Made by a program: the position numbers and the translations under genes. Shown here piece after piece: positions 1-64,000 of a stretch of DNA of 64,000 bases. Position 1 is the stretch's first letter, and every line of letters begins with the position of its first letter. The notes beneath the pieces were generated by a model that did not search any database, was not told the origin of the DNA, and saw nothing but the letters and a program-made list of their open reading frames with translations. The DNA is from Eledone cirrhosa (Eukaryota): assembly GCA_964016885.1 (NCBI GenBank), contig OZ024740.1, positions 104,966,001 to 105,030,000 of the forward strand, in the 5' to 3' direction.

Positions 1-769
1 ATAGCGTAAAAATAAAGGCTTCGTTGGTTTAAGCTATTTTTATAAAGGATGCCACAGAATGTACGATATATAATGATTACAATATTTTTTAGCAACAACT
101 CTAGTCCCACACTTTTGAAGGTTTATTATAACATTCTGTGGCACTTTTGAGCTTGCGCATTTTTCATGTCTAGTTTAATATTTTTTTAAGGCAACGCTTG
201 TAATAACTCTAGTTAAACAGGATATATATTAATAATAAATTATCGTTGTAATGTAATTAGATTATGTAATTGTTATTATAAATTATCTTATAAATATTAG
301 TGTAAGATGTATAAAAATATTTTCAGACTTTTAATATAAACAACTACAAAAAACAATCAATATTAAATCAATATATTATACATAATAGAAAACATAAAAT
401 ATACAATACAAAAACAAAATATTTACATACAATTGCAATTATCAGTGTATATACATTTTCTTTATATTCCCTGAGCAAATTAATAAGATTTGTTTTTATT
501 GTACATAATTTGATGACTTGTTGGAGTGTATTAAAAGATAGCAACAATTTGTGATTAAATTGTTATCTTAAGCAACTCACTTTTTAATAGTTGTTGGCTG
601 AGCGAAATTGTAAAAGCCTATGAGCAAATATAAAAAAAAATACACAAACAACATTTCCTTGTGTTATTACAACATTAGATAAAATAATTGAGCAATGTCG
701 TTATATTTTGCTCTTATTGCACATTAATAGTGTTTCTATTTTTCGGCACAAATCCATTACGGCAGTCCA

Positions 770-898
770 TTACTGGTACTTTATTTTATCGAATTAGTAA
801 GTATGAAAGTCGAAGTTAACCTCGGCAGGATTTGAACTTAGAATGCAAAGGACCATAACAATACTGCAAAGCATGGTGTCTGACGCTCTACCAATACT
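770..898 (-). mobile_element. tRNA-derived SINE (family with GCCTTTCATCC...GATAAAATAAAGTACCAG core), diverged copy
   Basis: Similar to copies at 21120-22200, 28871 and 32511; B-box-like GTTCAAATCC on the minus strand. Confidence 0.7.
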
Positions 899-1291
899 TG
901 TGTTGAGCTGGTCATTAATTTATGGTGGTCGTGCGTGGAGTAGAGCAATCGCTAGTTGAAATATTATGAACAAAACATTTTTATTTGCCGAAGAACATAT
1001 TTTCAATACTGTTTGTGAATGTGACGAAGGAAATACATTCTGATATGGAACAGTGTACAAAGTGTGTCTGTGAATAACATAATGTTACCTCATGTTGTTG
1101 TCAAGACATAATGGATTTCGTATATCCAGTTAGAAGATGAAACCTAGCCATCTCGGATTAGTTATATTTCATGCCATGTGTAAACGTGTTTGAGGATAGC
1201 AAAATATGCGCGTTAATTATAATAATTAGTTAATAATATTACAAAATATACCTAATTAAACTCTTTGCTTGAAATTTTATCATTCTTCGTT

Positions 1292-1328
<37 letters not shown>

Positions 1329-2759
1329 GGAGAGAGAGAGAGATTTATCTAGTCCTTCGCTCAAGATTAATCTATAAGTTTAGATGTTTGCCTTCGTTTA
1401 AGTAAATATTACAGTAAGATTTTTAATATAAACAACTACAAAAAACAATTAATATTAAAACGAAAAAATTATCAATGATAAAAGAAGCGGATGCAACTTT
1501 TTTTTTTATAAAGTTATATTCCTGTTTCTTTAAAGAACATTTCATTTTTGTTCTATTGTAGGCGAAATAATGCAATGGTTTAATAGGGAAGATATAACTT
1601 ACGAATTATGTCTCTAACCGTGTAACGCTTTTTAAGTAGATAACTACAATTGAAAATACTAAAGAAATGGAACCAACAATTCAATTTGAAAGTCGTCTAG
1701 TGACAGTGTATTACTGGTACTTTATTTTATCGACCCCGTAACGATGAAAGGCAAAAATGCAAATGCTTAAAATTTAAATTGCCTTAATTCTATCGTCTGC
1801 TGTTTCATTAAAGGGAGATTATCGTCTGTATTTAATTCTATCGTCTACTGTTCCACTAAACAGATATACCTCCACTATCGTCTCTATTTATACATTTTAA
1901 CTTATAACTTATACACATTTGATTTGAAATATTTTATCTAGTCCCCCCTCTCAATATTATGATGATTTCTTTCGAATGAAACAGTTCTAGTCCTGTAGAA
2001 GCCATTTATATATATAATTGAACTGAGTTAAAAATTCACAATATTTATAATTAAATAAGCTCATATATATATGTGTGTATTTATCTGTTTATTGTATTAT
2101 ATATAATGTGTGTATATACAGGATGTCCCCCAAAAATATATACACACTTCAACAGCATTCTAATAACTATTGCCTGTACAGGTAATCAAAGTGTCAATCG
2201 AATGTTAGTTTCGTGTTTTAACAGTACAAATTTACAATACACACATAAAACCAGTGTATATACATACATGAGTGTGTATACACATACATGAATGTGTATA
2301 TACAATATATATGTATATATATATAGACACATATATTCACGGTGCAACGGTACATTAAAATATAGATGCGGGAGAGGGGGGGTGTATATATAGGGGCGCT
2401 GGGGATAAAGGAGTGTAAAGCGTGTGTAATTGATATATTGAAGGAGAGGAGCGTGCAGCGATAGAGTAACAAATATATAGAGAGGGGGAGAGATGGTATT
2501 GAAGGGGAGGAGTGCAAAGCGAAAGAGTAAGAGATATATATAGAGACGGAACAGATAGAGAGAAACAGGCGTAAGTAACAGTGGAAGAGATATAGAGAGA
2601 GGTACTCTGATTGGTTGAAAATTAGCCAATGACATACGATCACCACCACCACGGCTATCCCCGAAAAATTTTTAAAGAAGCTAGGCATATATGTTAGAAC
2701 ACGAAAAGTGAACATTCTGTTGTTTCACACTTTTCGTGTTCTAACAGATACGTGAACGG

Positions 2760-3425
2760 CAAAGCATAAACGAACTAAGGGAAAAATTAGAAATGTTGTT
2801 TACTCGAGAGAAGGCTACGTTGGTATGGTCACGTGATGCGCATGAAAGACGACAGCTGTATAAAAAAGTGCAGGGCAATAAAAATAGACAGTAGCCACGG
2901 AGTAGGCAGACTCAGAAAAACCTGGGACGACTTGATAAATTCCGACCTTACACACTTACACCTCTCCAAGACAATGTCACTGGACCGAGATCTTTGGCGC
3001 TACACAGTAATAGAGAAGACCCGCATTACCTAAGTACGCAGTGAAACCTACTACAGTCAGTAGGCACCTCTAACAAAATACACCCCCGTCCCACTACCCC
3101 CACCCCATCCACACCGCCCCTTTCAATGTAAAGTTATGTTGGTACCACAACATCCAGCCCGAAACAAATGAGGTCATGTAGGTGTCACGACAAAAAAACA
3201 CACAGTCCACGCTGTAATGTGGCCGTGTAGGTAACACGTTAAAAACCTCCCAGTTCCACACTATAAATGTGGTTGGTGTTAGGAAGGGCATCCAGCCATA
3301 GAAAACCCGCCAGACAGTCCTATGCGAGCAAGACAACTACTCTTGCATCAAGTGGGAAAACTCCCGTCCAAACCCATGCAAGCGTGGAATATGGACGTTA
3401 AATGATGATGATGATGATGATGATA
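2760..3425 (+). mobile_element. RTE-clade LINE 3' fragment with 3' UTR and (ATG)n tail
   Basis: Encodes RLRWYGHVMRM...GRLRKTWD...DRDLWR; ends CCATGCAAGCGTGGAATATGGACGTTAAA(TGA)n like the other RTE copies. Confidence 0.8.
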
Positions 3426-3571
3426 TTAGAAAGTGAGGCTTTTTTACAAAATGAAAAAAAACGAGGTGTCCTACACAAGTGAAAGTATAAGGAAAAAAGA
3501 TGAAATCGAAAATGCAACTGGAGTCATTTTTTTTAAAAACATATTTATTTGGTTCCTTTACTGGTTAAGAT

Positions 3572-5612
3572 TAGAGACAAAGGACTAGCATGGAAGGCTT
3601 GGAAAAAGGGTGGGAGTAGAGAAGGATATACAGCCGCTAAGAGAGAAGCTAGACATCAGGTGTACTTAGCACACAGGGAGGTTGAGAGTAGGAGGTTTGC
3701 CAATGTTCTGCGACGGGAAGATCAGAGACGTGCGGTGTTCCACATTGCAAAGCAGTGGGTAAATGCAAATCAGGAAGTTGTTGGAGATAAATGTGTCCGA
3801 AATGATGCCGGTGTACTTAGTGTCACGAATGATCGGAAAAATGAGGCCTGGAAATGTCATTATGAGAGACTGATGAATGTGGAGAACGAATGGGAGAGAG
3901 AGAAATTACCCTCAGTAGACCCGACAGAGGGACCAGCTATTGAGATTGACGAATATAGGGTCCAAGAGGCGATTAAGGAAATGAAAAATGGTAAGGCTGC
4001 TGGACCGTCGGGGATAGTTGCTGAGATGCTGAAGGCATCAGGGGACGTAGGCACTAAACTGGTTGCACGCATCATCAATCAGGCTATATATGGTGGTGTC
4101 ATACCCACAGACTGGTGCAGCAGTATTCTCATAAATTGCTACAAAGGTAAAGGGGATGCTCTGGAGAGGAGCAATTATGGGGGTATAAAACTGATGGATC
4201 AGGTTATGAAAGTTGCAGAAAGGATATTAGCACAACTAATTAGAGGAAGGGTCAAACTAGATGAGATGCAGTTTGGTTTGGTGCTTGGGAAAAGTACAAC
4301 AGATGCCCTCTTCTTGGTGAGACAATTACAAGAGAGGTTCTTAGAGAAGAATAAGCCACTATACTTAGCCTTTGTTGACCTAGAGAAGGCCTTTAATAGG
4401 GTACCCCGATCTGTCATCTGCTGGTCTCTAAGGAAACTAGGTGTTGAGGAATGGTTTGTGAGGACAGTGCAAACTTTATACAGAGGTGCTGTCAGTAAAG
4501 TAAGGGTAGGAATGGAGTTTAGTGAGGAATTCCAGATACAAGTAAGAATACATTAAGGTTCGGTCCTCAGCCCGCTCTTGTTCATTATAGTCCTCCAAGC
4601 CATAACAGAGTCTGTCCATGGAAACTTCTCTATGCTGACGATCTGGTTCTTATAGCAGAATCAGTAGAGGACCTAGAGAATAAATTCTGGCTATGGAAAC
4701 AGCAGTTGGAAGCAAGAGGACTGAGAGTGAACCTAGCTAAGACAAAAGTGTTGACGAGTAGAAAAGAGGACAACACTCTGATTCCGCCATGTTCGATATG
4801 CTGAAAAGGAACTGGCATAAATTCTATAAAATGCACACAATGCAGATCCTGGGTACACAAGAGATGTAAGTGGGATAGCAGGCAAACTAACAGGTAGGCA
4901 GAAATACGTATGCAGATGTACAGGGAAATTAGACAGCAGAAGACGCATTGATAGAAACATTTTTCAAATGCAGGCGGCTGCTATAGAAATGGTGGATAGC
5001 TTCCGGTACCTAGGAGATTAGATTAGCATGGGAGGGGTGTGTTCCAAGGCCATAGTATCTAAAATAAGGACAGGTTGGAAGAAGTTTAGGGAGCTGCTTC
5101 CTCTGCTGACGAAGAAGGGTTTCTCCCTGCGTACGAAAGGCCAGTTATATGATGCCTGTGTGAGGAGCGCGATGCGGCGTGGTAGTGAGACATGGGCAGC
5201 AACTGCAGAGGATATGCGATGGCTGGAGAGAAATGAGGCAAGCATGCTCCGTTGGATGTGCAATGTCAATGTGCGTGAACGACGCAGCATGGATGTGTTG
5301 AGAGAGAAACTGTGTCTGATAGAATTTAGTGTGCGAGAGAGGGGACTGAGGTGGTATGGACATGTGATGCGCATGGAGGATGACCGATGGGTGAAGAAGT
5401 GCCAGGAAGTGCCAGGAAATGCCAGCTGAAGGAAGACATGGTAGAGGTAGACCATGAAAAACATGGGAGGAGGTGGTGAGAACAGACCTCAGATCGCTGA
5501 AGCTCACGGTGGAGATGACGAGAGACCGTGACAAGTGGAGAGATGCTGTGCTGAATAAGACTCGTCCCACCCTTGCAAGCAGGGAAAAGCAGACGTAAAA
5601 TGATGATGATGA

Positions 5613-5615
<3 letters not shown>
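3572..5615 (+). mobile_element. 5'-truncated RTE-clade LINE, RT ORF with stops and frameshifts
   Basis: KAAGPSGI, YKGKGD, QFG, AFVDLEKAFNRVP, GSVLSP, YADDL (~4631), C-terminal LYDACVRS..GSETW and RLRWYGH-like motifs; (ATG)n tail. Confidence 0.92.
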
Positions 5616-5664
<49 letters not shown>

Positions 5665-5667
5665 TCT

Positions 5668-5698
<31 letters not shown>

Positions 5699-5699
5699 T

Positions 5700-5753
<54 letters not shown>

Positions 5754-5914
5754 TATACGTATATATATATTGGAAAATGTGCGAGATCCTTGGTACAGTT
5801 AGGTATATTTGAAAAAAAGGAAAAGAATGACTTCACTTGTGTTAAAAAATTTTATGATTTAATGTTATAATATAATATAATATATCTATATATATATATA
5901 TATATGTCCCTCGT

Positions 5915-6190
5915 TATAATGGTGCCATCCAGTTCTACACTGTAAATGTGGGTGCAGCTCCCAAACTATGGTTCCAGTGTGAGCAGGGTATGGCATGGCC
6001 AACTGGCCTATCCCTCCTCATAACGGTGCCATCCAATTCCACACTGTAAATGTGGGGGCGGCTCCCAAACTATGGTTCTGCTGTGAGTTGAGTATGGTGC
6101 GGCCAACTAGCCTGTACCTCCTAACAGAGCCATCCAGTTCCGCACGGTAAATGTGGTTGGTGTTAGGAAGGGCATCCAGCTGAAAAAATT
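5915..6190. repeat. ~102-bp tandem repeat, ~2.5 copies, related to the RTE-type 3' UTR
   Basis: GCCATCCAGTTC..CACTGTAAATGTGG recurs at ~5925, ~6027 and ~6129; the last copy continues into GTTGGTGTTAGGAAGGGCATCCAGC. Confidence 0.7.
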
Positions 6191-6432
6191 CCGGCCAAAT
6201 TTACAGTTCCATCTGAGGAAGTGTAGTGTAAAAATATTTATATCTAAAGTTGGCAGAGCACTCAGTCCCGGGACAAATTGATATATACAAATATATATAT
6301 TTAAATTCACAATATTTTCACTTTTAAAGATGTCAAACTGACAAGTAGCAGAAATAAGAATTTCCCCAGCAGAACACACATAGTTGACAGATGAAAATGT
6401 GAATTTAACTAAATGTATCTCTCTCTCTCTCT

Positions 6433-7175
<743 letters not shown>

Positions 7176-7261
7176 TATAGGAAAATGTTCAAGACCCCGA
7201 CGTTATGGTCCATCTGGTTCCTTACCACACTTCCTTCGTTATATATATATATATATATATA

Positions 7262-10200
7262 TAGGATAGAAACATTTGAACAGGGACAGAACAGAGAGGC
7301 AGTACAATAAATGTTTATTAATTTCACGCTCAGGAGAGTGGGGGGTAGGTGGGGGATGACGTTTCGGGCATAAGCCCTTCCTCAGGTGAGAAGTGTGTGG
7401 GAACAGAGTTCAGAAGGTGTGTAGGGGAGTGGTGGAGAGACATATAGCGAAGGGAAACGGTGCGAATGAAAAATTAACAAATAAAGACAAAAAATATAAA
7501 ATAAAAATAAAGCATGATCAAAATAAAAGGAATGAGAAAATTTAAAAATAAAGGCATGATCAAAATAAACTGAAATTAAAAGGGGGCTAAACAGGTGGTG
7601 GAAGGGTGTGGGGTGAGTAGGGGTGGTGGCGGGTGGAGTGGGGAGAGGGAGACGGGGTGTCCGAGCGGGGAGGGCTGAAGGTGGTGTGTGTGTGTAGGTG
7701 TGCGTGTGTATGTGAAAGTAAGGGTTGGGGGAAGAACGGGGTTGCATGTTCAGGAAGAGGTGTGTGTGGGGGTGTTTTTGTGGGTCGGAGTGTCTATGCG
7801 TGTGTGGATAGGGGGTGCGGGGAGAGGAATCAGGAGGCTGAGGGTGTAAATATGTGGTGGGAGGCACGTGTGTGTGGGGTTTAAGCGTGTTGTGGGTGTG
7901 GGTGGCGTGTAGAGAAAAATTTTTTTTTGGGGTGTGTGTGTGGGTGAGTTATATAGGTGATGACGTAAGAGGATGGTTGAAAAGTTGGTAAGTTCCAAGG
8001 ATGTTTGGAGGATTGGTTATAAGTCAATTTCTGCGTGTGGGTAATCCATGAAGCGGTGGTCGGAAGAGGAGAGATGTGGGGTGCGCGCGCAACAGGAAGT
8101 GGTCAGCAGTGGGAGTGCTGTGGTCTGTTGGTGCTGGGAGGTGGTCAGAAGGGCATAGCAGCAGTCGGTGGAATGGTAAGGGGGCGAGGATGGGTAGGTG
8201 TGAAAGTTGGAGTGAGGAGGGTGTGTGTGTGTGTGTGTGTGTATTAGTAGGGTGTTAGTGGGATGAGTGAGTGTGGTGCGGGGGTGTGGGTGGAGCGGGG
8301 AGAGAAGGGTGTGTGTGGTTCTATGGAGGGAGTGTGGTGTACTGGTGTGTGTGTAGTTTGGTGAAGAGGTGTTAGTGGGTGTTAGTATACGGGTGGTGGG
8401 GAGGGGTTGAATGCAGGTGTGAGTGGGGGTTAGTGGTGGTAGGGTGTGTAGAGTTGGTGGTGTACGAGGGTGTGTGGGTACGTGTGCGTGGGGTTGGGGG
8501 GTGTTAGTGATGTTAGTTGCGTGTGGGGTGGGTGGTGTAAGTGGGTGCGTGTGTGCGTGTGATAAGGAGGGGGGAGGAGGAGAAGAGGGGAGGGAAGGGA
8601 TGTTAGTATGTTAGTTGGGGAAGGGTGGTCAGATGAGGGGTGGAGTGGAGGTGTTAGTATTGTTAGTGTGGGGTGGGCGGTGAAAAGGAGGGGTGTGTTA
8701 GTGGTGTTAGTGGGGGATAAGTGTGGGGGGGGGGAAGGGGGCGGTCGAACGCTAAAGGAATAAGGGTGGGGAGTTCAGGCCGGGGGGAGTGTGGGTCTGT
8801 AAGATGAAGATAGTTCGACCGTAAGGCGATGGGCGGGTGTTCCGTGACACTGGAGTAGGCCACAGACTGTGAGATGGCGTGCGGAGTGTCCAGGACCACC
8901 AAAGTGGCGGGCTATGGGGGAACTGCCCCCGAGACGAATATCCCGGAGGTGCTCCGTGACTCGGTGACTCGGTCCGTAGACTAGGTTGGAGGAGGTGCAG
9001 CGGAAGGCATGCCGGACCGAGAGAGAGTGGCCGTTGGGACCCTGGAAGGTGGTGGTGTTGGTGATGTGGGGACAGGTGTTGCAGCGGGGCCTAGAACAGG
9101 GAAAGGAACCGGGGAGGGGGAACAGAGCGTGGGTTGGGGGGTAGGGAGCTGTGGACGAGGAGGGTGCGGAGATTGCGTGCGCGTTTGAAGGAGGGGAGTG
9201 GTGGGGTTGGGAAGATGTGGGAGGTGGAGGGGTCGGACTGGAGGCGTCGGAAGAGGCGGCGGATGGTGCGGTGGAGGGGTAAGGTGGAGGGGTGGTAGGT
9301 GATTGGGAAGGGGAGACGGTGGGTGGGTGTGCGGTGGCGTGGGGTGAGGGTGGTGGAGCGGGGATAGCACGGGCGCGGGTGAGAGCGGTGTAGACGAGAG
9401 AGGGGGGGTAACCTCTGCGGATGAAATGGCTGACTAGGGAAAGGGCCTGGGACTCGAAGTCAGCATCACGGCTACAGAGGCGGCGGATCCTGAGAAGTTG
9501 GGAGTAGGGAATGGAGTGTTTAGTGTGGGTGGGGTGGGAAGAGGTGAAGTCGAGGTAAGAGTGGGAGTCGGTGGGTTTGAAGAAGGCGGAGGTGACGAGG
9601 GAGTGGTGGGAGGGGTCGAAGGCGACGGAGATGTCTAAGAAGTGGACGTGGGTGGTGGGGATAGAGGTGGTGAAGTGGAGGGAGGGGTGGAAGGAGCAGA
9701 AGAAGGAGAGAAAGGAGTCGAGCTGTTCTCGGGTGAGGGTCGTGGCTCCGATACAGTCGTCAATGTAACGACCGTACAGTTCGGGCGTGGGGCCGGTGTA
9801 CTGGGCAAAGATTTGGGCCTCAACATGGCTAACAAAAAGGTTGGCATAGTTCGGGCCCATTCTTGTGCCCATGGCTACCCCCGTGACCTGTTGGTAAAAC
9901 TCACCCGAGAAGGAGAAACAATTTAGAGTGAGGACCAGCTCGGCGAGGCGAAGGAGGGTGGGGGTGGAGGGAATGGGGGAGGGGCGAAGGTCGAGGTAGT
10001 GTTTGAGGGCGCGAAGGCCGTCGTCGTGGGGGATGACTGTATAGAGGGACTTGATGTCTAGGGTGAAGAGGAAGGGCTGTGGGCCGGGTAGGTAGGTGAA
10101 GGAGTCGAAAAGGCACAGGGCGTGGTTGGTGTCGGAGATGTGGGAGGGGAGGGTGGTGACAAGGGGGGCGAGGAGGGAGTCGAGAAAGGCGGAGATGAGT

Positions 10201-10415
10201 TCGGTGGGGCAGTTGCAAGCGGAGACGATGGGGCGGCCGGGGTTGTCGGGTTTGTGGAGTTTGGGGAGGAAGTAGATGGTGGGGGTGCGGGGGGTGCGGA
10301 CGATGAGGTGGGAAGCGGGGGGGGGGGGGGGGCGATAAGGTCTTTGATGGTGGAGGAGACTTGTTGTTGGTAGAAGGGGGTGGGATCGGAGGGTAGAGGG
10401 CGGTAAAAGAGGGGG
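7262..10415 (-). mobile_element. Penelope-like element (PLE), 5'-truncated: RT plus damaged GIY-YIG region and long C/A-rich 3' region
   Basis: Minus frame YFLPKLHKPDNPGRPIVS, TLDIKSLYTVIP, GVAMGTRMGPNYANLF, RYIDD, KPTDSHSYLDFTSSHP, CSRPRCNTC linker, FRCTSSNLVY and EHLRDIR..PIARHF. Confidence 0.9.
7358..7385 (-). ncRNA. Minimal hammerhead-ribozyme-like motif in the PLE terminal repeat
   Basis: CTGAGGA-A-GGGC-TTAT-GCCC-GAAA-CG-TC fits the CUGANGA / helix II / GAAA / UH core; helix I pairing is not evident. Confidence 0.55.
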
Positions 10416-10839
10416 TTACAGAGCTGCCTGAGGGATATTTATTCTGCACCTTTATCTGTGGTCCTCCTCACCTCCTCTGAAGCATGAAGACTTTCTATAA
10501 ATAAGCAAACCTCTTATTGTAACAACATGATTGAGATAGGAAATACATTGTGTGCACACATTTTAAAGAGGTACAAAGTAATCCTGATATATATGTATAT
10601 AATTAAAAGATGAAGCTTATCAAATAGAATGGACACAGCTTTGGTCGTTTCCACACTCACTCAATAATCTAATTAAGTTTGTATTGTTAAAATTCAAACC
10701 CAACTGATTAGAGTATAAACAGCGAGGATGATGACTTTGTGTGGGTCGGAAAATTGAGATTCCTGGACCGATGCAGTGGTCTGAGCAGAACAACCATGCG
10801 CAAAATTAGGTAATGTTATCATATATATATATATATGTG

Positions 10840-11050
10840 TAAAAGGTAAATAGAAATAACAACACAATCGGTACAGTATATGGAAGGGATATATTAGGTT
10901 AACGCTTGATATAGCAGGAAGAGGGTCTTAACGTTTCGGACGATAGTCCTTCACCAGAAGAAAGAATGAGAAATAAGAAAGATTGAGGGGACGGGTGGGT
11001 TGGAATTAGAAAAATGTCTTTAGATAAAAATAACAGGTCCATTCATGTTG
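10840..11050 (-). mobile_element. Solo PLE terminal-repeat-like fragment with a degenerate hammerhead motif (10929-10957)
   Basis: CTGGTGA-A-GGAC-TATC-GTCC-GAAA-CG-TTA; same layout as 7262-7390; abuts (TA)n. Confidence 0.45.
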
Positions 11051-11396
11051 ACATCTCTTGGAAAACTGTTGTTGCTGGCGTTTTGTGTATGGTTTATTTT
11101 TTTAGAAAAGTGGATGATGGAGCGCGTCTGCCTGAAATGAAAAAAAAAACGTTTTGTAAAAAGAACTATACATGTGCACGTGCGTAAGCATGTGTGTGTG
11201 TGTTATTATACGTCCGTACGAAGCTAAGAAGAAATGTTTGTGTATATGTGAGTAAAAGAGTGTGTGTGTGCATGTAAGTACGAAGCTATGAGCAAAAGTA
11301 TGTTAATATAAGGGTGTGTATACAGAGCAGTGAAGGGAAAAGTGGAGTGAGCATATATAGTCGGCATGTATTAGTTGTAAGATATGCTAATGATCA

Positions 11397-12246
11397 GTGC
11401 TAGTGAGTAAGAAAGAAGATAGGACCCAGTGGCCCTGCTCAATGTGCAGGAAAAGAGTAGGCATCAACTCCATATGCTGTACACAATGTAAATCTAGAGT
11501 ACATAAAAGATGTAGTGGGATAACGAGTAGACTAACAAGGGAAGGGAGAACTTTGTATGTAGAAAATACACAAGAGTAATCAAGAGGAAGAGTGTCAATG
11601 ATATTAACCTTTTCCAGTCACAGGAAGGATCCATAGACGTGGTTGATAGCTTCTGATATGTTGGTGACCTAATTAGCAGCAGAGAAGGGTGCACTGAGAA
11701 AATAATAATTAGAATAAAGATAGGATGGAAGAAGTTTAGAGAACTGCTAACAACAGAAGGTTTCTCCCTATGTACAAAAGGAAGGCTGTCTGACGCCTGT
11801 GTATAGAGTCCGGTGCTGCATGGTAGTGAAACATAGACTGTAACTGCAGAGGACATGTGTAACTGGAGAGAAATGAAGCAACCATTCTTCGTTGGATGAG
11901 CAATGCAAGTATTAGAAAAAAACAGAGCTTAGACGAGCTGAGGGAGAAGTTGGGTTTAAGAGGAATCCGAGGCAGAGTGTAAGAGAGAAGACTGTGTTGG
12001 TATAGATATGTGATGTACATGAACAATGACTGGTGAGTGAAGAAATGCCAGGAAATCACAGTAGAAGCCACGGTAGAGGACGACCAAGAAAAACCTGGGC
12101 AGAGGTTGCGGGAAGCTGACCTCAAATCGCTAAGACTGGCAGAGGAGATGATGAAGGAACACAAGTGGAGAGATGCTGTATTGAGAAACATCTGCACAAC
12201 CCATGCAAGCATGTAAAAGCGGACGTAAAAACGATGATGATGATGA
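11397..12246 (+). mobile_element. Decayed RTE LINE 3' portion
   Basis: WPCSMCRKRVGINSICCTQCKSRVHKRCSG zinc-finger-like segment, GWKKFRE and GSET motifs, (ATG)n tail. Confidence 0.85.
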
Positions 12247-13830
12247 CGTATATATACAAACACACAGTTGATGTATTTGATAACTAAGGAGTTTAACATA
12301 CGCAAAATCCAATATAACTAAGTGACAAATACAACCACCTTACTCTCAGAGTGAGTAACAGGCTAAGCCTAAATCACAATTTACTTTATCTATTTATCAC
12401 ATCTATGTTCATTTGAAATCAAACATTTAATCTGATGTTCAGCCGTTTCTGTACAAAATTGTTTAATAAATCCCCCAAACGGTGTTGAATGGTTCAAGGG
12501 ACACAACTCTTGTTAAGAGATGCCAGAACTCATTCCGTAAGCACGACAGCTGTAACAAAGACTCGGACGATACATTCAAAAATTGTATGCACACCATGTG
12601 TGTATTGGATTTTCTCCGGTTCCGACGACGAGTGTCCCACTTAGTTGTATGATCAACGGAACAGCCTGTTCAAGAAAATCAACGCGCAAGCGGCTGAGCA
12701 TTCCTCAAACATGTATACCCTTAATGCAATTCTCGGGGTGATTCAGCGTGACACAGTGTGTAACAAGGTTGTTCTTTTGCCAGATGAATGAACTGAAACA
12801 ATGGGAAATAAAAGGGACACTGCTGGAAACAAAATTTATTCCCTTACGATCATCCTATCCAGTAAGCCACGCATACTATATTTGTGAAAGGCCTAACAAC
12901 TCGCTCGTTTAGCATCACTAACACTACTGTCACTTTAGGTACTTTTAGCAGAGTTCAGGGTTGCAAGAATTCAGACCAAACCTCCAGTTTTATCTGGTAT
13001 GTTTTTGTACATGCACAAATGTACAAGTTAAATAAACATCCACTTCATCAATCTCAACAATGTGTATGTATACATATACACATACATATAAACAATTATA
13101 AAAATATTTATTCTGTCGGATTAAAGAAAAAATAATCTTTGAATAGACCCCTGTGCTTTTTCACTTTTATTTACACACGCGCGCGCGCACACATATGTAT
13201 ATAGATAGTCTACGGTACGTAGAACGGGAAGGCCACAAATCACTCGATACATGGTATGATGCAGAGTGGGTTTATTAGTTTGGTAGAGGATCGATCGCGA
13301 GCTCAGATGGTTTCGGCTAGTAACCTTTTTCTAGAAAGATTTTCTTCTAAATATACACACCTACAATTAAATGTTCTCTGGACATCGCCAAAGTAAACAT
13401 ATGATGATAGAAAAGTAAGATAGAGATGTGATGGTGGTGGTGGTGGTGGTGGTATTAGTGGTGCTGCAATGATGTTATAAACAGCAGTTAACTCAAACAT
13501 TAAAAACAACAAATCTATGCCATCTCAAGTGATCGGGATAGCTTGCACGTTGTAGTTTGATCTGCTAGAAATAGCAGCCAAATTTCCCTTAATTCCTTTT
13601 TAGATGGAAAGGAGACATTGGTTTATGCAATCTTTTGATGTACTGAGTCTGGAAATTTAAAAAGGATGTGAAGGATACCATTGGAACGCATTCGAATAGA
13701 TTTGCACAATCAGAGCTGACTTGGAGCTAAACAATAGCTTATGACAGGAAGGTCAAACTGTCAAACTTTTCACATTAATCACGTGGTTCTTCAGTTAGGA
13801 TTCCGACCTCACACTGCATTCTGCCATTTA

Positions 13831-14027
13831 CTAGGGTGAGCTCAAACGTTCATAGGCGACTACGAAGGAGTGATGCTAGAGCTGTGAAGATTTGCATGCA
13901 TGAATGTCAACTCTTCTTACTAGTAACTGCATTGTTTCTTTCCAGGGACTATGTTGAAAAATAAACCTAATTTGGTCATTCCATAAAAGAATCTTGGTCA
14001 GCCTATGAACTTTTCGGCCAACATTCG
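13831..14027. mobile_element. Mariner-type MITE (~200 bp)
   Basis: Imperfect TIRs ...AACGTTCATAGGCGAC / GTCAGCCTATGAACTTTTC..., TA on both sides; an inverted copy lies at 35370-35567. Confidence 0.75.
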
Positions 14028-14119
14028 TATATTAGTGAATTTAAATATAACGATCGCTATTCCATTTTAATCTTTAAAACGTGTGTAAGTTTTTATGTCT
14101 GACGTTCTCATATCGCTTA

Positions 14120-15004
14120 CTAGCAGTAAAGCCCGGCGTTGCTTGGGGTCGCTCAGTAGCTGTGTTAAAGTTACAATGTTAAGTTTCTTTTTTGGCTTAA
14201 AAACTGTAGTGTCTACTGTGCAGACTTGCATGTGGTGTTTTTGATTAATATTCCCTCAACCAACAATATGCCTTATGAAGTTAAGAAAACATAACGATAA
14301 CCCGAATGTTATAACAAAAGAGGATGCTGGGGATAAAAACTGCACTGGTTATTTATTAACAAAGATCGAAAATGTAAACACTGCAACGCAGAGAAAAACA
14401 TTAGCGTAACCAAATTATCAGTTATGTCTGTCTGCACGCCTATATCACCTCTCTGCACGACTGTCTGTCTGCATGCCTATATCACCTCTCTGCACGACTG
14501 TCTGTCTGCACGCCTATATCACCTCTCTGCACGACTGTCTGTCTGCACGCGTATATCACCTCTCTGCACGACTGTCTGTCTGCACGCCTAACGAAATTTA
14601 CAGATACATATATTTTAAATAAACTTATATAATTTTTGCTTTTTTTTTACGAAATATTTGCTTGTTTTACGTAGTCTTTAAATAGACTTGTTTTCAAGTA
14701 AAAATATTGTTTTAAAAGGCTTCGCTGAGAAAGCCAGCGTAATTTTTTTAATTTTTGCACGCAGACGCTCAATGTAAACAGAACAAAGGGAAATAACTGA
14801 TCACTTACGCTCAAAAATCGATACATTATATTCGATTTCGTCACATAGGGTGGGTCAATTTGAAATATTTTTTTTTCCGATGTCTTCGCTAGGGCTCAAT
14901 GTACAAGTCTCGCAATTTCGGTGCAATTCCGTGAGAGATTCTAAGAGGAAATGTGTGCCAAAAATCGATAGACAGACAGACAACCACAGTTTTATATATA
15001 TAGA
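14120..15004 (-). mobile_element. Non-autonomous Helitron (885 bp)
   Basis: Minus strand A|TCTATATATATAAA 5' end; 3' CCCAAGCAACGCCGGG hairpin-like motif, then CTAG|T; no TSD. Confidence 0.85.
14425..14590. repeat. 37-bp minisatellite, ~4.5 copies, inside the Helitron
   Basis: Unit CTGTCTGTCTGCACGCCTATATCACCTCTCTGCACGA. Confidence 0.9.
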
Positions 15005-16480
15005 TGTGCGACTGATTGACGCACTTACTGTTGAAATGATGGGGGTTTTTTTCGTATTATGATTATGAATAATAATGAAATTATTTTGATTATATATTTT
15101 TGTATGTTATATATATAAGGTTGCTAGCAATAATTAATTGATTATATGTGTTTATTTTTATCTGATATAAATATAATAATTTTTTTATACAACGAAAATA
15201 TGAGAAAAAATAGCCTAACATCGATATCCCAATGATACGAGCTTGGACACTGTAGGGAAATTCAGAATTCTATCTGGCGTGCAGAACCCTTAGTGCCGTC
15301 TCGTAGTCTCATCAGACAAATGAAGAAAGCGTTGCCCCAGAGAATGGTGAGAGAAACGCGTTGAAATAGCAATTCCATATCGCAGGGCTCAGTCTTGCCA
15401 CAGTCGTTACAGCATCTGTTATATATATATATATATATATTGTTTCAGAAGATCTCGTTAAGGGTGAAAGCAGCGATTATTTGCTTAAACTTTAATCTGT
15501 TATTTTAATATATTTATATATATACTAGCTGAGCTACCCGGTGACATCCGGGTATTTTATGAAAGTTACAATATATTTGGCACACATTACAAAATATTTG
15601 ACCGTTCAAATATGATTGCTGAATTTTAACCAAAGTAGGAATTATAGCAGAATATTTATTGCCGTTTGGTCAAAATAAATCATCTAGATAAAAATATTAG
15701 TTTTTTCCAGTGGTGATTTTTTGAATACTGCTCCCTATTACAGTCAGCATATATAATGCTTTACTCATAGATGAATCATTAGGTATGTTGTCAGGGCATG
15801 ACCAAAAAAATACATTTAGATTTTTTTTATTTATCCTTTTCTTTCTTTTTTTTTTTCTTTTTTGCTCAATCTGAACTTCTGAAATTCAAACAACATGTAA
15901 AGACTATTTTAAAAACAACCATTAATAAAATATATTTAGCATTGGTTTATGATTGAATGAAGCATTTACTTACTCATTTCTGTAATTCGGGGAAAGTGTA
16001 TTTAAATTTGTACACTGTAGCTTTCACCAATCTTTGCCTCTATGGCAGTAGGATCTTGTTTGAGGGAGATTTGTTTTCTATTTCTATTAGCTATACCAAC
16101 AGTTATAGTGGCTCACATGACATACATAGATACATACACACACATGTATGTGTGTAAGACAGTTGTTTGTGATTTGAAATGGATTTTGCTAATATTTCTA
16201 GTAGATCGAGTTATCACATAGAACCATTCCTTTTTGCTTCATACATATATACATACCTGAGAAAGTAAGGTGGGATTTGACGGAAATTTGGCTGTTATTT
16301 CTACCCAACAAAGTCCCCACTTTTACTACTTTATATAGCAGAGGTACCCGGGAATGCCTGCATATTCTTCCAAAGTAACACCAAGCAGTAAATTTGCGGC
16401 TTCAGAATTCCTTGCAAACTACATGACTAAGGAATTAGGATCTGTGTGGATTGTCATTGAATGAGGAATTACGACATTGC

Positions 16481-19400
16481 TCATTCCAAAGCCTCTGGAT
16501 AAACAACATTCTTGGTTTTGCCCTGTGGTGCCACAATGAAGAGACAATCAGGGTTCCCAACCCTTGTTGTGCCAACATAGAGTTGACTATGCGAAAAGAC
16601 AGGATCTGCCAGATTCAACCCAATGACTTTCAATGATTGCCCTTGAGATTTATTAATAGTCATGGCAAAACTGAGCCTGATCAGAAATTGAAGTCTTTGA
16701 AATTCAAATGGCAAATCAGTTGGCTTCAGAGGTATTCTGGAAATGAAACAATTGTCACCAGCAAATTTTCCTGACATGATTGCAACTTCTAGAATATTGG
16801 ACATCATATTTTTAATGATGAGTCTTGTGCCATTACAAAGTTTTGGAGGATCCAGATTGTGAAGTAGCATAACCGATGCTCCAAGCATCAGTATCAGATT
16901 GTGTGGAGGAACTCCCGCTTGTTCAAGACTGTTCAAAAATTCAGTTGGATAGTTTACAACCTGGTCTTGAGAAGTGATTGTGTCAACTGATTTGTAGCAT
17001 ATTTTTTCTCCCAATAACATCTCCAGCAGCTTTCTGTTGAGTTCTTTCACAGCAACATTTTTAGGTACTAAGATTGCTTTTTCACAGAGCCATTTCGGAT
17101 CACATTGGCTGGTATGAATGTTTGGAAACACTCTGGCAATCAGTTCTTGTTCTGTGTCAAGGGTATGGACAAATGACAACTGAATATGGTCATTAGAATC
17201 CTTTTCAAGAAGTCCATTTTCCAATTTAAGTAGTTGGATTGCAAACTCACTGACACCTTCATCATCAGTTAAGTGCACTCGCATGTTGGTTGTAAGGCTC
17301 AGTAGCTGAAAGTGGGGCCAGGGATAGGATGTTTTCAGACAGGCATTGACTTGATCAGCTTGAATCCCTCGAAGAATTACAGGCAGAGTTTGTCTGAAAT
17401 CACCAGCAAGAACTATTGTCACTCCTCCCATTATGCAACTATTTTCTCTCAGATCCCTTATCGTCCGGTCCAAAGCTTCAATTGCTCCTTTATGGCTCAT
17501 AGTAGCTTCATCCCAAATTATCATCTTGCATGTTTGCAGAAGCTTGCCCTTGGCGGGTGAGTTCTTCTTGATGTTGCAAAAAGATTGTTTATGCCGTGTG
17601 AGATCGATGGGCAGCTTAAACATGGAGTGTGCAGTTCTTCCTCTATCCAGAAGTGTTGCTGTAATGCCACTTGAAGCCACAGCAAGGGCAATATGTTGCT
17701 TTTGGCGAACTTTTGCAAGCAGGAGGTTTATGAGGAATGTCTTGCCTGTGCCAGCAGGAGCACCGATGAAGAAAAGTCCTCCCCTGTCATTTTGAATGTT
17801 TTCGATGATGTCGTGGTAGGCGTATTTCTGGTCATCCATCAATCGAGGTTCATTTTCATCCACAAACTTACGTAATGCTTGAATATCGTAGTTTGTCTCC
17901 TGAAAAATGTCTTGTGCTATCTCCACTTCTTCATCCCACAGTTAACTAATGTGCTATTCATTGCCTGAACTCGATGGGACAGGTCACAGAGAGCTTGATT
18001 GTAAATCCTGGGAGTATATTCCATATACATATTGCCATGATGTCTTCGAGCTAGGATAGTCGTCCGACATATCGTTTTTGTACTCCTGCCAGAGTAGATG
18101 AGCTTCATCAATTCCACATGCTGTGAGCATAATAGTAAATAATTGTCTTATTTGACTGGCTACTTGAGTGATTGATGCTTCTTCTAGGCACTTCTTCCAG
18201 TGTCCATTGTCCATGCTGTTTACATGCTTCTTGGTATGTTGCGCACTCCCTTCCTCTGAAGCATCTAAGATCCTCAAATGACGTTGGTCTTCGAACAGTA
18301 TGCAGAAGTAGCTGTAAATAAAAACATTCTCTGTTGTTGGGATGGACATTGTAAACACGCCCAATAGCATCACTTGACTTGACTTCATGACCTTCCACTA
18401 AATGACCCTGCTTTCTTCGATTCCATGTCTTGCAATTGGTCCAGGTGTAGTATGTTTGGACTTCAGCATATAGGAGGGATCGAGCAAATTCATCATTCTC
18501 GCAGAGTTTAAAGAAAGCAGTTAGTGTAGTGTCATGTGATGCTTATACCAACTGATGAGCAGTGATCCATTTTCCGGATGGACTGCGAGGTTGACCACTG
18601 TTGGGTGGCGTTGGTGGATATCAAACCCAAAGATTCGCCAGATAGCTTCATTGCTGGAGATGTATCAACCTGTTTGATACCGTTTGACCTCATCCAGCCC
18701 ACCATCATTGAGTTCTTTGTCAGTAATAAAGGTAGCCATGTCATTGCCCTTGTTGATATATTTTGTGACATATAGGATTGCCTTGATGGAGCTGCAATAC
18801 TCAACATTGATATGAGCTTTTAAAAGTTTACACAACATTTTGTTGTGTGGGACGACCCACTGATTGATTATGGTCAGCTCCTCTCCTCGAACTGTTAGGC
18901 TTGCAGTATTGCCTCCATGTTCTGGTCTACGCCTACGATAAAGGGGGGTATCCATTATTGTCAATCCGAGTTTCCCGAATAAAAGCTCTAGGATAATGTT
19001 TGCATTTTTTATCTTTCATGCAGGGAGAGGCTGGATTGATGACTCCACATGGACCATGAATGAGTTTGGACTTGATGGTTTCAAAGAACTCTGGATCACC
19101 ACCTTTATCAGGCAACTCTGCTGAAATGATCTTATCAACATCATCTGGTCTTATCTTCTTGCACCAGATTAGTGTGTGAGAGTGAGGAAGATCTCTCTTC
19201 TGCCACTTAATAGTGGTCATCCAAGCACTAAGCTCACCAAAGATTCTTCCTTCTTTTAGGAGTCAGATGAGTTTCTTTTGCTTTTCGTCGATCCTTTGGT
19301 TTTTGATTTTGAAATAATTCATTTGATATTTCTGACCAGTTTGAATTGCATGTAAATGTAATGAAGAGATCTGGCCGGCCAAACATTCTGACATAGGCCA

Positions 19401-20824
19401 TTGCATCTTGCGTACGTTCATGCATGTAACGTGGTCCTCCCATGAAGCTTGATGGTAGTATGACTGGCTGGCCAATATTTCTTGGGTCAACATCAGAATT
19501 GATGGCATCTCTAAGGTGGATGTAGTTATCTGCCCTCAACTTAGTTTGATTCCTTCGCAGAAAACCCAAACTTTCTGTTTCAATTTTGGCATACATGTCC
19601 ACCATGAACTGACTGGTTACTTCTTTGAATCGCTGAACTTTATTGAAGTGGTCACGTACCATGAAATGATAAGCATAGAATTCTTTGGAGTTGATTGATC
19701 GGCCAGTTTCTTGTCCCGTTCCTGGGCTGATATGCCGTAGCTGAAAATGATATCCATCTTGACCATTCCAAAAGATGAGCGGATATTGGAGTGAATCATA
19801 GGCTCTATAGTTTCACAAATTCGCTCCAAATGTCCACTTCGTTTTTACAAAACAATGTCACATCGTTCATGCTGTTCATCAACCATTATGATTGCAACTT
19901 CATCAGTGACAAGTGCATTGACTCTGCATTCATGTTCTGAAGCTGGGCGTTTGTCTGCCCTAATGATGATTTTACGATCTCTGGTGTTGTTCATATGCTC
20001 CAGTGCATATTTAAATACACTGACGTACATGTGATGTTGGTGAAGCATTTCTTGTAACTTTATGACTATGTAGAACTGCAATCCACCATGGACATTGGTA
20101 ATCTTTGTTGTGGCTGTGTTTCATTTGCACCCATGAAGTAAACCTGCACAAATTTGTGAGGCTCCTGTGAAAGTGGCAGAAGGCCACCCATTAAGTGGTA
20201 ACATTGTCCCTGAATTTTATAAGTTGTACAAAATCTAAAGTCAGTCACATTCCTGTCAGCCCCAAAAGATGTCATTTGAAAGGCAGAATTATATTTTATG
20301 ATGTATTTATTGAAGTGTCGTGCTTCTGGTGTATGCTGAAGGAGCAGATTCTTCAGAAATTCAGGAGGTTCTTGTATTGTTTTAAGGCTCACTTTGCCTT
20401 TTGAGCAGCATAGACTTGGTGTTTCTGTTGCCCACTTCTTGGCAACACAATACTGGCAGCATTTGTTCATTTTCCCAATGTTGATTTGTGGATTACTGCT
20501 GTAGTCCTTTTGGGGCTTATAAGAAAAAGCACCCATCAACCAGTTCATTTTACTTGTGGCTTGTTCTCCTGCTCGGGTAGAACGATGTGCTTGATTAGCA
20601 TTTCGTCTGATTTGCTGCTGTTCCTTAATTTGTTGTTCTCGTGTAGCAGCAGTCCTTTGTTCCCTTTCATCCAAACAGTGTGCTCGTACTAAAGCTGTTT
20701 GGGTTCTGTTAGCAGCTAGACGGTCATGCCGAACTTCTTCACTTTCTTCAGATCGCTGTGTTTTCTTTCTCTTAGCCTCTGAAGATGACCTTCTATATAA
20801 TGATCTGGAACGTTTTCTAGGCAT
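16481..20824 (-). pseudogene. Helitron RepHel transposase (HUH Rep + Pif1-family helicase), frameshifted; helicase segment 16481-17926 still open
   Basis: MPRKRS start, CQYC..CCSKG zinc motif, DLFITFTCN, WQKRDLPHSHTL (HUH), YVTKYINKG (Y2), GAPAGTGKT, IIWDE, GDFRQ, FAMTINKSQGQS. Confidence 0.93.
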
Positions 20825-20851
20825 TTGAAGTGATATTATTACACACCACAC

Positions 20852-20914
20852 GATAAAATAAAGTACCAGTAATGCACTGGAATAATTGCTGGCCTTGTGC
20901 CAAAAGTAGAAACA
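20852..20914 (+). mobile_element. 5'-truncated SINE tail with 17-bp TSD
   Basis: ATTATTACACACCACAC at 20835-20851 and 20915-20931 flanks GATAAAATAAAGTACCAG...GTAGAAACA. Confidence 0.85.
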
Positions 20915-21119
20915 ATTATTACACACCACACTCTTTCCGAAATAGAAACAACTATAGAATGTATTGTTCACTCAGTAAAGTTGTTTTAAATTATCTCTTT
21001 ATATGAATGTATATTAGGTGTAATTAATTTTAGACATATGTAGAAAATATTGGGATTTCAGATTGTATCCCCAAAAATGACAAACACTACAAAAAAAAAT
21101 ATTTTCTGTGTTAATTCAA

Positions 21120-22200
21120 ATAACTGTTTCTACGTTAGGCACAAGGCCAGCAATAACCCAGTGTATTACTGGTACTTTATTCTATCGACCCCGTAAGGAT
21201 GAAAGGCAAAGTTAGCCTCGGCGGGATTTGAACTCAGAATGGCAAGGGCCGTAACTCATTGCGCCAAAGCATGGCATCCGACACTCTACCAATACTGCCA
21301 ATCAAATAATATCTTTTAAAAATATCGTTTTTTTTTTTTGTCTGTTAAATACAACTTCTATAAAAGCATCTGTGATTTCTTTAAACATATGTAGAAAATA
21401 AGCTTTGTGGTAACATATATCGTCTGCTAAATAACGCCCCCCCCCCCATAACACACGTGTGTGTAAATATACATATAAACGCGGACACACGTTAGTTAAA
21501 GAATCCCTCCAATGACCCCCCTCTCTCCTGCCTCTTTACTTTTTTTCTCTCTCCCATCTTTTCTCTTTTCTTATTGTCTTTCTCTCCCCATCCGCATCAC
21601 TCCCTTTCTCTTTCTCATCTCCTCTCTTTCTTTCTCTCACTCATCCTCTACACAATAGCAAACAAAAAATAAATAAAAGATAAATAACATTGGGAGAGTT
21701 AAGAAGTGAGTAAAAATAATTGTTTCTACTTTTGGCACAAGGCCAGAAAATACCCAGTGTATTACTGGTACTTTATTTTATCGACCCCGTAAGGATGAAA
21801 GGCAAAGTTAACCTCGGCGGGATTTGAACTCAGAATGGCAAGGGCCGTAACTCAATGCGTCAAAGCATGGCGTCCGACCCTCTACCGATACTGCCAATCC
21901 ACTAAAAATAATAAATAAATAAAAGTTAATGAACGCTTGCTACTTTCGCTCTCTCTCTCACATACCCCCCTCTCTCTACGGAATAGAGAACAAAAAATAA
22001 AGAAAAGATAAATAACTGTTTCTACTTTTGGCACAAGGCCAGTAATTACCCAGTGCATTACTGGTACTTTATTTTATCGACCCCGTAAGGATGAAAGGCA
22101 AAGTCAACCTCGGCGGGATTTGAACTCAGATCGTAAAGGGACGTAACTATGCTGGAAAGCATGGCGTCCGACCCTCTACTGATGCTGCCAATCCACCAAA
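21120..22200 (-). mobile_element. Three near-full SINE copies (~21120-21305, 21715-21905, 22010-22200) in the Helitron 5' region
   Basis: Highly similar ~185-bp units with B box GTTCAAATCCC and shared flanking sequence. Confidence 0.85.
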
Positions 22201-23137
22201 ATAACGTTAAGGAAGCGGGAGAGTTAAAAAGTGTGTAAAAATAATAAATAAATAAAAGTTAAGAATGCTGGTTACTTTCCCTCTCTCTTTTTCATCGTCT
22301 TTCTCTCATCCCCTTACTCTCTTTCTTTCTCTCTCACATCCCCTTACTCTCCCATCTCCCACTCATCCCTTACTCTCTCACATCCCCTTACTCTCTCTCT
22401 CCCATCCACTCACACTCTCTCTCTCTTTTTCTTCTCATCCCCTTACTCTCTCTCTTTCTCTCTCCCATCCCTCACTCTCTTATCTACAGACTGGAGAACA
22501 TAAAAAACAAAATGGATGATCTCTTTTGATATTCATTAGAAAATAAGATAAATTGAATTTAAATGAATTCCTTGCTTTGCAAAGTAAAACTTTTTCGACC
22601 GTTACTTGTCCGAGTGTATAGTGAATATGAACATGTAATTTTGAGGAGTTTGGTCCGGTAGTTTGCTAGTTTTAGGCGGACACACAGAATCGTAAAGTTG
22701 CATTTATATATATATAGATATGTTTCTTTATTAGCCACAGGGGCAAAAAAGAAGGGGACAATTACAAAGGGGGGGGGGGGGAGTTTACATACAATAAAAA
22801 CGTGTAAAATGTTATCACAATTGTAAATTAAAAGTTAATCGATTTTCCCCAATAGGGGAAGACAGTTCATATGGGTAGCACATACATCTGAAAAAAATGT
22901 ACCACTCTCATCTCCAGGAGTACAAAGAGTTTGTACCCCTTTCCTCTCCCTACAGGCTGATATAGAGAGAAGGCCCATTCACTCGGGCATTTATATATAT
23001 ATACATAGATAGATAATTATATATTCGTGTAAAGATATGTTTGCATACACAATAATAAAATATAAACAAACGTATTTATTTCACGAGGCTCGATAAGGAT
23101 AAATATATATCAAATATATAAGAACCCTAGAGCAAAT

Positions 23138-23165
23138 CCCGAGCAACGCCGGGCAATTCTGCTAG
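23138..23165 (+). mobile_element. Helitron 3' terminus (5' end not located)
   Basis: CCCGAGCAACGCCGGG hairpin, 8 nt, then CTAG|T; same type as the end at 14120-14148. Confidence 0.7.
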
Positions 23166-24054
23166 TTTATGTTAAAAAGCGTTAAATGTTATTACTGTAG
23201 AATATACATGGCAGTAAGGAAACAAAAAAGAAAAGAAAAGAAGAAAACGAGTTTAAAAAAAAAAGAATTAAGCAACGAAAGAGAGGAAGGGGGCGACAGA
23301 ACTACATCCTAGTCTGAACGGTGCCCCGCGGATACAATGGCAAAGGTATTTCCGCGGAGAATTACCAGATGCACCCGCTGTAACAACCACCCCACCCCAC
23401 TTCTCCCTCAGACGGGCTGTTGTCTTACAGAATCTGCGAAGGAAATCAGCACGGCGGGGACCGAGGACACCTGAGATCTAAACAGTGACTGGTACCGAAA
23501 GAGTAGTGTGGAGGTTAGGTCATGTCGTATAGTGCCAGACCCACCGCCAGGCTTTGGAGCTCAGAGGTGGGGTACTCTTTCGCAAGGAAAGTATTTCAGG
23601 ACGTTTTTTTAAAAATAAACTCGCTTTTCTAAATCTGTGCCCTCACCCCCGTATAGTGCAGTGTATGGGAGTCAGTTAATATTTTTTTATCAATTAGTAG
23701 TAGTCAACAATGTTCGGAAGAACTGGGCAGCTGACAACGTAGTTTATGTCACGTTGGCTTTACAGAATCATCAGGTGATGCATGTGAGGGTGCTTGACTA
23801 TTCCATCACCTTATTTTCGCTATCACCCACGTTAATGCTGTATCTTGGCTTGCCTAAAATACTTTAGAAGGCAACACTGACATTTCCAGTTGTAATATGT
23901 AATTGAACGAACAGAATCAGCAATGATGTTTCGATTACACATCATTTATATTATTATTGCAATTGAAATGTTGTATACAAATTTAAGTTGTGTTTGTTAG
24001 GAGTGCATTTACGAATGAATGCAATACTGTATAAGTTGGTGTGTTAAATAAAGG

Positions 24055-24460
24055 AAAGACTGACTTGGTAGACAGTCACAAGATTAATAATCATCTTTCC
24101 AACAACAACCCTGGACACCTTTTTGAATTCCATGTGTCTAACACATGTAGACATGCTGACAAAATCAGAAAACAGTACAGCTCCCATGACTTTCGGAAAT
24201 ACTTTTTAATGTTCGGAGTTGCTGAAGCATGGAACAAACTACCTGCATCGGTTGTTAGCTGTCGGAACAATGCATCCTCCAAAACTTCCATGCTCCGCGA
24301 AATTCACCAACACTACACCTGATATCGTCCTCCCCCATACACACACACACGCATGTATCACGACTCGTACACAGTTCACTTTCTTGACTTTTGTACATTA
24401 TTCTATGTATTATACATGCACCTTTGATGAGTTGTAGTACACCTGATCACTACATAATAT
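24055..24460 (+). mobile_element. CR1-type LINE 3' fragment
   Basis: FRKYFLMFGVAEAWNKLPASVV; paralogous to 31780-32222. Confidence 0.75.
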
Positions 24461-24603
24461 GATGAAAGGTACACAAATATTTAAGCTCAGTAAAGTGGAG
24501 CTACCACCATTTAGTTGCGATTTTATATAATTTCCAACGCACTTATTATAATTAACACACAAATAATTAAAAAAAAATTTTCAAAGAAGTTTTCCTTTTG
24601 TGA

Positions 24604-24649
<46 letters not shown>

Positions 24650-25294
24650 GGTGAGAGGGAAGTATTGTTGTTACTGAGATAAATCACATGATATTTTAAC
24701 ACTTCAAGAATTTCTCTATACTTTCACAGCTTTATATATATATATGCATATTTTACTTCGCATGTATATACATAATTGAGTTATGAAGGTTAAAAGAAAC
24801 AACGCATGCTGGATAATGAAATTGTCAAGATACCACCTGTATAAAAACAACTATACAACTAATAATATATGCGACTACTACTATTAGATACGAAACAACG
24901 GTTACAGTACCAACGTTGGTGTTCAGACCTTGGTGGAGGTCGGTTAAAATATATTTTTCTACCGGTTTTCCGATACGTTCTACAAGCTGGATTTCCTCTA
25001 TAAATAACCACTGCCACGCTTCTACCTTTTACAACGTATATATATATAGGTTTGCCCTTCTTGTATTACTACTGTTTCCACTAGTCTTAATCTTCTGCTT
25101 TATTCACTTGACTTCGTGTAATAGTGTAGCTACATTATACATACAGACACACACATATATATATATATACATTGTGTATATTCTTTGTAGCGGATATTTT
25201 TATTCCCCGTGACTTTGGCATCGATGAAAACATTAAAAACAATGTCTTTGTTGCTTTCTCGTGAGAACTAGGCATTATTGTTTTTGTCCCAACA

Positions 25295-26872
25295 ATGAAT
25301 ATAAGACGGTTACCGCAAAGCTGGTTTACTCAACTTGGAAGCAGAGTTTCTGACAGCAAATTATGTCCAGTGCCCTGTTGGCGACACGGTTTCAACCCTT
25401 GTAACTGTCGCCGTGCTGCCAGTTACTCGAAGCTACACCAAATAAATAGATCTGAAAAGAGATATATCCGGCATACTTCAAGACCTGTTTTTAGTGGACC
25501 TGACAATGTTGAGAATCCTCGTCTAGCTCCCTTACAAGTTACTTCTATACTTCGTGTTAACGAACTCAGTGTCGATGTGAACGAGGGAGCTGTGAAATAT
25601 TTCGAATCCAACCAGCTCCAGTCTAACAATCCTATTGAAGATAGACGAAGCAATGTCAAGTTTGTCGGCAGCCATAGATTTTTGTTCGGTGTTTTCGATG
25701 GACACGCTGGCTGTGCCTGTGCACAAGCCATTAGTGAAAGGCTTTATTATTATATCGCGTTGATGATTTCACCTCCACATTGGATTGAAAAAATTGTTCA
25801 CTTATTGAAGGACCGTGGAATAGATATTCACTCAACGGGTATCTTGGACTGGTACCGAGGCCCACACGACTATGTCAACAAAGAACTTTCTCCGATGTAT
25901 AGTAAAAGTTTGGTTAAACTAGCAAATGAAATATTAGCGCTGTATATTGAAGAAGAATCCACGATTGATGATCATTTGTTGAGTGCATTTTGTCGACTGG
26001 ATCAAGATATTGTACAGGAAGCACTACCGAATTACTCCAACAAAGTTAGCAACTTCGAAGCGATGCAGATAGCCTTTTCTGGTTCCTGTGCTTGTGTTGC
26101 AATGGTGGACGGTACAAACTTGTACGTTGCTAACACAGGCGATTGCAAGGCCGTGTTAGGGGTCAACGTAGGAGATGACCAGTGGGAAGCCAAAGAACTA
26201 TCTCATGATCACAATGCTGACAATATTCAAGAATGTAGAAGACTAGTGAATTCTCATCCGAATGAAGGGACCCATTTGATTAGAAACGGTCGCTTATTGG
26301 GGGATTTAGCCCCATTAAGGGCCTTTGGAGACGTACGATACAAATGGCCGGCCACTGAGTTGAAACATGTCGTCAAAACCATGGCTTATTCTACACCATA
26401 CGGAAACAACCTTATTCCTGCCCACTATCACACCCCACCTTATCTGACAGCTGAGCCTGAAGTAATCAGTCGTCGTCTCACTCCAAAGGACAAGTTTTTG
26501 GTGTTAGCAACTGATGGATTATGGGAGATGGTCAATCCAGAGAAAGTTGTAAAAATCATAGCCGGCCACATGGAAGGGAAACAAGTCCATGTCAATTTCA
26601 GGTTACCTTACAGTGAAATCAATTTAGCGGATATTAACCAGATCTTGTTGAAGAGGAAAAGTAGCCTGGCCAATAAAGCTGAGGATTCTAACGCTGCTAC
26701 ACATTTAATCCGTAATGCTCTTGGACCGGAGCATGGCCGAGTGTCTGCTATGTTGACTCTACCAATTCATATATCACGTCTATACAGAGATGATATAACT
26801 GTTACTGTCGTATATTTCGATACAGACTATATACGTGACCATTTTCATCAGTCTTCAGGTGAACAGCTATAA
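25295..26872 (+). CDS. PDP1: Pyruvate dehydrogenase [acetyl-transferring]-phosphatase catalytic subunit, mitochondrial (PP2C/PPM family), 525 aa, single coding exon
   Basis: Intact ORF with an Arg/Ser-rich transit-peptide-like N-terminus, NQLQSNNPIEDRR, FGVFDGHAGCAC, ANTGDC, PLRAFGD, TPPYLTAEPE, LATDGLW, NAATHLIRNAL, RDDITV. The symbol denotes the PDP1/PDP2 family. Confidence 0.93.
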   Translation: MNIRRLPQSWFTQLGSRVSDSKLCPVPCWRHGFNPCNCRRAASYSKLHQINRSEKRYIRHTSRPVFSGPDNVENPRLAPLQVTSILRVNELSVDVNEGAVKYFESNQLQSNNPIEDRRSNVKFVGSHRFLFGVFDGHAGCACAQAISERLYYYIALMISPPHWIEKIVHLLKDRGIDIHSTGILDWYRGPHDYVNKELSPMYSKSLVKLANEILALYIEEESTIDDHLLSAFCRLDQDIVQEALPNYSNKVSNFEAMQIAFSGSCACVAMVDGTNLYVANTGDCKAVLGVNVGDDQWEAKELSHDHNADNIQECRRLVNSHPNEGTHLIRNGRLLGDLAPLRAFGDVRYKWPATELKHVVKTMAYSTPYGNNLIPAHYHTPPYLTAEPEVISRRLTPKDKFLVLATDGLWEMVNPEKVVKIIAGHMEGKQVHVNFRLPYSEINLADINQILLKRKSSLANKAEDSNAATHLIRNALGPEHGRVSAMLTLPIHISRLYRDDITVTVVYFDTDYIRDHFHQSSGEQL

Positions 26873-27240
26873 ATGACACTAGATTATTATTTCTACTAAT
26901 CACGAAGCATGGTATAGCTTCTTAAACTTTCTTGTTTAAACATTTATTTATGAGTGTATATTTGGAACCCCCCTTCACCCCCCCCCCCCCCCCAAAAAAA
27001 AAACAACAACAACAAAAACAAACAAAAGAACGGAAATTTAAGAACTGTTTTTAACATGCTTTTTCCCTGCCAGAAGCCTGAATGCTTCTCCGTAAGTACA
27101 TATCGCCCTTGTTTCTGCCTTTCTGCTGGTTACATTTACAAATATCTATTATTTTATTTGTTGTAAACTTTAGACTTCTAACAAGACACTTGTTTACGTA
27201 CTACAAATTGATTCTGAACATTCTTACACATATACACATG

Positions 27241-27274
<34 letters not shown>

Positions 27275-27278
<4 letters not shown>

Positions 27279-27740
27279 AAATAAGGATCCGAAGACATGG
27301 TATAAATTTCCAATCATTTCAATCACGACACATGTTTCAATAAGAGATAGATCGATCGTGTAGCCATGATCGATTATCACTGATCTCGTCGGGTGAAAAT
27401 GAATTGTCTTCAAATCCTTGATATGAGGGAGAAAATTAACGATGTTCACTCACAGAGTTTAGTCCCTCATATGAAGATCAAACAGTCAAAACACGGCGAC
27501 TGCTATCGTCTTCAGTTAGGGTCATAAAACTATCAGGTCTCTATCTCCCAATAGCTGTAAAAGACGCTGGAGAAATCAAATCTGTAGAATTCCAGTCGGA
27601 TCCTTATTTTGATACAAATACTCCGTTTTACATCATCTAACTGTTCCCATAAATGGAATTGGAGATATACAAAAGCGTGAAGAACTTAATAATGCTAACA
27701 AAAATTTATTGGACCGTTTGACACAACCAATAATACACCT

Positions 27741-27745
<5 letters not shown>
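27275..27745. mobile_element. (TA)n-flanked element with an 18-bp inverted repeat and a hammerhead-like motif; probable PLE terminal-repeat relic
   Basis: ATCAAAATAAGGATCCGA (27275-27292) and its reverse complement (27596-27613); motif at 27323-27396 on the minus strand. Confidence 0.45.
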
Positions 27746-27779
<34 letters not shown>

Positions 27780-27780
<1 letters not shown>

Positions 27781-27962
27781 TGCATTTGACGGCTAAGACG
27801 CACCCCAATTTGCGGATTAATTTAAGGGCCACTGCTGCTCTAGATTTCCACTAGCCAGTAACCCAAACTGACCCTTGACCTTAAAAGACGCAGAGTGGTT
27901 TTCTGGGACATTTGGACAGTTTTTTGGGGAGAAAAAAGTGTCTTATAAGACGTCGAATATGG
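27780..27962. mobile_element. Tc2/pogo-like MITE
   Basis: Imperfect TIRs CTGCATTTGACGGCTAAGACGCAC / GTGTCTTATAAGACGTCGAATATGG, between TA-rich tracts. Confidence 0.5.
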
Positions 27963-27970
27963 TGCGTATG

Positions 27971-28014
<44 letters not shown>

Positions 28015-28870
28015 TATATATATAAATATTTTACCTCTAAGTTTTTATACTCTTTATTTTACTCCTATAAAGCTATCCAGTCTCCAAGAAAGTTCCCTCT
28101 GATCATCCCTTATGGGATCATGGAGCTAAACAACCTCTCTGTTTCTTTATATATCTTTGTACAGGTGTCCCTCCCCCCTCTCTCTACCTATCTATTTATT
28201 ATATACCAATCTGCTTATATATCAATCTACACTCACATCAACTAATTGTACCATTCCAAAAGTCAGAACATGCCAGTAGAAATGTTTCTTTTGTGTTATA
28301 TTTAATCTATGTTACCACAAAGTATTATTATTATTATTATTTATTGTTGTTATATCTGTTATTATTATTACTTATTTAATTATTTTGCAGGTTGAACAGT
28401 TTATTTTTTTATACAACTTGTACCTCTAATGTTGTTTTTTGAGTGATGAGGTTGAACAATAAACTCTCCCAACCAACTAAATTTCTCTACAAAAAAAAAA
28501 GAAATTTTTGATGTTTTTCTATATTTTTTTCGTTTTTTTAATCTCTGTATTCATTATTATTGTTTTAGTTATTTGTACCCTGAAGTGACAACTGAGTTGA
28601 TAGAATATCTGTCGTTTAGCTGATGGTATTATCAGTTCATATCATACCAACCACCTCTACTCTGTATCCTTCGCCAACATTAAAAATACAACAAATTCTC
28701 ACTGGTTCAGCCCACATAAATATAAATAGGCTCCTTGAGGTGGTCCAGTCCAATATCACCAGAACTATGATTAAAAACATTCCAGTATTGATGGATTTTT
28801 TGATGAACAGTCGACTGTTTGGAAAGGGACGTAATTGAATGTAACATGCCGTTTAGGATAAATTTTTATT

Positions 28871-28968
28871 ATTAACTTTGCCTTTCATCCTTCCGGGGTC
28901 GATAGAATAAAGTACCAGTAATGCATTGAGTAATTGCTGGCCTTGTGCCAAAAGTAGAAACAATTATT
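28871..28968 (+). mobile_element. 5'-truncated SINE copy
   Basis: Near-identical to the 3' half of the copies at 21.1-22.2 kb and 32511. Confidence 0.85.
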
Positions 28969-31574
28969 ACACCTGTCTTTGGAATAAGTATTATGGACTT
29001 CTCTGGTTGCGAAACCATGAAAAGCAAGTAATTTATAATTGTTTTAAAGGCCATATTTGTTCGAAACATAAAAAATCATAGGAAAAACAAATTTCACCTT
29101 CAAAATTCTAACCAAACCTATCCTTAAAATGAATAAATTTTTACTATTACATTCATCTCCAAGAAAAGTGTAATAGTAAAAAATTTACCCTATCCTCACC
29201 ACCACTGCACTCTATCCATGGCCAATATCTTTTAAAAGCACTCACTGGTTCAGTCTATCTAACGGTGAATTGGCTCCATGGGGGTGGTTCAGCCCATTGA
29301 GTTGTAGATATGTAGGTCATCACTAGAAGCAGTAGATGTACTATTGTCATTGTTTACTCCATGTCACCAGAACTAAGATCAAAGAAATTCCAGCATAGAT
29401 CATCTCAACTTTTTAGTAATACTATGGAATTGCCAGCATCATTAGTACATCAGATAGAATGTTTTGTGGCATTCATTTGGGCTTTCTGCACTCTCAGTTC
29501 AGCATTGCCTTTCATCCTTTTGAGATCAATAAAAAATGTACCAGTCCAGTACTGGAGTCAATTTTTCCTCAATATCTCTTTCTCACTTCCTCTCTAACTC
29601 TTTACTTCTCTTGAAGAAATTGGCTGTGTTCAGACCAGGAGAGGGATAGGCTTCATAAAAATTTTAGAATGTCCAAGACATGTATTCATTATTATTGTTC
29701 ATTATTATTATTCATTATTATTATGGTGCTGCTACAACTCTAGCAGGAGAAAAAGTCCCATACATGTCTAGAAATAATGGGAATATGACTGGACACTCAG
29801 TTGTTTGTAAACGGATGTAGCTAAATGTAACATGGCATTTAGTCCAACACTGCAGTTTATGAATTAACATGTAACTGGTTAAGTATTCCACAGACATGTG
29901 TTCCTAAGCTGACTCAGCATGACACAGTGTGTAACAGGGCTGGACCTTTGAATTATAGGTAAAATCTATCCTATAGACTTCCATACAGTTTATAATTTTA
30001 CTATTGGCTGGTATGCTGATTGATTTTACTATTAGCTGGTTTTGGTAGTATGTTGATTGATCATGTAAAGTATGAAGAGAGTAAGTAGAGACAATGTTAA
30101 AGGTACAAAGTAGGTGCATAGCAGAGAAGCTGGAGTTTAAAAGTGAGGAAAAAATGGCCAGTTGCAGAATGAGCAGGGAAGAATCTAAATCAGAGACTAG
30201 ACTTAATAGATAAGTTGTGTAGACCTAGGTTAGCTTTGCTTTCTAGCTGGTCAAATGATCATGTAGAGGTTCTGTCTTTGATTCACACTAATTAATTAGT
30301 TTGGAATGGAGAGTAATTCCAATAATGAATACTACAAAAGATTAATAAAATCACCAAAGAGAGGTATTTTAGTGATAAGCCAACGAGATAGCCTCCCCAT
30401 GGTTGCTTAACATGCTACAAGTAACAGCCAAATCTTCAAATCACCCTCTAATCTCTTGAAAAGGATGTTTGATAACATTGTCATGAGTTCTATGCACCTA
30501 GGAAAACGATGGGATGGTCACAATTAGAATGACTTTGTTCATAGGTCTATTTGATCAGGTTTGACCTAGGGCTAAATAACAATAACATCATGTTGTACTT
30601 ATTTACAGTCAGCTAGACAGTACCTCCCTATTTATAACTAGGTTGATTGAACCATTAATAGCTTAATATCTTATCAAGGTCACAGGACAATGTCTGAAAA
30701 ATTTGAACATATAATCTTCTGATTCAGTGTGTATGTATTTTACTTTTACTTGGTAGATCTGGAGAAATACAAGCAACTAAAATGGGTTTACTCCAAAAGG
30801 TCTTTGGAGTAATGTTACTCAATACAGTGTATAGCTTGGAGATAAGAGAATTGCTCTAGGTAGAGCTGTTACTTCTCCGAATTAAGGGATCACAGCTCTA
30901 GTATTATGGACGCGATTAGAATGTCTCAGGAAAGAATTGCTGGATAGATTTTATAGGTGAAACCAACCAGCAGGAGACATAAGGAGGCTGCTTATATTTC
31001 TGAGAGTCCTCAAGCACACCTTCCAGTGGGTCCTGTCAGAAGCACCCTTTTGTAAATGTTCCAGCTGTATCCCTAAGTGAGACCAACTGAGCTGATGGAT
31101 GTTATCCAACCATTTTGCTCAAGGTCTACCCCTGGGACTCCTGTCAGTTGGTTTTGCCTGAAAAATTTATTCAACAATTCTTTCCTTATATATTCCAACC
31201 ACATCTACTTGCAGTAATTTGACTTATTCTTATTGTTATCTCTTTTGATAGCAAACCGTCCCTGGTTTTATGATATAGAAACTTCCATAAAAACCTTTGC
31301 TACGTTTCATACACCAGTCTTATAGTGAGAAAGTTATATTACTAAATCTCTCCAAATTTTTGATTATTTTCAAAATGACTTGAAACTTATAGACAGTGTC
31401 TTTTATCAGAAATATGGTTACAAAAGGTTAAGGTATATATTTACAATTAAGTGGACTGCACTATAGTATGTTACCTATTCTACAACTATTTGGTTTGTGC
31501 TATTGAGAATTAAGTGTGAGTAATAGAAGATTAATTGATGACCCTTCATGCTAACACAACAGAGTTGGCTGCCT

Positions 31575-31660
31575 GCAGGTGGAGTGGCTGTTCCAGCGCG
31601 TCTCCCTCACTGTACCCTGGAGCAATGTCTTTTCCATCCTGTCGGCCAGGACCTCGAGGC
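31575..31660 (+). mobile_element. Possible 3' coding end of an REL-endonuclease (CRE-like) non-LTR element
   Basis: GC-rich patch translating VEWLFQRVSLTV..SNV, then SILSA after a frameshift; resembles the xLxQRISxAxxRGNAxSIL C-terminus. Confidence 0.35.
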
Positions 31661-31779
31661 AGATGACATATTAGGGTAGGAGTAGGATGGCAGTCTTCAG
31701 AGGAAAGGGTTAATAATGCTGACTCATACAAGAATATATGTAATTGGTTTTAAGTAATCACCCTTTCATTTAAAACTAT

Positions 31780-32222
31780 TTTTATGGATACATTGAAGCT
31801 CCGACGCCTGGCAACTGACTTGGTAAACACCCACAAAATTGTTAACCATCTTGCCAACAACAACCCCGAGTACCTTTTTGATTTCCATGTGTCTAACACA
31901 CGTGGACATGCCAACAAAGTCAGAAAACAGCACAGTTCCCATGACTTTCAGAAACATTTTTTCACGCTCAGAGTTGCTGAAGCATGGAACAAACTACCTG
32001 CATCAGTTGTTAGCTGTCGAGACTCTGCATCCTTTAAAACCTCCATGCTGCTTCCTGAGATTTGCCAACACTACACCTAATATTCCCCCTCCATACACAC
32101 GCACACATGACTCGTACACTATTCACTTCCCTGACATTTTTATATTATTCTATGTACTATACATGCACCTTTGATGAGTTGTAGTGCACTTGAGCACTGT
32201 ACACAATAATTTCATTATTATA
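31780..32222 (+). mobile_element. CR1-type LINE 3' fragment with tail
   Basis: TLKLRRL..DL..THKI, TRGH..KVRK, HFFTLRVAEAWNKLP; terminal TAGTGCACTTGAGCACTG then (ATT)n. Confidence 0.85.
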
Positions 32223-32510
32223 TTAGAAATAAAGAAAAGTAATGGGTTTTTTTTATCTTACATTTGAACATAGCTTTAGTTAAAGAGAAACTAGTATCTT
32301 CCTGTCTTCCAACTCTACATAATTCACGGTTGAGTGACAGCTTATCATAACTGTTTGCTAAGGTTCACTTGCTGGAGATTCATTATATTGAAAGATATGT
32401 AAAAAAGGAATAACTACAAAAAGATTCCACTACACACATTCACTTTGTTTGTAAATAAGAAATTCATATAAGTTATTGCCCTTGAATTGAGTGGCTTCTT
32501 CCATCACAGA

Positions 32511-32647
32511 GAGTTACGGCTCTTGCCATTCTGAGTTCAAATCCCGCCGAGGTTAACTTTGCCTTTCATCCTTACGGGGTCGATAAAATAAAGTACCAGT
32601 AATACACTGGGTAATTGCTGGCCTTGTGCCTAACGTAGAAACAATTA
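32511..32647 (+). mobile_element. SINE copy, 5'-truncated
   Basis: Nearly identical to the reverse complement of 21720-21853. Confidence 0.85.
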
Positions 32648-33544
32648 AAGAAGTAAACTGCTGAAACATAGTAAACTACTATGATCAACAATCCTTTATC
32701 ATCCTATCTCTCCCACCTCTTTTTTTTGACAGACTACAGGATCAAATGTGTCCTTCTGCTCTTTTAAGACAGTAGTTTGTAATATAAGGGAGATTTGGTT
32801 GTTATTTCTAGCAGGTTAAGTAATTATGTACAGCACTGGTTATTTTAAAGTGTTTATATTTACCTAAAAGTCTTTCATCATAATTTTCTGCTCTATATCT
32901 CTGGTGTTGATTTGGTCTGCTATCTCCCCAGTCTCACATGTTTAGTAACAGATCTGCTTGAATGAGCAGTCCTAAGATGAAAAACCTTCCAACCATGACG
33001 ACTCCATCCTGTTTTCAAGGATAATGTATTGAGAACCAAATTATCTAATGTGTTCATTTTTCAAGAAGGCAGGATATAATTTAAGGGAGATTTAGTTGAC
33101 ATTTCTAGCACATTGAGCCACAGCATTGCAGTTTGTTTAGAACATGTAATTAAACCATGGCTTTTGGCAGCTTTAAATGGGTAGTGAACTGACTAGTTTC
33201 ACCTTAAATTAAATTATCAGGGTTTGTAAATTCAAATGGTTATATCTTTACTATTGGACAGATGGAGTGTTGTAAAAATTTGTGGTATTAGAGAAAAGAC
33301 TTTAATTCTTAATGTAATGCAGTCATAATGTTGATTTGTACATATCTTGCTAATGCGGTTTCATGTGATATAGTACATTAAGGGTTAAGACCAGTCTGGG
33401 ATCTCTTACCTATATCTTCCAAACTCAATTGTTGATATAGACTGTGGAATACATTTTGTGTCATGCAAATGCTGTGTTTAATAACTGTTAGTGGATGTGT
33501 TATTGTAGTTGGTACATCTGGTGTCATACAGCTGTTGAGTTTAA

Positions 33545-33973
33545 CCCTTTAGCATTTACATTACTCTATATATACTATTGTATTTTTGTTGTGAAGGCTT
33601 TACCTTACATAATTATCTCACATAATATCGAACCTATGAGATTTTGATGTTATTTATTTTGAGAACAATACCTTAACATAAGCAGCCGATTTGAACAGAA
33701 CGAGATGAGAGAATTCTGGCCAGATACAGCTGGTTTAACCCTTTAGCATTCACATTATTCTATATATACTATTATATTTTCATGCTAAAGGCTTTACCTC
33801 GCATAATTATCTCACATAATATCGAATCTATGAGATTTTGAAAGTATTTATTTTGAGAACAATACCTTAACATCAGTTTGAGTGACCAGTTACAGCCAGT
33901 TTCAACAGAAAGGAGTAGAGAATTCTGGTCAGTTTTGGTCAGTTTGAACATTAAAGGGTTAAATGCTAAAGAG
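33545..33973. mobile_element. piggyBac-like MITE with a same-family copy (33739-33958) nested at an internal TTAA
   Basis: TTAA|CCCTTTAGCA...TGCTAAAGAG|TTAA; the inner copy is flanked by TTAA at 33735-33738 and 33959-33962. Confidence 0.8.
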
Positions 33974-34409
33974 TTAATGGCTATGTTAGTAGTCATGTAA
34001 GTATAAAGTTAATGAAGTTGGTTGCATGCAGGTGTAGGTTGGGCAAATTCATTATAGCTTTGGATAGAATGCTTTGAATTATATGTGCTGACACTCTGCT
34101 TTCAAACTCTGTAAAGGTCATCTTTATCTTTAATCCTCTCAGGGTTGATAATGTATCAGATGAGGGCAGTGCACTGGTGGAATTGTTAGTGTCAAATGAA
34201 AGAGCTTACAATATCTATTCTGGCTCTTTACATTCTGATGTCAGTGCTTCCAGTGACATTAGCTTTGCTTTTTCTTGCATAACATTGGTAGCATTAGCTA
34301 GGCCTACACCTTTGACTGGAACTTCCCAGGTGCAAGTTTGTTGTTTTTTTGTAATATACAGAAGTCCCAGAGTATGGTTGGTTGTGTTTGAGGATCTCAT
34401 TATCATGAT

Positions 34410-34870
34410 CATTTATTAATGTCTATTTTTCCACACTTGCATGGGTTAGACAGGTTGTCATGTTATTAAACAAGTCAGAACAGATGACTATATCTTGCTT
34501 ATATAGATCTGTATTTTGGCTTGGTTTCTACAGCTGGATGCCCTTCCAATGTGGACTAGGTGCTTTTTGTCGCATCACCAGCATGACCATCTAACTGGGT
34601 GCTTTTTCATTGTCACCAGCATGACCGTCTTAAGGGTGGACTGGGCATGTTTTATCATGGTTCCAAAATGACCATCTATCAGGGTGCTTTTTTGTCATGT
34701 CATCAACATGACCATCTTAGAGACTGGATTGAGTGCTTTTTGTTGTGTCACCAGCACGACCACCTTACAGGGTAGACTGGGTGCTTTTTGTCATGTCACC
34801 AGCATGAGCATATTACAGGATTCACTGGGTGCTTTTTGTCACCTTACAGAGTGGGCTGGGTACTTTGAGA
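34410..34870 (-). mobile_element. RTE-tail element with internal ~48-bp degenerate tandem repeats
   Basis: Reverse complement of the RTE tail (TTTTCCACACTTGCATGGG, CAGCTGGATGCCCTTCC) followed by repeats of GGGTGCTTTTTGTCATGTCACCAGCATGACC. Confidence 0.6.
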
Positions 34871-35369
34871 ACTATGTTTTTATGAGAGTTATCATTTTAC
34901 ATTGACTTTTCGATGTTTGCATCATTTGGATGATGGCTGAGGCTTATCCCAGTTTTATGGGCATTAAGCAATTGAGAGTATAAGATTCTTTCCTTGGATA
35001 GGATGCTAGTCTGTCATAGGGTTAACTTCCAACTGCTGCAAGTATTCATTTTCACCCATGTGTACTGGAGCAACATCAAAGGGGACAAATTAAACCCATA
35101 ACCTTATGATGAGCCCAATATCTTAAGCACATACCTTCACAGTTTATATTGTGTAAGTTATGATACTTTGAAAAATGTAAATTTACCAATAGCTGTTCGT
35201 GTGTGATGTGTGGTAGGAGATATCGACTGTGATATATTTCCTTCAAATGAAACAGTTCTAGTCCTGTAGAAGTCATTTCTATATTAAATATTTATATTCT
35301 GCTATGTATTGAGTACCTTACTGTGGTTACCCCCGATTGAACCCGGGATATACACACATGCACACATGC

Positions 35370-35567
35370 AAAAGAGTCAACTGAAAGGTTCATAGGCTGA
35401 GCAACATACTCTCATGGAATGACCAAGTGAGGTTTATTTTTTCGACATTGTCCCTGGAAAGAAATAATCAGTTATTAATAAGAAGAGTTGAAATTAATGC
35501 ATGCAAGATTTCATAGCTCTAACATCATTCCTTCATTGTCAGCCTTTGAATTTTCCAGCCCATCCTA
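35370..35567. mobile_element. Mariner-type MITE, inverted paralog of 13831-14027
   Basis: CTGAAAGGTTCATAGGCTGA...GTCAGCCTTTGAATTTTCCAG; interior is the reverse complement of the first copy. Confidence 0.75.
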
Positions 35568-35574
35568 TTATACA

Positions 35575-35860
35575 CGGAGCACAAAACAGCTTTGTCAGGC
35601 AACAAGTTAACAAATATACTTGCAGACAGGAAACACTCCTTGTAACAGTGAAAAGACGAAAGCTTGCCTGGTAAGGTCATATATCCCACCACAACTGGTT
35701 ATCCAAAACCATCCTTCAGGGCATAGAAAAGGCAGACAAAGAAAATCCTGGTCCGACAACATCAAAGACTGGACTAGTCACAACACAAAGACCCTTTTAA
35801 GCATGATTGAGAATAGAAACCAATGGCACCAACTGACAGCAAATCGTCTAGAGTAGCACC
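35575..35860 (+). mobile_element. Old RTE/BovB-like LINE C-terminal fragment
   Basis: VKRRKLAW*GHI, RKGRQRKSWSDNIKDWT, ENRNQW. Confidence 0.6.
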
Positions 35861-38231
35861 CTAATGACTGGCTGCACCAGTTGCAGAAACATGATAATAT
35901 ATGGTTGTACCTCTCTTTGTGTTGGCATTATTTATTTGTTGTTTGGAGGTTCTAATAATGAAGGATGTATGTTTATATGGGGCCTATGTAAAGATTGGTT
36001 TGCTGGTTGGCTGTACAGTGTCTGTTGTCTGTAAGCTCTCACTGGGAAGAATTTCTTTTAGTTTCCTGCCTTTATTCCATATTAGTTCCCTTGTACATTG
36101 TTGAGATTATACTTCTCATGGAGCCCTTTTTGAGGCCTTGCTTTATGGACAGATGTCCTTCCTGGTGTCAAAACTCTTTTAGTCACCTCTCACAACACGC
36201 AGAAATACAAGGTATTGATTTTAAACTGGCCACTGAAAGGAAAGATGTATGCCACATATGTAATAAGTGCCATGATTTATGGGAGAAAGACATGGGTAAT
36301 GAACGTAGAAAAGCAGTAGAAAAGGTTGGAAAGAATAGAAATGAGAATTGTCTAGTGGATGAATAGAATATCACTAAGGAAGAGGAAGGCAAACAATGAA
36401 TTGCAAAGCATGATGGAATTTGAACCAGGGACGAATGTTGTGAAGGCAAATGAAATGTGATGGTTAGGTCATGTGTTGAGGAAGGATGAAAGTGACTAGG
36501 TGGGAAGAGTGATGGAAATGAATGTGGAAGACAGTGAATAAAGGGAAGACCAAGAAAGACATGACTAAAAATGACGGAGGAGGAAATGAAAGCTACGGTG
36601 TGAAGTTAATGAAGATAATAGTGCAAATAGAGAAGTTTATCATGGGGCCCTCAAGGTTAACCCTTGCCTTAGCAGAAAATATGGCCTTAAAATGCTTGTT
36701 GTTGTTTTATGGTTTGTACATTGTTTTAGCATTCAGGGTTTTCTATGTTATTGATTTAAGATATCTGACCCAATCAAATAATTATACTATACATGCACCT
36801 TTAATAAGTCATAGTGCACCTGAGCACTGTACACAATCATTTTCATTATTTTTATTATTAGAAGGTCTATATATCAATCTATGAGTTGATAAACTTTGAT
36901 TAACTGGAATTATCTGTGCAATTAGTAAACAAAACCTTTTGGGTAGGGGTGGAGTAAAATCTAAACAACAACTAAAGGGGATAATGCAGCCATTAGAATT
37001 TGTTGGTAAATAATGATAATGCAGAAAGAAGTAAAGCTTGTCTTTAAAGCCTCATTGCCAGGAGAAAGCAGCCACCACCAGACAAGGTATTGTACCTTCA
37101 TACTTCAACTTGCTTCATATTGTTGGTGAAGTGCCAAGTCTTTTAGGACTCTGCATTTTACTGAACATACACACATACACACTCTATCTAGGTCTCTCTC
37201 TCTGTTTATCTGTCTATATATCTATCTATCTATTTTCATATAGTTTGTATTTCTCTCAACCTTTCTCATAAGTCAACTCCTGCTTGTTTACATAATTTTC
37301 TTTCTTTTCCATTATGCAAACACGCTCATGAACCCGAAAGTTGCACACACACACACACACACACTCTCTCACACCCACAAACTTACATACACACACACAT
37401 CTATGTCTTGGTCTTTCATTTTCTCTCACAAATGTGCATTCTTTCTAAGTTTATCTCATACTACAAGAGAAACACAAACACTTTCCTCCTCTATCAAATT
37501 CATACACAAAGCCTGTAGAGACATGTCCAAATGTACTTGAAACTACAAAAGTACATTTGTAATTTGTGAAGGTCAAACAAACTACACAGAACAATCTATT
37601 GTGTTGACTATACAAAATATGATGGATATAGTCAACAGGTTTATTTGTATGCTACTTACTGGTCTAGTTTATTTTTCATCTCACCTTCCCTAGTATTTGG
37701 CTAATACACACAGGGAGAATCAGAACTTGTGTACTATAAAGATATAGCAGTTCAGTAGATGATAGACTATGTAAAAGGTCTTATTACATCTAAGTATTAT
37801 TAACCATCAATCAGTGGAAGGAAGCTACACTAGAGGAAGACTGAGAAAGACAGAGCTGACCCTCACAGAAGAGATGACAAAGGAACACTGAAAGTTGAGG
37901 TAGGCTGTCCTAAAGAGGTTGTGTCCAACTCATAAAAGCATAGAAAAGCGAACATAGAATGATGATGATGATTTCTAAAGGAATACACTGTCAGTGTGTT
38001 GCAATTTATATTGAAAATTAATAAAATAAATTTAGAGGAATTTAATAAAATAACATTTTTTTTATTATCAAGTTTCTATTTGGAATATAACTTAACAAAA
38101 CAATGTCTTGTAATGTTTTAATATTAAATATGAACACATTAAAGTGGAGAGTTTTGTATCACACAACCAGGGGCAGTATCAGATAGGGTGGTATCAAAAG
38201 GTTTTAAAGAATTTTCCACAAATTACTTTAA

Positions 38232-40448
38232 CCCTTTAACATTTACATTTTTCTATATATCATCATCATCACCATTTTACATCCACTCTTCCACGCTAGC
38301 ATGGGTTAAATGGGTTTGTCTTGTGCGCAATGCCAGGTTGGGTGACCTTGTCTTGCTCATATGGGAACTGATTTTGGCTTGATTTCTACAGCTGGATGCC
38401 TTTCCTAACACCAACCTCATTTACAGTGCGTACTGGGTGCTTTTTTACCGTGGTGCATACGCAACCACTTTACAGTATGGGCTGGGTGCTTTTTTGTCGT
38501 GACACCTCATATGACCACCTTGGAGGGGATAGGGGCATATTCTTTGCCCTCGGCTTGTTCCCGTGGGAAGTCGGGTCTTCTGTATTACTGCATGGCGCCA
38601 GAGGTCATGGTCCTGTGTCATTTCCTTTGAGAGGTGCAATTGGGCAAGGTCAGCTTTTATCACCTCATCCCAGGTCTTCTTGAGTCTCCCCACTCCAAGG
38701 CTTCCATCGACTTTTAGTGCTTTGCACCTTTTTATGCAGCTGTCATCCTACATACGCATCACATGTCCATACCAATGCAACCTTCTCTCCTGTACACAGC
38801 ATTTGATTTCTCTTATGCTCAGTCTTGCTCTCAATTCGTTTATTCTTTTCTATTCACATATATTACTATTACACATCCATCGAAGCATGCAAGCTTCATT
38901 TCTTTCTAATCTACACAAGTCTTCCACACACAGCACCCAGGTCTCACTACCATGTAACATTGCTGTTCATATGCACGCATCATACAGTCTGCCTTTCATT
39001 TTGAGGGAAAAGCCTTTTGCAGCTAACAATGGTAGTAGCTCCCTGAACTTCTTCCATCCCGTTCTTACCCTGGTTACTGTACTTTCAGAACACCCACCTC
39101 TGCTGCTAATTCGGTCCCTTAGGTAGCAGAAGCTGTCTATGGTTTCTACAGAACCCTCCCAGAGTTTGGTAGTGCTTGTTTCCTGTGGCTGTTTGCTGCT
39201 TACTGTTCTGGTGCAGCTGCTACATGTAAAGCCTACATTCTTAACTAAGCTTCCTGAGATCCCAAGACATCTCTTGTGTACCCATAGTTTGCATTTGGGG
39301 CAGAGGATAGAATTCTTAACTACACCTTTCCTACATACTGAGCAAGGCTATTTCCCTGAGGGGATCTGGGTTCTGTTTTCTCATCTACTTACGAGGACCT
39401 TAGTCTTTGTCAGGTTGACTTTGAGACCCCTTCTTTCTAGTCCCTGCTTCCATGTTTGGAATTTCTTTAGTTCCACCATAGATTCAGCTATATGTGTAAG
39501 ATCATCTGCATACAGAAGTTCCCATGGGTACCCGGTCTTAAACTCCTCTGTTTAGCCTGCAATACTATAATAAACAGGAGAGGGATAAGAACAGAGCCCT
39601 GTTGGACACCGATCTGTATGCTAAATTCCTCGCTAGAGTCATTGTTAACACTAACTTTGCTGACTGCTCTCCTAAACATGGCTTGTACAGCTTTCACAAG
39701 CCATTCATTTACTCTTAGTTTTCTAAGAGCCCACCAGATTATAGCATGGGCCACTCTGTTGAAGGCTTTTTCCTGATCGACAAATGCAAGGTAGAGCGGC
39801 TTACCTCTAACTGCCTCATAAGGAAGAGAGCATCAGTGGTGCTTTTTCCTGGCACAAACCCAAACTGCATCTCATCTAGTTTTACTCGGTCCCTAATCAA
39901 CTGTGCTATAACTCTTTCCATTACTTTCATGCCCTGGTCCATCAGCTTTATACATCTATAGTTTCCTCTATCTAGTGCATCTCCTTTACCCTTGTAGCAG
40001 TTGACAATGATGCTGCTGTGCCAATCTTTTAGTATGACACCCTCTCTTATTACCTGATTAACAATACGTGTGATTATGGTGTGACCTACCGACCCAGATG
40101 CTTTCAGTATCTCGGTAACTATACCCGATGGGGCGGTTGCCTTCCCAGTCTTATTATCTTTAATTGCCTTTCTTACTACGTTGTTGCTGACTTGTATTGC
40201 TGGTCCCTCTATAGGGTCCACTTGGAGTAGAGGCTCTTTCTCCCATGCAGTCTCCTCATTTAGTACTCTATACTATTGTATTTTCGTAGTAAAGGCTTTA
40301 CCTCACATAATATCGAATCTGAGATTTTGATATCATTTATTTTGAGAACAATACCTTATTGTCAGTATGAGTGGACGGTTATGACCAGTTTGAACAGAAA
40401 ATGTTGAGATAATTCTGACCAGGTACAGCCGGTTTAAATGCTAATAGG
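38232..40448. mobile_element. piggyBac-like MITE split by an RTE insertion (arms 38232-~38258 and ~40265-40448)
   Basis: The joined arms reproduce the 33545 MITE; TTAA at 38228-38231 and 40449-40452. Confidence 0.75.
38258..40265 (-). mobile_element. 5'-truncated, decayed RTE LINE
   Basis: DPIEGPAI, GKATAPSGI, YKGKGDALDRGNYR, QFGFVPGKSTTDA, GVQQGSVL, YADDL; (CAT)n tail at ~38259. Confidence 0.92.
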
Positions 40449-40481
40449 TTAAATAAATGAATAAAGAAAACAATAAATAAT

Positions 40482-40747
40482 TTCTTATATATGGGGATGG
40501 TCATTTTGCCAATAAAAACACGAGCTATTTGATTTTCACTTTAGCTTTATTATTATTAGTTGTTAGTTAGTTTATCAAAGCTCTTTTGTCACACATTCTG
40601 TGACCTCAGTGACACCTGTCTTCTCTGTCTCTTCTTTTTGCGATGAAAGAGTTTCGATGAACTAACAACTAATAATAAAGCTGAAGTGAAAGTCAAATAG
40701 TGTGTGTTTTTGTTGGCAAAATGACCATCTCCAAATATATATAAGAA
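40482..40747. repeat. ~100-bp imperfect inverted repeat with a short spacer and a degenerate hammerhead-like motif; probable PLE terminal relic
   Basis: GGGGATGGTCATTTTGCCAATAAAAACAC...AAAGCTCTTT versus GAAAGAGTTTCGATG...TTGGCAAAATGACCATCTCC. Confidence 0.7.
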
Positions 40748-41213
40748 TATCTATTTCAACACATGGTTTCACAACAAAACCCCTATAGTGTGTTAATTCT
40801 GGTTCAACATGTATAATATATTTTGTCTGGTCAGCTTCTGTTTTCCTTTTCTCTATCAAATTACAACATCAGTTTCAATAACTATAGTTTATTATAAAGC
40901 CCAGAAACTTACTGTATATACTCGTATATAAGATGAGATATATGTGATTAAAAATCGATGGTAAAATGGGAGGTCAACTTATATTCAAGGTCAATATTTT
41001 GTTGATTTTTACCAACTTCAAAATTCTACCTAAATGAGGTGCTAAAATATTTTCACTTTGGAGGTGAATATTGCATTGCTTTCACTTTCAATGTGAAATT
41101 CGTATTTTCTATTATTTTTTATGTTTTGAATGAATATGGCCATGAAATTGGTTGAAAATTGGTAAAAAAATCATTATGTAATGATTTTATGGAACAAAAA
41201 CTATACTCTAAAC

Positions 41214-41530
41214 CACTGGTGGTCTGAGAGAAAATTTTGGTTGTCCACAGAAAAATGTGGACATTATTTGCAATTTTTATGTTTTATTAATAATAAAACA
41301 AAAATAATATTTGGTTAAAATATATTTTATAACCCCACTAAAAAATGTTTCTCCTCAATAAAGAACTAACATCCATGAAAGAATTTTACACATGTGTATC
41401 ATCTATCAACAATATGACACACATACACTTCAGTATTGTTTCGACCATTAACCATTAATTTATAGTGGTCCGCAGGATTTAAAATTATGAATTTAGTGGT
41501 CCATGAGGTCCAAAAGGTTGGTGACCACTG
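41214..41530. mobile_element. hAT (Charlie-like) MITE
   Basis: Right end AAAAGGTTGGTGACCACTG, left end CACTGGT; 8-bp TSD CTCTAAAC/CTCTAAAT. Confidence 0.7.
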
Positions 41531-41975
41531 CTCTAAATGACACTTAAAACATTTTTAATATCAAAATATTAAAACTTCATAAATATATTCTCCACTCATG
41601 ATTACTTGGCTTGGCTTATAAATGCTGTTTGGATTTTTGCTTCTCTCTCAGACATAAAATAGTGATGGAGATCAACACAGGCAACTAATCATCTTTCCTG
41701 TATAAATCAGCTGATATCTTTAACATTTAGCCATTCTGTCAGCTCACATTGTATTTCTTGCAATTTGACATTACATTTCCACAAACCCTCCACATTTGTC
41801 ACTTATGTCTCACTACCATTTAGGAAGGAAGCCAATCATCAGATCATACCATTGAAGCTATGTTTCCATTGGTCTTTCCTTTGCTGATACTATCTATTAG
41901 TTGCAACTCCTGCCAGGAGGTAGGATTTGAACTCAGAACAAACAGATACCACAAAGCAAAGAAATTTGTACAACT

Positions 41976-42682
41976 TGTAGCAGTTGCCTCCCTTGTTGTG
42001 ACTCACAACCCCAATAGATTAACAACATCTAGACGGGAAGTAGAACCCTTTCTGTAACTTCCGGTCAGAACCCTATAAAACTAACAACTTTAAGTTCTCA
42101 CTCTCTCATTTGCCCTTCCGGCGCCTGGCCTTCGCCAGGCGTCTCGCGTTTGCCTGGCAATCAAAACGGTAACTACTAACTTTGTTTCATTCTTTCATTT
42201 ATTCATTGACATGTCAACTATACTGTTAAATTGTTGATTAAATATTATACACACAAACCATGTCTCCTTGTTACATTCATACAACCCAGTATCCTCGCTA
42301 TATTTTCTTTTTTTGGGGGTGACCACTTATAACAATGAACGGCTGCGTGTTCGTATCACGTCAGGGTTACCAATATAGCGAGGATACTGGGTTGTATGAA
42401 TGTAACAAGGAGACATAGTTTGTGTGTATAATATTTAATCAACAATTTAACAGTATAGTTGACATGTCAATGAATAAACGAAAGAATGAAGCAAAGTTAG
42501 TAGTTACCGTTTTGATTGCCAGGCAAACGCGAGACGCCTGGCGAAGGCCAGGTGCCGAAGGGCAAATGAGAGAGTGAGAACTTAAAATTGTTAGTTTTAT
42601 AGGGTTCTGACCGGAAGTTACAGAAAGGGTTCTACTTCCCGTCTAGATGTTGTGAGTCACAACAAGGGAGGCAACTGCTACA
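41976..42682. mobile_element. Fold-back non-autonomous DNA transposon, Ginger-like
   Basis: Arms 41976-42304 and 42372-42682 are near-perfect inverted repeats; termini TGT...ACA; 4-bp TSD AACT. Confidence 0.8.
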
Positions 42683-42899
42683 AACTCTTTAATGATACCA
42701 CCAATCCATTACCTCTGACTGCTATTTTATTTATCAAGCCTGAAAGAATGAAAGGCAAAGTTGACTTCATTGTGATTCAAACTCAGAAAGCAGAGAACTA
42801 ATTCTGATATATTTGATCTGATACTCTATCAACTCTTCCAATTTGAGAAATACCATGTAATTCTACACAAAGCTTATGTATTAGTTGATATAATTATTA

Positions 42900-43150
42900 C
42901 ACAGTCAATCTCTCAGATTATCTTTCATATATACCAATGCTACACCTGCAGAAGATCATATACACCTCATTTCTTTCCAGCCACGTGGCATATTCCAAAT
43001 TTAAAAGCCCATGTTTCACAACAATTTACCATCATACATCTTACACATGATTCATTTATCTGACTTTCACACACACGCAACCATCTACCATCACACATCT
43101 TTCACATGATTCATATAGTCTGACTTTCTTACACCAACATCTACCATCAC
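42900..43150 (-). mobile_element. Old RTE relic contiguous with the satellite edge
   Basis: Minus strand gives ESCVRCMMVNCCETWA, then TWLERNEVYMIFCRCSI, matching RTE DACVRSAMRRGSETWA..RWLERNEASMLRWMCNV. Confidence 0.7.
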
Positions 43151-43254
43151 CAGTGGCAAGCAGTAAAATTGTGCCTCTGCCCAAACATCAAACACCTATG
43201 ATTCAGCCACTATAATGTTTCTCACCCATAATAATCAAAGACACCTTACACATC

Positions 43255-46200
43255 ACATACATAATTCATATAGTCTAACTTTCACACACAACCATCTACC
43301 ATCACATCTTACACATAATTCATATAGTCTAACTTTCACACACAACCATCTACCATCACATCTTACACATAATTCATATAGTCTAACTTTCATACACAAT
43401 CATCTACCATCACACATCTTACACATAATTCATATAGTCTAACTTTCACACACAACCATCTACCATCACACATCTTACACATAATCCATATAGTCTAACT
43501 TTCACACACAACAATCTACCATCACACATCTTACACATAATTCATATAGTCTGACTTTCACACACAATCATCTACCATCACATCTTACACATAATTCATA
43601 TAGTCTAACTTTCACACACAACCATCTACCATCACACATCTTACACATAATTCATATAGTCTAACTTTCACACACAATCATCTACCATCACATCTTACAC
43701 ATAATTCATATAGTCTAACTTTCATACACAATCATCTACCATCACACATCTTACACATAATTCATATAGTCTAACTTTCACACACAACCATCTACCATCA
43801 CACATCTTACACATAATCCATATAGTCTAACTTTCACACACAACAATCTACCATCACACATCTTACACATATTTCATATAGTCTGACTTTCACACACAAT
43901 CATCTACCATCACATCTTACACATAATTCATATAGTCTAACTTTCACACACAACCATCTACCATCACACATCTTACACATAATTCATATAGTCTAACTTT
44001 CACACACAATCATCTACCATCACATCTTACACATAATTCATATAGTCTAACTTTCATACACAACCATCTACCATCACATCTTACACATAATTCATATAGT
44101 CTAACTTTCATACACAATCATCTACCAACACATCTTACACATAATTCATATAGTCTAACTTTCATACACAACCACCTACCATCACATCTTACACATAATT
44201 CATATAATCTAACTTTCACACACAACCATCTACCATCACATCTTACACATAATTCATATAGTCTAACTTTCACACACAATCATCTACCATCACATCTTAC
44301 ACATAATTCATATAGTCTAACTTTCATACACAACCATCTACCATCACACATCTTACACATAATTCATATAGTCTAACTTTCATACACAATCATCTACCAT
44401 CACATCTTACACATAATTCATGTAGTCTGACTTTCACACACAAGCATCTACCATCACATCTTACACATAATTCATATAGTCTAACTTTCACACACAACCA
44501 TCTACCATCACACATAACCATCTACCATCACACATAATTCATATAGTCTACCTTTCATACACAACCATCTACCATCACATCTTACACATAATTCATATAG
44601 TCTAACTTTCATACACAACCATCTACCATCACACATCTTACACATAATTCATATAGTCTAACTTTCACACACAATCATCTACCATCACATCTTACACATA
44701 ATTCATATAGTCTAACTTTCACACACAATCATCTACCAACACATCTTACACATAATTCATATAGTCTAACTTTCACACACAATCATCTACCATCACACAT
44801 CTTACACATAATTCATATAGTCTAACTTTCATACACAACCATCTACCATCACATCTTACACATAATTCATATAGTCTAACTTTCACACACAATCATCTAC
44901 CATCACATCTTACACATAATTCATATAGTCTAACTTTCATACACAACCATCTACCATCACATCTTACACATAATTCATATAGTCTAACTTTCACACACAA
45001 TCATCTACCAACACATCTTACACATAATTCATATAGTCTAACTTTCATACACAACCACCTACCATCACATCTTACACATAATTCATATAGTCTAACTTTC
45101 ACACACAATCATCTACCATCACATCTTACACATAATTCATATAGTCTAACTTTCATACACAACCATCTACCATCACATCTTACACATAATTCATATAGTC
45201 TAACTTTCATACACAACCATCTACCATCACATCTTACACATAATTCATATAGTCTAACTTTCACACACAATCATCTACCATCACACATCTTACACATAAT
45301 TCATATAGTCTAACTTTCACACACAATCATCTACCATCACATCTTACACATAATTCATATAGTCTAACTTTCACACACAATCATCTACCATCACACATCT
45401 TACACATAATTCATATAGTCTAACTTTCACACACAATCATCTACCATCACATCTTACACATAATTCATATAGTCTAACTTTCATACACAACCATCTACCA
45501 TCACATCTTACACATAATTCACATAGTCTAACTTTCATACACAACCATCTACCATCACATCTTACACATAATTCATATAGTCTAACTTTCATACACAACC
45601 ATCTACCATCACATCTTACACATAATTCATATAGTCTAACTTTCATACACAACCATCTACCATCACATCTTACACATAATTCATATAGTCTAACTTTCAT
45701 ACACAATCATCTACCATCACATCTTACACATAATTCATATAGTCTGACTTTCACACACAATCATCTACCATCACATCTTACACATAATTCATATAGTCTA
45801 ACTTTCATACACAACCACCTACCATCACATCTTACACATAATTCATATAATCTAACTTTCACACACAACCATCTACCATCACACATCTTACACATAATTC
45901 ATATAGTCTAACTTTCATACACAACCATCTACCATCACATCTTACACATAATTCATATAGTCTAACTTTCACACACAATCATCTACCATCACATCTTACA
46001 CATAATTCATATAGTCTAACTTTCACACACAATCATCTACCATCACACATCTTACACATAATTCATATAGTCTAACTTTCATACACAACCATCTACCATC
46101 ACATCTTACACATAATTCATATAATCTAACTTTCATACACAACCATCTACCATCACATCTTACACATAATTCATATAATCTAACTTTCATACACAACCAT

Positions 46201-49200
46201 CTACCATCACATCTTACTCATAATTCATATAATCTAACTTTCATACACAACCATCTACCATCACATCTTACACATAATTCATGTAGTCTAACTTTCATAC
46301 ACAATCATCTACCATCACATCTTACACATAATTCATATAGTCTAACTTTCATACACAACCATCTACCATCACATCTTACACATAATTCATATAGTCTAAC
46401 TTTCATACACAACCATCTACCATCACATCTTACACATAATTCATATAGTCTAACTTTCATACACAACCATCTACCATCACATCTTACACATAATTCATAT
46501 AATCTAACTTTCATACACAACCATCTACCATCACATCTTACACATAATTCATATAGTCTAACTTTCATACACAACCATCTACCATCACACATCTTACACA
46601 TAATTCATATAGTCTAACTTTCATACACAATCATCTACCATCACATCTTACACATAATTCATGTAGTCTGACTTTCACACACAAGCATCTACCATCACAT
46701 CTTACACATAATTCATATAGTCTAACTTTCACACACAACCATCTACCATCACACATAACCATCTACCATCACACACCTTACACATAATTCATATAGTCTA
46801 ACTTTCATACACAACCATCTACCATCACATCTTACACATAATTCATATAGTCTAACTTTCATACACAACCATCTACCATCACATCTTACACATAATTCAT
46901 ATATTCTAACTTTCATACACAACCATCTACCAACACATCTTACACATAATTCATATAGTCTAACTTTCACACACAATCATCTACTAACACATCTTACACA
47001 TAATTCATATAGTCTAACTTTCACACACAATCATCTACCATCACACATCTTACACATAATTCATATAGTCTAACTTTCACACACAATCATCTACCATCAC
47101 ATCTTACACATAATTCATATAGTCTAACTTTCATACACAACCATCTACCATCACATCTTACACATAATTCATATAGTCTAAATTTCATACACAACCATCT
47201 ACCATCACATCTTACACATAATTCATATAGTCTAACTTTCACACACAATCATCTACCATCACACATCTTACACATAATTCATATAGTCTAACTTTCACAC
47301 ACAATCATCTACCATCACATCTTACACATAATTCATATAGTCTAACTTTCACACACAATCATCTACCATCACACATCTTACACATAATTCATATAGTCTA
47401 ACTTTCACACACAATCATCTACCATCACATCTTACACATAATTCATATAGTCTAACTTTCATACACAACCATCTACCATCACATCTTACACATAATTCAT
47501 ATAGTCTAACTTTCATACACAACCATCTACCATCACATCTTACACATAATTCATATAGTCTAACTTTCATACACAACCATCTACCATCACATCTTACACA
47601 TAATTCATATAGTCTAACTTTCATACACAACCATCTACCATCACATCTTACACATAATTCATATAGTCTAACTTTCATACACAATCATCTACCATCACAT
47701 CTTACACATAATTCATATAGTCTGACTTTCACACACAATCATCTACCATCACATCTTACACATAATTCATATAGTCTAACTTTCATACACAACCATCTAC
47801 CATCACATCTTACACATAATTCATATAATCTAACTTTCATACACAACCATCTACCATCACATCTTACACATAATTCATATAATCTAACTTTCATACACAA
47901 CCATCTACCATCACATCTTACTCATAATTCATATAATCTAACTTTCATACACAACCATCTACCATCACATCTTACACATAATTCATATAGTCTAACTTTC
48001 ATACACAATCATCTACCATCACATCTTACACATAATTCATATAGTCTAACTTTCATACACAACCATCTACCATCACATCTTACACATAATTCATATAATC
48101 TAACTTTCATACACAACCATCTACCATCACATCTTACACATAATTCATATAGTCTGACTTTCACACACAATCATCTACCATCACATCTTACACATAATTC
48201 ATATAGTCTAACTTTCACACACAACCATCTACCATCACACATCTTACACATAATTCATATAGTCTAACTTTCACACACAACAATCTACCATCACACATCT
48301 TACACATAATTCATATAGTCTGACTTTCACACACAATCATCTACCATCACATCTTACACATAATTCATATAGTCTAACTTTCACACACAACCATCTACCA
48401 TCACACATCTTACACATAATTCATATAGTCTAACTTTCACACACAATCATCTACCATCACATCTTACACATAATTCATATAGTCTAACTTTCATACACAA
48501 CCATCTACCATCACATCTTACACATAATTCATATAGTCTAACTTTCATACACAATCATCTACCAACACATCTTACACATAATTCATATAGTCTAACTTTC
48601 ATACACAACCACCTACCATCACATCTTACACATAATTCATATAGTCTAACTTTCATACACAACCATCTACCAACACATCTTACACATAATTCATATAGTC
48701 TAACTTTCATACACAACCATCTACCATCGCATCTTACACATAATTCATATAATCTAACTTTCATACACAACCATCTACCATCACATCTTACACATAATTC
48801 ATATAATCTAACTTTCATACACAACCATCTACCATCACATCTTACTCATAATTCATATAATCTAACTTTCATACACAACCATCTACCATCACATCTTACA
48901 CATAATTCATATAGTCTAACTTTCATACACAATCATCTACCATCACATCTTACACATAATTCATATAGTCTAACTTTCATACACAACCATCTACCATCAC
49001 ATCTTACACATAATTCATATAATCTAACTTTCATACACAACCATCTACCATCACATCTTACACATAATTCATATAGTCTGACTTTCACACACAATCATCT
49101 ACCATCACATCTTACACATAATTCATATAGTCTAACTTTCACACACAACCATCTACCATCACACATCTTACACATAATTCATATAGTCTAACTTTCACAC

Positions 49201-52200
49201 ACAACAATCTACCATCACACATCTTACACATAATTCATATAGTCTGACTTTCACACACAATCATCTACCATCACATCTTACACATAATTCATATAGTCTA
49301 ACTTTCACACACAACCATCTACCATCACACATCTTACACATAATTCATATAGTCTAACTTTCACACACAATCATCTACCATCACATCTTACACATAATTC
49401 ATATAGTCTAACTTTCATACACAACCATCTACCATCACATCTTACACATAATTCATATAGTCTAACTTTCATACACAATCATCTACCATCACATCTTACA
49501 CATAATTCATATAGTCTGACTTTCACGCACAATCATCTACCATCACATCTTACACATAATTCATATAGTCTAACTTTCATACACAACCATCTACCATCAC
49601 ATCTTACACATAATTCATATAATCTAACTTTCATACACAACCATCTACCATCACATCTTACACATAATTCATATAGTCTAACTTTCATACACAACCATCT
49701 ACCATCACACATCTTACACATAATTCATATAGTCTAACTTTCATACACAATCATCTACCATCACATCTTACACATAATTCATGTAGTCTGACTTTCACAC
49801 AGAAGCATCTACCATCACATCTTACACATAATTCATATAGTCTAACTTTCACACACAACCATCTACCATCACACATAACCATCTACCATCACACACCTTA
49901 CACATAATTCATATAGTCTAACTTTCATACACAACCATCTACCATCACATCTTACACATAATTCATACAGTCTAACTTTCATACACAACCATCTACCATC
50001 ACATCTTACACATAATTCATATATTCTAACTTTCATACACAACCATCTACCAACACATCTTACACATAATTCATATAGTCTAACTTTCACACACAATCAT
50101 CTACTAACACATCTTACACATAATTCATATAGTCTAACTTTCACACACAATCATATACCATCACATCTTACACATAATTCATATAGTCTAACTTTCATAC
50201 ACAACCATCTACCATCACATCTTACACATAATTCATATAGTCTAACTTTCATACACAACCATCTACCATCACATCTTACACATAATTCATATAGTCTAAC
50301 TTTCACACACAATCATCTACCATCACACATCTTACACATAATTCATATAGTCTAACTTTCACACACAATCATCTACCATCACATCTTACACATAATTCAT
50401 ATAGTCTAACTTTCATACACAACCATCTACCATCACATCTTACACATAATTCATATAGTCTAACTTTCATACACAACCATCTACCATCACATCTTACACA
50501 TAATTCATATAGTCTAACTTTCACACACAATCATCTACCATCACACATCTTACACATAATTCATATAGTCTAACTTTCACACACAATCATCTACCATCAC
50601 ATCTTACACATAATTCATATAGTCTAACTTTCATACACAACCATCTACCATCACATCTTACACATAATTCATATAGTCTAACTTTCATACACAACCATCT
50701 ACCATCACATCTTACACATAATTCATATAGTCTAACTTTCATACACAACCATCTACCATCACATCTTACACATAATTCATGTAGTCTAACTTTCACACAC
50801 AACCATCTACCATCACATCTTACACATAATTCATATAGTCTAACTTTCATACACAATCATCTACCATCACATCTTACACATAATTCATATAGTCTGACTT
50901 TCACACACAATCATCTACCATCACATCTTACACATAATTCATATAATCTAACTTTCATACACAACCATCTACCATCACATCTTACTCATAATTCATATAA
51001 TCTAACTTTCATACACAACCATCTACCATCACATCTTACACATAATTCATATAGTCTAACTTTCATACACAATCATCTACCATCACATCTTACACATAAT
51101 TCATATAGTCTAACTTTCATACACAACCATCTACCATCACATCTTACACATAATTCATATAATCTAACTTTCATACACAACCATCTACCATCACATCTTA
51201 CACATAATTCATATAGTCTGACTTTCACACACAATCATCTACCATCACATCTTACACATAATTCATATAGTCTAACTTTCACACACAACCATCTACCATC
51301 ACACATCTTACACATAATTCATATAGTCTAACTTTCACACACAACAATCTACCATCACACATCTTACACATAATTCATATAGTCTGACTTTCACACACAA
51401 TCATCTACCATCACATCTTACACATAATTCATATAGTCTAACTTTCACACACAACCATCTACCATCACACATCTTACACATAATTCATATAGTCTAACTT
51501 TCACACACAATCATCTACCATCACATCTTACACATAATTCATATAGTCTAACTTTCATACACAACCATCTACCATCACATCTTACACATAATTCATATAG
51601 TCTAACTTTCATACACAATCATCTACCAACACATCTTACACATAATTCATATAGTCTAACTTTCATACACAACCACCTACCATCACATCTTACACATAAT
51701 TCATATAGTCTAACTTTCATACACAACCATCTACCAACACATCTTACACATAATTCATATAGTCTAACTTTCATACACAACCATCTACCATCGCATCTTA
51801 CACATAATTCATATAATCTAACTTTCATACACAACCATCTACCATCACATCTTACACATAATTCATATAATCTAACTTTCATACACAACCATCTACCATC
51901 ACATCTTACTCATAATTCATATAATCTAACTTTCATACACAACCATCTACCATCACATCTTACACATAATTCATATAGTCTAACTTTCATACACAATCAT
52001 CTACCATCACATCTTACACATAATTCATATAGTCTAACTTTCATACACAACCATCTACCATCACATCTTACACATAATTCATATAATCTAACTTTCATAC
52101 ACAACCATCTACCATCACATCTTACACATAATTCATATAGTCTAACTTTCATACACAATCATCTACCATCACATCTTACACATAATTCATATAGTCTAAC

Positions 52201-52247
52201 TTTCACACACAACCATCTACCATCACACATCTTACACATAATTCATA
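43255..52247. repeat. 54/56-bp satellite array, left part
   Basis: Monomer TCATATAGTCTAACTTTCA(T/C)ACACAA(C/T)CATCTACCATCAC(AC)ATCTTACACATAAT. Confidence 0.98.
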
Positions 52248-53347
52248 CTAGCTAGAAAAATGCGTACAGCAAAAAAAAGTAATATTGTTGGAACAAACCT
52301 TTAAAAATACAGGACAAGGAAGTAAGATAAACCTTTAAAAATACAGGACAAAGAACAAAGAATAGGACAAGGAATATAAATTTTTACAATAATATTAGTG
52401 GCAAAATTCAATTGGTAAAAAATTGAGTTTCCATCATTACACCAATTACAACTATGATGTTCCGCATGCATCCACTCCAACCATGATCACTTGTCTGTCA
52501 TCTTTCCCGGTCCAACTCCTCGCGGATGACCCGGCGCAACTCGGACTGGGTCGGAGCAGGAACTGGAGGGGGAGAGGGAGGGGTACGGGTCTTGACTCTG
52601 GGACGATGACGGCGAGTGACCAAGGTGAATGGGCCCGTGTTCGACTCGGAATCCTGCTGGTCCTCGATGACACTTTGAGGCACGGTTGACGGTTCCGGAC
52701 TGGCTTCATGGGCAGTGGTAGAAGGGCAGGTGGATAGGGCAGAGTGCTTCTTCCTGGGAGAGCACTTGAAGCAGGTGAAGCCGGCGCCGGACTCGTTGAA
52801 CCACTTCCAGACAGCACTGGGCATGTTGGCGCAGCAATGATGAAAGTTGAAGCAGGCGACGAGGGGGGAGGAGGTGGAGGCGTTGGTGCAGGAGCAACAG
52901 ACTGCTGATTTGGGAGTCATTGTAGCTGGGGGATGCAGGCGCTGAGGGGGCTCGAGTAGAAGGGAAGAACAGAAATGAACCATGATGACTTTTCCTACAT
53001 TTTTCCTGGCCCACTTCCTCATGAACCAATGAACCAGTTGGTACAACTCGGACTTGGAGGAGGAACACAAGACAGGGATCAATTTCATTGTATTGATATT
53101 TCTCATTAAGTAATTTCATGTTACTCAAATAAATCACTTTTATTTGATCAATTATCTATTTTTCCAATAAAATTTTTGCCACTAATATTATTGTAAAAAT
53201 TTATATTCCTTGTCCTATTCTTTTAAAGTTTTATCTTAGTTCTTTGTCCTGTATTTTTAAAGGTTTATCTTACTTCCTTGTCCTGTATTTTTAAAGGTTT
53301 GTTCCAACAATATTACTTTTTTTTGCTGTACGCATTTTTCTAGCTAG
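52248..53347. repeat. ~160/175-bp inverted repeats (52248-~52406 and ~53174-53347), both ending CTAGCTAG
   Basis: Direct reverse-complement match apart from one ~15-nt indel in an internal sub-repeat. Confidence 0.92.
52460..52920 (-). pseudogene. Captured LINE (CR1/L2-type) ORF1 N-terminal fragment with a PHD-like finger
   Basis: GC-rich island: MTPKSAVCCSC..VAC..FHHCC..W..FTCFKC, then ELRRVIREELDRER and (frameshifted) VIMVGV, the usual ORF1 layout. Confidence 0.6.
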
Positions 53348-53811
53348 TTTCCTATTTTTCAAGGCAATGCAAACAACAACTACTTAATTAAATAGTTATT
53401 ACTTTAGTTACTTCTATCAAAAAATCCCAAAAATGATGTTAATGAAAACTATAGGTGAAAGTGAAGCTATTCTTTTGTGACCTCTTAGTTACTTGTACCA
53501 ATTTTGAATTTAATTCAAGCTACAGTGTCAGCCTGTGCATTGGAGTCACAGAAATAAGTTGAGATATTTTATCTAATTGGTACAAGCATCCACTCCACAT
53601 GGCGGGGACATAGGTCAGATCGTGGAGCACTCACCTATCTTAAAAATATTAACTTATGATAAATAAGAGTCATTTAAGAAAATACAATTTTTTTAAATTA
53701 GTAGGTGAGCATTAACAACTGAATCTAAATGGAGCAAATTTGCACCATTTGCATTTAGTTGAAAATAACATTTTAATTAAACATGACAAATTCTAATGCA
53801 ATAGAAGGCAA

Positions 53812-54082
53812 ATATCAATTTTCACATGCAAATTTTTTGGGGATTTTTTTCACGCGCGCCATTTTTGGTCGATTTTTTTGTCAATTTTTCACATGCAAAT
53901 TTTTTTGGGTTTTTTTGATTTTTTTTCACGCGCGCCATTTTTGTCGATTTTTTGTCAATTTTTCACATGATAATTTTTTTTTGGATTTTTGGATTTTCTT
54001 CACGCACGCCATTTTTGTCGATTTTTTGTCAATTTTTCACATGATAATTTTTTTTGGATTTTTGTATTTTCTTCACGCGCTT
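53812..54082. repeat. 73-76-bp tandem repeat, ~3.5 copies
   Basis: CACGC(G/A)C anchors at 53851, 53927, 54001 and 54074. Confidence 0.85.
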
Positions 54083-54662
54083 TTTGGTATGCATTATTCA
54101 TATGTTTTGCTTGTTCTGATTGTCTTTTTTCTTTTATTTCAGCAGCTTTCCGTTTTTTATACTCCCTATTCCTAATGGCATTTTTTCTCCGTTTTTCATT
54201 CTCTTTATGAATTTTTTGATCTTTGGGACATTCGGAAGCACTATCAGTCTCATTGAATTCAAATTCAGGTCCAGGATTTAATTCAACACAACCGATAATA
54301 AGCAATGATAAGATCAGTGCACGTGTTCTATATTTCTGATTGGAAATCGGGTAAATTCGTTTATTGGATTTGTAAAAAGCCGCCTGAATGTGAATTTCAT
54401 CATTCGAATTGCCCGATTGTGGAATTGTTTCATTCGAAATGGAAATATTGCATTTTCGCGCCAGGCAAAAAAGTAATAAGCCGATCAAAAAGCCGCGAAA
54501 CGTATATGGTGATTTTTTTCGAAAGCCGCGAAACGTATGAAGTGACCTTTTGCGATTTTTTTTGCGACCATTTTGGCGAGACTTTTGCAGGGAAACAAAT
54601 TTTTCATTTGTAATAGTCAAAATAAATAAGCCGATAAAAAAGCCGAGAGACGTCATTTTCAT
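54000..54662 (-). CDS. Element-encoded 220-aa ORF with hydrophobic segments, a 2A/StopGo-like motif and a K/R/E/Q-rich helical tail; possibly a truncated transposase 5' end
   Basis: ORF track plus manual translation: RALILSLLIIGCVELNPGP at 54267-54323; same strand as the element's TC..CTAG polarity. Confidence 0.5.
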   Translation of the reverse strand: MKMTSLGFFIGLFILTITNEKFVSLQKSRQNGRKKNRKRSLHTFRGFRKKSPYTFRGFLIGLLLFCLARKCNISISNETIPQSGNSNDEIHIQAAFYKSNKRIYPISNQKYRTRALILSLLIIGCVELNPGPEFEFNETDSASECPKDQKIHKENEKRRKNAIRNREYKKRKAAEIKEKRQSEQAKHMNNAYQKAREENTKIQKKLSCEKLTKNRQKWRA

Positions 54663-54987
54663 ATGTCAAATGAGCACACTATTCGCACCTATCGCAAATG
54701 AGTTCACTACTCGCACCTATCGGTACAAAAAATAGCACAACTATTCACAACTATTAGTACAAATCCAAATGATTTTCTGAATTTCTAGTATATCAATCAG
54801 CGACTGCTTTGAAAGAGAACAATGCAGTGAGTGATTACTCATTTGAATATAAATAGAAGACAACCTCAACTAGTTTGCAACGTGTGACCACTTATCGCGA
54901 GATAGGAGAACATAATAGCTCCTAATTAGCTCAATGATTAATGTTTACTGCCACATTGTATCAACATTTAAAATTCAAATTCAAAAA

Positions 54988-55545
54988 AATAACCGCAGTC
55001 ACTGGGGGGGGGTTCAAATAACCACCGCACCCCGAATAACCGCAGTCACTAGGGGGGGTTCGAATAAGACCCTCACCCCAAATAACAGCAGTCACTGGGG
55101 GAGGGTTCGAATAAGCGCCTCACCCCGAATAATCGCAGTCACTGTGGGGGGGGGTTCGAATAAGCGCCGCACCCCGAATAACCGCAGTCACTGTGGGGGG
55201 GGGGGGGGTTTCGAATAAGCGCCTCACCCCGAATAATCGCAGTCACTGGGGGGAGGGTTCGAATAAGCGCCGCACCCCGAATAATCGCAGTCACTGGGGG
55301 GAGGGTTCGAATAAGCGCCGCACCCCGAATAATCGCAGTCACTGGGGGGAGGGTTCGAATAAGCGCCGCACCCCGAATAACCGCAGTCACTGGGGGGAGG
55401 GTTCGAATAAGCGCCGCACCCCGAATAATCGCAGTCACTGGGGGGAGGGTTCGAATAAGCGGGGGGGGGGTTCGAATAAGCGTCTCACCCCGAATAATCG
55501 CAGTCACTGGGGGAGGGTTCGAATAAGCGCCGCACCCCGAATAAC
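54988..55545. repeat. 48-bp GC-rich minisatellite, ~11 copies
   Basis: Unit GAATAAGCGCCGCACCCCGAATAATCGCAGTCACTGGGGGGAGGGTTC. Confidence 0.93.
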
Positions 55546-55582
55546 CCCTTATCCTCCTCTGACCGGTCCCAAGAGATGCATC

Positions 55583-56184
55583 AAATGCACAGAGCGTCAC
55601 CCTTACTCACTCACTTACTCACTTGAACACAGTTTTTTTCATCAAACTTTGATCATAACTTTTTTTGTGCTGAACGAAATTTCGAGATTTTTAGCTTAAG
55701 AGATGTGCAATGATTTACTCTCCATGCTCATATAACTTTCATGTGATTTTGATAATCGGAAGACATTCTAATAATGCTGTAAAGAGACGATTGCCAACGA
55801 AATCACTAAGACAACAATATGTGCTGAACGAAATTTCGAGATTTTTAGCTTAAGAGATGTGCAATGATTTACTCTCCATGCTCATATAACTTTCATGTGA
55901 TTTTGATAATCGGAAGACATTCTAATAATGCTGTAAAGAGACGATTGCCAACGAAATCACTAAGACAACAATATTACTAAACTAAACCGACTACCGTCGG
56001 TTTAGGATATATATATATATATATACAAATGAAAAGATTAATATGTTGCGTACATATCTAAAATCTAATTTGCAAACAAAATGTTCACTTGCATACTATA
56101 TTGGATATATACCAGATGTAATCTCCGATTTATACAATTTAAGTATTTAAATCATATTTGCGTACATGCGTAATGAGTACGAAA

Positions 56185-56233
<49 letters not shown>

Positions 56234-56778
56234 CGTTCATACAAACATACAAGTATAATCATATTTATGAAGGTTATATGCATTTATACATAGACATTAT
56301 ACATACTTATTTAATAATACCAACACCAGAACCAAACATTTCTTAATAAAACAACAATAATCATTTATTTCTTGATATTTACACGAAGAAGAAGAAGAAG
56401 AAGAAGAAGAAGAAGAAGAAGAAGAAGAAAATGATGATGAGGGAGGGGGGGGGGAGAAAGAGGAACAAAACAAGTGGAGGAGGAGGGGGATTATTGGAGT
56501 CGGAAGAAGAGAAAATGCACAGAGCGTCACCCTTACTCACTCACTTACTCACTTGAACACAGTTTTTTTCAACAAACTTTGATCATAACTTTTTTTGTGC
56601 TGAACGAAATTTCGAGATTTTTAGCTTAAGAGATGTGCAATGATTTACTCTCCATGCTCATATAACTTTCATGTGATTTTGATAATCGGAAGACATTCTA
56701 ATAATGCTGTAAAGAGACGATTGCCAACGAAATCACTAAGACAACAATATTACTAAACCGACTACCGTCGGTTTAGGA
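55583..56778 (-). repeat. Duplicated element 5' terminus (55583-56007, with an internal 154-bp tandem duplication, and 56513-56778) separated by microsatellite-rich filler
   Basis: Near-identical blocks, each ending in the hairpin CTAAACCGAC-TACC-GTCGGTTTAG then GA|T on the plus strand. Confidence 0.9.
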
Positions 56779-59700
56779 TAGTCTAACTTTCACACACAAC
56801 AATCTACCATCACACATCTTACACATAATTCATGTAGTCTGACTTTCACACACAATCATCTACCATCACATCTTACACATAATTCATATAGTCTAACTTT
56901 CACACACAACCATCTACCATCACACATCTTACACATAATTCATATAGTCTAACTTTCACACACAATCATCTACCATCACATCTTACACATAATTCATATA
57001 GTCTAACTTTCATACACAACCATCTACCATCACATCTTACACATAATTCATATAGTCTAACTTTCATACACAATCATCTACCAACACATCTTACACATAA
57101 TTCATATAGTCTAACTTTCATACACAACCACCTACCATCACATCTTACACATAATTCATATAGTCTAACTTTCATACACAACCATCTACCAACACATCTT
57201 ACACATAATTCATATAGTCTAACTTTCATACACAATCATCTACCAACACATCTTACACATAATTCATATAGTCTAACTTTCATACACAACCATCTACCAT
57301 CACATCTTACACATAATTCATATAGTCTAACTTTCATACACAATCATCTACCATCACATCTTACACATAATTCAGATAGTCTGACTTTCACGCACAATCA
57401 TCTACCATCACATCTTACACATAATTCATATAGTCTAACTTTCATACACAACCATCTACCATCACATCTTACACATAATTCATATAATCTAACTTTCATA
57501 CACAACCATCTACCATCACATCTTACACATAATTCATATAGTCTAACTTTCATACACAACCATCTACCATCACACATCTTACACATAATTCATATAGTCT
57601 AACTTTCATACACAATCATCTACCATCACATCTTACACATAATTCATGTAGTCTGACTTTCACACACAAGCATCTACCATCACATCTTACACATAATTCA
57701 TATAGTCTAACTTTCACACACAACCATCTACCATCACACATAACCATCTACCATCACACACCTTACACATAATTCATATAGTCTAACTTTCATACACAAC
57801 CATCTACCATCACATCTTACACATAATTCATATAGTCTAACTTTCATACACAACCATCTACCATCACATCTTACACATAATTCATATATTCTAACTTTCA
57901 TACACAACCATCTACCAACACATCTTACACATAATTCATATAGTCTAACTTTCACACACAATCATCTACTAACACATCTTACACATAATTCATATAGTCT
58001 AACTTTCACACACAATCATCTACCATCACACATCTTACACATAATTCATATAGTCTAACTTTCACACACAATCATCTACCATCACATCTTACACATAATT
58101 CATATAGTCTAACTTTCAAACACAACCATCTACCATCACATCTTACACATAATTCATATAGTCTAACTTTCACACACAATCATCTACCATCACATCTTAC
58201 ACATAATTCATATAGTCTAACTTTCACACACAATCATCTACCATCACACATCTTACACATAATTCATATAGTCTAACTTTCACACACAATCATCTACCAT
58301 CACATCTTACACATAATTCATATAGTCTAACTTTCATACAAAACCATCTACCATCACATCTTACACATAATTCATATAGTCTAATTTTCATACACAACCA
58401 TCTACCATCACATCTTACACATAATTCATATAGTCTAACTTTCATACACAACCATCTACCATCACATCTTACACATAATTCATATAGTCTAACTTTCATA
58501 CACAACCATCTACCATCACATCTTACACATAATTCATATAGTCTAACTTTCATACACAATCATCTACCATCACATCTTACACATAATTCATATAGTCTGA
58601 CTTTCACACACAATCATCTACCATCACATCTTACACATAATTCATATAGTCTAACTTTCATACACAACCATCTACCATCACATCTTACACATAATTCATA
58701 TAATCTAACTTTCATACACAACCATCTACCATCACATCTTACACATAATTCATATAATCTAACTTTCATACACAACCATCTACCATCACATCTTACTCAT
58801 AATTCATATAATCTAACTTTCATACACAACCATCTACCATCACATCTTACACATAATTCATATAGTCTAACTTTCATACACAATCATCTACCATCACATC
58901 TTACACATAATTCATATAGTCTAACTTTCATACACAACCATCTACCATCACATCTTACACATAATTCATATAATCTAACTTTCATACACAACCATCTACC
59001 ATCACATCTTACACATAATTCATATAGTCTGACTTTCACACACAATCATCTACCATCACATCTTACACATAATCCATATAGTCTAACTTTCACACACAAC
59101 CATCTACCATCACACATCTTACACATAATTCATATAGTCTAACTTTCACACACAACAATCTACCATCACACATCTTACACATAATTCATATAGTCTGACT
59201 TTCACACACAATCATCTACCATCACATCTTACACATAATTCATATAGTCTAACTTTCACACACAACCATCTACCATCACACATCTTACACATAATTCATA
59301 TAGTCTAACTTTCACACACAATCATCTACCATCACATCTTACACATAATTCATATAGTCTAACTTTCATACACAACCATCTACCATCACATCTTACACAT
59401 AATTCATATAGTCTAACTTTCATACACAATCATCTACCAACACATCTTACACATAATTCATATAGTCTAACTTTCATACACAACCACCTACCATCACATC
59501 TTACACATAATTCATATAGTCTAACTTTCATACACAACCATCTACCAACACATCTTACACATAATTTATATAGTCTAACTTTCATACACAATCATCTACC
59601 AACACATCTTACACATAATTCATATAGTCTAACTTTCATACACAACCATCTACCATCACACATCTTACACAAAATTCATATAGTCTAACTTTCATACACA

Positions 59701-62700
59701 ATCATCTACCATCACATCTTACACATAATTCATATAGTCTGACTTTCACACACAACCATCTACCATCACATCTTACACATAATTCATATAGTCTAACTTT
59801 CACACACAACCATCTACCATCACACATAACCATCTACCATCACACATCTTAAACATAATTCATATAGTCTAACTTTCATACACAACCATCTACCAACACA
59901 TCTTACACATAATTCATATAGTCTAACTTTCATACACAACCACCTACCATCACATCTTACACATAATTCATATAGTCTAACTTTCATACACAACCATCTA
60001 CCATCACATCTTACACATAATTCATATAGTCTAACTTTCATACACAACCATCTACCAACACATCTTACACATAATTCATATAGTCTAACTTTCACACACA
60101 ACCATCTACCATCACATCTTACACATAATTCATATAGTCTAACTTTCATACACAACCATCTACCATCACACATCTTAAACATAATTCATATAGTCTAACT
60201 TTCATACACAATCATCTACCATCACATCTTACACATAATTCATATAGTCTAACTTTCACACACAACCATCTACCATCACATCTTACACATAATTCATATA
60301 GTCTCACTTTCATACACAACCATCTACCATCACCCATCTTACACATAATTCATATAGTCTAACTTTCACACACAACCATCTACCATCACATCTTACACAT
60401 AATTCATATAATCTAACTTTCACACACAACCATCTACCATCACACATCTTACACATAATTCATATAGTCTGACTTTCATACCCAACGATCTACCATCACC
60501 TTACACATAATTCATATATTCTAACTTTCACACACAACCATCTACCATCACATTTTACACATAATTCATATAGTCTAACTTTCACACACAACCATCTACC
60601 ATCACATCTTACACATAATTCATATAGTCTGACTTTCACACACAACCATCTACCATCACATCTTACGCATAATTCATATAGTCTGACTTTCATACACAAT
60701 CATCTACCATCACACATCTTACACATAATTCATATAGTCTAACTTTCACACACAACCATCTACCATCACATCTTACGCATAATTCATATAGTCTGACTTT
60801 CACACACAATCATCTACCATCACATCTTACACATAATTCATATAGTCTAACTTCCACACACAACCATCTACCATCACATCTTACACATAATACTTATAGT
60901 CTAACTTTCATACACAATCATCTACCATCATACATCTTACACATAATTCATATAGTCTAACTTTCACACACAATCATCTACCATCACATCTTACACATAA
61001 TTCATATAGTCTAACTTTCACACACAATCATCTACCATCACACATCTTACACATAATTCATATAGTCTAACTTTCACACACAATCATCTACCATCACATC
61101 TTACACATAATTCATATAGTCTAACTTTCACACACAACCATCTACCATCACATCTTACACATAATTCATATAGTCTAACTTTCATACACAATCATATACC
61201 ATCATACATCTTACACATAATTCATATAGTCTAACTTTCACACACAATCATCTACCATCACATCTTACACATAATTCATATAGTCTAACTTTCACACACA
61301 ACCATCTACCATCACATCTTACACATAATTCATATAGTCTAACTTTCACACACAATCATCTACCATCACACATCTTACACATAATTCATATAGTCTAACT
61401 TTCATACACAACCATCTACCAACACATCTTACACATAATTCATATAGTCTAACTTTCACACACAACCATCTACCATCACATCTTACACATAATTCATATA
61501 ATCTAACTTTCATACACAACCATCTACCATCACATCTTACACATAATTCATATAGTCTAACTTTCACACACAACCATCTACCATCACACATCTTACACAT
61601 AATTCATATAGTCTAACTTTCATACACAACCATCTACCATCACACATCTTACACATAATTCATATAGTCTAACTTTCATACACAATCATCTACCATCACA
61701 TCTTACACATAATTCATATAGTCTGACTTTCACACACAACCATCTACCATCACATCTTACACATAATTCATATAGTCTAACTTTCACACACAACCATCTA
61801 CCATCACACATAACCATCTACCATCACACATCTTACACATAATTCATATAGTCTAACTTTCATACACAACCATCTACCATCACATCTTACACATAATTCA
61901 TATAGTCTAACTTTCATACACAACCATCTACCATCACATCTTACACATAATTCATATAGTCTAACTTTCATACACAACCATCTACCAACACATCTTACAC
62001 ATAATTCATATAGTCTAACTTTCATACACAACCACCTACCATCACATCTTACACATAATTCATATAGTCTAACTTTCATACACAACCATCTACCATCACA
62101 TCTTACACATAATTCATATAGTCTAACTTTCATACACAACCATCTACCAACACATCTTACACATAATTCATATAGTCTAACTTTCATACACAACCATCTA
62201 CCAACACATCTTACACATAATTCATATAGTCTAACTTTCACACACAATCATCTACCATCACACATCTTACACATAATTCATATAGTCTAACTTTCACACA
62301 CAACCCTCTACCATCACATCTTACGCATAATTCATATAGTCTGACTTTCACACACAACCATCTACCATCACATCTTACACATAATTCATATAGTCTAACT
62401 TTCACACACAACCATCTACCATCACATCTTACACATAATTCATATAGTCTAACTTTCATACACAACCATCTACCATCACACATCTTAAACATAATTCATA
62501 TAGTCTAACTTTCATACACAATCATCTACCATCACATCTTACACATAATTCATATAGTCTAACTTTCACACACAACCATCTACCATCACATCTTACACAT
62601 AATTCATATAGTCTCACTTTCATACACAACCATCTACCATCACCCATCTTACACATAATTCATATAGTCTAACTTTCACACACAACCATCTACCATCACA

Positions 62701-64000
62701 TCTTACACATAATTCATATAATCTAACTTTCACACACAACCATCTACCATCACACATCTTACACATAATTCATATAGTCTGACTTTCATACCCAACGATC
62801 TACCATCACCTTACACATAATTCATATATTCTAACTTTCACACACAACCATCTACCATCACATTTTACACATAATTCATATAGTCTAACTTTCACACACA
62901 ACCATCTACCATCACATCTTACACATAATTCATATAGTCTGACTTTCACACACAACCATCTACCATCACATCTTACGCATAATTCATATAGTCTGACTTT
63001 CATACACAATCATCTACCATCACACATCTTACACATAATTCATATAGTCTAACTTTCACACACAACCATCTACCATCACATCTTACGCATAATTCATATA
63101 GTCTGACTTTCACACACAATCATCTACCATCACATCTTACACATAATTCATATAGTCTAACTTCCACACACAACCATCTACCATCACATCTTACACATAA
63201 TACTTATAGTCTAACTTTCATACACAATCATCTACCATCATACATCTTACACATAATTCATATAGTCTAACTTTCACACACAATCATCTACCATCACATC
63301 TTACACATAATTCATATAGTCTAACTTTCACACACAATCATCTACCATCACACATCTTACACATAATTCATATAGTCTAACTTTCACACACAATCATCTA
63401 CCATCACATCTTACACATAATTCATATAGTCTAACTTTCACACACAACCATCTACCATCACATCTTACACATAATTCATATAGTCTAACTTTCATACACA
63501 ATCATATACCATCATACATCTTACACATAATTCATATAGTCTAACTTTCACACACAATCATCTACCATCACATCTTACACATAATTCATATAGTCTAACT
63601 TTCACACACAACCATCTACCATCACATCTTACACATAATTCATATAGTCTAACTTTAACACACAATCATCTACCATCACACATCTTACACATAATTCATA
63701 TAGTCTAACTTTCATACACAACCATCTACCAACACATCTTACACATAATTCATATAGTCTAACTTTCACACACAACCATCTACCATCACATCTTACACAT
63801 AATTCATATAATCTAACTTTCATACACAACCATCTACCATCACATCTTACACATAATTCATATAGTCTAACTTTCATACACAATCATCTACCATCACATC
63901 TTACACATCATACATATAGTCTAACTTTCATGCACAACCATCTACCATCACATCTTACACATAATTCATATAGTCTAACTTTCATACACAACCATCTACC
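56779..64000. repeat. 54/56-bp satellite array, right part (runs off the window)
   Basis: Same monomer, resuming in register after the insertion. Confidence 0.98.

Follow-up and report, generated by a model that had tools for sequence, protein, structure and literature searches.

An HLE2-type Helitron family with A|TC...CTAG|T ends and a long terminal fold-back in Eledone cirrhosa

A 64,000-nt stretch of the Eledone cirrhosa genome, hereafter the window, carries a non-autonomous Helitron inserted in satellite DNA. By sequence comparison it derives through internal deletion from an 11.2-kb element of the HLE2 (Helitron2) type and is not a hybrid, because its family RepHel carries DUF6570 and UCH. 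Its right end is predicted to be structured, forming one arm of a ~190-bp fold-back, and this is the new part of the design. We observed directly the element's ends, an A|T target without duplication, a RepHel-bearing partner, a 13-bp repeat, a fold-back geometry common to five lineages, and arms that change together.

Results

On the minus strand the ends at 56778/52248 are A|TC...CTAG|T, without duplication. The first-pass annotation had proposed these ends and taken the satellite as an empty-site control, and both points were borne out: the flanks put back together restore the satellite unit (24-mer found 208 times in the window), and the satellite register is unbroken across the insertion, as expected of a Helitron. 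The 10-bp stem and 4-nt loop that it had placed beside the 5' end folds far better than 200 shuffles (-10.2 kcal/mol, z = -5.6). It had also seen no short hairpin ahead of the 3' CTAG, and the last 40 nt indeed show none of the HLE1 type, expected 10–12 nt upstream of CTRR (-1.2 kcal/mol, z = 0.0). Its count of three ordinary Helitron 3' ends in the window was not reproduced; scans gave one clear end (15525, minus strand) and four weak candidates. The window also carries an HLE1 element.

Table 1. Features of the window element (family A)
Feature	Position	Strand	Description
Whole non-autonomous element	52248..56778	-	4,531 bp, between A and T of 54-bp satellite
5' hairpin	56753..56776	-	10-bp stem, GGTA loop, directly after terminal TC
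13-bp asymmetric terminal inverted repeat, left copy	56742..56754	-	element position +25
Extra 5' module	56008..56778	-	element's first 266 bp plus ~500 bp of microsatellite-rich filler; common to a subset of copies
Second (inner) 5' end	55666..56007	-	A|TC and same hairpin (55982-56005), then 154-bp tandem duplication
48-bp minisatellite	54988..55529	-	upstream of RepHel frame
RepHel frame, N-terminal remnant	54077..54665	-	deletion junction near 54080
37/74-bp tandem array	53842..54080	-	downstream of deleted gene
Motif conserved in families A, B, C	53344..53370	-	just before inner arm
Fold-back inner arm	53159..53347	-	begins CTAG; third 13-bp repeat copy at 53305-53317
Fold-back loop	52422..53158	-	~740 nt, not conserved between families
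Fold-back outer arm	52248..52421	-	ends at terminal CTAG; right 13-bp repeat 52278-52290

The right copy of the 13-bp repeat lies 30 nt from the right end, in an outer arm that has a private 15-bp deletion in the window copy. The conserved motif before the inner arm has 1,585 exact matches genome-wide and 0 in the control. A 205-aa stop-to-stop frame in the loop (52498-53115) had no Pfam match and gave only a weak PHD-finger lead, scoring 0.83; an Rfam search of the element returned 0 matches. Three features were absent from the first-pass annotation: the ~190-bp inverted-repeat pair, the 13-bp asymmetric repeat and the second 5' end at 56007.

The RepHel-bearing partner that this annotation advised looking for was found. 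Two copies of 11.2 kb align with the window element at 98–99% on both sides of a 7.5-kb insert that encodes DUF6570 (E = 9e-18), Helitron_like_N, PIF1 and UCH (E = 2e-10; Pfam), with HUH, YxxxY and Walker motifs present, and so have the HUH Rep and Pif1 helicase of the Helitron superfamily. In coordinates of the 11.2-kb form, the deletion joins positions ~1,789 and ~9,358, with a short GCGC microhomology at the junction. In both long copies an identical in-frame TAA interrupts the helicase, and one of them has a frameshift as well.

DUF6570 is an HLE2 marker (PMC11417382, available text), and F/Y-x-R before Rep motif 2, diagnostic of HLE2 (PMC4067079, available text), is present as YFWRLEYQQRG. 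Motif 2 itself reads RGAPH and not RGLPH as in HLE1, which lacks DUF6570; nor is the Helentron combination of endonuclease and RGSPH found, with no Pfam match to an AP endonuclease in family A. Rep identity to the in-genome HLE1 clade is 23–26%, and the protein falls outside that clade. In Rep trees built by quick and FastTree methods only, it groups with homologues of a DUF6570-rich set, apart from HLE1; the trees held no curated Helentron, FoHeli or proto-Helentron rows, and three long-branch, the redundant and most metagenome rows were left out, as were elsewhere two HLE1 rows without the motif. The nearest homologues were P0001, Rhodnius and Ephydatia. A longer-protein search found nothing, and viral contigs gave two weak matches only.

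Family A is represented by ~49 copies at unrelated flanks, counted from 96 exact right-end motifs that form 47 inverted pairs and 2 singles, and contigs of the same and of another organism cover both element ends. An assembly artefact is refuted by these copies and contigs, which also dispose of the chimera that the first-pass annotation had allowed for. The two ends co-occur as it predicted, with A before and T after in 19/19 paired copies, departing from the usual HLE2 target T|T (exceptions are described); CTAG stands at 46/48 of the ends listed. Apparent repeats in the 19 flank pairs are mostly 0–4 nt or lie within TA runs. Copies are 98.9–99.9% identical over an 890-bp segment, in line with the recent mobility first suggested for the element. 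The copies show a polarity: the 5' end is invariant but the right end can be ragged, as in family B (below), and TC-starting short pieces of 18–266 nt are stacked ahead of full starts. A head-to-tail junction had 0 matches in the assembly and appeared at none of the contig joints listed.

The last 1.1 kb of the element is a ~190-bp inverted-repeat pair that finishes exactly at the terminal CTAG, with predicted pairing (-266 kcal/mol) that includes the final base. In 49/49 family A copies it lies next to the element body. Sister families B, C and D of the same genome (Rep 63–90% identical) and lineage E of other organisms (Rep ~39%) have the same layout in different sequences, with fold-backs of 120–240 bp, loops of 0.1–0.75 kb and, in families A–D, a stem that reaches exactly the last base. 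Short asymmetric terminal inverted repeats, a feature of HLE2, measure 13, 13, 10, 12 and 15 bp in A, B, C, D and E; in all five the short repeat of the far 5' end recurs in the arm, in a lineage-specific sequence 30–34 nt from the end. The GGTA loop sits on other stems in families B and D and lineage E, the last of which carries OTU in place of UCH. Right ends read CTGG|T in 16/24 family B copies (2 more are near-complete and 6 cut short) and CTAG|T in 15/15 of family C; the fold-back is present in B, C and D (2/2 in D). Family C has young copies and an open 2,230-aa frame, and this genome holds at least 1,585 modules.

In lineage E the fold-back (173–229 bp, arms 99–100% identical) occurs in 3/5 RepHel loci and was not seen in the other 2/5. 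Short copies have it in 7/14 cases in genome G002, from which the right-end motif was taken; 6 short copies in G001 were uninformative. Relatives at 80 metagenome loci (28–45% best-segment identity) showed no end motif and no element fold-back, on short-read contigs that may stop before the ends. Inverted pairs of 178–304 bp downstream in 3/47 metagenome loci of at least 6 kb looked like separate MITEs and were rejected. One locus, L137, has a single GGTA-loop hairpin downstream of the gene.

The two arms of an element resemble each other far more than they resemble arms of other families: identity is ~98–99% within an element, 81–84% between A and B, and 52% between A and C. Between A and B, 23–31 differences are present in both arms. 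A chimeric copy has A-type tips, a reversed B loop, and, in both of its otherwise B-type arms, two substitutions not seen in the references. Flipped loops occur in 1/49 family A copies and one family B copy, and 45/49 family A loops share one orientation; flips are thus rare, and therefore replication is not by an obligate rolling hairpin. Family A arms differ near the loop, and the window copy's 15-bp deletion is in one arm only; such differences persist, and therefore correction does not occur at every cycle. At one locus (G000:C15:42.865-42.871 Mb) a collapsed fold-back joins the halves of an inverted self-dimer. The dimer extends ~3 kb back over its own strand; its halves differ at 2/1,657 positions, and copy L066 is at least as similar to them as they are to one another. 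Host repair or assembly could be the source of this single inverted dimer.

Discussion

The reading we favor, and regard as fairly probable, is that the window element is an HLE2-type non-autonomous deletion derivative, likely copied in trans by a family RepHel, probably from its A|TC hairpin end to CTAG|T, where a fold-back would stop the process. By analogy with Helraiser chemistry, the enzyme would nick before the T of TC and peel off the strand running from TC to CTAG. Copying would likely stop once the last ~190 bases fold back on their internal inverted copy, so that the fold-back is a likely terminator, and its sequence suggests that it may stand in for the small hairpin that terminates ordinary Helitrons and be an enlarged form of the repeat-bearing end hairpin of Helitron2. 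Occasionally one arm would serve as the template for renewing the other. Synthesis back into the element could also start from the paired 3' end, if perhaps just by accident, which makes the fold-back possibly a self-primer.

Priming might instead be regular, with the CTAG-cleaved 3' end on the inner arm starting the second strand and a hairpin-ended duplex arising instead of, or before, a circle. We think this rather unlikely. It would account for the stem ending exactly at the last base in families A–D, for homogenised arms and flipping loops, and for the C15 dimer, and it fits the need of Helraiser for double-stranded donors, minus-strand priming being left open in the available text of PMC5876387. 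Yet there is one dimer in 49 copies, with halves no closer to one another than L066 is to them, and flips are far below 50%. Similarly doubtful is a wider claim: that these families form an undescribed, widespread animal Helitron branch (RGAPH Rep; A|TC-stem-GGTA-stem; CTDG|T) that moves as a self-primed, hairpin-ended linear duplex, its 120–240-bp fold-back acting as both terminator and primer. Such a branch would bring HLE2 proteins together with HLE1-type cut sites beyond the oomycetes.

A reversed gene in a Helitron2 of ordinary polarity, with its origin at the fold-back end and its terminator at the small hairpin, seems improbable. On the plus strand a hairpin ~24 nt from the end does come right after the repeat, as at the Helitron2 3' end in the text available from Bao and Jurka (PMC3627910), and reversed genes are known (PMC3627910 and PMC5148889, available text); against this, TC...CTRG and the gene share one strand, as in HLE1, and truncations lose the fold-back end while short pieces keep the TC end. 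That the 1.1-kb module is a separate TIR element, a MITE or foldback riding at the end of an ordinary Helitron, is largely refuted by the lack of free copies among 49, and we give it very little credence. Long terminal inverted repeats around an unconserved loop do resemble a MITE, the doubled CTAG of family A can be read as a 4-bp duplication, and true MITEs adjoin RepHel genes in metagenome loci; but families B, C and D have no doubled CTAG, and in all five lineages arm and far 5' end share their short repeat at a fixed distance from the end. Least credible of all is a chimera of HLE1 ends on an HLE2 body, or an artefact of assembly in satellite. TC...CTAG and A|T are the HLE1 signature and an HLE1 element lies in the window, but the HLE1 3' hairpin is missing, other organisms have HLE2 proteins with these ends, and both the copies at unrelated flanks and the contigs covering the two ends speak against it. 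The first-pass annotation's "distinct or hybrid subfamily" thus stands as distinct; the HLE2-type transposase, the Helitron2 asymmetric repeat and a layout found in five lineages argue against hybrid.

Two parts of the design are already known: a 5' hairpin without a 3' hairpin, in FoHeli3-5, and A|T-CTAG ends on an HLE2 protein, in proto-Helentron. The pairing that the first-pass annotation called atypical is therefore real but not new. FoHeli3-5 (HLE2-reverse, Fusarium oxysporum) share with our families an HLE2 RepHel without AP endonuclease, a short asymmetric inverted repeat with its right copy 20–40 nt from the end, and several 5' ends per 3' end; compared by description only, the present 5' stem-loop also lies upstream of the left repeat. 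They differ in starting with TGCCT, ending with CTCCTGT and having no stated target preference, and neither a long fold-back nor a third repeat copy is described for them in the available text of PMC5148889 and PMC11417382, whereas our families have A|TC...CT(A/G/T)G|T, a GGTA-loop hairpin, a 120–240-bp fold-back and a UCH or OTU domain. Proto-Helentron (Phytophthora) likewise combines an HLE2-type protein bearing DUF6570 with a CTAG 3' end, A|T insertion without duplication and a 5' stem-loop (PMC4067079, PMC11417382, available text). However, it starts with TT, not TC, has a ~12-nt repeat 3.6 kb from the stem-loop where ours is at +25, and reads RGSPH instead of RGAPH (PMC4067079, available text); the text descriptions in both sources mention no long fold-back and restrict it to oomycetes, 404 genomes having yielded nothing similar.

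Helitron2 sensu Bao and Jurka has 8–15-bp asymmetric repeats, one beside the terminal hairpin and the other inside the far-end hairpin, compensatory changes, and occasional reversed genes. Its repeat-bearing hairpin is short, 0–2 bp from the end, and it inserts after TTTT (PMC3627910, available text), whereas ours is ~200 bp with a 0.1–0.75-kb loop, holds the repeat 30–34 nt in, and inserts at A|T in TA-rich DNA. HLE2 subgroups c/d resemble family A, by domain description alone, in having DUF6570 and UCH without an endonuclease, and occur mostly in lungfish and axolotl (PMC11417382, available text). Canonical Helitrons (HLE1, Helraiser) share the 5' TC, 3' CTRR and A|T target without duplication (PMC5876387, available text); they differ in the short hairpin before CTRR and in Rep. 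For a long self-matched fold-back we found no description in the literature text searched; an earlier one could stand in Repbase, the Thomas and Pritham 2015 review or HELIANO figures S17–S19.

These families present a third Helitron end design, in which an HLE2 protein, HLE1-type cut sites and a long self-identical fold-back occur together across Reps sharing only ~39% identity; earlier reports of an HLE2 protein with A|T-CTAG ends come from Phytophthora only. Structure-based HLE1 finders would likely overlook the modules counted here. The family makes it testable which HLE2 end is the origin and how the transposed single strand gains its second strand, and family C, with its open frame, is a ready substrate.

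A Helitron-like insert with a terminal fold-back

The element at 52248–56778 interrupts a 54-bp satellite on the minus strand as A|TC...CTAG|T. Rejoining its flanks restores the satellite, with a junction 24-mer that occurs 208 times in the window. The first-pass annotation had described exactly this insert, with a 5' hairpin and no short 3' hairpin, and these features are borne out: the hairpin is real (z = -5.6), while the last 40 nt form none above chance (z = 0.0). In a genome search, both ends have near-identical copies elsewhere. The 96 exact matches to the right-end motif fall into 47 inverted pairs and 2 unpaired hits, which indicates about 49 copies of the window element's family (family A), 98.9–99.9% identical over an 890-bp segment. 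Checking end pairing and flanking bases, as the annotation had proposed, we found A before and T after in 19/19 paired copies, which sit mostly in TA-rich DNA. In the window copy a second 5' end, which the annotation missed, lies 771 bp from the first, and 8 of the 19 pairs likewise have two. Elsewhere, hairpin-only pieces of 25–27 nt form head-to-tail runs ahead of a full 5' start (loci L125, 4690–4990, and L028).

What the annotation overlooked is a fold-back within the last 1,100 bp, in which an inner and an outer arm, separated by a loop, are predicted to pair up to the element's final base. In 49/49 family A copies the element body borders directly on the inner arm, so the fold-back module is never free. 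The right ends printed for family A read CTAG in 46 of 48 cases and are followed by T in all 48, the T belonging to host DNA in 47 and to an inverted dimer in one. The annotation also passed over a 13-bp repeat at +25, immediately past the 5' hairpin; its inverted copy stops 30 nt short of the right end, and the inner arm contains a third. This is the asymmetric repeat of Helitron2.

Features of the fold-back and of the surrounding window
Feature	Position	Strand	Remarks
Outer arm	52248-52421	-	part of the inverted-repeat pair
Inner arm	53159-53347	-	part of the inverted-repeat pair
Loop frame	52498-53115	-	Cys/His pattern like PHD finger; no Pfam match; Atlas score 0.83
Canonical Helitron (HLE1), decayed	15525-20971	-	PIF1 frame 16481-17941, Rep fragments; GC hairpin 7 nt ahead of CTAG|T
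Pyruvate dehydrogenase phosphatase (PDP1)	25265-26872	+	single 535-aa frame; 93% identical to Octopus sinensis, which points to an octopod as the likely host
RVT_1 reverse-transcriptase fragment	3537-4556	+
RVT_1 reverse-transcriptase fragment	8775-10415	-
54-bp satellite	43259-64000		strong strand skew, GC skew ~-0.88; higher-order periods 108 and 162-164 bp

An autonomous partner and its transposase

The annotation had also suggested looking for a partner bearing the Rep-helicase transposase (RepHel), and two 11.2-kb copies (contigs C13 and C10) provide it. They match the window element on either side of a 7.5-kb segment absent from the window copy, whose deletion junction falls at GCGC microhomology. 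This segment encodes DUF6570, Helitron_like_N, PIF1 and UCH, and its HUH, YxxxY and Walker motifs are intact. Both copies share an in-frame TAA in the helicase, and the C10 RepHel is additionally frameshifted. According to HELIANO (PMC11417382), DUF6570 marks Helitron2 in the wide sense (HLE2) and UCH is enriched in its subgroups c/d. Rep motif 2 has the F-W-R of Helentrons, yet reads RGAPH, neither RGSPH nor RGLPH. For the proposed Rep phylogeny, two fast trees place family A with its database homologues, separate from the genome's own HLE1 proteins, in a sampling free of curated HLE2 references.

Sister families and relatives elsewhere

Searching the genome with Rep yielded three sister families, every one with a fold-back. 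Family B (Rep 90% identical) has the family A hairpin with one compensatory pair; of its 24 loci, 16 end in CTGG|T, 2 are nearly complete and 6 are truncated. Family C (Rep 63%; an open 2,230-aa frame in 12.8 kb) follows A|TC with a different, longer hairpin and ends in CTAG|T in 15/15 copies. Family D (65%) has a 10-bp stem unrelated in sequence, an unchanged GGTA loop and CTAG|T in both copies. Across families, a short asymmetric repeat of 10–13 bp lies at +25 to +29 and 30–34 nt from the right end. A motif that precedes the inner arm is matched exactly at 1,585 sites, against 0 for a control. The window itself holds a non-autonomous family C copy (1–2748, minus strand, starting at 2748) of the same design, A|TC with long hairpin, fold-back and CTAG|T; its right end lies ~775 bases before the window start.

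Further RepHel proteins (lineage E) occur on long contigs of megabase size filed under two bacterial MAG names (L260–L264; contig sets G001 and G002). Their Rep is ~39% identical to that of family A and 68% to an Ephydatia sponge protein, and OTU replaces UCH. Such sponge-like, eukaryote-type proteins suggest that these binned contigs are probably DNA of an animal host. A|TC, an 8–9-bp stem and a GGTA loop lie upstream of the gene in 4/5 loci, and an inverted pair (173–229 bp, 99–100%) lies ~3 kb downstream in 3/5; a 15-bp repeat recurs in these pairs and right after the 5' hairpin. Among 14 short G002 copies chosen by their 5' end, 7 have arms of 124–152 bp at 98–100%, 4 of them with a CTTG|T end, and 7 showed no right end within 3 kb. 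Among metagenome relatives, a search for a shared end design gave no support. On one metagenome contig (L137, 16078–16110), a TA run is followed by A|TC with a GGTA-loop hairpin; this lies downstream of a related RepHel and may mark where another member begins. Logan contigs show the two ends in another organism (C), where depth is high, and traces in organism B.

Co-varying arms and a model of transposition

The arms are ~98–99% identical within an element; across families, identity is 81–84% for A against B and 52% for A against C. A/B differences present in both arms number 23–31, against 6–14 other variable columns. A chimeric copy (L336; G000:C1636:123050-127273) joins an A body to B arms and a reversed B loop; both arms share A-type tips and two substitutions missing from the references. 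Its insertion site is a ~595-bp tandem array, and the array units seem to change orientation across the insert. Among 49 family A loops, 45 share one orientation, and one each is flipped, B-type, replaced or lost; one family B loop is also flipped. A short, AT-rich palindromic repeat of very high abundance replaces the loop at L337 (3990–4170) and hosts an insertion at L069 (flanks). The 5' hairpin loop is flipped in 7 B-type matches, possibly a single event, versus 439 unflipped A/B matches.

With anatomy, target, partner and co-varying arms established, transposition probably begins with a nick ahead of the T of TC, followed by one-strand transfer, as the account of Helraiser (PMC5876387) suggests. 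Such a polarity, from TC to CTAG, agrees with TC ends that are fixed and right ends that are ragged, and with the stacks of 18–266-nt pieces starting with TC. The fold-back probably acts as the stop signal, and occasional intramolecular copying would keep its arms matched. Self-priming as a regular replication step is possible, though less likely than not. A complete element on C15 (L334/L335; G000:C15:42865200-42871400) runs into a reverse copy of itself (~3 kb) through a 275-bp collapsed fold-back, as 3' snap-back priming would yield, but this is the only dimer. Obligate rolling-hairpin replication was rejected, flips being too rare. An assembly search and the listed Logan contig joints revealed no circle junction.

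Relation to described Helitrons

Parts of this design have precedents in the literature. FoHeli3-5 (PMC5148889) already pair a 5' hairpin with asymmetric repeats and no 3' hairpin, and multiple 5' ends are described for FoHeli; proto-Helentron (PMC4067079) combines an HLE2 protein with A|T and CTAG, solely in Phytophthora. Outside Repbase and image-only supplements, our survey found no description of a long fold-back at the terminus, of the conserved start with its GGTA loop, or of this combination in animals. In the sections available, the Octopus vulgaris repeat paper merely counts Helitrons, and PMC13085455 and PMC8788227 describe no fold-back design. The TC-hairpin-repeat end, reversed, matches the 3' end of Helitron2 in the sense of Bao and Jurka (PMC3627910), and the fold-back may be homologous to the short repeat-bearing end hairpin of Helitron2, grown to ~200 bp. 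The element works like a Helitron, is assigned to HLE2 broadly defined, and fits no described subtype.
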